From positions 9,493,611-9,557,610 of the forward strand of contig NC_057751.1 in NCBI RefSeq assembly GCF_004010195.1: DNA of 64,000 nt. The letters run 5' to 3'. A model generated the notes under the pieces. It searched no databases and was not told the origin of the DNA. It saw only the letters and a list, made by a program, of their open reading frames with translations. A program made the position numbers and the translations under genes. Below, one piece after another: positions 1-64,000 of this stretch (position 1 is its first letter; each line of letters starts with the position of its first letter). This DNA is from Chiloscyllium plagiosum. Its lineage: Eukaryota.

Positions 1-849
1 TCATTTTTAACGGATCTTTGCAGTATTTCCAGATGAAGGCTATTTGCATTACCTGACCAATTTTACAAACATCCCAAAGTGATGAGGCTCTGGCTGAAAA
101 TGACCAAATGCAGCAGGGCTTTGCTTTGCATCACATTTTGTTCCATTCTTTCCAGTTAACCTTTGTGAATTCTTTTGATCTCTATTTATTTTGAAAACTT
201 TCAATGGCACAAGAAAGGCTTATGACCGCTGGGTGCAACAGAAGTGGACAAGGCTTATCTATGTTGCAATACAGTTCACTTAAACCACAGCTATGCAAGG
301 AATCTGAGGCCTAGAGCTTAAGAACCAGCTATTTATACCGAAGGATTAAAGTCTAAATGTCATCAGAAACTTCTGTTTGGTAAAGAGAACTTGGGATTTG
401 CAAATGAACCAACTGATTTGAAAAAGAATACATTGGGCAGGGGGTAGGTAACTTGTGGGGAGCATATTCCACCTATCAGAAACCAAATAAGATCACAGTT
501 AAAATTGCCCAGTAATTTCCTGAGTGCTGATTAATCACAAATTCAACTAGCTCAAATGCAAGTAAAATGTTCAAAGATGGTGAAATTCTTATTTTGCACT
601 TTTGTAATTCAGTGTCCTAAACAGGAAGCCACAATTTATCATCTGACTATTCCTGAGGAAAACTGGATTGGGACAAGGAAATCCAAGAGTTCAGTTTTTA
701 AACCTCCTCATATTCAATCTCCTCCTGCTCAGAATTCGCTGACAGAAATCTTATCCCACTCTCTCCAGTTTTTGGAAACTGTCCCTTCAACCTCAACAAA
801 AACCTTGCAACTAAAGGATAAGAGCAGAAGTGCAGGGAATGTTCAGGAA

Positions 850-1400
850 ACAATTGAGCACAATGTGAAACACAAAAGAGTTTCTTTGGTTGAGAAAAAA
901 AAGAGCGCTATCAGGAGGTTGTGAAAGGTAACATGATCGGAACAGTTGCAACAACACGCATGAAATGGGAGGATGGAGGCAGGGTGTTTGGCCATGTAGT
1001 TAAGTTGAAAATCAGTGGGATTCAGCCCAGAAACACAGAAAAAGAAGTTGAGAAAGGGAAGAAAAATGTTAAAGACAGACTTGTGAAGGTGAAGGAAGAA
1101 ATGAATTTATAAGTGAAATTGATCACTAATTGCAGTTCTGGGGCAAGCAGGACATGACACTGACACAATTATCAATATATTGAAAGAAAGATTTTTGGAA
1201 GAGCCCTGAGTAGAACTGGAGCAAAGAATGTTTCATATGCACCAAAGGCATTGCAAGGACACATGTCGTTAAACACAGCAACAACTTTTCATTTTAGGAA
1301 GTATTGCATGTTAAATAAAAGAACAATGTCAACCACCCAGAGGATGGTGGCATTGGATCAGCCTCCAAGGAAAAGCAGAGACCTCTTAGCTTGTCCTCAC
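850..1400 (-). mobile_element. Old Penelope-like element RT fragment
   Basis: Minus strand reads YIDNCVSVMSC...ELQLVINFTYKFISSFTF, a decayed match to the YIDDCISATSC...EQFINFTNTF..LKFTW segment of the Penelope RT at 59860-59960 in this window. Confidence 0.55.
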
Positions 1401-2395
1401 AGGTAGAGGGATTGGTAGAAGCATTCCACAGTAAAGGGGAAACAGTGCTCCCTCAATTTTAACCTCTTATTTCATTAAAACATATATTTTTTTAAATTTC
1501 AAACTTTGATCTGCACTCTGAACCATATATCAAGCATATTATTTCAATGTGAAATTTATGCAAATCCAATTAATTGCTAAGTAAACTATGAAGCAAATCC
1601 ATCATATCTTTGGCTGCCTGCATATGCAGTAAATCATGTCCCACTTCAGACTCGATTTCTGCATTGTCTCAGAAGCTCCCTTCCATAAACAAATAATGTG
1701 ATGAATGTTCAGAATACAGGGATTGATTGAACTGAAATATTTATTCCTTTTGACCTTCTACTATTTAGACAACAGAAAAGGCAGCCATGTCCAAAAAGCA
1801 GTTACGTGTTTAAAGTTGAAAATCTAACATTGCAACATTTGATTCTCGGTAATATACATTCTTTCAAGTTTCGCAACACAGAACATCTCCCATCAACATT
1901 TCTGTGAAAGCACTCCATGGTTGGACAGACAGCTTCATGTTTCTGGTGACAGCACTCAACTATCTGCACAGCTCAGTTGACGTAGAACAATAATGAGCTC
2001 CTGTTGTCACGCACAGCCTGACTCCACATTTTCAGATCTTGCATCACCCTTCAATCCTACGGACTGCTGGTCAACCTCACATTCCTTCATATAGGTTTCC
2101 CTTGAGTATAATCTTTTGAGTCCTGCAGCATCTCTGCTATGGCATCTGTGTTAACCAGTTTCTTTCATGTTTGTACATAGTGGTCATGAGCGGCAAAGGG
2201 TTCTTCCAAATCTCTGCAGTTAGCAAATATTGTGTATTGACCCCATCTGTTGCAACAGGTACCCAGAGGAATATCTCTCTATTTTCGAAATATGAAGCCA
2301 TTTTTCAGGAATCGACACTTCGTTGGACAACTTATTGTGCAGCATTTGTCCTAAAACTGAGTCTTTGCTTGGGAATTAAAACCCCGTCCCACTTA

Positions 2396-2536
<141 letters not shown>

Positions 2537-4289
2537 TTAAAGTATCACAGTTAAAATGGAGATTTGCCACAGGATGCTAATATACGAACACAGAAAAGGT
2601 AAACATTTACACCAAAACTAGAAGCTAATTGAGGATCGGATCACATTTTTAGGTTAATCTATTTTCATCTTTGTATCCCATGACCATTTTTCAAATTGTA
2701 TGGTTCCAAATATTAACTAAATCTCCAAAGATTTCACATTCTACTTTGAGAAAGCACTTTGGACAAACACTTAGTCAGTTACCCGGAGAAACAACAAATG
2801 TTTTCTGATTCTCTTTTAAATTTACAATAGCATACAGTCAAAATGATTCGGTGAATGTTTTGAGGTTTCACGTATTAACAGACCCCATGCAAATAAATTA
2901 TCAAACTGATTGAAAAGCAGTGCCTCGAAACTATGGCCATTTACATCAGATGCAGACTGTGGAGCAGGGATACAAAGCCAAGGCAAGGTTCTCAAGCAGG
3001 GCTAAGTTCTATGTAAGTCTGAAAGAAGGGCTGAAGGCAGACACAACGTCAGATGCTGGCCTTGCAAGACTGCATGGAAGGTGGTAATGTGGGCCAGATG
3101 CTGAGGCTGAATTGAATTTCAAATCAGAGTCAGTTTTTTTGCAGTATGTCATGACAAACCCCATGAATGTATTTCTTTGTTGATCACATTTTCACACTGA
3201 GAATCTGACAATAGGTAAAAATATAATTGTAGAGGAGTATATAACACCTTCATGCATTCTGTCATGAATGTGCTGTTGCAGATACTAAACATGTACTTCT
3301 TGCCTTACAAGGTGGGAGATTTATGCTAGACACACATTCACATAAGAACATGTGACACATGAACGTGTAATACATATACATTCCATATAACCATATCCAA
3401 TGTCAAATAGATCTTGTTGTCTTTTCTACACTGAATCTGGTCTTATCACTTTACAATGTCAATGACATCCTTCAAGAAAGCAATATAAAGGCTCTTCATT
3501 TTGGCTTTTGTGATTAACATTCTTAATATGTTAAGAATCTTATGTGCAACTAGGATTGGCATCAATTATTTATCCATGACTATCAGGAAATAAGGCACAA
3601 ACATCACTTGGTTAAACATGCAAATCAGAAAAGTAGGTTCATAAGCAATGGCATTTGTATCACGTGTCCTCAGATCTTTGTTTGCATGGCTATAGACTAA
3701 CAGATAAGAGAAAGGATCACGTTGGACATGGATCTGATACTGAGGTTACACTTGAATAGATACATAAGGCTGTACCCAGGAATCATGATTTGAGTTCCGC
3801 TTTGAAAGAAGGATATCCTCTTAAAATGGGCTCATTGTGTTCCTATTCTGGGAGCTTGTGTCACAGTAATGAACTCATAAACGTATCTGTCATGCAATTT
3901 CCTGATATTCTGCCCAAAATTATTCACTTCTGCAAGACTAAGAACAGACCACAGATGAACTCATGGAAAACACTTTGAAAGCAGGCATTGCTGAATGTAT
4001 CTGTTAAGAACTGTAGGCAACAGCCAAATTAGCAGAATACCATCTGTAGAACTGTGCCCATGTGACAAAAAAATACCCGATGTTAAGATACTTTAATGGG
4101 TTAATACAGCTTTCACATGCCTTTAACTCGTTGCAGATATGCTGCAATAAAGACTGAGGAGGACAGTCCCATAGTAAGGCTCTTTACAAACACTTCATAC
4201 AACTCCACCACAACTCAACTCCGTGGGTCTTTCAAGTGCTGTGTCGCTCATCATTTTTACATTAAAGGAACCAAATATTGATTCTTCCC

Positions 4290-4700
4290 TCAATTGTCAC
4301 CTAATGGAAAGCACTCTTGCCTATGAATTGGAAGGTACTGAGTTCCTGTCCACAGCAGCATGTTAAGCATAAAATACTATGCTCAGACAATACAGAAGTA
4401 CAGTTCTGCACTTTTGGAGGTGCCATTTTTAGATAAGACATTTAATCAAGGTCCGGTTTACATAAAATATCCTGTGAGTGGAGTCCCAGTGAATGTACAG
4501 TCCTCAATCAACATCACGAATAACAGATCATCTGATTGTCATCACACAGACATGTACAGTAACTTGTTGTGTCCTGCTTAGTTATCGCATTTCCTAAGCG
4601 ACAATACTGACTTCAGTTTAAAGATTTCTTTTTGCTCTGAAGTGCTTTGGGATGTTGCAAATCCATAAAATGTGCTATGTTCATGCCAATCTTTCTTTTT
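4290..4700 (+). mobile_element. DeuSINE/SacSINE1-like SINE, diverged
   Basis: Similar along its length to the copy at 10755-11430 (ggaggtgccatttt..gataagacattta; gtgctttgggatgttg...tctttctttt tail). Confidence 0.55.
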
Positions 4701-5084
4701 CAATGAAAAAAAAACTCAGATTCTACCATCTATCTTTGAATTTCAACTTTTAAGTTCTGAAGCCAACAATGCCACACTTTTTGATTGTCTTTCTCATCAA
4801 CATAGTTTTTGTCACAAACAGAAAGCTGAATACACCATTTTTTAAAATAACCTTTTTGATTGACAATCAAATATCACTAAGGTCCATGTAACTTCTTGGT
4901 TCTCGTTGTTCACAAATCAACAGTAGCCAGAAATTTTAAAGTTACATATTTCGTCTTCTCGTGTGATCAGTGGAGAAACAGCCACCAGATTGAAATCATC
5001 CTTGTTCCCCTTAATAATGGAATTCACTTAGTTTTCTGCAGATTCAAGACCATTTGCCATTCCTTATTCTTTGCACCATTTATA

Positions 5085-5480
5085 GAGTCAGAGTCACAGA
5101 GTCCCTGCCATCCAGACATCCCAATCTATCCCAGTCGCATTACCAGCATTTGATCAAAATACCTCCAAGCCCTTTTTATTCATCTACTCATTCAGATGTC
5201 TTGCGATGTTTTCACTTATTTGGAGAGAGAATAATCAGCACTTTATTTTTATTTAACCTATTTTTTTCTAACCAACCTGTTCAGAGATGTTATTACACAC
5301 CTCTGGAGCAGGTGGTCCTGAACCTGGGCCTCCTGCTCCAGAGGTAGGGAATACTACCATGGCACCATCAGATTCCCCCACAACAATAATGCCTTTTAAA
5401 TGCTGTAACTATACCTGCCTCCACCATTTCTTCTGGCAGCTCGTACCAGATGGGCACCACCCTCAACATGAAAAATTCTT
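5085..5480 (-). mobile_element. CR1 3' fragment interrupted by a short tRNA-derived SINE head (about 5278-5375)
   Basis: Starts tagagtcagagtcacagag (CR1 3' tail as at 33063); the SINE piece resembles 27770-27870 in opposite orientation. Confidence 0.5.
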
Positions 5481-5927
5481 CAAGTTGGTGTTCCATCTCC
5501 TCAGCACAAAACTACCTACCTGAGTCAATTTCATAGCACTGCTCATACCATCCAATCCAATATCACTTATCTGAACTTTTGTACTTCTCTCTTATTGAAA
5601 AGCTAAAAATATGGAGGATTCTGAAAATTGGAGATTTTTGTCAAGTTTCTCACCTCTCCTGCAAGTATGACACTGCAGGTTAATTTAATAATTCGTAGTT
5701 GAACATTTCTGTTTTCTAAGTAACTAACAAAAAAAGCATAACCCTGTCACTGCCCATTCCCCTCATAAAAGACATAACTGGCTAAACCCAAAATGACAAA
5801 GCATCTTGTCATCTGATATCATAGTTTCACCCAAAGGAACATACTCAGCTATGTCATATCCTTCCAGGGAATGGGTACTTAAGTTAGACTATCTCCACAG
5901 CCGCAAAAGTCGAAATGCTGGCTTTAC

Positions 5928-6045
5928 CTGGTTGGAAAAGTGGGGTCGTATGTGTAGAGAAGCAACTCCTGTGGATATCCCTTTGAAACCAAGTGATTTA
6001 TCATCAGCTGAAAGCCAAGCTCTTCATACTCAGGAGACCTGTAAA
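5928..6045 (-). CDS. NT5DC4: NT5C2-like 5'-nucleotidase, coding exon 3
   Basis: gtacag|TTTACAGG...CCAACCAG|gtaaag; 118 bp; (V)YRSPEYEELGFQLMINHLVSKGYPQELLLYTYDPTFPT(R) vs cN-II [40 protein letters not shown]; splice phases fit the flanking exons. Confidence 0.93.
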
Positions 6046-6274
6046 CTGTACAATAAAAGCATCTTTCAGCATCGATACAGCATTATCTTTCAGAGATCAT
6101 TAGGAAAAATCAGCGTGATAGCAATGCAACGATAAACACGATCAAGATGACTAAATGAAATCTCCTTCTCCTATCTATTCTGAATACTCTCCTTTAAACT
6201 GTGAGAAGCTCATATGTACTCAAGCGAAAGAACATGCAATTATTTCAAAGCATTATGAGCATGTAACATTGAGA

Positions 6275-6375
6275 ACAGACTGAAGAAGGGTTCCTGGATT
6301 CAAAACATTAACTCTGATTTTCTCTCTTCAGATGCTGCCAGACTTGCTGAGTTTCTCCAATACTTTTTGTTTTTG
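6275..6375 (+). mobile_element. Old Penelope terminal-repeat fragment with degenerate hammerhead core
   Basis: ctgaagaagggttcctggattcaaaacattaactctg...gatgctgccagacttgctgagtttctcca; same family as 11281-11375(-), 40905-41005(+) and 42890-43040. Confidence 0.6.
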
Positions 6376-6517
6376 ATTTTTTTGTTTTCCTGACTGAGAT
6401 CAATTATTGTGCCTTCAGCTCTGGTTGGGATTTATTCACTCTGCACAGCTGGGCTTTGCATCTCACTTCTTCTCCTCTGCATACTTCATTGCTGTTATTG
6501 GGTCTGCCTTCAAACTA

Positions 6518-6673
<156 letters not shown>

Positions 6674-8479
6674 TCACAAAAATAGAAATGAGAGACAAAA
6701 TTCGGTCAATTTTGTTGTATGCCCTGCCACAATGCCTTCGAGGTATACATTTTTCCAGGACTCTCCATAGTTGACTGTGGATGAGAATCACTACCTTCTG
6801 GTCAAACTAGAAGAGTCTCTTCTCGTGAATAGTATACATCTCTGCAACTATTTTTTATGTCACAAAGATATAGTATCCATTTATACATAGGTGATTTGGA
6901 AGACCTGATCTTAGGTTTGACTTTTTAAAGGATCTTTGTTCTCCTCCCCAGTCGACCTCATTCAATCATTACAGCAGATGTTGCTTATGGCACTCAATCA
7001 GTCGTAATTCTTTAAAAATCAGATTCAATATCTTCTTCCAAGTTTGTTTCCAGTCAATTCTCGTTGTCCATTTGTTCATATAATTACATTTACTACAACC
7101 CCTTCTATCCTACATTGCCAAGTCCTTGACTTTATAAATAAAGGTAATCTGAAAGTTTCACAATCATCCCTGAAAGTATTTTCTTTGAACACAAAAGACT
7201 GGTAATTTGTTGGGTGAATGATGGTTACCTTTGACTCTCTTTTGAATGAGGTCTGAGGTTGTCCTCTTATCAGGTTCAGCATTCAGTTCATAACAATTAA
7301 TAATGTGAGGAAGGTTCAAACACAACTGGTTTAGGTATCTGCAGTTCGAGCAGGAGTACAAATGATGCAAGAGCTCTGTTGGTGAACAATTGTATTTTTT
7401 TTTGTTCAATCTTTCATCAACACATGTTGTCCCATTCCTAGGCCGAGCAAAGTAGATTTTAATGTAATGCGTGACCTATTATTACAGGCACTCTCTGATC
7501 ATGCTCTTCAACTGATGCCCAATGGATCAGCCTGTCGTCCATGTGACACATGACTCTGTGAAGGTCTGACAATCAAGTACAAAATATCACAAATGAATAA
7601 ATAAATAAAACAACTTTGCTTTTGGTATGTTCAGAGAAACTCTTGGCTGTAAGGTGAATTTCACTAATGCCTTGTTGAGTTGTGCAAGGTCAAAACAAAT
7701 TTGAATAGTACAGGAGACCTTGAGAAAGTGTATAAGGTATGAGCAGATAGAGAAAGAGTTAGCTTAGGGTTGATTGACAAAGGCTCAGCTAGCACGAATT
7801 TGACCAGATAAGATCTTGCAGTAAACAGTGAGGTGCTGGAGGCAAGGGTAGTGGTTTAACGAGGTGAAGAACATCCACTGTGTAATGCCAGATGGCTTAA
7901 ATTTACTGTTGATGCTCAGTGATTCTAACTGTCACCCAATCAATATAGATGTTGCCTTATTTGGATGCTGCCTCCCTGAAAGAAACTATACAATTCCTTA
8001 AGAATCTGCTGTTCGAGAGGAGACTGAGAACTCATGTCTTTGTGTGCATGGGTGATCGCTCTCTCTCCAGGGCTCGGAATAAAGATGAAGAAAGTAGAGC
8101 CATACTGTTGCTTCAACTGTTAAGGAAACGGGACGACAATGTGCAGCAACCAAGCCCAAACACTTTTCTGTTGGATTGGTGACCAAGGAAATAACAACCA
8201 TGCTTGGGTCTCGACTTATTTCATTTAGAGATGTGTCATCTTGCTGGGTGTGTCGAAGTATAAGAATTTTGCATCTTTCGTCATTGTAATGAGGAATTCA
8301 GGTTTTAATCTTCCTAACCCTTTGAACAAATTGAGATATTGCTTTTCAAAAAAACTCTTTAGTTGTCCTGCTTAACCTCTTCCACATTTTGAATGAGATT
8401 GAAGTCAAAGGACACTTTTCCACTCAGGAATTAAAGTGATGGATTGTTAGGTGTATATAGATAAAAACAAGTCAAGAGG

Positions 8480-9080
8480 AAGTTGTTAATGACTGCGTAA
8501 CATAAAAATAGACAAACAGAAAGGACCAGAAACATTTGCAACACTTAAAAGCCAAATCACTTAGGATGAATGCTCCAATGGTGAGCAAAGGGTAACACAT
8601 TATAATTTTCCATTCCTCTTCAGAAATATGGTGAGTGACAAAGGACTAGAGGATTGTTCAAAAAAGGGAGAGATGAATCTGGTAATTACAGTTAAATGCT
8701 CATGGTGGGGAGACTGTTAGATACAATAACACAGAGAAAAATTAACAGGCACTTGTGCAAATACAGATTGACAAATGAGTCAGCATGAACGAGTCGTAGG
8801 CAAATTGCATTTGATGAATTTGGTTAAGTTTTTGATGAGATAACTGAGAGGGCAAATATTGGTATACAGTTGATATTGTGCAATTGCAATTTCAAAAGGT
8901 ATTTGATAAATATTATATGTGAGGCTTATTGCAAAGTTGAAACTCATGGGTGTTTTGGGACAGTAGCAGCATGAATCTCAAACAAAGATTGCACAAAACA
9001 TTGTAAATACTGTATTTTTGTACTGGAGAAATGTATCCAGGTTCACTGTTGTTACTGTGCTGTTTTTGTGATATTCTATA
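8480..9080 (+). mobile_element. Old CR1 LINE RT fragment
   Basis: Decayed SQH..CLxNL..FFDEIT...VDIV..FQKVFDK pattern as in the younger CR1 copies. Confidence 0.55.
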
Positions 9081-10754
9081 CTTCTCAACAGTTATAGGTG
9101 ACTGTTTTTAAGAATCTGTAAAATTGATATTAACATAAGATCCCATATAGACGACTGACACCTGCTTACAATTTTTCAAATTTGGAAATTCAGTAAATAT
9201 ATTCTTGCTAATCCCAGGATTCAAAAATTTGAATTTCTCACTTTGGTCATACTCCATAATTCTTGACAATGCAATCAATTGTTACTTAAATGAAAATAAG
9301 CTATTAAGTGGAAACGAGAGTTTTGTTGCTGACAGTAACACATGCAGGTTTGTTTGTTCTCTGCTGTTCCTGATTTCTCACAGAAAGCCAAGCCCATTGC
9401 CAACAATAGCCTAATCCAAAGTCAAGGGAATTAAATATGCCATTCAGGTGACTAAATGACGTGCAAAGCAACAAGTTTTTCATCCATAACGTACCTAAAA
9501 CGTTTTGGGATATATTTCTTTTCATTGGGGTCCAATGCACCTTGACCTTTCTACTTGAGTAATTTAAATATAGGAAACAGTGGGTGTGTCTGCTTCCACC
9601 ATAGAGCCCAGGCAAAATCAGTGTTTGGGGTCCCATGTGGAGAGGTTTCTCTTCAATCTGTGCAGGGCCATGCTCTGTTAGGCCAACTGCTAAAAACAAA
9701 CTGGAACTCCAATGTTGTCAAGAAAATGCTCGACCTGGTAGTTGCAAACAGTGTTTCAAGTAAATTTCAAAGAACAGTTCACAGGATGTACTTCTCAATT
9801 GCAGAGACTCAATTACGAATAGTGTTTGTGTGTCAATCACAAGGCAAGTAAATTGAGCTGCAGAAATTTTCTGGCACAGGAAATCGGAAATCTGTTGCAA
9901 AAAAGGTGGGGCTATTGAAAGGAGCACTTGAGCATCTTTCCCCCAAATGAACGCATCAAACAGAGGAGTCAGAGCTTCTGAAAGCTGTGCGTCCCTGTCT
10001 TAGCTCAAATGAAAAGAATGGGCATTGAGATGAAGCAGTGGAACAAAGCTAGCATTGAGACCATAGGGAACTATTCGAAAAGAGTCAACATTTACAGGGG
10101 GGAAATTACTCTTGCAAAATGGGTTCAAACCACACACACAAAACCTTCCAGTGTGGACGTTTGTGATTCAGTACCACTATCTGATTATGTAGCAGACTAT
10201 CAGCATGATGTATTCCTTGAGTTGTTAGTAATGATGAAAACTCAACTCTGTTGTTGCAGAAAATGCCAAAAAGCTTCAAAGGCATAATTAGTCAAACATT
10301 CTTCAAAAATAAGGACTAACAGCCACAATTTCTAACTCAAAATTACAAGCACAGGTGGAAATTATGCAGTTACTTAAATCTATTTGACTTGATTGAAGTA
10401 TTCCATGAACTTTGACCTGTTAACTGGTAGATTTCATCATCATAGAGCATACCAGCGCACAATCATGGGACAATCTCTGATAACACAGCAACAACAGCAT
10501 TCAGTCAGCTGAATGAATTAAATATCCACAGACCACAAATCATGTGGTTGGTCCACAAGGGCATGAATTGATAATAAAGAATCAGCATGAACTCAGACTG
10601 CATGATAATAAAGAACAGTGGTCAACCCAGATGGTCATGGCCTTGATAACAGAATGCTAAGAAGTGGTTAACCCGCTGGCTGCCAGACCACAGTTCATGG
10701 ACAGAATAGTGCCACTTGGACTTTCAACTGCATCTCAACACTTTGAACTCTCAT

Positions 10755-11430
10755 TAACATGGTTATTAGCATTCTCAACTCTGAGTCAGCATGTTGTGGC
10801 CTCAAGTCTCAGAACTGATTGCTGAGCAGAAAACTGAAGCTAACACTTCTGTGCAGCACTGAGGTAGTGCTATGCAATCAAAAATGCCATCTTCTGGCTG
10901 AGATATTAAACTGTACATTAATCAATCACTAAGTTCCATTTCAAAACACTGGCAGGGGAATTCCAAATTCATGTCCTGGCCAATGGTTACCCCTCATCCA
11001 GTGCTATTAAAATAGATTAGTGAGTTTGGAGAAGATTTGTAGCTCAGGTTGAGGTTCTGGATGTAAATTTGCTCGCTGAGCTGGAAGGTTCATTTTCATG
11101 GTTCAAAAATGAACCTTCCAGCTCAGCGAGCTAACTTACATTCATCAAAATAGATTTTCCAAATATTATCACATTGTTCTTTGTGGGATCTCTTATGTGC
11201 AAATTGACTACAGTGCTTCTGACATTACAACAGCAATTACTGATTGAAAAACCTTCATAGGCAATCAAGCTCTTTGGGACAAAAACAGAAATTGCTGGAG
11301 AAACTCAGCAAGTCTGGTACCAATTGTGGAGAGAAAGCAGAGTAAATGTTTCTGATCCAGTGACCATTCTTCTGATGTTGTGAGGTTGTAAAAGGCACCA
11401 ATTAAATGCAACTCTTTCATTTTCTTTTGC
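10755..11430 (+). mobile_element. DeuSINE/SacSINE1-like SINE carrying two Penelope-derived insertions (11019-11146 and 11281-11375)
   Basis: Body matches 4290-4700; the first insertion is flanked by the duplication aaaatagatt (11009-11018 / 11147-11156). Confidence 0.6.
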
Positions 11431-12675
11431 AGTATAATACAAGGAAGCTGAACTCAGTCAATTAAAGACAAGGAGACTCAAGGATGAAGCTGAAACTAAC
11501 TCATCAAAGTTGAAACTTAAAAGTACATGCTACTTATTTTGTGCAACCTCAGAATCAATGCTGTGACTGAGGCGACGCAGCAGACAAAAATAGAAAATGA
11601 CAAGCGAACTTTTCTGAAGGGTTTCCACTGGGAATCATATGCAAGTTATTCTCTAGCAAAGTTTGAACAACCTCTGCCATTCCTTCCAATTTACAACATG
11701 ATTTTTAAATACTTTGCTGAAAAGACACTAAAGATCTGCGACATATGGGTCAATTTTCTTTGTTAAAATCAAATCAAACTGTGGTGTTAAATTCTCTTCC
11801 CCAACTGACAGTGCATTTTGTATTAGTGCAATTGCAAAAGAAGCTGCACAAATACCTACTGAGCACTCCCACAGTCAGGTTAACATTGAAACATTTCTAC
11901 TTTGGATTTCCATGATTTGAATGAAAGAATGCATATCATTCAGCTTAATTTCTAGTTGACTGACCTTTTTCTACATTTGTCATGGAAGACTCTATGGTAT
12001 CAGCTGCTCCCGCTACTCAGTGCTAAAAATGATATAAAATAAATTACGAAGCTGTGGCATGTTAAATATCCCAATAAGTAAAATAATGCTTCACCCTGGG
12101 GAATGAAAAGTTCTGCTGCACTGTAAACCGAGTCCAAAGCCAGTTTTGTATTTTGCTGCACTTTGAATATGGTTCCTTACAATATCGTGACTTTTACAAA
12201 AAACAACACAAACACAAATATAGAAGAGGAGTTGATGATTTAACTACTTCCACCTACTTGTGGCGCTGAAGCATTGAGAGCATTACTACATTGCTCAGTC
12301 TTTGTACTGAAGCCGAACAGGGTCGTTTGCAGATTTGCGAGTTCGAAGGGTCCAAAGTATTTCAGCGAAGCAAATTATCGAAGGCGTAGGATTTCCACAG
12401 AATACTTTTTTCAATACATCATTTTTATCAGAAACATGTTATGGTGGCTTCCACTGTCAAAGGTAAGAAAACAGGAGCACATCTATTTCTGCAGAACCGA
12501 AGTGGAACCATTGGCATGATTCTTGTCAACAGACGACGTTTCCAGCCCACTGAGTTAACCAGACCTAATTGGATTTTGAACACTAGAATATTTGAAGCTA
12601 TTGGAATTATATCATGACATTTTGCACTTTGAATTTGAATGACTCTGAACAGAACATATTTATGAGCTTTATTAC

Positions 12676-12809
12676 CTGTGGTGATAGTCTCGTTTCAAAA
12701 ATCGATAATCGACCATTTGGCACTCCCGTGTGCTTTGGGCGTTCGTGTGATTCTCCTGACTTGAGTGATTATCGTTCTGCTCTGAGCATTCGCCTGTCAC
12801 ACTCCCCAT
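12676..12809 (-). CDS. NT5DC4: NT5C2-like 5'-nucleotidase, first coding exon
   Basis: agcATGG strong Kozak; MGSVTGECSEQNDNHSSQENHTNAQSTRECQMVDYRFLKRDYHH(R); ends CACAG|gtaata in phase 2, joining exon 6635 to give HHRVFVNRS (cN-II: EAYHRVFVNRS); lies in a locally CpG-enriched zone. Confidence 0.8.
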
Positions 12810-13340
12810 GCTGAACAAGTTCTTTCTAACTTAGCACACTTTAAAGTTTCCAGTGTGGCGCCGTAAAGAGAACTCGAGAACTAAACCAGTGAATTCATCC
12901 TGTGACCGTTCCAACTGAAATTATCCAATAACGTTTCAGTTTTTCATTTCTGATACACTATCAGTTGCGACAGCGTCGAGGCTGCAGTTTATCATTGGAG
13001 CTGTGTGCTCACTCTGACAGGGAGCTCGGCACGTTTCAGCAGCTGCTGCAGGAGCTCGAACAAACCTCTGACGATTGTGTGCCAAGTACATGGATCAGCA
13101 CTATCTCCGCTGTGTGAACCTTGCCCAAGTCTGGGGAATAACTTGCACAATTGGGCTGGCACTCCAAGGAAACCGAAATCCAGTTTCTGTGCAAGTGTTT
13201 TCATACTTCCTCACATCAGCAAACATCAGGCACTGAACGCATAATCTGTTCAACACACCATCACGTCATCCTAAAGAGTGAGTGCAGCTATTCCTGCGAA
13301 ACAGTACGCGATCCTGTGAAAGAATTGGCCAGCGGATGCT
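12810..13340 (-). promoter_or_regulatory. Probable promoter/5'UTR of the NT5C2-like gene
   Basis: CpG-enriched relative to the flanks, repeat-free, immediately upstream of the ATG at 12809. Confidence 0.45.
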
Positions 13341-14511
13341 GACTAAAAACAGCAAAGTTAATTTTCAAAATATAAACCTTTAACTCTTTATTTTCTTATT
13401 TTTCTATCTCTATCCTTTGATTTCTGTTCTTCAAAATGTTTCCCCCCCTACTTCATTTTCTGAAACTGAGCTGACAATCAGTTTTCTCCCACAGAGTCCC
13501 TTCATTTTCTGACTCTTGAACCTCGCTGCGTGCCTGTTCATTCAAGTGCCAAATGTCCTAGTTCTGTTACTACTTTGGAGGCAAGAATATTTCAGCTAAA
13601 GGATGCAGAAGGAATAAACCTAATTAAGAGCAGATATTACTGTATGCTGCAAGTTTTGAACCAATACTCTTTCATGTCGGTTCTTTACCTAATCTGGATT
13701 TGTTCTTTTCACTAATTTAATGGTTTCTGAGTGAATGAAGGTCAGATTTTGAACAGCAGAAACAACGCTCTGTTCATCAGAATCAAATTACTCCCGAAGA
13801 GCTTTAATCTGTTGAAGTTGCTTGACATGCTGTTGATTTGATCAATGTGTGGATCAAAGGATTAAGTGATTAGATCTGACTCAAAGAATTTGTGCTGATC
13901 CTCAAAAGATTAAACTGGACCAGCACGAAGGTAGGTCACAGCACTCGTGAAGGTGTCACGACAAACAAATCATATCCTCTCTCGCCCCTCCGCAAGCTCA
14001 GGACAGTCGTCCTCTTTGTTTCTTGTCATTCAATTCCAGCCTTAAAATGTAGAACACAGCCCTCTCTAGCGGTGTAAAATTCAAGGTCATTTCAGGGAAA
14101 TGGGTGAAACAAAGTCCATCAAAAGCTTGACAATTTCCTGTAAGCACAAGAACAGGTTTGTTTGAGCTGTGAAAAACAGTCAAGAGATGGTCAGCAGGCA
14201 ATGTTCATAGAAATTATAGCAGGGATCCATTCTTCATTTTATCTTCAAATACGATACAGCACAATCTTTGCACATTACTGTCCAATGATGCACTCTTTCA
14301 CCCCTGCTAGTGTATGAAAACGTGGATTGATCTGTAATTCACATAAGCTAACTAAGATCAACTGAAAAAAAAATCCTTAAGTGAGATCCGATGTGCTTAA
14401 CTATAAAACACAGTCAAATCAGGTTACAGTCTATTTAAAGTTTTAGCTATTTGATAGGATTGTTAACATTGAACACAAGAACATGGATTTTCCATGGAGG
14501 CCACTTAATTG

Positions 14512-15685
14512 GAACATAGAGAACATAGAACATAGAAAAGTACAGCACAGAACAGGCCTTTGGCCCAAATGTTGTGCCAAGATTTAATCCTAATGTAAAA
14601 TATAGTAATTTAACCTACGCACCCCTCAACTCACTGCTATCCATGTGCAGGTCCAGCAGTCACATAAATGTCCCCAATGACTCTGCTTCCACTACCACAG
14701 ATGGCAACGCATTCCATGCATTCACAACTCTCTGTGTAAAAAACCTATCTCTGACATCTCCTTTGTACCTTCCTCCTAATATCTTCAAACAATGACTTCT
14801 CGTACCAGTCAATCCTGCCCTGGGGAAAAGTCTTTGGCTATTGACTCTATCTATTCCTCTCATTATTTTGTACACCTCGATCAGGTCTCTTCTCTTCCTC
14901 CTTTTCTCCAGAGAGAAAAGTCCAAGCTTATTCAACCTTTCTTCATAAGGCAAGCCCTCCAGTCCAGGCAGCATCCTGTTAAACCTTCTTTGCACCCTCT
15001 CCAAAGCCTCTGTATCTTTCCTATAGTAGGGTGACCAGAACTGGACACAATATTCCAAGTGTGATCTCACCCGGGACTTACAGAGCTGCAGCAATACCTC
15101 ACGGCTCTTAAACTCAATCCCCCTGTTAATGAAAGCCAAAACACCATATGCTTTCTTAACAACCCTATCCACTTGGGTGGCAACTTTGAGGGATCTATGT
15201 ACTTGCACACCCATATCCTTCTGTTCCTTCACACTGCCAAGAATCCTGTCTTTAATCCTATATTCAGCATTCAAGTTTGACCTTCCAAAATGCATCACTT
15301 CGCATTTATCCAGGTTGAACTCCATCTGCCATTTCTCAGCCCAGCTCTGCATCCTGTCTATGTCGTGCTGCAGCCAGCAGCAGCCCTCCCTACTATCGAC
15401 ATCTCCAAACTTTGTGTCATCTGCAAATTTACTAACCCACCCCTCAACCTCCTCATCCAAGTCATTTATAAAAACTACAAAGAGCAGAGGCCCAAGAACA
15501 GAACCCTGCGGGACCCCACTCAACACTCCTCGAGGCAGAATACTTTCCATCTACAACCACTCTCTGCCTTCTGTCAGCAGCCAATTCTGAATCCAGATTG
15601 CCAAATCTCCCTGTATCCCATACTTCCTGACTTTATGAATGAGCCTACCATGGGGAACCCTATCAAATGCCTGTTCAAATCATGT
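14512..15685 (-). mobile_element. CR1 LINE, 5'-truncated, with a 296-aa RT C-terminal ORF
   Basis: ORF 14660-15550 has GVPQGSVLGPLLF, FADDTK and HLEYCVQFWSP; the 3' tail (gaacata)n is at 14512-14540. Confidence 0.95.
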
Positions 15686-16599
15686 TAAATTTCTCTCCAA
15701 ATTCATGGACGATTCAAATTATTAGGGACGCAACAATGAGGAAAAAATCATTTTGACTATCAGTGAGGTCTTTGAATATGCTCACCTCTGATTACAGCAG
15801 AAAGACTCAGCCTATGCGTTCTGAGGGGCATGCTCACTCTGTACCAAATCTTCAAGGACTTATGTATAATTCAAGTTTGATATTTTTAGTTGGGCCTCTC
15901 TATGTATTCCCAATCATGGGGTGTGGATGCTATCAGGTCAGCACAAATGAGACAGTTGAGCTTTCAAAAATAAACTCAGATCTGCACATAAAAGTCATCA
16001 CAAATGCAACAGAGACAGACATTAACGTCTACATTGATATTTCAAACCCAATGTAAAAATCTGGTGGCTCTAACATGAAAGATTGCTTGTCAGGTGTTTC
16101 AGGAGAAGAACCGTGCCCAGTTCCATCAGTCCTCACAAGAAACCTCAATAAGCGCACTGGAAGCTAAATTGAAGAAAATGGTTTATAATTGCTGCAAGTT
16201 GATCTGTCACATTAACGTATCTGGCTTTTACTTCTTAACAAGCTGCTTCCTGGGAAGTGGGTATAACACAGGCAGATGCTTTCTGGCCTGACTGTCATGT
16301 GTTATGCACTTCAGTAACTGCAGCAAGCACATCTGACAGCACATCTGACAGAACATCTGGCATAGGCTTCAATCTAACTTGGTAAAGGAATGCTTAAATT
16401 TATTTTTAAGGGCAACTCGGTGAGTTTTACTAGTGAGCTGAGAGCATTGCAAAACTCAGCAGGAGCTGTTTGCAATGTCAAATGAGAAGTGCAGTGTGAG
16501 CAATCATTTTCAAAGAGCCCAAATGGAGAGAAGGGGTTTTGGATGCAGTCTCCCTGCTTACTCTTCTTCCATCTGGGGTTTCCTTTGGATTCATGTTAG

Positions 16600-17300
16600 C
16601 ATTTGCTATGCTCTTGTTATGATGCTGTGAAGGATATAGTCCAACACGGTACTGGTTTGTCCTGAACTGCTTCAGAATGCCATGTCTTCTCAACATTGTT
16701 TCACGCACTGTCGCTTTCATTATGTGCCTCTTGCCCTTGTCCTGTTGGGGGCCTGGTGCTGGGAGAGAAGTGGAGGGGGTGTGGATGCCATCAGCCAGGT
16801 GAAGAGTAGATATCCCTTGTTTCCAAGCAATTACCTTCTGGTTCTACTTGAACATCCGAAGGGGAGGATTTGCACAGTCCTGCATGTGCAATGCCTCTCT
16901 CCACTGAGCCCTTTGACATTGGTGGTAGGTGACAGGTGTTGGCCTGCGTGATCATGTGTGTGCTGTTGATGGCTTCCATAGACCACCAAGAATTCCCCTG
17001 TCCCCTGCTTCTCCCTTCTTTCAAATACCATAACGCAATTGCCTTTCATCATGAATCCATCCGTCACTGCCTGAAAATTGCAATGGTAAACAGACTAGAT
17101 AATATTTATTATGTTACTAACTCCCTCCTTGACATGTGATTGTATAAATTTTTAATGCAGTTGTGACTCTCACTGGCAGTGTTGTCAGGGTGACCAGTGC
17201 CTTGTTTAGTCACAGTTACAGACATTATTTTTGGATGAGGTCAGGCATGAACAGTGTGCATGGCTCTCTATGCAATGTCCTCCTCCCATTACTCCCATTT
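16600..17300 (-). mobile_element. Decayed PIF/Harbinger transposase (HARBI1-like) remnant
   Basis: Minus-strand fragments LPVRVTTALKF, AINSTH (cf. GAIDCTH), LLGNKGYLLFTWLM (cf. LLGDSGYPLRPWLM) and GILKQFR occur in the expected order. Confidence 0.55.
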
Positions 17301-18067
17301 TGTGAATTTTCCTCACTCTGCAGCATCTGCTCCAGTTCTTCACAAGGCTGCAGACTCGGATAAACTACACCCACTGTATAATCCCCATATCATTTGGAGA
17401 CATGGGGGCAAAATCTCTGATTTCTCATGCACAACCTCACCAAATAGGCTGCAATATGTCCACAAATTTCCAGTCCTTAAGTACCCTGTAATGCCACCAC
17501 AGTCTGGTATCTCTTATGTTCAGCAGTGAGTTATTAGTGCAAACATTCACTGGATCTCTGTGATGTACATCTGAAAGGTGAGGGCAGATCAACTGAAAAA
17601 TTGACCTTATAACCTGCAAGGGACATGGGTGTTGCATAAGTCATATCAGAAGTGACCAGCTGTACATTTCATGCCTTATCATTTTTTAAATCAATGGCAT
17701 TAAAGCTCATTAGTACTAACTGTTCAATTTGGTGAAAATATCATTATCCACAGTACACAAGAACATTTAGCTTATTTTTTCTGTCTTAAATACATTGCTG
17801 TATTCCTTGTTTTCATTCACATATATTTCCTTTAAAAACAAAAACCTTGCCTCCCCATCGACACAAACCAAACTGGTGGTTTCCCCTCAGCTTCTGCAGG
17901 TAGCCTTGAATTATTTCCAGGATACAGTCTCAACCTTGTCAGTTATTCTCTGATATTTTCTCGGAGTCACCATGATTTGTGTGTCTGTTAAATTAGTGAA
18001 TCTTGGCGACTTGTGTGACCACATTTATCAGAGGTCATTGTTGGAATCAGGAACAAATTTAGTACAA

Positions 18068-20535
18068 AGAACATAGAACGTTACAGTGCAGTACAGGCCA
18101 CTCAGCCCTCGATGTTGCACCAACCTGTGAAATTAATCTAATGCCTATCTAACCTACATAGTTCCATCATTATCTATATGTATGCCCAATGCCCATTTAA
18201 ATGCCCTTAACGTCAGCGAGTCTACTACCGTTGCAGGCAGGCCGTTCCATGCCCCTACGATTCTCTGAGTAAAGCAACTACCCCTGATTTCTGTCCTGAA
18301 TCTATTACCCCTCAATTTAAAGCTATGTCCCCTCATATTAGCCTTCACCATCCGAGGAAAAAGGCTCTCACTGTCCACTCCATCTAACCCTCGAATTATC
18401 TTATATGTCTCGATTAAGTCACCTCTGAACTTTCTTCTGTCCAGCGAAAAAAACCTCAGTTCCCTCAGCCTCTCATCGTAAGACCTTCCTTCCATACCAG
18501 GCAACATCCTCGAAAATCTCCTCTGAACCCTTTCTGAAGCTTTCACATCTTCCTGTAATGCGGTGACCAGAACTGCACACAATACTCCAGGTGCGGCCTT
18601 ACCAGTGTCTTGTACAGCTGAAGCATGACCCCAAAACTCAATTCCCCTACCAATAAACGCCAACACACCATATGCCTTCTTAACAACTCCATCAATCCGG
18701 GTGGCACCTTTCAGGGATTTATGCACCAGGACACCAAGATCTCTCTGTTCATCAACACTGCCATGAAGTTTGCCATTAGCCCAGTACTCTGCATTCCCGT
18801 AACTTCTTCTGAAGTGAACTAGCTCACACTTTTTCACATTAAGCTCCATTTGCCACTTCTCAGCCCAACTCTGCATCTTATCTATGTCCCTCTGTAACCC
18901 ACAACATCCTTGGGCACTATCCACAACTCTGCCGACCTCAGTGTCATCCGCACATTTACTAACCCATCCTTCTACACCCTCATCTAGATTATTTATAAAC
19001 ATAGCAAAAAGTAGTGGCCCCAAAACAGATCCTTGTGGCACACCACTGGTAACTGAGCTCCAGGATTAACATTTCCTATCAACCCCCACCCTGTCTTCTT
19101 TCAGCTAGCCAATTTCTGATCCAATCCGCTAAATTACCTTCAATCCTGAAAATCCGTATTTTGTACAATAGCTTACCGTGTGGAATCTTATCAAATGTCT
19201 TACTGAAGTCTATAGACACCAGATCAACTGCTTTACCTTCATCCACCTGTTTGTCACCTTCTTAAAGAACTCAGTAAGGTTAGTTAAGCACGACCTACAC
19301 TTCACAAAAACGTGTTGACTCTCCCGAATCAAATTATTCCTTTCCATATGATTATAAATCCTATCTCTTATAACGTTTTCCAACACTTTACCCACAACCA
19401 AAGTAAGGCTCACTGGCCTATAATTACCAGGGTTGTCCCAACTCCCCTTCTTAAACAAGGGAACAACATTTGCTATTGTCCAGTCTTCTGACACTACTCC
19501 TGTTGACAATGATGACACAAATATCAAAGTCAGAGGCTCTGTAATCTCCTTTCTGGTTCCCCAGAGAATCCGAGGATAAATCTCATCCAGCCCAGGGGTC
19601 TTACCTATTTTCAGATCTTCCAAAATTGCAAAAGCCTCCTATTTGTCAACAGCAGTCCCTCTAATCTAGTAGTCTGTATCTCCATATTCTCACTAACATT
19701 GTCCTTTTCCAATGTGAAAACTGACAAAAGGTATTCATTAAGCGCTTCCCATGTCCTCAGATTTCACACACAACTTTCCACTGCTATCTTTGATTCGCCG
19801 TAATTTTACTCTCGTCATTCTTTTATTCCCAAAATACGGATAGAAGGCCTTAGGGTTTTCCTTGATCCTATCTGGCAACAACGTCTCGTGTCCCCTCCTG
19901 GCTCTTCTGAGCCCTTTCTTCAGATCTTTTCTGGCTAACTTATAACTCTCAATCCCCCTAACTGAGCCTTCATGCCTCATCCTCACATAAGCCTTCTTCT
20001 ATCTCTCAACAGGAGCTTCAACTTGTTTAGCAAACCATGGCTCCCTCTCTCGACAACTACCTCCCTGCCTGATAGGTATATCCTTATCAAGGAGTAGCTG
20101 TTCCTTGAATAAGATTCACATTTCAAGTGTGTCCATCCCCTGCAGTTTCCTTCCCCATTCTATGCATCCTAAATCTTGCCTAATCGCATCATAATTGCCT
20201 TTCCCCCCGTTGTACCTCTTTCCCCGCGATATGTACCTAAGTCTGCCCAGTGCTATTGTAAACATAACCGAATTGTGGTCACTATTGCCAAAGTCCTCCC
20301 CTACCTCCAAATCTAACATCTGTCTGGGTTCTTTCCCCAGGACCAAATCCAATATGGCATCGCCCCTTGTTGGCCTGTCTACATACAGTGTCAGAAAATC
20401 CTCCTGCACACATTGAACAAAAACGGACCCATCTTAACTACTTGAACTATAGTGTTCCCAATCAATACTGGGTAGTTAAAGTTCCCATAACTACCCTGTT
20501 ACTCTTGCTCCTATCAAGAATCATCTTTGCTATCC
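18068..20535 (-). mobile_element. CR1 LINE, about 2.5 kb, ORF2 from endonuclease C-terminus to RT end, frameshifted
   Basis: ORFs 20116-20409 (PTRGDAILDLVL...SDHN), 19738-19986, 19210-19623 (NYRPVSL) and 18154-19041 (PQGSVLGPLLF); 3' tail at about 18070. Confidence 0.95.
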
Positions 20536-20554
20536 CACCCCAGATATTGGTACC

Positions 20555-22655
20555 AAATTAGTAAATTTGGATGAGAATTTAGGAGAAGTGGTTAGTAAGT
20601 TTGCGCATAACCCCAAAATTGGTGATATAGTCAACAGTGAAGAAGGTTATTTGAGATTGCAAAGGGATCTTAATCAGTTGGGCCAATGAGCTGAGGAATG
20701 GTGGATGGAGTTTAATTTGGATAAATGCAAGGTATTGTACTTCAGTCAAAGAAAAGGGGCAGGAGTTATAGAGTTATAGGGCCCTGAGTAGTTTTGTGAA
20801 ACAGAGAGATCGAAGGGTTTAGATATATAGTTCTTTGAAAGTTGTGGCACAGGTAGACAGGGTGGTTAAGAAGGCATTCAGCATCTTTGTCTTCTTTGCT
20901 CAGACCATTGAGTACAGGGGAGTTGTAAAATCATGTTTAGGTTATGTATGAAGTTGGTGAGGCCACTTTTGGAGTACTGTGTGCAGTTCTGAATACCCTT
21001 CTTGAGGAAGGATATTTTTAAATTGGAGAAGGTTCAGAAAAAGATTTACGAGGATGTTGTCAGGACTGGAGGGTTTGAGTTATAAGGAGAGGCTGGATTG
21101 GCTGGGACATTTTTTCACTGCAGCTTAGAAAGTTGTGAGGTGACTTTGTAGAAGTTTATAAAATCATGTGGGGCATAGATAAGGTGAATAGTAAAAATCT
21201 GTTCCTTAGGGTGTGGGAGCTCAAAACTAGGGGTCATTTTTTAACATTAGAGGAGAAAGAGTTAAAAGGGATCTTAGATGACTTTGTAGACGTTTATAGA
21301 CAATAGACAATAGGTGCAGGAGTAGGCCTGCACCACCATTCAATATGATCATGGCTGATCATCCTTAATCAGTATCCTGTTCCTGCCTTATCTCCATAAC
21401 CCTTGATTCCACAATCCTTGAGAGCCCTATCCAACTCTTTCTTAAATGAATCCAGAGATTGGGCCTCCACTGCCCTCTGGGGCAGAGCATTCCACACAGC
21501 CACCACTCTCTGGGTGAAGAAGTTTCTCCTCATCTCTGTCCTAAATGGTCTACCCCGTATTTTTAAGCTGTGTCCTCTGGTGCGGCACACACCCATCAGG
21601 GGAAACATGTTTCCTGCCTCCAGACTGTCCAATCCTTTAATAATCTTATATGTCTCAATCAGATCCCCTCTCAGTCTTCTAAACTCAAGGGTATATAAGC
21701 CCAGTCACTCCAGTCTTTCAGTGTAAGGTAATCCCGCCATTCTAGGAATTGACCTCGTGAACCTGCACAGCACTCCCTCAATAGCCAGAATGTCTTTCCT
21801 CAAATTTGGAGACCAGAACTGCACACAGTACTCCAGGTGTGGTCTCACCAGGGCCATGTACAGCTGCAGAAGAACCTCTTTGCTTCTATACTCAATCCCT
21901 CTTGTTATGAGGGCCAGCATGCTATTAACCTTCTTCACTACCTACTGTAACTGCATGCTTACCTTCATTGACTGGTGTACAAGAACACCCAGATCTCTCT
22001 GTACTGTCCCTTTACCTAAATTGATTCCATTTAGGTAGTAATCTGCCTTCCTGTTCTTGTCACCAAAGTGGATAACCAAACATTTATCCACATTAAACTG
22101 CATCTGCCATGCATCTGACCACTCACCGAACTTGTCCAGATCACCCTGTAATCTTCTAACATCCTCATCACATTTCACCCTGCCACCCAGCTTCGTATCA
22201 TCAGCAAATTTGCTAATGTTATTGCTAATACCATCTTCTAAACTCAAGGGCATACAAGCCCAGTCGCTCCAGTCTTTCAGTGGAAAATCAATTATAAAAC
22301 CATGTGGGGCATAGATCTGGTGAATAGTAAAAATTTGTTCCTTCGGGTGTAGGAGCTCAAAACTAGGGGTCATATTTTTAAGGTTAGAGGAAAAAGAGTT
22401 AAAAGAGACCTGAGGGGTGACTTTTTCACACAGAGTGATTCATATGTGGAATGAACTGCCGGAATAAGTCGTAAATGCAAGTACAGTTATACCTTTAAAA
22501 GACCTTTGGACAAGTACATGAATAGGAAAGATTTAGAGGGATATGGGCCAAATGCAAGCAAGTGGGACTAGTTTAGTTTGGGAAGCTTGGTCAGCATGGA
22601 CCAGTTGGACCAAAGGGTCAACTTGCATGCCATATGACTCTATGACTTGATGACT
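20555..22655 (+). mobile_element. CR1 LINE 3' part (plus strand), split by a minus-strand CR1
   Basis: RT C-terminal coding similarity at 20555-21295 and 22292-22650; ends atgactctatgact. Confidence 0.85.
21296..22280 (-). mobile_element. CR1 LINE 3' part nested in the plus-strand CR1
   Basis: ORFs 21942-22373 (FADDTKLGG), 21705-21938 and 21369-21632; tail tagacaatagacaatagg. Confidence 0.92.
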
Positions 22656-23092
22656 TCCACCATTTTTTTTTCATTTTATAACTCAACAACACTGAAGCCA
22701 ATAACAAATATAACATCATTGACCAACTCAGGAGCCATGACTCAGAACTCATTGCTTTAAACTGTCAGATGATGGGTGGGGCCCAAATCTTAGTTTTGTT
22801 CATTATGTACCTTGATTCAGGAATAGTCAAGACTCACACTGAAATAAAACAGGCAGCATTATACAACACTTCCTAATCTGTCAATCCGAAATGAAACAAC
22901 CTCAGTGCATGGGCATCCCTTTAAATTAAACCTCAATAAAATACTCACAAACATCATCAGATGTAAAATGCAGAGAATGTTTGGTTCATGATTGAATTTC
23001 GTATTTCAGTTACCCCTTCAGCGCAAAAGCTTAAACAAATTGAAACAGACAGGAGAAAAGCCTTTCACATCCATGACTCCAGAGAAGTTCAT

Positions 23093-23405
23093 AGTGGCTC
23101 AGTGGTTAGCACTGCTGCCTCACAGCATCAGGTTCCCACGTTCAATTCCAGCCTCGGGCAACTGCCTGTGTGGAGTTTGCACATTCTCCCTATGTCTGCG
23201 CGGGTTTCCTCTGTGTGCTCCGGTTTCCTCCCACAATCCAAAGGTGTGCAGGTCAGGTGAATTGGCCATGCTAAATTGCCCATCATGTTAGGTGCATTAG
23301 TCAGAGAGAAATGGGTCTGGGTAGGTTACTCTTTGGAGGGTTGGTGTAGACTTGTTGGGGCAAAGGGCCTGTTTCCACACTGTAGAGAATCTAATCTAAT
23401 CTAAA
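23093..23405 (+). mobile_element. HE1-like tRNA-derived V-SINE
   Basis: Pol III A box tggctcagtgg, B-box-like gttcaattcc, V-domain gtgtggagtttgcacattctcc...ggtttcctcccac, and CR1-like tail (aatct)n. Confidence 0.9.
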
Positions 23406-24584
23406 AACAGGAATAGGTTGTGAAATGAACAACAATTTTAGGGATCTGTTGCAGCCCCTCAATCAATCAATGCAATACTTACAGAGGCAAATGGAATTTT
23501 TAGCAGACAAGGGGACAGCTCAGTAACAAAAAAAACTAAATTTGTCACAACATAAATATAACAAAATGTTCCTCAGGGGATCACAGAATAGTGTCAGTCA
23601 GAAGAGTGAGAAGAGGTGACAAAAAGTAAGGCCAACCAGATATTTTATGAAGAAAGTACATTTTTACTTAAAAAGAAACAGAAATTTTGTGAGTCCTTAC
23701 CCACATTAGGTCTCAGAAGCTCAAGAAAAACTGGTCATGTTTTCACGTTGTCTAACCAAAAGGCAGCTCAGAATCTACAATACACAGTGGACAGAAGGTC
23801 TGCATGAATAGAACAATGACTGAGGGAAGTTGCTTAGTCAGTACTGCACAAACATTAAAAAATTTCAGAAGTGGTGTGGAAATTGTTAAGAGTGAGACTG
23901 AAGGTGAAAGTAACAGCACCTTCACTAACAGCACCACAATAAACGGAGTACAAGTCAGCAATGTGTCCAAACCATTCTGGAGCATGAATAAATAAAACTT
24001 AAAGGATGCTAAACTATTCAGCCAAATGAATTAAGTTTGCAGGACCCAACACTCATGAAAGCAGGATTGCACTGGATTGTTGACCTTGTTATCTTCCCAT
24101 TGGAGCAGTTTACAATTAGATATGATCAGCTCCCAGCAACTTCAGGGCAGGAAGAATCCAGAGAATTTCAACTGTCCATGCGCCAGTTTCCTGCTGAATG
24201 AGCAGAATGAAAATCACCACTGTTGTTCCAAGTTTTTCCAGTCACTGTTGAGATTGTGGGGCTTCGATAACCTCTATTGCCAATACTATTGTAATCTGGC
24301 TTTGCAGAAGTCTAAATTTTAAACTGGCTTGAAAGAAATCTTGACAATTTTCACTTGATAAAATTAACTGATGCTCTTTTAAGTCAGTGACACACAACCT
24401 GACAGCCTGAAAATGGGCTGTTTCATATATCAGTACTGAGATATCTCACTGTGCCTTAAAAGACAAAAAAGAAGGAAGAGGTCCAGGACGCACGAAAACA
24501 TTTTGTAGACAGGTAGGTGATAGCCAAGGGAAGTGTGCTGATAAAGGGACAAATGGCATGAAGAGGAGTAGATTGACATGTTCA

Positions 24585-25255
24585 TAATCATAGAAACTCA
24601 GAAAGTAGCAATAACAGTAGGTCATTTGGCCATTTGAGCCTTCTCCATCATATCACCACTGCTGATCATCCAACTCAGAATCGTGTTCCTGCTTTTTCAT
24701 CATTCCCTTTGATCCATTAAGCCGTAAGAACTATTTCTAATTCCTTGAACACATTCAATGATTTGGTCTGAACCACTCCCTGTGGCAGAGGGAGTATAAC
24801 ACTGTCTGGGAGAGCAAATTTTTCCTCGTCTCAGTTCCAATTGACCTATCCCATATCCTGAGACCTGGACCGTGATATTGGACTCCCTGGTCATTAGAAA
24901 CACCTCTCTTGAGTTTACTCTGTCTCATCCTGTTAAAATTTTATTGGTTTCCACGAGATCTCCACCTCACTCCTCAATTCTTCTAAACTCAAATGTAAAT
25001 ACTCTGAACCAATCAAGTCTCTCTTCAGACATCAGTCCTGCCATCCCAGAAATCAAACTGGTACTTGTTGCACTCCTACCATAGCCAGAACATCTGTTTC
25101 CAGATAAAGAGACTAAAACTGCATACAATGCTCCAGTTGTGGTCTCAGCAAGGCCTTGTGCAATTGCAGCAAGACGTCTCTGCTACTGTACTTGAATCTT
25201 CTCATTATGAAGGCCAACATATCATTTTTCACTACCATATGGACCTTCATGCTTA
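24585..25255 (-). mobile_element. CR1 LINE 3' fragment, diverged
   Basis: Similar to the 21300-21940 subfamily. Confidence 0.8.
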
Positions 25256-26199
25256 ATGTGCTACTTGTAAATATGTTTAGCATTTAACAATTTCTCAATT
25301 GTTAATAATCAATACGAGATGCTGGATTTATAGCTAAACAAAAAGATGAATTGTTTATGAACCTGACAGTACATTAACAGAGCAAAATTAAACAATACAG
25401 CCATCTCATTAATGTTTCAGATTTAAACCCAATCCTCTTGCATTTTATCCTCCACTCAGACACAAAGACAGATAGACAAACAAATACAGTTAAAGGATAA
25501 ATCAAAATGGAAAAATAAATGAGATACATCTGACCAGTTCAGATCAGCAGTCCCTGTGAGCTGTAACATCACCGGCGTATGGGATTATATCTTGGTTGGT
25601 TTATGACGGAACTGATGCATGTAGATCGCTTCCAGTAGGCTCCAAGGGATATTAATTTCATTCTGAAATTGAGATTGTCTTCTCTGCACTTTCAATCAAA
25701 ACTCCATCCAGAGCTAAACACAGTCTAAAAACCAGTTCAAACTCTGACCTCTCCTTGCAAGATCAACCATCTCCCTAAGAGGTCCTCGTTTTCTTCCAAC
25801 ATTTGCCATCTGCTGAGCAGAAAGCCTCTCCAGAGTCAAAACCTCTATCGATAAGAATCAACCAACAATTGACTTTCAGGAATAGCGTCATTTGCAAATA
25901 TCTGTTTGTTCTTTAATTTGAAGCAATGAACCGTAATCTAAGAGTTTAGGATCTCCTTTTGATCTGCGTGCAGCAATTTGTGTTAAAAAAAATCACAAAC
26001 AAATTGATATTTGTTTATGACACCAGGCCTGAAAGTTAATTGCTGGGTGACAGCCAAGCATTTCCACAACTAATGGATCTGATCTAAGATGTGCAGTCTT
26101 GCCATGTCCAGTTGGAAATGGTAGTGTACAATTGAATGTCTCACTGAAGGATGAGGCTTTCAAATACCCCTCTTCTCAATGGTCAGGTAGCCAAACCAA

Positions 26200-26730
26200 T
26201 CACTGCATAAGACAAGGCAAAAGCATTTGCAACAGTCTTCAACCAGAGTGCCAAGTAGATGATCCATGTTGGCCTCCTCCAGTGGTCCCCAGCATTAATG
26301 CCAATATTCAGCCAATTAGATTCATTCAACGTAATATCAAGAAAGGACTGGAGGCATGTTATATTGCAAAGGCTGTGTCCCCTGATAACATTCCAGCAAT
26401 AGTGCTGAAGATGTGTACTCCAAAACTTGCCACACCCCTTGCCAAGCTATACTAATAGAGCTACAACATTGTCCACCTGACAATGTGAAAAATTGCCCCA
26501 TTCTGTCATGTACAAAAAAAAAGCAGGACAACTCCAAATGAACCAATTACTGCCCCATCACTTTACTGGTGATCATTAGGAAAGAGATGAAAGATGCAAG
26601 AAACAATGCTATCAAGCAGCACTTACTGTGCGATAGTCTGCTCACTGACCTTTGGTTTGGATTCTGCAAGGATAAATCAGCTCCTGACCTCATTAAAGTC
26701 CATGTTCAAACCTGGACAAAACAGCTGAAT
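26200..26730 (+). mobile_element. CR1/L2-clade LINE RT fragment; same family continues at about 27990-28146 and 28470-29260
   Basis: KAVSPDNIPAIVLKMCTPKLATPLAKL plus NYCPI; later pieces show LDIKAAFD and PQGGFLG-like motifs. Confidence 0.7.
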
Positions 26731-26734
26731 TCCT

Positions 26735-27095
26735 GAATCATAGAGACATTTGGAACAGAAACAGATCCTTCGGTCCAACTTGTACATGCCCACCAGATAT
26801 TCTAAATTAATCTAGTCCCATTTGCCAGCATTTGGCCCATATCCTTCTAAAGTGTTCCTATTCATTTACCCATCAAGGAGCCTTTTAAATGTTGTGATCA
26901 TTCCAGCCTCCACCACTTCCTCTGGCAGCTCATTTCATACACAAACCACACTCTGCGTAGAACATTGCCCCTCAGGTTCCTTATATATTCTTCTTCCTTC
27001 AACTTAAACCTATGGCCTCTAATTGTGGACTCCCCATACCCTAGGAAAAAGACCTTGCCTCTTTACCCTATCCATGCTGCTCATGATTTTATAAA
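26735..27095 (-). mobile_element. CR1 3' fragment
   Basis: Matches the 33063-33430 sequence. Confidence 0.85.
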
Positions 27096-27213
27096 ACAGA
27101 AAAAAAATGAACAGCAGTGATTAATATGCACAATTCGATTTAAAAGGCTCTATCAACCAGCTCTTTGCATGCAGCTCTGCAAGAATTCTCCTGTCAGACA
27201 TCTGACCCTTCTT

Positions 27214-27332
27214 CGAGGAGAAAGTGAGGGCTGCAGATGCTGGAAATCAGAGCTGAAAATGTGTTGCTGGAAAAGCGCAGCAGGTCAGGCAGCATCCAAG
27301 GAACAGGAGAATCGACGTTTCGGGCACAAGCC
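27214..27332 (-). mobile_element. Short Penelope-derived insertion with 15-bp TSD
   Basis: catctgacccttctt is duplicated at 27199-27213 and 27333-27347; same family as 51135-51347. Confidence 0.85.
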
Positions 27333-28146
27333 CATCTGACCCTTCTTGCCAAATGATAATTCTTCTCCTCATTTAAAATATATTTAAATACCCAATAATA
27401 GATTTGATGCCAACTTTTCAAAAGGTTTGATTTTCTCATTTACAAAACTGACGCAAACTGTTCTTGTCATCCCTGTAAAAGTAGAGTGGCACTGAAGACA
27501 GGATCCCATGAAAACCACAGAATCATACAAAATAAGAGGCAACCACTCAGTACATGTCTCTACAATAAATTCTGTGCCTTTCCATGTTGTTTTCCCCCCG
27601 CCCAACTCTGCAATATTTCATATAACCAGAAGTTACAGCAGTTCAGGTCAAGATCTGGGTTCCTTTTAAGTTCAGTGAGGATTTGTCTCTCAAATTTGCA
27701 CTTACTTTTTACTCCTTCCATGAGCCCCTTTCAGACAATGCATTCACTGACTATCTGCTAGTTTGTTTGTAGGGTTCACTTGGCCCAATGGGAGTGGTTC
27801 TATCTCTGAGCCAGAAGGCCTGGGTTTAGGTCCCACCTACTCCAGAGGTATGTCATAACATGTCAGAATAGATTGATTTTAAATATGTTTGCTTGCTGGT
27901 AGGACTTGCCAAAAGCAAAGGATATTTGAAGCACTTCAACTAATTCAGCGAAAGAATGTCCCTTCAATCATCTACTGATTATACTCGAGTGATGCAGTGT
28001 TTCATGAATGCAGTGTAACTGTAACCAATCCAAAGGGGTCTGTGAATCGAGAGAGATTGTCAGCACCTGATCACAGCACAGGGATAAAGGTGAGGTGAAA
28101 TGACTGCCCTTGACATCAAGGCTGCATTTGACGGGTATGGCAACAA

Positions 28147-28465
28147 GAATCATAGAATCCTTACAGGGTGAAAACAGACCTTTCAGCCCAACAAGTCCAC
28201 ACCGACTCTCCAAAGTGTATCCCACCCAAACCCATTCCCCTACCCTATTACTCTACATTTATTCCTGATTAATGCACCTAACCTACACATCCCTGGACAT
28301 ATGGGCAACTTAGCATGGCCAATTCACCGAGCCTGCACATCTTTGGGTTGTAGGAGAAAACTGAGCACCTGGAAGAATCCCACGCAGACACAGGGAGGAT
28401 CCGAGGCTAGAATCGAACATGGGTCCTGGCACTGTGAGGCAGCAGTGCTAACCACTGAGCCACCA
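28147..28465 (-). mobile_element. HE1-like V-SINE
   Basis: Reverse complement of the 23093-23405 family (gtgaggcagcagtgctaaccactgagccacc head at 28433-28464). Confidence 0.88.
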
Positions 28466-29299
28466 AGAAGCCTGAGCAAAGCTAAAATCAATGGGAATCG
28501 AGGGGGGGTGGAAAAACCTCTCTGCTGATTGGATTCATAATTGGTACGAGGAAGCTGGTTTCACAAATATCTCAGAGCCAAGACATCTCTACAGGAATTC
28601 CTCAGGGTGGTTTCTTGGACTCAACCAACATCACCTGCTTTATCAATTGTTCCTCCATTGTACAGTCTAAAGTAAGGACATTCATTGGTGACTGCACAAT
28701 GTTGCACACCATTCGAGACACCTCAGATACTGAAACAGTGTCCAAATGATGCAAGACCTGGCTAATATCCAGGCTGACGCTGACAAGTGGCAAGGAACAT
28801 TCATCCACACAAATGCCAGGCAATGACCATCTCCAACAAGAGAGAACCCAACCATTATCCTTTAACTTTCAATGCATTATCATTGCTGAATCCCCATTAT
28901 CACCACCGAAAAACTTTTATTCTTTCCACCACCAATGCCCAGCAACAATATGCAGTACAGAAATCCACCAAGGCTTTTTAGACAACACCTTGCAAACTCA
29001 GAACCACTACTAACTGGAAGAATAAGAGCTGCAAATATATGGGAATACCACCATCTGCAAGTTCCTCTCCAAGCCACTCATCATACCACTGTTCCTTCAG
29101 TGTCACTGGATCAAAATCCTGGAACTCCCACCCCTAGACACTGGACTGCAGTGGTTCAAGATGACAGCTCATCACCACCTTCCCAAGAGCAACTGGGGAT
29201 GGGCAAGAAATGCTGACCCAGTCAGGGAACCCACATTCACTGAATGAATTTTTTAAAAGTGCAAAATATATGTTTTAAATAACATAAAATGATATCTGG

Positions 29300-30570
29300 A
29301 ACCAAAAGATGCATGGGATCCACAGTGATTTGGCTGTGTGAAAGCAGAATTGGCTTGCCCATAGAAGGCAGAGGGTCGTGGTGGAAAGGTGTTTTTCTGC
29401 CAGGAGGTCTGTAAGTAGTGGTGTTCTGCAGGGATCCATACGAGAACCTCTGCTGTTCGTAACATATAGAAATGACCTGGATGAAAATGTACATGGGTGG
29501 GTTAGTAAGCTTGCAGAAAATACAATGATCGATGGAGTTGTGGATAATGTCAAAGGATACAGGAGGATATGGATCAGTTGCAAATATGGGTGGAGAAATG
29601 GCAGAGGGTTTAATCTGGGTAAGTGTGAGGTGCTGGAAAAGTATACAGTTCATGGCAGGATCCTGAACAGCATTGAGGTACAGAAAGATATTGAGGTTCA
29701 AGTTCCCTGAAAGTGGCCACGCAAGTAGATAAGGTGGTAAATAAGGCATATAGCATGCTTGCCTTTATTGATTGGGAATTGAATACAAGAGTCAGGACGT
29801 CATGTTGCAGCTTTATAAAACTTTGGTTAGGCCACAGTTAATATTTCATTTAATTCTGGTTGCCACATTACAGAAAGGATGTGGAGGTTTTGGAGAAGAT
29901 GCAGAAGAGGTTTACCACTGTACTGATTGGGACCAGCTGGATCTTGTTTTCTGCGAAATCATAATTGGAGTTGTTAACCTGGGCCAATCAGGAAAGCCTT
30001 GGCTGACCAATATATTCAGGAGAAAAAAAAACATAACCAGGAGATTTAGAATTTCCTCAGTTGAGGACTGACTCTGAGCTGGCTGGCTACTGCCAGTGCA
30101 CAAGTAAATAAAGACTGACTTTGTGATGGGACCTGGCCTTTGTGCAGTTACTTCAACCAGGATGCTGTCTAGATTCGAGGGTTTGGGCTGTAAGGAGAGG
30201 ATAGAAAATCTTGGGTTGTTTTCTCTGGATCAGTGGAGGCTAAGGGGAGACTTGACAGAAGTGTATAAAATTATGAAATGCATAGATAGGGTTGATGAAG
30301 TTGAAATATCTAATACGAGGAGGCATACATTTAAGATAAGAGGGAGAAAGTTCAAAGGAGATGTGACGTGCAAGTTTTTTACAAAGAGAGTGGTAGGATT
30401 CTGAACTGCGCTGCCAGGGTCATTGCGGAGGCAGATACAATCAGGGCAAGGAATGGAGGGATATGGACCAAGGGCAGGCAGAAGGGATTTGCTTAATTTG
30501 GCATCATGTGCGGCACAACACTGTGGGCAGAAGGGCCCCTTCCTATGCTGAACAGTTCTATGTTCTAAGT
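29300..30570 (+). mobile_element. CR1 LINE 3' part, split by a solo LTR
   Basis: ORFs 29378-29710, 29772-30071 and 30123-30404 have CR1 RT motifs; tail ttctatgttcta. Confidence 0.88.
29919..30155 (+). mobile_element. Solo LTR (TG...CA)
   Basis: Begins tgtact and ends acttca; flanks accac/accag; contains ccaat and aataaa; second copy on the minus strand at about 44506-45050. Confidence 0.65.
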
Positions 30571-31639
30571 AATAAATGCAGAGCAGCAATTATAAAAACA
30601 GTATTTGGGCAACATTGGGTACAGGTTAGAGAATTTAGCGTGGCTGGGATTTCAAAATCCTTTTAACCATGTAATTGTTGCAAAACACTGCATATGTGTC
30701 TGTCCAGTTCTTCCTTCTTTCTCAGTGTCCTTTTCTGGAAAATCTTTAATTCTGCAGATGAACTGCGGCACTGATGCAGTGACCTTGCTCAATGACGTTG
30801 TGCTTTCTGAGTCTGACCTGAAAATACAAACTGCAGTTTAAATGCAGACAGTTTCAGACTACAAGAGATGGAGACCGTGAGACAGGGAAGGCAAATAGAG
30901 AATGACAAAATGATTGCGTGTTAAGATAGAGACAAGTTGGGAGAGGCTGAGGAGTCAAATAAAAGAAATAACCTCAGTGATAGTTTGGTGAATGCAGATT
31001 CAACAATTCCCTTCTGAGTAATAGGGAGAGAAGGACTGCAGGGTTTTGTGAAAAGAGGTGTTGAGGTGAGGGGAGTAGAATGAACTGGATTGGTTTCTGA
31101 AAGAAGTAGTCCACGCTCATTTGGGGTGAAAAGACTCCTGCAGGGCTGTACTAAGACTCTAAGAATGAAATTAATTCTTCCTGTTCTGAATGAGTGAAAA
31201 GCAAATAAAATTGCTGAGACTTTGTACAATTGCCTCTATTTTGTACAAGTATTTACACATGAGAGGATCTGATACATCCAGGTCAATGAAGTAGAGTTGA
31301 TTTTTTGGTAGCCACTTTAGGCTGACAATGGCACTCAGGTGTAAAGATGAATTAAATAAGTAATATAATTCAGACAGACAGTTTGTCCACTTCATAGATG
31401 CACAGAGAGTGAAATTTCACTCCAATATTGCAGAAGTTTGGGAAGCAGTGCAGGTACATCAGGCTCTTTCCACCAGAGAATGTTTGATGTGAAATGTCAA
31501 TGTATATTTAATATATGATATGTAACTGAAAGTGTAATGTGACACCTTAAATTGACACATACTGTATGAGAAAGAAACTGAACTGGACAGCGCTTCAACT
31601 GATAAAATTTGACCTTTTATGTCATAAGGACACGAACTC

Positions 31640-32460
31640 AAGAAATAGGAGCAGGCTCAGGCCATTCAACAAGATCATGGCTGATTGTAAGCTCCACTTA
31701 CCCATCCGCTCACCATAACATTTAATTCCTTTACTGTTCAAAATTCTACTTTTGCCTTAAAAACATTCAACGAGGTCGCCTGAAATGCTTCACTGGAGAC
31801 CAAAACTGCAAACAGTATTCCAGGTGTGGCCTCATCAGTTTGCTACACAATTGCAATATAACTTCCCTGTTTTAAAACTCTATGCCTCTTGCAATGAAGG
31901 ACAATATTCTATTTGCCTTCTTAATTTCTGGCTGCAGTTGCAAATCAACATTTTGTAATTCATGCATAAGGACACCCAGGTCCCTCTGAACAGCAGCATG
32001 CTGCAACTTTTCACCGTTTAAATAATAGTCCATTTTGCTGTTATTCCTACCAAAATGAATTATCTCACATTTACCAACATTGTACTCCATCTGCCAGACC
32101 CTTGCCCACTAACTTAACCTATCTATATCCCTCTACAAACAGGCTCTTCCACTCATCTGAGTGTCATCTGCAAACTTTGACACATTACATATGATCTCCA
32201 ACCCCAAATCATCAATGCAAATTGTAAACAATTGCAGTCCCAATACTGATTCCTGAGGCACATCATGAGTCACTGATCTCCAACCAGAAAACCATTCATT
32301 TAACCCCACTGTTTGCTTTCTGATAGTTGACCAATCCTCTATCCATGCACATATATTACCCGTAATGTGATGCACCTTTATCTTGTGGAACAGCCTTTTG
32401 TTCAGCACTTTGCTGAAAGACTTCTGAAAATCCAAATACACCACATCCACCACTTCTCCG
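31640..32460 (-). mobile_element. CR1 LINE fragment
   Basis: ORFs 32133-32453 (VYLDFQK...FADDT) and 31872-32090. Confidence 0.88.
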
Positions 32461-33062
32461 TGTCCTTTTCCAAGTTATTCTGAATAAAGTCTTTTGTTAA
32501 TAACAAAAGTAAGTCAAGCAGCTGCAGTCATACACATGCACAGTGACACAAGCAAATTCTCATGAACAGCACTTTCATATCTGAAATCTGTGTTTTCCAA
32601 TTTCCGCAACCCAAGTGGGCTTGCACTCTCAGCCTCAGTGCTGACCTGGTGAGGTGTCCTCTCAGCATAGTATGGCTTCCTCATGGCCCATTGTGGCTTC
32701 TTCTTGGCCCAGTGTGGCTACCTCTCAGCTTGGCATGGCAGTCTCAGCCCCAGCATGACAATCTCCCTGGCCAGCCATGGCAGTCTTTTGGCAACCCATC
32801 ATGGTGGTCTCCTGGCCTGGTGGCGATCTGTTGGCAGCCTGTGGTAGTTTTTCAGTCTGGTGTGGCCTCAGCACGGACTACCAGTCTTCAAGGCTTGGCA
32901 CATACACAGAGGAAAGGAGCCAGGGTGATCTGGGTTGGAAAGACTGTTATGTTAACTTTTTATTTCTCTATTTTAGTAATTTATTCCTATGATCTGTAAT
33001 GCCGGACTTCATTTTTTTATTTTTCTAATTTTATTTTCTAATTTTTTCCCTTAAGAACTTGT

Positions 33063-33925
33063 AGAGTCATAGAGATGTACAGCATGGAAACAGACCCTTC
33101 GGTCCAACCTGTCCACGCCGACCAGATATCCCAACCCAATCTAGTCCCACCTGCCAGCACCCGGCCCATATCCCTCCAAACCCTTCCTATTCATATACCC
33201 ATCCAAATGCCTCTTAAATGTTGCAATTGTATCAGCCTCCACCACATCCTCTGGCAGCTCATTCCATATACGCACCACCCTCTGTGTGAAAAGGTTGCCC
33301 CTTAGGTCTCTTTTATATCTTTCCCCTCTCACCCTAAACCTATACCCTCTAGTTCTGGACTCCCCGATCCCAGGGAAAAGACTTTGTCTATTTATCCTAT
33401 CCATGCCCCTCATAATTTTGTAAACCTCTATAAGGTTACCCCTCAGCCTCCGACGCTCCAGAGAAAACAGACCCAGCCTGTTCAGCCTCTCCCTATAGCT
33501 CAAATCCTCCAACCCTGGCAACATCCTTGTAAATCTTTTCTGAACCCTTTCAAGTTTCACAACATCTTTCCGATAGGAAGGAGACCAGAATTGCACGCAA
33601 TATTCCAACAGTGGCCTAACCAATGTCCTGTACAGCCGCAACATGACCTCCCAACTCCTATAACTCAGTACTCTGACCAATAAAGGAAGGCATACCAAAT
33701 GCCTTCTTCACTATCCTATCCACCTGCGACTCCACTTTCAAGGAGCTATGAACCTGCACTCCAAGATCTCTTTGTTCAGCAACACTCCCTAGGACCTTAC
33801 CATTAAGTGTATAAGTCCTGCTAAGATTTGCTTTCCCAAAATGCAGCACCTCACATTTATCTGCAAACTTACTAACCGTACCTCTTATGCTCGTATCCAA
33901 ATCTATTATGTAAATGACAAAAGTA
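33063..33925 (-). mobile_element. Young CR1 LINE 3' part
   Basis: Intact 185-aa C-terminal ORF 33141-33698 (LEYCVQFWSP...FTQRVVRIWNELP); inserted in another repeat (32580-34035) related to 52470-52990. Confidence 0.95.
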
Positions 33926-34689
33926 CTGAAGAATCTGTACCTTGTAGTTAAGATGGCACTGTAACTGGCGTCTTGAAAGACTTTTTTCACTGTAGTCCTT
34001 TTAGTACATGTGACAATAAAGCTAATTCAATTCAATTGTTGATTTCCAATTATTTGTCCATCTTTTCAGATGTTTGTGTGATCTGCTGCCACCAAGTGGA
34101 TCAACTCTGTTATAAGTGTACAAGAGCAGTTGGTTTTCATAACAGATAGAAGAGAATGGGCCCATTTGTTCTGAAGTTCAGAAGAATGGGAAGTATTTTC
34201 AGACAAATATGAAAATGTCTGAGAGTACTTGGCAGGGTAGATGCTGAAAGTATGTTTCTCTGGCTTTATAGCCTAAAACTAATGTCAGATACTCAGGTCT
34301 GATGCAGGGACAAATTTCTTCACCATGAGGGTTCGAAATCTTAAGAATTATCTTGACTAGAGGACTAAGGATGTCAACATTGACAGATTTTAAGGGAATA
34401 AGGTTAGATACTAACAGAGGGATTAGAAACAGGAACCATGGGCGCCTTGAACCTGTTCAATAAAATCAGATGGTCGCTGATTTACGAATGCTCACATGTA
34501 CAACTAGGATCCTATATTACTACTCATTTTAAGGATCTGACATGTGAACATTTGATCATACTTATGAATGGATATTTTATATTTTTCTGTGTTGTGTTCT
34601 GACTTGTGTATAAACTGACTTAAGAACATACTCAGAAACAGAATTCGTTCATAATCTGGGCACTACCTGTAACTCAACATTCCACATTG

Positions 34690-35330
34690 CCCCTGTTTGC
34701 TTGTCAAATGTTTGTTTCCACTTTAAAATGTTCAAAGACTTTGTCAAAAAACATTTGAAAAAGCAAATTTCAAAGACTCTCAGTCCTCTGAGAAGAAATT
34801 TTTTATCATCTCTGTCTTAAATGGGTGACTCCTTATTTTGAAACAGTGACCACTGGTTCTAGATTCTTCTCAGAAAGAAACATTCTTTCCATCTGAACAT
34901 TTTCACAACCATTCAGGAAATTCAAGTCACCTCTTGCTCTGCTGAATTTCATGAGATAGAAGCCTGCCTGTCAAACCTCTAATAATGAGACAACCTCCCA
35001 TTCCAGTTATTTATCTGGTAAACCTTCTGTGCATTCCTTTCCATGCAGTTATATCCTCCTTAAGTCAGGAGACCAAGACTGAACGAAGTACTCAGATGTG
35101 ATCTCACCAACCCCCTATATAAGTGACACAAAACCACCCCAACTTCCATCTTCATTTCCTTATTTACTTTTATTTCGGTGATGTTACTTGCATTCTGTAC
35201 AATGAAAACTAATGCAAAATACCCGTTCACTTCAGCTGACATCTCCTTATTTTCCATTATTAAACCACCATGCTCACTTTCTGTGTCAAATGAATCCTCA
35301 CTTTGTGAACTCATTTCTTTCTAAAATATC
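34690..35330 (-). mobile_element. Old CR1 fragment
   Basis: LYRGLVRSHL and MAxELNxYFALVF-like remnants. Confidence 0.6.
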
Positions 35331-36109
35331 TCTACAGACTATTTTTAAAAACTAGCTAGTATTCTCTCTTGCTCCTTATTATGTTTTTAGTCATTCTGGA
35401 CTAAATTGTCTGATTTTGTCTGATCTTCTAACTATCATCTACTCACCCACGTTTGCTCAATTATATGATTTTTCTAACAAATCAATACAGTCCTTAATAT
35501 TTTTCGGACATCACTTTGTCCTCTCTTGGAATTTTTCCTTGTAAAAAAGTTGGTAAACAAGTTGGAATGTATCCTCCTCTGTATTCTCAAATATTGGCGA
35601 AGTACCTGTACTTAAGCGTCCTTAACCAAATTTGTCGGTTCACTTTAGCTTTCACACTCTCATAATTGCCTGACTTAACTTTAAAATATTAGTTTTGGAC
35701 TCATCTTCCTGCAACTTAATAGAACTTTCAATCATATTATGATATATTTAAACATATCATGGTCTGAGATAGGTGGGAAGAGAGAATTGAGGTGGAGGAT
35801 TGTTCATTATGTTATTGAATGGCAGAGCAGGCTGAAAAGAAAACGTGAATTACTTGACTTCTTGTCTTCTACAAATAAATGTTGTTATTCATAATCAAGA
35901 CTGCGAGGCAGTATGACCAGATTCCAACTGATTGTGTGAGAGTACTTATTTTCCATAAATTAAAGATCACAAACATATTTTCTTCTCCATCAGGATTGAC
36001 TCAAAAGTTTAAGTTCATTCAGTACAATGACTCACTGACCATATATTTCTTTATAGGGAGTCATTATGTGAAAAATATTTGTGCTGAACACCTTATACAT
36101 GGATTTAAT

Positions 36110-36635
36110 AGCTATTGGTTAGCACTGCTGCCTCACAGTACCAGATATCCGGATTTGATTCCAATCTCCAAAAAATTGTCTCGTATCTTTTTTAAAATCT
36201 TTCTCCTCTCAGCTTAAAATATGCCGCCGAGCCTTGAAATCCCACTGTAGGGAAAAGACACCCTCCATTCACCTTAACTACACCCTTTGTTATTTTATAA
36301 ACCTCTCTGAGGTCACTTCTCAACCTCCTATAACTCCAGTGAAAAAGGTCCCAGCCTATCTAACCTTTCCTTATAGCTCAAATTCTATATTCCTTGCAAC
36401 ATCCTGGTAAATCTCTTCTGAAACAGGTGTTCTGGTTTCCTCCCACAGTTCAAAGATGTGCAGGTTTGATGGATTGGCCATGCTAAATTATCCTGTAGTG
36501 TCCAAGGATGTGTACGCTGGGTAGATTACTCATGGAAAATGCAGGGTTTTTGGGATAGGGTAGAGTGGGATACGCCTTGGTGTGGACTCATTTGGCCAAA
36601 TGGCTGCTTCCACTCTGTAGAGATTCTATAATTCT
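36110..36635 (+). mobile_element. HE1-like SINE interrupted by a minus-strand CR1 piece (about 36200-36425)
   Basis: Head tggttagcactgctgcctcacag at 36116; V-domain/tail resumes at 36425. Confidence 0.75.
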
Positions 36636-38604
36636 ATCACACTGTACAAAGTGTGACTAATTCATCACTTACTTATTGACAATTGTCTCCAAACAAATAG
36701 GAATCACAATTTAATCTGTCAATCACATTTGAAATACAAAGTCTTCAATATATATCAGTGAAGTATTTCTCCAGGCTTTTCTGTCAACATGGAGATTCAC
36801 TTGGGCCAAACAGGGAGTCAGAGGCAGCTCTGTGATCATCAGTCAAAATTCTCTGCTCAATGCTCAAACTGCACCCCCAATGCAATATGCACAGTGTACT
36901 TATAATACAGATGCTGAAATGTACAGTTGGAAACAACAATTATCATGGATCTATAGACATCCATGCATATCCTTTTCTAATTGAGAATATGTGTGAGACA
37001 GACAATGTGATTGGGGAAGTATGGCAGTTTCTTCAGGCAATATGAGTGAGAAGGAAAGTTCTTGCTAATCAACAAGGCACAGTCACCTCACCTTCATTTC
37101 CTCTCTGTTTATCAGGCCAGGTTATTCAGGAGCAAACTGATTGTGTAATTTACAGATTGCAATTGTGGGTGCCCATTAAGAGGTCGAAAAGGAAAAGGAA
37201 ATAATTGAAAATCTGGAGACTCTGAATGAAATAGGAACGGTCCATTTCTTATGAATTTTGTTATGCATATTGTCATAGAAAAAACAAACCGTAAACATAC
37301 TGTTGCTGTCAGGCAGCAGAATGAGGAAATGTAGCACAGATCCTGCAAGTGGAAATTTTTCACGAGGTGTTAGTTGTGTCAAATAAATGACTCAAGCTCT
37401 CTCTTAAAACTCGTTATATCATCAATATTCACAACATGCCTAAATTAACACAATCAAAAAGCTGACACAAATCTCAATTTTCTTTCAACACAAATCTATC
37501 AAGTGTGTACCAGGACATGGTGAGAAACTAGGGAAGACACTATGGGGCCTCTCGCAGATATATTTGTACTTCAACAGTTATGGTGAGGTGCTGGAAGACT
37601 GGAGAGTAGCTAATGTGCCATTATTTCAGAAAGGTTGCATAGAAAAGCCAAAGAACTGCAGACCAATGAGTTTGACATCCGTGATGGATAACTTGTTGGG
37701 GGGATTGAGAGAGACAGGATTTACATACACTTGGAAAGGCAAGAAGTGATTAGAGATAGTCAGCATGGCTTTGTGCGTAGGAAATCATACCTGGCTAAAT
37801 TGAATGGTTTTTTTAAGGATGTGACCAAGAATATAGATGAAGTCAGAGCAACAGACATTGTCTGCATGGACTTTAGCAAGACCTTTGACAAGGTTCCATA
37901 TGGTAAACTAGTAAATAACGTTAGATCACAGGGGATCTGGAGAAAGCTAGCCAATTGGCTCCAAAATTGATGCTTTACGTCTCTTTCAGAATTTCCAGTT
38001 TGCAGGCTCAGCTGTCTCCTCTTTGCCATGGATGTGTAATCCCCTTAAATGTCCATTCCCCATCAGGATGGTCACAGGGTCCTCCACTTCCTCCTGGAGA
38101 AAGGGCCTGAACTATCCCCATCCACCATCACCTTCCTCCATCTGGCTAAGCTCGTCCTCACCCTAAACAACTTCTCTTTTAACTCCACTCACTTTCTTCA
38201 GGTCAGAGGGTGGCATGGACGCCAGATATACCTGTCTGTTTGTAGGGTATGTGGAACATTGCTTGTTCCAGTCCTTCTCTGGTATATCGATGATATCATT
38301 GTTGCTGCTTCCCTCTCTCATCTGGAATTGGAAAAGTTTATAAATTACGCTTCCAATTTCCACCCAGCTCTCACCTTCACCTGGTTTATCTCTGACTCCT
38401 TCTTTCACTTCCACAACATCTCTGTTTCCATTTTTGGGGATAGGATAGCCACCAATATTCACTGCAAAACACCTGACTCATACAGTTACCTTGACTATAC
38501 ATCCTCATGCCCTGCTTCCTGAGACAGATGTATTGGCCAGGAGTCAAGGTGGTGTGTTGAAGTGGCAGGCAAGTGGAAGCTCAGTGTCTTTTTTGCGGAG
38601 AGAA

Positions 38605-39140
38605 TCAATTTAGGTAAAGGGGCAGTAATGGAATCAATCTAGGTAAAGGGGCAATACAGAGAGATTTGGGTGTTCTTGTACACAGTCAATGAAGGTAAGC
38701 ATGCAGGTACAGCAGGTAGTGAAGAAGGCTAATAGCATGCTGGCCTTCATAACAAGAGGGATTGAGTATAGAAGCAAGGAGGTTCTTCTGCAGCTGTACA
38801 GGGCCCTGGTGAGACCACACCTGGAGTATTGTGTGCAGTTCTGGTCTCCAAATTTGAGGAAAGACATTCTGGGGTAGACTATTTAGGACAGAGATGAGGA
38901 GAAACCTCTTCACCCAGAGAGTGGTGGCTGTGTGGAATGCTCTGCCCCAGAGGGCAGTGGAGGCCCAGTCTCTGGATTCATTTAAGAAAGAGTTGGATAG
39001 TGCTGTCTAGGATAGTGGAGTCAAGGGTTATGGAGATAAGGCAGGAACAGGATATTGACTAAGGATGATCAGCCATGATCATATTGAATGGTGGTGCAGG
39101 CTCGAAGGGCAGAATGGCCTACTCCTGCACCTATTGTCTA
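38605..39140 (+). mobile_element. CR1 3' part nested in the Penelope element
   Basis: ORF 38689-38877; tail cctattgtctattg; same subfamily as 21296-22280. Confidence 0.9.
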
Positions 39141-40269
39141 TTGAATGGAGGTCTTCTGTGAAGCAGTCACCCAGTCTACGCTTGCCCAATGTAGAGGAGA
39201 ATCTATTCCATTATTCCAGGTCTTATATTTCCATTGCATCTGATCTGATGATGCCAACTTCAACAAGGGAGCTTCTGAAATGTCCACCTTCTTCCTCAAC
39301 TGAGGATTCTCCAGCACCATCGTTGACAGGGACCTCAGCTGGGTCCATCCTAGCTACAGCACTTCAGCCCATATCCTCTCTCTTCCTTCCCACAGCAGCA
39401 ATAAAGTCCTCCTTGTTGTCACTCTACCATACCACTTGCATCCATATCCAGGGGATCATTAGCTGCCATTTCCAGCAGGATACCTCCAACAGACACATAT
39501 TCCCTTCCCTGTCAGCCTTTTGCAAGGACCATTCCCTCTGGGACACCCTGGTCCATTCCTCCTTCACTCCCAACATGTCCACACAATCCCATGGCACCTT
39601 CCACTGCAACCACAGAAGGTTTAACACCTTTTCTCCTTATTTCCTCCCTCCTCAGTATCCAAGGGCCCAAATATGCCTTCCGGGTGAAGCAGCACTTTAC
39701 CTGCACTTCACTTAATCTCGTCAAATATATTCACTGCTCTCAGTGAGGTCTCCTCCACATTGGGAAAATGTGGGGATTGCAGATGCTGGAGAGTCAGAAT
39801 CAAAAAGTATGGTGGTGGAAGAGCACAGCGGGTCAGGCAACATCCAAAGAGCAGGGGAGTCGGTGTTTCAGGATGAAGGGCTTATACTTGAAATGTCGAC
39901 ACTCCTGCTCCTCGGATGTTGCTGTGCTTTTCCAGCGCCACAATTTTCAATTCTCCTCTACGTTGGGCAAACGAAGCATAAACTGGGTGGCTGCTTCACA
40001 GAATACTTACATTCTGTCCACAAAAAAGACCCTGAGCTGCCAGTTGCCTGCCACTTGTTCCATGGCCAACATCCCTGTCTCAGGCTTGCTGCAGTGCTCC
40101 AGCGCAGCGCAGTGCAAGCTAGAAGAACAGCACCTCATTTTCTGCTTGGGAACTCCATATACTTTGGTATTCAATTTTAGTTAAACAATTTTAGGGCTTG
40201 AGGCACCTTCTCCCCAGTCCTTACCCCAATACCTACACACCACCCATCATTTGCCACTAACTGTATGCT

Positions 40270-40747
40270 AAAAGGTTTACAAGGCTATTGCCAGGGTTGG
40301 AGGGCTCGAGCTGGAGGGAGAGGCTGAATAAGCTGGGGCTGTTTTCCCTGGTGCTTCAAAGGCTGAAAGGTGACTTTATAGAGGTTTATAAAATCATGAG
40401 GGGCATGGATAAGATAAATAGACAAGGTCTTTTCCCTGGGTTGGAGGAGGCCAGTATTAGAGGACATAGGTTTAGGGTGAGAAGGGAAAGATTTACAAGG
40501 GATCATTGGGGCAACATTCTCACACAGAGGGTGGTGTGTGTATGGATTGAGCTGCCAGAGGAAGTGGTGGAAGCTGGTAGAATTACAACATTTAAAAGAC
40601 ATCTGGATGGATATATGAAGAGGAAGAGTTGAGAAGGATATGGGCCAAGTGCTGGCAAATGGGACTAGATTAATTTAGGATATCTGGTTGGTTTGGATGA
40701 GTTGGACTGAAAGATCTGTTTTTATGTTGTACATCTCTATGACTCTA
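40270..40747 (+). mobile_element. CR1 3' part nested in the Penelope element
   Basis: ORF 40288-40632; tail ctctatgactcta. Confidence 0.9.
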
Positions 40748-42267
40748 ATACCGACTTATTCTCCTAAGCTGATTATTGTCCATTTCTTTGTCTGTACAAC
40801 TGTGCTTCTCTCTCATTGGGTTCTATTCCACCTATGATTTACTCTTTATTCCCTCCCTCACCCTGTCTTCTGCATATAAATCAACTTTTTCTGAGCTATC
40901 ATCAGTTCTGAGGAAGGTCTCTGAACCTGAAACATTAACTCTGATTTGTCTCCTTAGATGCTGCCAGATTTGCTGAGCCGTTTTAAGCAATTTCTGTTTT
41001 TGTTTTGGATACAAAATTGGCTTGACATTGGAGACAGAGTGTGGTGGTAGAGGGTTGTACAGGCTGGAGGCCTGTGACCAGCATTGATCCACAAGGACTG
41101 GTGCTGGGTCTGCTGTTGGTTGTCATTTATATGTACAATTTGGATGAGAATTTAGGAAACAAGGTTAATGAGTTTGCAGATGACACCAAAATTGGTGGTA
41201 TAATGAATAATGAAGAAAGTTATCTCAGAGTACAATGAGAACTTGATCAGCTAGGCCAGCGGGCCAAGGAATGGTCGATGGAGTTTTATTTAGAAAAATG
41301 CAAGGTGTTGCATTTTGGTAAGACAAACCAGAGCAGGATTTATACAGTTTATGGAAGCACCCTGTGGCATATTTTGAACAGAGAGACTTCGTGGTACTTA
41401 AAAGTGGCATCACAGGTAGACAGGGTGGTGAAGAAGGCATTTGGGATGCTTGCCTTTATTGGTCAGAGCACTGAGTACAGGAGCTGGGGCATTATGTTAT
41501 GGTGAACATCACAGGGGTAAAGCCATATTTGGAGTACTGCATACAATTGTGGTCACCCTGCTGTGGAAAGAATGTTATTAAACTGGAAAGGGTGCCAAAG
41601 AGATTGACGAGAATGTAACTAGATCTGGAGGGTCTTAGTTATAAGGAGAGGCTGGATAGATTGGGACTTTTTTTTCCCCTGAAGCATAGGAGGTTGAGAG
41701 GTGACCTTACAGAGATTTATAAAATCGTGAAGGGTACAGATAAGGTGAATAACCAAGATCTTTCCCCCAGGGTAGGGGGAGTCCAAACTAGAGGACACAG
41801 CTTTATTTAAAAGGGATATGAGGGGCAACTTTTTCACACAGAAGATAATACGTACATGGAACAAGCTGCTGGAGGGAGTGGTAGAGATGGGTACAACTAC
41901 ATCATTGTAAAGACATTGGACGGATGGGATATGAATCAAACTCAGGCAAATGTGACTCGTTTAGTTTAGGAAATCTGGTCAGCATGCACAAGATGAGCTG
42001 AAGGGTCTGATTCCATGCGATCTGACTCTATCACTTTCTATGCTGATTACACAAGTACCATTGAATTGGACAGCAAAGATTCTGAAATGTACAATATTTA
42101 ACATTTTTCCTTTAATCAATTTGTGTTCCTTTCTACTTTAATTCACACAGCATTCCAAGCATTTTTATCTTGTCGCTTTGGTCCCACAGGCTGTATGGAA
42201 TGTGATAAACTGCTTATTTTGCGCCAAATACTGTGGATGCTGGAAAATCTGAACAAACACAGAGAAC

Positions 42268-42885
42268 AGCTTGTCAGTTTGCTCGCTGGCTGCAAGATTT
42301 GTTCTTGGACATTTCATCACCATGGTAGGTAACATCATCAGTGAGCCTCCGTTGAAGTGGTGGGGTACTGTCCCACTTTCTATTTCTGTGACCCAGGATG
42401 GATGTAATGTCCCAGTCGAACTGGTATCCCTTGTTATCTGTGTGTAAGGAATGATAGTTGATTGCGTCTTTTGGTGGCTAGCTGGTGCTCGTATCTTGGT
42501 GGCTAATTTCCTGCCAGTTTGTCTGATGTAATGTTTGTGGTAATCCTTGCAGGGTATTTTGTATATGACGTTCGTTCTGCTGGTTGTTGGTCCAAGGTGC
42601 TTTAGATCCATCAAGAGCTATTTCAGTGTGTTGGTAGGTTTGTCCAAACACATTGATTTGGACCCCATTTACCAACCTCTTAGAAAAAGAACTGGAAGTG
42701 ATATCACCCACCAAACAGACCACGACACATAAATAGAAAGCGCGACAGTATACCAGCGCTTCAACTGAGGCTCACTAATGATGTTACCTAGCATGGTGAC
42801 AAAAGTCTGAGAACAAACCTTCCAGCCCAGCGAGCAAACTTACAACACGAATCACAATGTGAGCTACAAATCTTCACAAAAATTG
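42268..42885. mobile_element. Second Penelope family: GIY-YIG fragment (minus) with inverted terminal repeats and 14-bp TSD
   Basis: ORF 42165-42614 has TNVIYKIPCKD..KHYIRQTGRKL; caaacacagagaac is duplicated at 42254-42267 and 42886-42899. Confidence 0.85.
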
Positions 42886-44337
42886 CAAACACAGAGAACG
42901 CTGGGGACATTCAGCAGGTCTGGCAGCAGTTATCGAGAGAGAAATAGAGTTAACAGTGAGTTCAGTCAGACTCTTCTGTTCCTCTCTCCACAGGTGCTGT
43001 AAGACCTCCTGAGTTTCTCCATCATTGACTGTTTTGCTCATTTTCCTTCTCTACTTCTGCAAAACATTAGTAGAATTGTGATAATGCAAGCTACTAATGT
43101 TTATAATTGGGTCAGAAATGACAAAAAAATTAGCATTGCAGTATATCTGAAATGATTCAGTTCAGTAAACTGGGTGAAAGTTCACTCAAAATTAATTTTT
43201 CAATCTATACAGCATCTGAACCTGATGTTTCAGAAAAACTACTGCCAGTAATGTGACATAGTTGCACCACATTTGTGACACTGATATAAAAATTGCACAG
43301 ACAGAACTCGGAGATAAGAAACTCTCGAGAGCTTATCACTGAACATTTGCTTCAAATGAAATATTTGACTGGACTCCACACTGAAAACATTTCTGGTCAA
43401 AATGTGGTGTTGTCACTGCTTACCTTGTTGGTTCCTTGTAATTGAAGATGTTGCTCATTAGTCTGACCACTTTCTGCTGGTCAGTGGACAACAGTAGAGA
43501 ATTGATACAAAAAGGTGACAGCTAATTATGTGATTATGATAGCACCTCTTTTGCAATTATTGCATGCACAGGTGTCTTTGGAGAGAGAGCATGCAGTGTT
43601 CAATGGCACGCGTGAAGCTTTATGAGGCCAGCAGGCAGGGAATGCTGGGGTGCATTGTTTTAATTTACTGCTCTTATTTTTTGTTGGTTACAGAGCCCTA
43701 TCATCTGGTTGCTTTCTTTCAATTCAGTTCATTTTGTTTCTTTGTCTAACGTTTGCCAAGGAGTAATCAAATGTATATGAAGCAATCGTAAGCCAGAACC
43801 TGGATGTGTTTTACGGTGTGCAGTTGGTTGAAATTAAAATCAAATGAGAACTTGGACTTTGTGTAAAAGCATTTTGCGTCTTTGAACAACACAAGAGGAC
43901 CTGAGCTACACCATACAGAAAAGGTCACAACAAAATTTATTGTTAATGTTCCCAGCTACCAATAATCAGCTGTTTCTGGCTTGATAAATGGCACTGCTTG
44001 CAGGAATCTGGGAGTGGCTCTCCAACCAGGGAGTTAGTGAAATACAGAAGGGAAAACTGAACTAATTTACTTTGGGGTGAATTTTACGCCAGAAATTGAC
44101 TAATTGTTAATTTTGGTGAGTTTCCTGGAGTATTTCTCTCCACAAGCTGTAGCGACCTTTCTCACAAGACATTCCCAAACTAGCCTTATTCGCAATGTAC
44201 CACATATCTATTGCACTGTCTTCATTGTATTCTCCCACTTGCCAGAGGCAAATATACGGCCCACTGCTGGGACCTCCCAGGAATTTTGGCACCTGTGCTA
44301 TTTGTAATGCCCAACTGTCTACCTGGTTAAGCACTGG

Positions 44338-44420
44338 CCTGCCTGAAACGTCGATTCTCCTTCTCCTTTGATGCTGCCTGACTTGCTGCACTTTTCCAGC
44401 AACATATTTTTAAGCTCTGC
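44338..44420 (+). mobile_element. Short Penelope terminal-repeat fragment
   Basis: gcctgaaacgtcgattctcc...gatgctgcctgacttgctgcacttttccagcaac; same family as 51224-51312. Confidence 0.8.
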
Positions 44421-44505
44421 ACAGTTTATGTCAATTGGACTGGACATGCTGAACAGAGAACAGTTGGCATCCTGCTTTGCTTTTGGGGACCTGGATGTCA
44501 TGGTG

Positions 44506-45050
44506 TGAAAATACTGCCCAGAGGCTGGTATCCCGTCACCAAGTCAGCCTTGATTTACTTGTGCATAGTATACTGGCTATGGCTAGCCAGCTCAGAATCA
44601 GTCCCCTGAACTGAGGCGATTCTAAATCTCCTGGTGATGTTTTTTCCTCCAGGTTTTATATTGATATATTTCTCCTGATTGTATAATTTTTCTTCTTCTA
44701 TGTTCCCCACACTACCGCCTAACAGCGGTAGTGCTTATATTTTCCCCAGCACCCATGTTGTGTGTGTGCAGGTGTAGGACACAGTGAAAAAGAACAAGTG
44801 GCATGAGTCTTTATTCAGTTTTTACCACCAGGAAGAACAAAAACACCAGAGTGGCCATTGACAAGCAGTGCCCTTCTCATCAAAGGGCAATGCTGCATTA
44901 CCAAAAAGGTGAAGAGGAGGGCAGGGATTAAATTAAAATAGAGTTGGGGGGGAACTAATACACCCCACTCCCTGTGGTGCCCACTTCTCTTGGTTATTTT
45001 TGTAAGCCAAAGCTTTCCTGATTAGCCCAGGTTAACAACCCTAAGCAAAT
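44506..45050 (-). mobile_element. Solo LTR (same family as 29919-30155) with an internal insertion
   Basis: Reverse complement shares accaggagatttagaat..ctcagtt..gactgattctgagctggct and gttgttaacctgggc.aatcaggaaagc. Confidence 0.6.
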
Positions 45051-45214
45051 TGGTGGAGGGTTCTCATGTGGGGTCCAAGACGGAAGGCTGGAGAAGGAAG
45101 CCATGAGCTGGAATTTCCAGATCTGACTTTCGTGTTAGGAATTGTCACTATCTGGTTTCTATTCAGCACGTGGAAGAATGGGAAACTACATTAATGAGGT
45201 GAGATGAGTTAATC

Positions 45215-45948
45215 ATGAGAATACAGGGTTAAAGGCAGGATTCTTGGCAGTGTGGAGGAACAGAGGGATCTTGGGGTCCAATGTCCATAGATACTTCAAA
45301 GTTGCCACCCAGGTTCATAGGATTGTTAAAAAGGCGTATGGTGTGCTGGCTTTCATTCGTAGGGGGATTGAGTATCAGAGCCACGAAGTTATGCTGCGGT
45401 TCTGTGGAGGCCTGGTTAGACCTTATTTGGAATATTGTGTTCAGTTCTGGTCACCTCATTATGGGAAGGATGTGAAAGTTTTAGAAGGTGCAGAGGAGAT
45501 TTACTAGGATGCTGCCTGGACTGGAGAAGGACATGTCTAATGACAAAAGGTTGTGGGAGCTAAAGGTTTTCTCATTAGAGCGAAGGTGGTGAGGGGCAAC
45601 TTGAGAGAGCTGAACTTGAGAGAGGCATCAATAGAATGATTCGTCAAAGACTTTTTTCCAGGGCAGAAATGACTCTCACAAAGGGCAAAAATTTTAAGGT
45701 GATTGGAGGAAGGTTTAGGGGAGATGTCTGAGGTTGGTTCTTTACGCAAAGTGGTGGGTGCGTGGAACGCACTGCCAACAGTGGTAGTTGAGTCAGATAC
45801 ATTCTGGGCATTTAAGCAACTCTTGGATAGGCACAGGGATGATAGGCAAATGAAGGATATGTCGGTTAGTTTGATCTTACAGTAGAGTAAAGGGTTGGCA
45901 CAACATCCAGGGTCAAAGCACCTGTACTATGCTGTGCTGTTCTATGTT
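45215..45948 (+). mobile_element. CR1 3' part
   Basis: ORFs 45244-45507 (YLEYCVQFWSP) and 45703-45885; tail tgttctatgtt. Confidence 0.9.
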
Positions 45949-46569
45949 AATTTATGGGAATGCCTGTAATTCGGCTGCTCACCAATCTTGAATGAGAACT
46001 TCATCTCATCATTCAATACTTGATTAGAAAGTGTAACATTTTCTTCTTCTCCTGCCCATCTCATGTAACTCCCTCAACCTTGGTGCCAATGCCCAATTTG
46101 TTAAGTAGCTGGGGAGATTATGCCCATTGTCTTTAATATTTCAAGGTGTACATAAGAAATATGGTGCAGAAAATCTGCTAATTTATGATCATCAAATTCC
46201 ACATAATATTTCAGTTCCAAAGGGGTTAATGTTGTTATTTTTACTGAGCACAAGCTGGTCATCTCCAGGAAAGTTACATAACAGCTACATTTAAAGCAAG
46301 TTGAAAGAACAAGGGGAACTTTCCCAGCATGTCCGATTTCTTTTCCTGTGAACATTGCACCAACAATTCTTCAAGGCTGTTGAAGCCAAACCTGTTGAAT
46401 TCCATTTGCTTTTATTTGTTAGATGCTAAATGTTTTCAACCACAGCGGACATTCAGCCCATCATTCAGCCGGGTCCACAAAACAATTCCTTACATGAAAG
46501 TGAGTACTGTTAATGTTTTTCCATATTTTCTCTTAATGTGGAAATTAACCTGTCGATTGATTCTATTAT

Positions 46570-46955
46570 TGTGTGGTTTGATGCCACGTGGTGAGTCTGG
46601 ATTTTTACATAATGATCAAGGAGAAGGCAAAGTCAAGACATGTTTTCAGGTTTAGACTTCAAAGTAACAACATTTATTACTTGTGAAGAAATAATAATAA
46701 AACTGTACAGTGCATGGTACTCATACCTCTGTCATATAGTTACATTCATTGTATACTCATGTCCATGTGCTCTCTTCCTGAGACGGCACTTTAGAATGTT
46801 TCCAAAATGTATTAAGTTTTCATGATATTCTTCCAACATGTTCTAAAGCTTCCAATTATGTGGTATTTATACTGAGTAATGTGCAGTTGTGTGACCTTAT
46901 CACAAGGTTGCTCCAGGGTTCATAGCCCTTATACTGCTGTCACACTCAAGCTTTC
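46570..46955 (-). repeat. Diverged direct repeat copy B with TATAAAT
   Basis: Shares blocks with 49140-49500, e.g. ggagaaggc..agtcaag...ttttcag..ttagacttcaa.gtaac and atttatact; TATAAAT (minus) at 46871-46865. Confidence 0.7.
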
Positions 46956-49139
46956 TTCCCCTCATCATAAACACTAAAAATCAGTGTTATATATGCTCAA
47001 ATTACTTACCTCTGTAACTTCTTTTATAGCATTGACTGTACATTTTGTTCTTATTTCTTCTGTCTTGCTCAAGGATTTGATTCCTCTGTGTCACATGAGG
47101 GAGAGGAAAGTCTATTCCAAGGCACAGAATGACTGGAGGACAAGTTGGCGATTTTGTTTGTTCTCTGCTGGCATTTCTTCGATCAGAGATTCAAGGAATG
47201 TTGGTGAAGCAAGTTGCCGTGATTTAAGTGCTTTGATTTTGGGAACTGTGATGTTGTTACACATTGTTATACATGTGTCACACCACGGTTGTTGTTGAAT
47301 ACCATTGTTAGTAGCCCGGAGGAAGAAATGCATGTGTGTTGCATTTATGAAAAGCTTGCTCCCTTGCAGTGTCGACTTGTTCTTCAAAGTTCAGCCTCAA
47401 GGCATGAATGCACATGTTTGGAACTATCGAAGTTGTTGCTTGGCACATCCTTCAGCCTGAAAACACCTTCGAGAGACCTCCTTAGCTACAATGAGGACAC
47501 TGTTGGCTGACGACGAAGCAGTTTTATCTTCACTGATGTGGAATTCTACAACTACATCGACATTAGATTGTATAAGAATGTTTATTGGTGCTGGCACATC
47601 CGTTATACTGCTTAGATAAACAGTCTGTCTGATTAGATCGTTTATTGTGCTTTACGTAGACAATTCTTTACAGAATGTTCTTCATTAAATGGAACTTCTA
47701 CTGCATCATATTTCATCAACAGGTTCCTGGACTCAGAGTCCAATAGTATTTGGACTGTTCTAGTTCTTGAATTGGATGCTCTTTTGATTAGTCCAGTGAC
47801 TGATTGATCTAAGATGCAATTCAGTCTCAGATGAGCTCTTGCAGTAAACTTCTGTGCTGCATGGATCAGATAGTATTCAATGGATTGTTAATGAAGCTCT
47901 GTATAGACGCTCCTGAAAGTTAGCTCCTGCAATTCAAGTGTAATCTCAACAGCATCATAATTTTTTTGAAGTAAAATAATAACCAAAAGGTGTTAGGAAT
48001 TTGTCAAAAGTAATGTGTTTCTCATTATTTGCTGTATGTGCTACACATAATTTGATGTTATTTCTGTTTTATTGATAAGGATGCGAGCTTGCTCTGCACT
48101 TGATTTGAGTTCCACTGCTGAAGTTGTTTGAAATCTTAGGAATAGAGCTTCTTCCTACATCTGTTAACTTTCTGAACGATCAAACAGGTCTGGTAGCCTG
48201 GAAATTTCCAGTGAAAATTTTGTTCTTGGCAGGTTTTGTTGCATTGTTTCCTTGTTGATATCCATTTAAACTTCTTGACTTGTATTATCAATGTTACGAT
48301 TTTGATCTCCTTGTATCATATTAATTTTGTTGTGTTCTTATGATCACAGCTGTTGCTGAATAATTGTTGTGAAAAAGTTTGTTCTTGGAATACTAAATTT
48401 AAAGCCTTTCAAGTTTCTTAAGATTTCACAATCTTCACTGTGGGAATCTGATATGCAGTTTTGATTTTTCTCAACAATTTTGTCAATTAAATATTACCTG
48501 ACTGTGAGCAGTCATCACTGTGTTGCTCAGAGTAATTTCTCTGTTTTTTTTAAATTCATTTTTCTGATAAGGGCATTGCTGGCAAGCCAGCATTTATTGT
48601 CTGTCCCTTGTTACCCTTGAGAAGATGGTGGGAATCTGCCTTCTTGAACTGCTGCAGTCCATCTGCTGTAAGCTGACCCACAAAGCTGTTGAGGAAAGAA
48701 TCCCAGGATTCTGATCCAGCAAAAACAAACGTCTTATATCCTTTCCCTCAAGTGCATGAATCTGCTTTTGAAGTCTGAAAATTTGCCTGTATTTTCCCCC
48801 TTAGCTGCCAATGGGCTTTTCTACTCTCACTGTGTTTTGTTTTCAAGTAAGCCTTATTTCTCCATCTACAGACTGAAAAGCCTTTTTAAGACTCAATGTT
48901 CTGGTATTTTATCTTCAAAATATGTTCCAAGAGTGTCCTTTAAAGCTGCAATTCAGATCTGTGAATGTTTGTTTCTGCGAATGTTTGTTAATCGGTCTCA
49001 AAGCTGCACTGGTGATTTTTTGGAAAAAGATTATTTGAAATTGCCTCTTCTCCAGATGACCTTAGGTATCTTTCTGGCTCTTCATTGCTTCCATGGTTTT
49101 CTTGGCAGTATGGCACATTGCTACCACCACCTCTTAATG

Positions 49140-49500
49140 TGTGATTGGATGGCACATCCAGAGTTTGCTTTCCTTACAAGTTGTTTGAGGAGAAGGCTGA
49201 GTCAAGGATTCTTTTCAGACTTAGACTTCAATGTAACTGTGTATGGTCATCGTTGATATACCAGCCTCTTTCTCTATGTTCATATGCATGTGCTCTTACT
49301 CTCCCAGAGAGAGTACTGCAGTCAGATTTCAGAGTATATAAAGTTCTACTCGTGTTCTTCCAGGATGCCTGACTGCCAGCCACTCTGTTGCATTTATACT
49401 AGGTCAAGTGAAGCTCCTTGACAGCTGGTAAGTTTGCTCCATGGTCCCAATGATTGTACATAACAGTGGCAAACAATCTGCTGCTCCCATACAAGACCCT
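49140..49500 (-). repeat. Diverged direct repeat copy A with TATAAAT
   Basis: Homologous to 46570-46955; TATAAAT (minus) at 49398-49392; donor-like AGA|gtaaga at 49300/49299. Confidence 0.7.
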
Positions 49501-49980
49501 TATTTTGATGGAGAGAAAGGGGCATGTTTCTGTGAAGGGCAAATGTTCTGCTCTATATTCCTATGGTACTTAATTGGAAGTAAAGTACATTGGGAAGACC
49601 TGTCATTAAAAGCATGATGCAAATGCGTGTCTTTCTCTTCTGCTCTAAGGAAGCTTTGCACTCCATTTCATTTTGCAGCAACCTTAATCTTTGGATCATG
49701 ATCTTCAATATTTTGTTTCTATGACTAGTTTTTTCTCATTGCTTTCAACTGTGTTTGTCGCATTCCTGCATCTGAGTTGGGCAGCAAAATTCTGAATTTC
49801 CTCAAGCTCAGAGACAAAAAACAGAGACCTGCCTGGAGTGAGTCAGAATTATTTAAATTCAGGGGTCATAACGTCACGGAAAAGGGTTTCAGTAGCAGAT
49901 GTACTAATGCAGGAATGCAAATGGGGATTATATACCCCCCCCCCACCAGACCCACAAGCCTATCATCAGGAATGAGGCTT

Positions 49981-50381
49981 ATAAGACCATAAGACATAGG
50001 AGCTGAAGTAAGGCCATTCGGCCCATCGAGTCCTCTCCGCCATTCAATCATGGCTGATGGGCATTTCAACTCCACTTACCCACATTCTCCCCGTTGCCCT
50101 TAATTCCTTGTGACATCAAGAATTTATCAATTTCTGCCTTGAAGACATTTAGCGTCCCAGCCTCCACTGCACTCTGTGGCAATGAATTCCACAGGCCCAC
50201 CACTCTCTGGCTGAAGAAATGTCTCCGCACTTCTGTTCTGAATTTACCCCCTCTAATTCTAAGGCTGTGTCCACGGGTCCTCGCCTAACGGAAACAATTT
50301 CCGAGCGTCCACCCTCTCCAAGCCATGTATTATCTTGTAAGTTTCTATTAGATCTCCCCTTAATCTTGTAAACTCCAATGA
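49981..50381 (-). mobile_element. CR1 3' fragment sitting within a Penelope terminal repeat
   Basis: Tail ataagaccataagacatagg; flanked by Penelope-repeat halves at 49958-49980 and 50380-50448. Confidence 0.85.
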
Positions 50382-51134
50382 AACGTCGACTCTCCTGCTC
50401 CTCGGATGCTGTCTGACCTGCTGTGCTTTTCCAGCACCAGACTTGACTTACATTTCCACCCCAATTTTCTGTTGTTTACAGGATTGTTTGATCAGTGCAA
50501 GATTGTTCAATTTTAGCTCTTTTCACGAGGTTACCTCACTGTCTGTGCAGCACTCAGTATGAAAAAAAATCAACCTATTTTAATATTGTGAAGCTACATT
50601 TACTTCTGAAAGTTGTTGACAGCACAATTCAGACATTTTCAAAATGTAACTGTGTATCATTCCTTTCGAATAAAACTTGGCAATGACTTGTTAAAAAACA
50701 AAATGTACAAATAGAATGCCTCAAGACCAGAAGGAGGTTATCTGCTCAGTTTCTCCTTGAAATGGTTGGAAACATAAAATTGGTTCAACAAATTGATTTG
50801 TAGTGCATTTTTTAAAGTGAAAATAATTGGTATATCATTGCATTTCAAAAAGACAAAATATATTTGGAGCTTGAAATTAAAGTCAAGGATGATTTTTTTT
50901 GTTGTGACATGACAGTTACTCTCCCAATATGGGGTTGCAAAAGATGATTGAAAAGCAGTCAGAATCTAAATTTGGTCAGTCAAAAACAAAGACACATATT
51001 TGTCACCATTACCATTTCTGGTCAAACCTACACATGACTCCAATTCTGTACTGCAGACTACCTGGTTGACTTTCTGCCATTAAGTTGTCACACTTATTTG
51101 AGATGTGAACTCAAAACTGCAGTGTTATCCACAG

Positions 51135-51347
51135 ATGGAAATGTGTTGCTGGAAAAGCGCAGCAGGTCAGGCAGCATCTAGGGAACGGGAGAATCGACGT
51201 TTCGGGCATTAGCCCTTCTTCCTGAAGAAGGGCTAATGCCCGAAACGTCGATTCTCCCGTTCCCTAGATGCTGCCTGACCTGCTGCACTTTTCCAGCAAC
51301 ACATTTCCATCTCTGATCTCCAGCATCCGCAGACCTCACTTTCTCCT
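51135..51347 (+). mobile_element. Fold-back Penelope-derived mini-element with 15-bp TSD
   Basis: 89-bp inverted arms at 51133-51221 / 51224-51312; cagtgttatccacag is duplicated at 51120-51134 and 51348-51362. Confidence 0.9.
51216..51256 (+). ncRNA. Minimal type I hammerhead ribozyme motif (Penelope-type)
   Basis: CTGAAGA (51222-28), extra A, stem II GGGC-taat-GCCC, GAAA (51242-45), palindromic ACGT stem III, GUC site ending 51249; stem I is weak. Confidence 0.65.
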
Positions 51348-53217
51348 CAGTGTTATCCACAGTCTAATGTAAAATCATACAAAAAATTCAAAGAGAAGAT
51401 AGAAAAAGTGGATATGTTGAAAATTCAAACAAACCACCCGGTATCAAAATGAGGAAGGACAGGTTCTTAAAGTGATAAAGAAACACATCTGGAAGATTTT
51501 GGTTACTCATCACAACACTAATTAATTCTCTGCTTTTTGTTTTATCACTACTGATGATTTGCTGTGCATTCATTGCAGTTTATTATTTTTGTAAGAGCAA
51601 ATTATCTCATAGAAGTATGAGCATAAATCATATTAGTAGATCACCCTTGAAAGTTGTTAAACATCCCAAGCATCTTCACAACAGCATGATAAAACAAACT
51701 ATGAGCTAAATAGCAATGTATTTGAACATCACACAAATTGCTTTGTTCAAGAGCTGGGCACAGGAACCTTGCAAGCTCACAACACTGAAGGAGGCTAATC
51801 TGTCCATCAAGTGCATGTTGGCTCTCTGCAAATGCTTTTCAGCTTGACTTTTGTCCTGCAAACATTTTGTTTGCACCTTATCCACTCCCTTATGAAAGCC
51901 ACAATTTTATTTGCCTTGAATTTGAAATGCACTGCCTGAGAATGTGGTGGAGGCAATCGCTGGCAAAATAGCTTTTCTTGTAGTTTTTTTAAGCTATTCC
52001 ATTCAACCACTGTCATGTGTTCCTCAATCCTTCTGACTCGCATTTTCTACATCTATTCTATCTAGACATCTCATGTTTGTGGACACCTCTTAGAAAAATC
52101 TCCCCCAGAAGAAAAAAAATCCAATCTTTCCATGGAAATGAAGTATCTTAACCTTGATATTGTTGTCTGCAATCTTTTCTACAATTGTCACATCATCCCT
52201 TTGGTGCCATGTCCATAAGTGGACAAAATTCCTAAGGTGAAGCCAAATGAAAGTTTTATAAATCTCATCACAACCTTGCCATTATATTCTTATTCTCTAT
52301 GCCAATTTGTGTCCAAGTGTTGTATCCTCAGCAAATTCGGCTTACTGTCCCCCCCCAGGATCAACTATAGTCTGAAAGTTGCTAACAGTTTGTTTCAGCC
52401 CAAAGCTGTTTGCATCAACAAGTTATCTTTTTTTGTCCATGTTCTCTTGCTTTCCTTTACTTACCTCTTGCCCTGAGCTTGGACAGGATCGGTGGTGGTG
52501 AGTGGACTCAGCACAGACCGAGTGAGCCCAGCATGGACCTCATGGCAGAGGTGAGTGAGCCCCGATGTACTTTTTTGGAGTACACACATTGACTTGGTAT
52601 CGGAATGGACGGCTGCTACATTGACAGAGACATTGTCAGTGAGGTCGGCCCAGCATTGAGAGATGGCCTCTGAGGATTGGCGACTTTGTGGTTGGTTAGT
52701 TCTGGTACAGGCTGTAGCAAGACCAAATTGGCTTAGCGGCGTAAGATGGCACCTGAAGAGTGGCGACTTTGATATTGGTTGATTCCAGTGGAGATGGCAG
52801 CAAGGTTGTGGACAAGGGATGGTGGTGCAGGCATCATTGATGATGAGCTGGCTCAGGATTGATGAACTCTCTTTTAGCTACAACGTTCTATCTTTTTCTG
52901 AAAACGATTCAAAATGGCACAGGATCGTGGCAACACTGGAAAAGCTTTTCACTGTATTTCTCACTGTAAAATACACGTGACATTCATTAAGTTACCATGA
53001 AGTGGGATCGAATTGGTGTAGTTGACCTGATCCAAGGAGACACCTCTGCTCCAGTCTCATCTCATCCCACTTCGCGACTGGAATCAAGCCCTGGTCGTTT
53101 GAACCTGGGCACGTCGTGTGCCAAATTTGAGAGAGAGAGTTGGGTGTTTCTGCAACCTGGCGTGCTTGAGGGCCATGTTTTGGAGAAGTGGTCACAGACC
53201 TCAGAAACAGGAGATTG

Positions 53218-53295
53218 CCTCAAAGGATGAAACTTTGACCCTTGCAGACGATTCCCTCAAAGGATGAAACTTTGACCCTTGCAGACGATTCCCTC
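53218..53295. repeat. Perfect 37-bp tandem duplication
   Basis: cctcaaaggatgaaactttgacccttgcagacgattc at 53218 and 53255. Confidence 0.95.
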
Positions 53296-53329
53296 GTGGT
53301 GAGTGGAGAGGGGAGAGGGGAGAGGGGCA

Positions 53330-54720
53330 CTTGGAGTGCAGGAGGCGGTGGAAGAAAGTGCTCTCTTGCTCCTCCTCTGACGAATCTGGGCTAAAAAGCG
53401 TCGTCAACATCCGGGTGGTGGGCCGGCTCTCCGACACGTCAGGACGCCTACAAAAGGCAACGAGGCGGGCGTTCGCGTTAGATGGCGGACAGCTGGTGGC
53501 CTGGAGAGAGAGTTTCTTAGCGACTCTGATACTCACTTTCGGCGCTGAGAAATATTGGCGGGATTGGAAGCGGCGGGAGGGGAAGACGAGGGACGGGCAA
53601 TTTAGCCTGCGTTGCGTGAGGCGCCGCATTTCCACACTCGGTCGGATTCGTGAGCCGAGAGCGTGGCTGGGCCCTGCCGGCTCCAACCCCCGACTGAATC
53701 CTCGCTTCGAGTCGTTTGAATTGGTGAGTCCGGTTGTGCCGGTCATCAAGGCTCGGCGGGAGGAAGGGAAGCCGAAAGGACGGGGGCTGGCAGAGAGCAG
53801 ATTATTTCGGTTAGGTCGCTGTACGTGGTGTCCTGTCGCACGCGGGCGCAGCTTATTCCGGAACAATCCGGATGCGGCCAGTCAGCCGTCGCGACGAAGG
53901 GGAGCCTCGGACTGGTGTCCAACTGACCAGGAGCGCGCGCCAGGGTATTGCAGGTCTGATGGATATATTTGGGGGGGGGGGGCGAGCGAGATGGTGAGAA
54001 AGGTTTGTGAGGGTCCGGTTCTTGAGTCTGCGCAGAGCAGGGCTCAGGGAGCGGACCGGTGCTGAGTCTGAGCCGAGGTGGCCCGGGATTCACGGGAATG
54101 GCGGGGAGAGAGAGAGAGAGAGAGACACCGTTCGACAGACAAGGACACCATTGACATTGCACCAACTCAGCCCGCCCTCCCCACCCGCCTGGCGTCGGCT
54201 GCCCTGCCGGTTGGGGCGTTGCGCCGCATTCATGTTGTCTCGGGAGCGGTCAAGTGGCATGGGGGAGTCTCTCGGGGGCGGGAAGGTGGTTGCGGGGAAT
54301 GGGGCGGAGGGTCTGGGCGCTAGTGCACCATGGCACCTTTGTGCTGGTCCTTACGGAATGCTCGTTGGGTTGTTCCGAACACATTATTGGGTTTCCCCTT
54401 CATTGGTGAGAGAACGGCGGGCGGCAGTCTATTTCCTGTTGACTCTGGACAAACGATTTTTAAAAAAAGAAGGCGCGAAAATGGGATGGCGCTCTCCATT
54501 TCAAACAGGAGACTTGAAAACCACAACCGTGCAGTCGATATTCGGGCTCTAATTCATTCCGGCCACTGCGGTCTACACTCGACGTTATAAATATTGATAA
54601 TGTTTCATCGAACGTCTGATTTCGCGATTAATAAACTTGCGTTAAGATCTGAGTCAAACGAGCTTTCATAGTTGGATGCAACCTGTTAACTATAGGGTTG
54701 CATCGTCGAGGGTTATGAGT
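53330..54720 (+). promoter_or_regulatory. CpG island / SLC20A1 promoter and non-coding first exon(s)
   Basis: Abrupt GC/CpG rise; GC-box-like gaggcgggc (about 53462), inverted CCAAT gattgg (about 53563), and donors TTG|gtgagt (53723) and ATG|gtgaga (53993). Confidence 0.85.
54106..54125 (+). repeat. (GA)10 microsatellite
   Basis: Direct reading. Confidence 0.9.
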
Positions 54721-55589
54721 GGTCTGATTTTTCTGCCGAAGCAGTAACATTTGTTTGAGGTTTGCTGATATGAACGTGCACCTACTGTTAGAAATCATTG
54801 ACAACAGTTAGATGTGGATACTCAACAATTCAAAACACCTTCACCTCGCCTTAATTATTCAATGATCACACTTTTACTGAGGCTGCTTCAGTTCAGCACT
54901 TGTTTTGCAAGAAAAATTATGTGGAACGTTTTCGGATGTTTATATATTTTTCAGAGATAAATGCAGTTCGTTGTTACTTTTCAGTTTGTTTCAAGAAGTT
55001 TTTTTGGAATCACATTAGGTGCAGTTGAGATAGAAATTCGCCATGCAATGGAAACATGGTCATAAGATGAGCTGGAAAAGGGTAGATGAGTGTGTCAATG
55101 AATGGTGTCGGATGTCTGAAGGACAAGGCTTTTGAGGGGGAGGGGTGGTCAGGGTGTGTAAAAAGGTAGATGAACCTTGAAGATGAGCTGAGAATCTCTA
55201 GCCAATCTCTATTCCAACACAGCCATGGCCAGACACTTTGATGCATGACATTTGGTGGGGAGTTGGCAAAAATTGCCATTTTATGTGCTGAATGTCATTT
55301 TTAAAGGTTTGGATTTGCTTGTTGCATTTGTTTTCACCAGTGTTCCTGAGATGCAATAAGCTTGTGTCTTCATTTTTGGTTTCTTTTTTCCCTGTTAGCC
55401 AGTTGTTAATGTTGGTTGTTCTCCCAGTCGTGGTTGCATTGTTGAGGTCTGGAAATGGACTTGGGTCTCATCAGTTTGAGTACATGTAGAGGTGCCACCT
55501 GTCGGCTCCTCTGCAAAGCCAGAGTCTGCTGGGTCTCAACTAAGCATTCAAAACCTTAAATTATGCCTTTCTGAGGTGAAACCTGTTCT

Positions 55590-56380
55590 AATGCCCAGCA
55601 GCCAGGTGAAATACAGTGTAGAAAAGTGTGAAGTCATGCACTTTGGTAGGAACAATAGAGGTATGGACTATGTTCTAAACTGGGCGTATATTCAGAAATC
55701 TGAAGTGCAAAGGGACTTATTGAGATTTGTTCAATGTAAATTTGCAGGTTGTCATGAGTTAGGAAAGTAAATACAATGCTGTCATTTGTCTTAAGACAAC
55801 TAGAATATAAAGGCAGGCATGTACATCTGAGGCTTCTTAAGACTTTGGTCAGACTGCATTTGGAGCATTGTGAGCCAATTTGGGCTGCATACCACAGGAA
55901 AGAAGTTTTGGCCTTGGAGCAGGTCCAGAGGAAGTTATGAGACTGATCCCGGTAATGAAAAGCTTCATAATTGAGCACTCTGGGACTATACTCAATAGAA
56001 GGGGGATCTGATTCAAACTTTGAGAATACTGAACGGCCTGGATAGAGTGGTCGTTGGGAAGATGTTTCCAGGGGAAGGATTGATGAGGACTCGAGGGCAC
56101 AGCCTTAGAGTAAAGGGAAACCCTTAGAACTGAGACAGGGATAAACCTCTTGAGCCAGAGAGTTGTTAATCTGTGGAATTCACTGCTACAGAAGGCTTTG
56201 AAGGCCAGGTAATTCTGTATATTTAAAATAGATAAGTTCTTGGTTGCCAAAGGAATTAAAGGAGGGAGTGGGGATAAAGTGGAAACATGGGGTTGAGGAG
56301 CATATCATCCATGATCAAATGGCAGAGCAGACTCCATGGGGTCGGATGGTCGAATTTGTGTTCCGATGTATTATGTTGTT
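55590..56380 (+). mobile_element. CR1 3' part, diverged, in SLC20A1 intron 1
   Basis: KCEVMHFGRNN, LVRLHLEHCEP and NLWNSL remnants. Confidence 0.8.
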
Positions 56381-56768
56381 TCTACCTGACATGTAAAACT
56401 CCAAATTTCCCAGTTTAATAATGACAATGGCATTTAAGGAAACTGTTCCAAAGTTTGTGGATGAAATCTATTTTTCTTCAGTCATGTGACTTTGTGACGC
56501 CAGTTTTGGTGGTTTTGAATTCTCTTCACTGATTGTGCTACTGTCGAGTTGGAAAAATACAGTACTGTACTTCAATTATTAGCAGTGAAGTCAGGCTTCA
56601 TTGTGCAAGTTTCGAAATTGTCACAATCTAATTTGCAGAGAAATGTGTCTTTAAGAGTCTTGATACTGTTCTGATCTTTGGACTTGGGTGACAATGAGTG
56701 GTCAAATAATCCATATTTGTTTGCTTTTTTCACAGGATGAAGAACATCCCAAATCTGCTGTATTCGCA

Positions 56769-56846
56769 ATGGATTTCACTTCAATCCTTCTAATTGTTGA
56801 CTGTTTTAAAAACCCTGCAAGACAGACTGTTAAGCGCAGTGGATAG
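56769..56846 (+). CDS. Upstream ORF in SLC20A1 5'UTR (25 aa, MDFTSILLIVDCFKNPARQTVKRSG)
   Basis: gcaATGG strong Kozak; lies after the acceptor ttttttcacag|G at 56736; TAG at 56844-46; followed by 169 nt without ATG before the main start. Confidence 0.6.
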   Translation: MDFTSILLIVDCFKNPARQTVKRSG

Positions 56847-57015
56847 CAATTACTGCTACACAACACTTGAGTGTAGTGCAGATTAATCTTAAGCTTTTAT
56901 TTAATCCAGTTATTTATTAGATATCTACATATTTTGTTACCTTATTTTGTATATTTAAGTCAATAGTATTTTTTTAAAACTCCATACCTCTGAAGCATTA
57001 CAAGCCTGGGTGAGC

Positions 57016-57304
57016 ATGGCGCTAGACGAGTACTTATGGATGGTTGTAGTTGGTTTCATCATTGCATTTATTCTGGCATTTTCTGTGGGAGCAAATGATG
57101 TTGCTAATTCATTTGGAACGGCTGTTGGTTCGGGAGTGCTGACGCTTCGAAAAGCCTGCATCTTGGCGACCATCTTTGAGACGGTGGGTTCTGTGTTGCT
57201 GGGTGCCAGAGTCAGTGAGACCATCCGTAAAGGAATAATTGATGTGGAGATGTTCAACTCGAGTCAAGAAGTGCTAATGGCTGGATCAGTCAGCTCCATG
57301 TTTG
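57016..57304 (+). CDS. SLC20A1: Sodium-dependent phosphate transporter 1 (PiT-1), first coding exon
   Basis: agc[44 protein letters not shown]...[37 protein letters not shown](G); GANDVAN signature; ends TTTG|gtaagt; in-frame stop upstream at 56956. Confidence 0.95.
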
Positions 57305-57570
57305 GTAAGTAACAAATGGTGGAATTAGCTTTTTTGTGCTCTGTGGTTTCATGTAAAAGCAGGGAAGTTAAGTATTCCATAGGGCTTTTAACAAGATCAT
57401 TTTGATGTAAATGTACCTGGGTTTTTTTTTCATCAATGTCATTAATTTACTTGCTGTCCTGGATATATCATATTACAGTTGATGAACGTTCTGGGAGTTG
57501 ATTGAAAGAAAAGGCAGAATCTCTACTGGCAGTGGAATAATGACATGAAATGTATTTTTGTCTTCGACAG

Positions 57571-57711
57571 GTTCTGCTGTCTGGCAGTTACTGGCTTCAT
57601 TTTTGAAGCTCCCTATATCTGGTACCCATTGCATTGTGGGTGCTACCGTTGGTTTCTGTTTGGTGGCTGCAGGTGCCCAAGGTGTGAAGTGGCTGGAACT
57701 GCTTAAGATAG
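57571..57711 (+). CDS. SLC20A1: SLC20A1 coding exon 2
   Basis: gacag|GTTCT...ATAG|gtaaat; 141 bp; [46 protein letters not shown]. Confidence 0.95.
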
Positions 57712-58361
57712 GTAAATTTGTAATTTTAGCTGATCTGTGGCTGTAAGACCACTTCAGATTTACACCCCATATTGCATCGTATTCTTGATGCATAAAACAA
57801 TATGGCTGATTGTTGACAATAGGACCAACTTAATGTCCTGATTAATTGTGCATGTTATTGTTAATTGTTGAAAGTGAATTATGAGAGACTGACAGATGGA
57901 GTGCTTGTGCTGCAAGAACTTGATTTATAGAGTGGGTCAGAGTTCGGCAAGAGTCCTACCCCAATTTTATTTTTGAACACTTTTACTCCAGCAAACTCCT
58001 CAAAAAATTCCTGTGATTGCTTCTAACCACTTGAAAATCATTAAATTGATGTTGATGTATTTTAATGAATATATGTTTGAAAAAAATAGTGACGCTTGTT
58101 GAATAGTTTTGGAGACTGTCCTTTGTTTGAGCGGTGTATACTCTTATATGGTGTTGGACAGCTTACACATTTGAGTATACTGAAACATGGACAATGTATT
58201 TTTCACAATTTGTTGCTACTTAACATTGCGAAATCACTTGCTGTGGTCACAAAGAACATCCCAGATGAAACCAATATTGAGGTTGCATGCATTTTCAGAA
58301 TTACTATGTATCTGTGTTGTAACCTTGGTTTTTTTTTTTCTCTCCTCTCCAATTTGGACAG

Positions 58362-58447
58362 TTGGTTCTTGGTTCATTTCACCACTGCTATCTGGAATCA
58401 TGTCTGCTGCTGTCTTTTACTTGGTCCGTTTCTTCATTTTACGCAAG
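58362..58447 (+). CDS. SLC20A1: SLC20A1 coding exon 3
   Basis: gacag|TTGGT...CGCAAG|gtagga; 86 bp; (V)GSWFISPLLSGIMSAAVFYLVRFFILRK. Confidence 0.93.
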
Positions 58448-58929
58448 GTAGGACAATCTGGAATAACTTTGAGAAGGAATGTGATCTCGTTTGAATTTGG
58501 AGCCTATTTCTGTGGTTCGTACAGGGAATTTCAAGAAGAATTGTTTGATTTGAAAATCTAGCTTTGATACTTGCTCAAACATTGCTTCAAACTTGTTTTA
58601 TTGCTCAGTTGGTGGCTGAAGTGGAACTGAAGAAGTGATACTGTGAGTTGTTTCACTTCGAGTTTGCGTTTTCCTGCTTCAAGTTGAACATGATCCAAGG
58701 GTTTGTTTCAGAATGCCTAAAAGTGTTTCGAGGTGAATCCTGTGGAATTTCATGTTCAGAAGAAAATAGCTATGAAAAATGAAGCTGGTTTTTCCTTAAT
58801 ACTTTGGTAAAAATATTTGCTTTGGCACCTGTAAACGTGGTGCAGTACTGGAAAATGTCAGCCATCTGTGTTAACCTATATAATAGTGTTCTTTTTAGTT
58901 GTGTTCTGCCTCCGAGCTTACTTTTACAA

Positions 58930-60980
58930 ATCAGGACTCTGCTCACCTTTCGAGGACCCCTTCGCCCCCCTCCAACACACTCCATCCACCTGGACACCCT
59001 GTGCTGGCCGATTACCTGTCCTCGACCTCTTCGTTTCTAACTGCCGCCGGGACGTTAATCGCCTCAACCTGTCCAACCCCTCCCATTCACAACGCGCTAC
59101 CCTCGACTCCCTCTACTCCAATCCCAACCTCACCATCAAGCCAGCGTATAACGGGGTGCAGTGGTAGTCTGGCGCACTGTCCTCTACATCGCTGAAGCCA
59201 GACGCCAACTCGAAGACACTTCCTCCTACTGTCCCCTTGACCATGACCCCCCCCGCCACCCCATCACCAAACCATCATCTCCCAGACCACACAGAACCTC
59301 ATCACCTCAGGAGATCTCCCACTCTCCGCTTCCAATCTCATAGTCAGGGAACCCTGCATTGCCCGGTTCTACCTCCCTTCCCAAGATCCAAAGCCTGGCC
59401 GACCCATTGTCTCAGCATGCTCCTGCCCCGCTGAATTTATGTCTGTCTACCTACCTCAACACTGTCGTATCCCCCACCCCCAGTCCAGGAACTCCCCACA
59501 TAGGTTTGAGACACCACCCATGCCCTCCACCTCCTCCAAGACTTCCGTTTCCCCGGCCCCCAACACCTCACCTTCACCATGGATATCCAATCCCTCTACA
59601 CCTCCATTCGCCATGACCAAGGCCTCCAAGCCCTCCATTTCTTCCTCTCTCGACATCCCCAACAGTACCCTTCCACCATTCATTTGGCTGACCTCATCCT
59701 TAACAATTTCTCCTTCGAATCCTCCCACTTCCTCCAGACCAAAGGGTTAGCCACGGGCACCCGTATGGGCCCCAGCTATACCTGTCTCTTTGCTGGCTAC
59801 GTAGAACAGTGCATCTTCCGTAGTTACACTGGCACCAGTCCCCACCTCGTCCTCTGCTACATTGATGACTGCATTAGTGCCACTTCATGCTCCCGTGAGG
59901 AGGTTGAGCAATTCATCAACTTCACCAACACATTCAACCATGTCCTTAAATTTACCTGGACCATCTCTGACACCTCCCTCCCCTTCTGGGATCCCTCCAT
60001 CTCCATTAATGACGATCGACTTGACACCGTCATTTTTTTTTTTACAAACCCACTGACTCCCACAGCTACCTGGATTACATCTCTTCCCATCCTACCTCTT
60101 GCAAAAATGCCATCCCATATTTCCAATTCCTCTGCCTCTGCTATATCTGCTCCCAGGAAGACCAGTTCCACCACAGAATACACCAGATGGTCTCCTCCTT
60201 TAGACACCGCAATTTCCCAACCCTCCAACTGTTACAAGGACAGAACCCCCTGGTGCTCCCCTTCCACCCTACCAACCTTCGCACAAACCAAATCATCCGA
60301 CGACATTTCCACCACCTCCAAACGGACCCCACACCAGGGATATATTTCTCTCCCACCCCTTTCTGCCTTCTGCAAAGACCGTTCCCTCCGTGACTACCTG
60401 GTCGGGTCCATGCCCCCCCCCCCTCCAAATAACCCACCCTCCCGTCCTGGCACCTTCCCCTGCCACCGCAGGAATTGAAAAACTTGCGCCCACACCTCCT
60501 CCCTCACCTCCATCCAAGGCCTTAAAGGAGCCTTCCACATCCATCAAAGTTTTACCTGCACATCCACCAATATCATTTAGTGTATCCGTTGCTCCCGATG
60601 TGGTCTCCTCTACATTGGGGAGACTGGGCGCCTCCTAGCAGAGCGCTTTAGGGAACATCTCCGGGACACCCGCACCAATCAACCAAACCGCCCCGTGGCC
60701 CAACATTTCAACTCCCCCTCCCACTCTGCCGAGGATATGGAGGTGCTGGGCCTCCTCCACCGCNNNNNNNNNNNNNNNNNNNNNNNNNNNNNNNNNNNNN
60801 NCCCACCTCTCATTTATCTCTCCACCCTGCAGGCACTCTGCCTGTATTCCTGATGAAGGGCTTTTGCCCAAAACGCTGATTTTCCTTCTCCTCGGATACT
60901 GCCTGAACTGCTGTGCTTTTTCCAGCACCACTCTAATCCAGAATCTGGTTTCCAGCATCTGCAGTCATTGTTTTTACTTA
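58930..60980 (+). mobile_element. Penelope-like retroelement (RT + GIY-YIG + terminal repeat) in SLC20A1 intron
   Basis: ORF 59579-60478 has MDIQSLYTSI, GLATGTRMGPSY and YIDD; GIY-YIG CIRCSRCGLLYIGETGRLLAERFREH at about 60580-60660; terminal repeat with mutated hammerhead core at 60845-60960. Confidence 0.93.
60764..60801. other. Assembly gap (38 N)
   Basis: Run of N inside the Penelope element. Confidence 1.
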
Positions 60981-61859
60981 GTCTTATAATGCCAGGTGTC
61001 CATGGTGAGTTTTAATGTTGCCGTATTCAACAAGGTCACCAAGATATAGGATGATCTATTACATGACAAAATCGTGATTAACAGATTGTGTTGATAGTAG
61101 TATCTTGCTCCCATTGTCAAACGCTTTCTTTCAAGCAAAAACACCAATTTCACAGTTTATGAGCAATCTATTGTGATGCTGCTTGCGCATTTCTTTTGTT
61201 TGTGACCCTCCATTCTGATTCATAGTTTTGGAATGAAGTTTTATGATTTTGTTCAAAAATCATTTGCACTTTGGTCTTGAAACAGAAAGAAGACTGTTAG
61301 TATTTTGATATTAACTTCAGTGGCAGAGTTGCTGCAACAGAACTTGATCACCAGACTAGATAAGAGGCTCAAATTGGCTGTTGATCGTGTTTTGGTCTGT
61401 TACAGCTTTGGAGGAGAGTTTGTTGCATATTTCGATATGCAACTTTTGTTACCATTAGTCAAGGATGATGGTTCCTCTGAAGCTCTATCATCTTAGATGT
61501 TCGAATTGGATCAGCTGAGATGTTATTTCTGGTTTAAATGAAGAAACTATTTATAGGTTACATTTGCAGTAATCAGCAGCCTAACTTGGAATTACAGCAA
61601 GGGTTCTGCAATTACTTAGTTGCAAGAACATGGCTCCTCTCCTTCTCTTGTTGTGACCATCTCCAGTTCGTTAACCGTGAGGAATTCTGCTCCTTTTTCA
61701 CTCTGATATCATGTGCTAAAACTGTTAATTGCCCTAGTGTTTACATTGATGTATCATTGCAATGTAGCTTCCAGGTTGTCTACATCCTTCATTGGGGGGA
61801 ATTTGATGATGAAAATTGAATATTTCTCCAGCTGATGGTGAAATGATATTATTGTTTTT

Positions 61860-62900
61860 GTTTAGAATTCTTTTGAGATAATCATGTTCGACCAAGTGAG
61901 CCAGTATATATGATCTATTTGAATTTCAATCAAGATGTTGACAAGGTGTCACACAGGCTGCTAAATAAGACCCCACCGTGTAAGGCATGGTTCAGAGATT
62001 ACTAACTGGCAAAAGGCATAGTGTGCAGTAAGGGATGGCAGCTGGTGACTAGTGGAGCTTGGGACCACAAATATTCATATCATGTATTCCTGGTTGGGAG
62101 GGATTTTTTGCTCCGTTTGCACATGACAGAAAGCTCGATGGAGGGGTAAGTAGTGTTGAGGAAGCAAGGAGGCTTCAGAACAACTTGGACAAGCAAGGAA
62201 AGTGGACCAGATAGCAGCAGCTGGATTACCTTTTTAGGAAGTATGAGGTCCTGCAGAAGCAATACAGACATAAACCAGCTGGTAAATGGGCAAGAAATTT
62301 GAAGCATAAATGACTTCTGAATCCTCAGTCAGGATTCTCTTGAAGTTTAACAGGTTAAACTTCATTTGGCAGTTAGGAAGGCAAATGCAATGTTCACATT
62401 TATTCTGGTCATCTTGAAATAAAAGAGGAGAGAGACTGCTGAAGCTATACAAAGCTGTGGACAGAGTGTATTTGGAGCCTCAGAATGACGGGCTGGTCAT
62501 GTGAAGAGACATTGAGGACTCTGGGTCTGCACTTGATGGAGTTTAGAAGGATGAGGGAGGATCTGATTGAATGTGACCGGACCTCTCAGTATTTTACTAT
62601 GCTTAAATAAGGAGAAGATGCTTCAATGAGAAGGAGAGACTAGAACTAAGGGCACAGCCTCGGAATGAAGGGATGATCTGTCAGAACGGAGATGAGGAAT
62701 TTCTTCAGCCAGAGGGTAGTTAATCTCAAAGTCATGGCTACAAAGGGACACCGGATGCCATGTCGTGGATGATGAATAAGACAGATTGACTGACTGGTTC
62801 TTCGTTAGTCAGGAGTTTCAGGCTTTAAGAGTGGTTTTGAAAACAAGTATGATTACATGGTACTGCAGAAGCAAGGGGCTGCATTCTTTTTCTGTATATT
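61860..62900 (+). mobile_element. Old CR1 LINE fragment
   Basis: Decayed DMIYLNF..DKVSH.LLNK, RLQNNLD and RNFFSQRVVNL remnants. Confidence 0.7.
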
Positions 62901-63081
62901 GTGATCTTACATCTATTGGCCTTTTCAGTGGTTTCCAGGAGCTGTATGCGGCATTAACGTTGCCACTTCTGATCAGGAAGAAAAAATCTGGCCAGATTGA
63001 CTGCTTATTTTAGGTTTTAGTTGAAGAAAAATTGGTTTGAAGACAAACTTTTTCTTATTTTGCTGATGTGAAATTTTGCAG

Positions 63082-63178
63082 GCTGACCCAGTGCCAAATG
63101 GACTTCGAGCCCTGCCTGTCTTCTATGCCTGTACAATTGTGATCAATCTTTTCTCGATCTTGTACACAGGAGCACCTC
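63082..63178 (+). CDS. SLC20A1: SLC20A1 coding exon 4; gene continues right of window
   Basis: ttgcag|GCTGAC...CACCTC|gtaagt; 97 bp; [32 protein letters not shown]. Confidence 0.95.
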
Positions 63179-64000
63179 GTAAGTATCAACAAATGGAAAT
63201 TCGAGATTCCTTCTTTTAAGAGTATTTGGACATGTGCGTAAATGTGTGTCAGCTTGTATTCAGCCGTAAGGTTGAACAGGAAGGGTTTGGTTACAGAGAA
63301 TCTCCAACATGCTTGGGTGAATTAGAAGCTTTGTCAATTGTGTTTCGAATCAAGTACTATTATTGCTTCATTTGATGTTTAAGTCTGTGGTCATAATTTA
63401 AAAAGTAGTCGGTGAGGAATATTGGACGCGTTTGCTGTTGATATGCTGTTAAATATGGCTATTTTAAGACTGGGTCAATGCAGTAATATCAGGTTGTTAG
63501 CTTTCAAGCCATTGGAATGGAGAACGTAACATTTCCAGTTACTTTTAGTTAACTACAAGAGTATGGGTCAGGAATGGATTTGCATATTAGTAGCTTCCTA
63601 GCTTTGTAATTTCCTTCGACAATTTTGTACAGAGACAGAAAATTGCAATGGTCCTCAGAATTGTTTCTGATTTCCATTGTGGTGTTGGCTTTTGGAAATG
63701 GAGGCTTCCTTCAGATGTTGCTAAGACTATAATTTTGTCTGCTAGTAACGATAGGATTGGGTTGGTTATTTTTAGTCCCAAGGTTTTTTCTGGTGCCCAT
63801 GCAAGTTGACAAGATCTTAAGTTTTTACTGACTAGAGTTGGTAATATTTCCTTGCACCGTTGTTAAGCTTTCAGATTATACTGCGTAGACATGCTTATCT
63901 TGTTTTGTAAAGTGTGTGTTTTCTCTTGCTAGTATTGGGATTTGATCGAATTCCATTTTGGGGTACCGTGCTGATTACAGTGGGGAGTGGTCTGATCTGT

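What the first reader, a model, noticed from the sequence alone, without database searches (positions are those of the whole stretch)
56736..57015. Candidate conserved-peptide uORF controlling the phosphate transporter SLC20A1
Seen: after the acceptor at 56736 the leader holds two overlapping uORFs, 56737-56793 (MKNIPNLLYSQWISLQSF*) and 56769-56846 (MDFTSILLIVDCFKNPARQTVKRSG*, strong Kozak gcaATGG). They are followed by a 169-nt U-rich, ATG-free spacer before the main ATG. Recalled and unverified: the human SLC20A1 leader starts the same way (GATGAA...) and has a same-length uORF, approximately MEFCSVLLALLSQRNPRQQMPIRSV*, giving the pattern M-[DE]-F-x-S-[IV]-L-L-x5-[KR]-N-P-x2-Q-x3-R-S-x-stop. 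Inference: length and residue conservation from shark to mammal would be typical of metabolite-sensing arrest peptides (cf. AMD1 MAGDIS, fungal arginine attenuator). This could be a translational Pi/inositol-pyrophosphate sensor or a micropeptide for PiT-1.
Basis: partly seen in the sequence, partly recalled or inferred. Interest (0 to 1): 0.85.

Follow-up and report, generated by a model that had tools for sequence, protein, structure and literature searches.

The report
Ancient uORF pair in shark SLC20A1
The messenger RNA leader of a shark phosphate-transporter gene (SLC20A1/PiT-1) carries two small overlapping upstream reading frames laid out as in the human gene, so this translational brake is probably about as old as jawed vertebrates, but nothing yet shows that its peptide senses phosphate.

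Summary
Spliced contigs from three organisms' runs join 53723 to 56736 (GT..AG), so exon 2 starts at 56736. It carries uORF1 (56737-56793, 18 codons), uORF2 (56769-56846, 25 codons, G at -3 and +4), a 169-nt ATG-free spacer (70% A+T) and the main ATG at 57016.

The gene is SLC20A1: the best named hit is a 100% identical shark "sodium-dependent phosphate transporter 1-like" protein.

It is Ribo-seq ORF c2riboseqorf74: 25 codons, 10 of 25 residues identical without gaps. In human it is overlapped by a 17-codon uORF starting 29 nt upstream (32 nt in shark) and followed by a 158-nt spacer. The cassette is therefore homologous from shark to human, although the human catalogue calls it "young, de novo".

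The arrest-peptide or phosphate-sensor reading is not supported:
- Published PhyloCSF in mammals is -344.
- Human genome missense counts are 9 observed against 11 expected.
- Conservation is strongest where the two uORFs overlap and includes synonymous sites.
- The SLC20A2 paralogue keeps a 23-24-codon uORF whose peptide drifts after the first four residues.

The most likely role is a leaky-scanning and reinitiation throttle. Mouse Slc20a1 depends on the reinitiation factor DENR.

I had no further vertebrate leader sequences, so codon-level tests remain undone.

The parts
53467..53723 (+). Exon 1, non-coding. This is the 3' part seen in a spliced contig; the true 5' end is unknown. It lies in a CpG island at about 53000-55000.
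   Evidence: X2 record 16 covers 53467-53722 and joins to 56735. The donor GT is at 53724-25. CpG observed/expected is 0.90-0.94.
53482..53520 (+). Exon-1 uORF, 12 codons plus stop (MADSWWPGERVS*).
   Evidence: Human SLC20A1 also has a short exon-1 ATG uORF (45 nt). No sequence similarity is claimed.
53724..56735 (+). Intron 1 (3012 nt, GT..AG).
   Evidence: joint table: the joint is seen in X1, X2 and X14.
56736..57304 (+). Exon 2: a 280-nt leader part plus the first 289 nt of the coding sequence.
   Evidence: The exon 2 -> exon 3 joint is 57304|57571 (GT..AG).
56737..56793 (+). uORF1, 18 codons, weak start context. Its stop lies inside codons 8-9 of uORF2.
   Evidence: The human counterpart is c2norep137: 17 codons, starting 29 nt before the human uORF2 start.
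56769..56846 (+). uORF2, 25 codons, strong start context. It is the orthologue of human c2riboseqorf74.
   Evidence: The peptide is identical (25 of 25) at the end of a Chiloscyllium punctatum gene model.
56847..57015 (+). Intercistronic spacer: 169 nt, 70% A+T, no ATG, weakly structured.
   Evidence: for composition and shuffles; the leader folds no better than shuffles (z = +1.15; 176 of 200 shuffles fold at least as well). The human spacer is 158 nt.
57016..57304 (+). Start of the SLC20A1 (PiT-1) coding sequence, PHO4 family.
   Evidence: PDB 6l85, E = 6.6e-18. PF01384; 100% identity to a shark 'sodium-dependent phosphate transporter 1-like' protein.
57571..57711 (+). Exon 3, coding.

Best explanation
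The start of SLC20A1 exon 2 carries an ancient cassette of two overlapping short uORFs that throttles synthesis of the phosphate transporter PiT-1.

Proposed mechanism:
- Scanning 40S subunits mostly pass the weak uORF1 AUG and start at the strong uORF2 AUG.
- After 25 codons they terminate. Part of them resume scanning through a long, AUG-free, poorly structured A/U-rich spacer, reload initiator tRNA and reinitiate at the main AUG. This step needs the DENR/MCTS1 recycling and reinitiation factors.
- Ribosomes that do use uORF1 read past the uORF2 start and terminate 25 nt behind it, so uORF1 acts as a bypass.

What is conserved is mainly the layout: the two starts, the uORF1 stop inside uORF2, the length of uORF2 and the spacer length.

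Shown here: the sequence anatomy, its presence in spliced mRNA, and its homology with the human cassette. Taken from papers: translation of the human uORF and DENR dependence of mouse Slc20a1. Inferred: that the shark cassette is translated and works the same way.
For: (1) Anatomy.

(2) The leader is in mature mRNA. A GT..AG joint 53723|56736 is seen in 3 of the 4 runs laid, from three organisms. One contig carries exons 1-3.

(3) Human SLC20A1 has the same layout.
- An ATG uORF of 78 nt lies at transcript positions 222-300 and the CDS starts at 458, giving a 158-nt spacer. Three of four Ribo-seq callers support the uORF (supplement of PMC10908861).
- An overlapping 54-nt uORF starts 29 nt upstream (supplement of PMC10032668).
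- A figure legend of PMC8262740 shows the AUG uORF in Ribo-seq data.

(4) Shark and human uORF2 have the same length, need no gap, and share 10 of 25 residues (binomial). Residues 9-25 alone share 5 of 17.

(5) The 3-nt difference between the two starts (32 against 29 nt) keeps uORF1 in the same frame, so it stops at the same place in uORF2.

(6) Mouse Slc20a1 loses translation efficiency on Denr knock-down: log2FC -0.37, adjusted P 0.0045, basal log2 TE -1.75 (named in the text). That paper's predictors of DENR dependence are several uORFs, AUG starts, strong context, a long uORF-to-CDS distance and low GC (section 20). All of them fit the shark leader.

(7) The leader is under constraint among related sharks. 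Organism D has 9 differences in 572 nt of exon 2 against 44 in 670 nt of the adjoining intron. Even if all 9 lay in the 280-nt leader, P(<=9) = 0.012.

(8) The leader is not more structured than shuffles and matches no Rfam family, which suits scanning.

(9) The paralogue SLC20A2 has a like layout. In the shark it has a 23-codon uORF with a strong context and 157 nt to the main ATG. In human it has a 24-codon uORF beginning with the same three residues.
Against: - There is no ribosome profiling or reporter data for any shark.
- Only two distant lineages were compared (hemiscylliid sharks and human), and human only as peptides and coordinates from supplements.
- The ATG-free spacer is only mildly unusual (about 5% of shuffles).
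- The positions of the 9 differences in organism D were not shown by the tool, so constraint on the uORFs themselves, as against the rest of the exon, is not resolved.
- The acceptor of the shark SLC20A2 leader exon is inferred from sequence only.
- The DENR effect in mouse is modest and is not mapped to this particular uORF.
- The residue pattern kept outside the overlap ([KR]-N-P, Q, R-S before the stop) is more than a pure 'layout only' model predicts.
Confidence: 0.7

Rival explanations
1. Peptide-dependent arrest uORF. The nascent uORF2 peptide stalls the ribosome at or near its stop codon in response to a metabolite (phosphate, inositol pyrophosphate or another), blocking scanning to the PiT-1 start.
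For: - The length is identical and no indel has occurred in 25 codons, while both flanks have length changes: 32 against 29 nt and 169 against 158 nt.
- Residues kept outside the overlap with uORF1 are [KR]-N-P at 14-16, Q19 and R-S at 23-24 just before the stop, 5 of 17 identical. By hand, binomial P is about 0.005 at a match rate of 0.07.
- All four uORFs (shark and human, SLC20A1 and SLC20A2) share a hydrophobic first half and a polar S/T/Q/R/N-rich tail.
- The exome-based missense count for the human ORF is low, 6 against 20.
Against: - PhyloCSF is -27.8 in primates and -344.4 in mammals, and the human catalogue finds no significant amino-acid conservation in non-primate mammals.
- Genome-based missense counts are 9 against 11 and all SNVs 27 against 20, so there is no constraint. 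The exome figure may reflect poor exome coverage of 5' UTRs, which is my inference.
- Residues 9-13 and 17-22 are almost all different.
- In the first 8 codons, 3 of the 4 identical degenerate codons are also identical at the third position. I deduced this by hand from the two overlapping human peptides. It points to nucleotide or dual-frame constraint.
- The SLC20A2 uORF peptide is not conserved between shark and human beyond M-E-C-[VI].
- The conserved small-ORF lists of PMC4568590 do not contain this uORF in the files that could be searched.
- No paper found links the uORF to phosphate.
Confidence: 0.13
2. A conserved nucleotide element (a protein-binding site, splicing enhancer at the exon start, or DNA-level regulatory element) that only happens to contain open frames. 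Translation of the uORFs would be incidental.
For: - The whole leader, spacer included, is constrained between related sharks.
- Synonymous positions are conserved in the overlap (hand deduction).
- PhyloCSF is negative.
Against: - Both start codons, the uORF1 stop, the frame relation and the uORF2 length are all kept from shark to human.
- The human uORF is translated according to several Ribo-seq callers.
- There is no stable fold and no Rfam match.
Confidence: 0.1
3. uORF2 encodes a stable micropeptide with a function of its own, for instance a small membrane-associated partner of PiT-1.
For: The first half is hydrophobic and the tail basic or polar in both species.
Against: - The human ORF was detected in 0 mass-spectrometry studies in the catalogue.
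- At 25 residues it is too short for a membrane span plus anything else.
- PhyloCSF is negative and there is no missense constraint in genomes.
- A phmmer search of 1.84 billion representatives gave 3 hits at E <= 0.001. One is a shark gene model that reads the same leader. The other two are translated repeat arrays, which I take to be CRISPR arrays.
Confidence: 0.04
4. Chance open frames in an A/T-rich leader, with no homology to the human uORFs.
For: Short ORFs are frequent in any leader. The ATG-free spacer is only mildly unusual.
Against: The length is the same, 10 of 25 residues are identical without gaps, the overlapping partner uORF is the same, and the spacer is similar.
Confidence: 0.02

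Closest known systems
Human SLC20A1 Ribo-seq ORFs c2riboseqorf74 (25 codons) and c2norep137 (17 codons). Read in the supplementary table of PMC10032668, the supplementary table of PMC10908861 and a figure legend of PMC8262740.
   Same: Same gene, two overlapping ATG uORFs, and a 78-nt uORF2. 10 of 25 residues are identical. The uORF1 stop lies at the same place inside uORF2. The spacer to the CDS is 158 nt against 169 nt. There is also a short ATG uORF in exon 1.
   Different: uORF1 is one codon longer in the shark. The central and distal residues differ. The human ORF is catalogued as 'primatomorpha - young, de_novo_ORF'; the shark copy contradicts the 'de novo' part. Whether human exon 2 also begins directly with the uORF1 ATG was not checked.
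Mouse Slc20a1 as a DENR-dependent reinitiation target (PMC6547434; passages, section 20 and a supplement row read).
   Same: It is the orthologous gene. The shark leader has every feature that paper found predictive: several AUG uORFs, a strong context, a long uORF-to-CDS distance and low GC.
   Different: The mouse uORF sequences were not seen. DENR dependence has not been tested in any shark. The effect was not mapped to a particular uORF.
SLC20A2 uORF: human c8riboseqorf45 (24 codons, PMC10032668 supplement) and the uORF in the shark's own SLC20A2 leader (23 codons, locus L005).
   Same: The position is the same, early in the leader exon that holds the main ATG. The start context is strong and the first residues are M-E-C (M-[DE]-F in SLC20A1). 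Length is 23-25 codons, with 157 nt to the main ATG in the shark. This suggests the uORF predates the SLC20A1/SLC20A2 duplication.
   Different: Peptide similarity between the shark's two uORFs is marginal (583 of 20000 shuffles score as well). Shark and human SLC20A2 peptides agree only in the first four residues. The overlapping partner uORF starts downstream, not upstream. The splice acceptor of the shark SLC20A2 leader is inferred only.
Sequence-dependent arrest uORFs: the fungal arginine attenuator peptide and AMD1 MAGDIS (recalled, no call).
   Same: A short uORF upstream of a metabolic or transport gene, with a few residues kept near the stop codon.
   Different: Those show strong peptide-level conservation and proven ligand-dependent stalling. 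Here the codon-level scores are negative and no stalling or ligand is known.
Delayed-reinitiation leaders of GCN4 and ATF4 (recalled, no call).
   Same: A first uORF that lets ribosomes get past a second, more inhibitory one. Output depends on reinitiation over a spacer.
   Different: Here uORF1 overlaps uORF2 instead of preceding it. uORF2 ends 169 nt before the CDS rather than overlapping it, so it need not be a dead end. No link to eIF2 phosphorylation has been shown.

Membership tests
SLC20A1 (PiT-1) orthologue | The main ORF belongs to the PHO4/PiT family. | tested here: met
   PF01384 matches the exon at 86.8 bits, over the cut-off. PDB 6l85 phosphate transporter, E = 6.6e-18.
SLC20A1 (PiT-1) orthologue | It is closer to transporter 1 than to transporter 2, and a separate SLC20A2 gene is present. 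| tested here: met
   the best hit is 100% identical, 'sodium-dependent phosphate transporter 1-like [Hemiscyllium ocellatum]'. Among the 120 listed, only 2 names say transporter 2; there is exactly one other PHO4 gene, on contig C2, 81% identical in this exon. No tree was built.
Orthologue of human uORF c2riboseqorf74 | Same gene, same position in the leader exon, same frame relation to a partner uORF, and similar sequence. | tested here: met
   25 against 25 codons, 10 of 25 identical, the partner uORF starts 32 against 29 nt upstream, and the spacer is 169 against 158 nt.
Conserved-peptide uORF (CPuORF) | The uORF is present at the homologous position in distant taxa. | tested here: met
   Sharks and human only. 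No other vertebrate leader could be fetched.
Conserved-peptide uORF (CPuORF) | The amino-acid sequence is conserved beyond what nucleotide conservation explains (codon-level signature, dN/dS below 1). | tested here: inconclusive
   Against: published PhyloCSF of -344 in mammals, genome missense 9 against 11, and synonymous sites conserved in the overlap (hand deduction). For: 5 of 17 identical residues outside the overlap, and no indel. I had no nucleotide alignment of my own. The CPuORF list of PMC7530721 could not be read.
Conserved-peptide uORF (CPuORF) | Repression depends on the peptide sequence (frameshift or missense mutants relieve it). | not testable with these tools
   This needs reporter assays.
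Reinitiation-permissive uORF / DENR-MCTS1 target | A short AUG uORF in a strong context that ends well upstream of the CDS, followed by an AUG-free spacer. | tested here: met
   25 codons, G at -3 and +4, a 169-nt spacer with 0 ATG; the leader is unstructured.
Reinitiation-permissive uORF / DENR-MCTS1 target | Main-ORF translation falls when DENR is depleted. | not testable with these tools
   Shown only for mouse Slc20a1.
Metabolite-sensing arrest peptide | Ribosome stalling at a defined codon, dependent on a ligand. | not testable with these tools
   No stalling or phosphate data were found.

The most novel reading that the evidence does not exclude
The 23-25-codon uORF is a peptide-dependent sensor that predates the SLC20A1/SLC20A2 duplication. 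Its nascent chain (hydrophobic head, [KR]-N-P, R-S before the stop) would stall the terminating ribosome in response to cellular phosphate status, or to a phosphate-derived signal such as an inositol pyrophosphate. PiT transporter synthesis would then be set translationally in all jawed vertebrates.
Probability: 0.1. Interest if true: 0.85.

Novelty: new member of a known kind. Interest (0 to 1): 0.5.

Why it matters
PiT-1 is a main cellular phosphate importer and is tied to mineralisation; its paralogue SLC20A2 is tied to brain calcification. How cells set its level is poorly understood.

A uORF cassette kept in layout from sharks to humans suggests that translational throttling of PiT-1 is an old, selected feature. 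That makes the leader a defined target for reporter and Ribo-seq tests at different phosphate levels.

It also corrects the age of a catalogued human Ribo-seq ORF. c2riboseqorf74 is listed as 'young, de novo', but it has a same-length orthologue in cartilaginous fish. Short ORFs can therefore fail mammal-only similarity tests while being ancient.

The parallel uORF in SLC20A2 hints that the arrangement predates the duplication of the two transporter genes.

I found no paper whose main text discusses this conservation. The one systematic list of conserved-peptide uORFs in animals (PMC7530721) could not be read, so it may already be listed there.

Tried and rejected
- RNA runs: no RNA holder is listed on record, so the kinds of the runs are guesses. 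I relied on spliced joints instead.
No synonymous/non-synonymous count within sharks was possible.
- Protein database, 50-residue genomic ORF over uORF2: there were no hits at near lengths. At longer lengths, 1 of 13 candidates hit, a Chiloscyllium punctatum hypothetical protein that is a gene model reading the leader.
- phmmer of the 36 exon-2 residues against 1.84 billion representatives gave 3 hits at E <= 0.001. They are the same shark model and two proteins that I take to be translated CRISPR-type repeat arrays, which I rejected as spurious.
- Metagenome scan with the exon-2 protein, hoping for vertebrate host contigs that carry the leader: 80 loci were kept, the best 62% identical and none vertebrate-like. 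They were not used.
- Earlier scan notes gave nothing relevant.
- Third SLC20 gene at the C3 copy: rejected, since PF01384 exons lie only on C42 and C2.
- Leader derived from a transposon: rejected. The C3 copy is itself an insert inside a repeat, and only two copies exist.
- Structured RNA element: the leader folds no better than shuffles and matches no Rfam family.
- An alternative acceptor near 56995/57004, which would make the uORFs intronic, was considered because several runs held 0.55 of the words. It was not seen among the joints shown (15 shown, 27 not shown). The 0.55 share fits the 9 differences of organism D.
- Conserved small-ORF lists of PMC4568590 hold only CDS-overlapping SLC20A1 entries; 4 further files and 3 picture-only PDFs were not searched.
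- The PMC7530721 supplement is unreadable.

Full report
**What is in the sequence.** The window is G000:C42:9493611-9557610 of a 3.56-Gb vertebrate genome.

At 56734-56735 an AG follows a pyrimidine-rich tract, 16 of 20 bases. The next bases read G|ATG. The parts are as follows:
- uORF1 is 56737-56793 (MKNIPNLLYSQWISLQSF*).
- uORF2 is 56769-56846 (MDFTSILLIVDCFKNPARQTVKRSG*).
- The main ATG is at 57016.
- In the spliced mRNA the contexts are aattggATGA for uORF1 (weak), ttcgcaATGG for uORF2 (strong) and gtgagcATGG for the main ORF (strong).
- The spacer 56847-57015 is 169 nt, 40% T and 30% A, without ATG.

The lack of ATG is only mildly unusual. 1095 of 20000 mononucleotide shuffles and 37 of 2531 intron windows of 169 nt also lack ATG.

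**Is it in the mRNA?** I laid Logan contigs of four runs from four organism labels on 52501-58000.
- A joint 53722/3 -> 56735/6 (skips 3012 nt, GT..AG) is present in X1 (organism A), X2 (B) and X14 (D).
- X6 (C) only covers 56748-57215 and 57628-57711.
- A second joint, 57304|57571 (GT..AG), links exon 2 to exon 3.
- One X2 contig of 1483 nt carries exon 1 (53467-53722), the whole of exon 2 with no difference, and exon 3.

The runs are not on record as RNA, but the GT..AG skips show spliced RNA. Exon 1 lies in a CpG island and holds a further 12-codon ATG uORF at 53482.

**Which gene?**
- The exon matches PF01384 and a solved phosphate transporter.
- The best named database hit is 100% identical: 'sodium-dependent phosphate transporter 1-like isoform X1 [Hemiscyllium ocellatum]'. 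Of the 120 listed hits, only 2 names say transporter 2.
- The genome has exactly one other PHO4 gene, on contig C2, 81% identical in this exon. I take it to be SLC20A2. No tree was built, and the residue resemblance to human SLC20A2 is recalled.

**The human counterpart.**
- The supplementary table of PMC10032668 lists c2riboseqorf74 of SLC20A1 as MEFCSVLLALLSQRNPRQQMPIRSV* (78 nt). It also lists an overlapping c2norep137 (17 codons) that starts 29 nt upstream.
- The supplement of PMC10908861 places the 78-nt ATG uORF at transcript positions 222-300 and the CDS at 458, so the spacer is 158 nt. It also lists a 45-nt ATG uORF near the cap. Three of four callers support the 78-nt uORF.
- A figure legend of PMC8262740 shows an AUG uORF of this transcript in Ribo-seq.

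Shark against human uORF2:
- The length is the same and there is no gap.
- 10 of 25 residues are identical: M1, F3, S5, L7, L8, N15, P16, Q19, R23, S24.
- Four more are conservative: D/E, I/V, V/L, K/R.
- For 9 of 24 non-start residues, binomial P is 6e-6 to 1.4e-4.

The 32 against 29 nt between the two starts differ by one codon. uORF1 therefore keeps its frame and stops at the same place inside uORF2 (W-x-S-x-x-x-F-stop in both). The cassette is homologous across roughly the age of jawed vertebrates (the age is general knowledge).

**Peptide or layout?** Several results argue against selection on the peptide as such.
- The human catalogue gives PhyloCSF of -27.8 in primates and -344.4 in mammals, and classes the ORF 'primatomorpha - young, de_novo_ORF'. 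From the passages I read, 'young' means no significant amino-acid similarity in non-primate mammals, and primatomorpha is the oldest level at which ORF structure was scored. The class does not exclude an older ORF, but the 'de novo' label conflicts with the shark copy.
- PMC11909976 counts 27 observed against 20 expected SNVs, and in genomes 9 against 11 missense variants (upper bound 1.42, not constrained). Only the exome count, 6 against 20, is flagged.
- The two overlapping human peptides fix 23 of the first 24 bases of the human uORF by hand. 16 of those 23 equal the shark's. Of the four identical residues with degenerate codons there, three also share the third base. That is what dual-frame or nucleotide-level constraint predicts, not peptide-only constraint.
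- Residues 9-13 and 17-22 are almost all different.

One result points the other way. Codons 9-25 still share 5 of 17 residues, have no indel, and end R-S-x-stop in both species. Some constraint beyond the overlap therefore exists.

**Sharks among themselves.**
- A Chiloscyllium punctatum 'hypothetical protein' (140 aa) ends with the exon 1-exon 2 frame and has uORF2 25 of 25 identical. The residue before the start differs, and the exon-1 part is much diverged.
- Organism D differs at 9 of 572 positions in exon 2, against 44 of 670 in the adjoining intron. Even if all 9 lay in the leader, that is fewer than expected (P = 0.012).
- The whole leader is thus constrained. The positions of the 9 differences were not shown.

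**The paralogue.** Upstream of the shark SLC20A2 start (L005, minus strand; the acceptor is inferred from sequence only) lies a 23-codon uORF (MECIHLIIPSLKNFINTTQRSIS*). It has a strong context and 157 nt to the main ATG, plus a 13-codon overlapping uORF. Human SLC20A2 has a 24-codon uORF beginning M-E-C-V. Similarity between the shark's two uORF peptides is marginal: 583 of 20000 shuffles score as well. Shark and human SLC20A2 peptides agree only at the first four residues. Position, start and length are kept while the peptide drifts. That fits a layout-level function and hints that the uORF predates the gene duplication.

**Mechanism.**
- Mouse Slc20a1 is named among DENR-regulated transcripts. 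Its translation efficiency falls on Denr knock-down: log2FC -0.37, adjusted P 0.0045, basal log2 TE -1.75.
- That study found DENR dependence predicted by the number of uORFs, AUG starts, strong context, a long uORF-to-CDS distance and low GC (section 20). The shark leader has all of these.
- The leader folds no better than shuffles (z = +1.15; 176 of 200 fold at least as well) and matches no Rfam family.

I therefore read the cassette as a leaky-scanning and reinitiation throttle. uORF2 captures most ribosomes. The spacer allows reinitiation. uORF1 lets a minority bypass the uORF2 start. Translation and reinitiation in the shark are inferred, not shown.

**The copy on contig C3.** A 232-nt stretch at C3:68154474-68154692 is 75% identical to 56743-56973, which is the leader only.
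- It has lost both ATGs and carries indels.
- No PHO4 exon or CpG island is nearby.
- Its flanks are the two halves of an interspersed repeat that is contiguous in at least five other places. So a piece matching the non-coding part of exon 2 was inserted into a repeat.
- The leader is therefore not transposon-derived. How the copy arose is unresolved.

**Limits.** I could not obtain leader sequences from any other vertebrate. The human data are peptides and coordinates from supplements. The list of animal conserved-peptide uORFs in PMC7530721 could not be read. The conserved small-ORF lists of PMC4568590 that could be searched hold no SLC20A1 uORF. No paper in the searched library discusses conservation or phosphate control of this uORF.

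**Verdict.** The orthology with the human uORF is confirmed and is the notable result. The arrest-peptide or phosphate-sensor reading remains a low-probability speculation.

Noticed in passing
L002 1470-1775 (G000:C3:68154443-68154748): A piece of about 290 nt is 75% identical to the non-coding part of SLC20A1 exon 2. Homology starts within a few bases of the exon start and fades about 40 nt before the main ATG. The piece sits as an insert inside an interspersed repeat. Both uORF ATGs are lost. There is no poly(A) and no clear target-site duplication.
   Followed up: partly
L005 1792-2060, minus strand (G000:C2, upstream of the SLC20A2 start): The shark SLC20A2 leader has its own 23-codon uORF (strong context, 157 nt before the main ATG) and an overlapping 13-codon uORF. 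Its first residues and its length resemble the human SLC20A2 uORF c8riboseqorf45.
   Followed up: partly
window 53267-53723 joined to 56736-56846: The frame of uORF2 is open for 152 codons upstream through exon 1 without any ATG. In Chiloscyllium punctatum the same frame is annotated as hypothetical protein chiPu_0001466 (140 aa). That is most likely a gene-model artefact of the GC-rich leader.
   Followed up: partly
window 55445-56364 (intron 1): Summed contig depth reaches hundreds to over a thousand in three runs, with many loose ends and internal joints. This is an abundant, transcribed interspersed repeat inside intron 1.
   Followed up: no
window 53940 -> 56735: In organism D, one contig joins 53940 to the same acceptor with 5 extra letters between. 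This may be an alternative donor or first exon.
   Followed up: no
window 59001-61000 and 60764-60801: There is a second GC-rich stretch (GC 0.51-0.55, CpG o/e about 0.5) inside the gene, and a run of 38 N.
   Followed up: no
proteins P0123 and P0124: Database 'proteins' made of repeated VSILVVVDCSRQ-type units, which look like translated CRISPR arrays, match the uORF2 core SILLIVDC by chance.
   Followed up: yes
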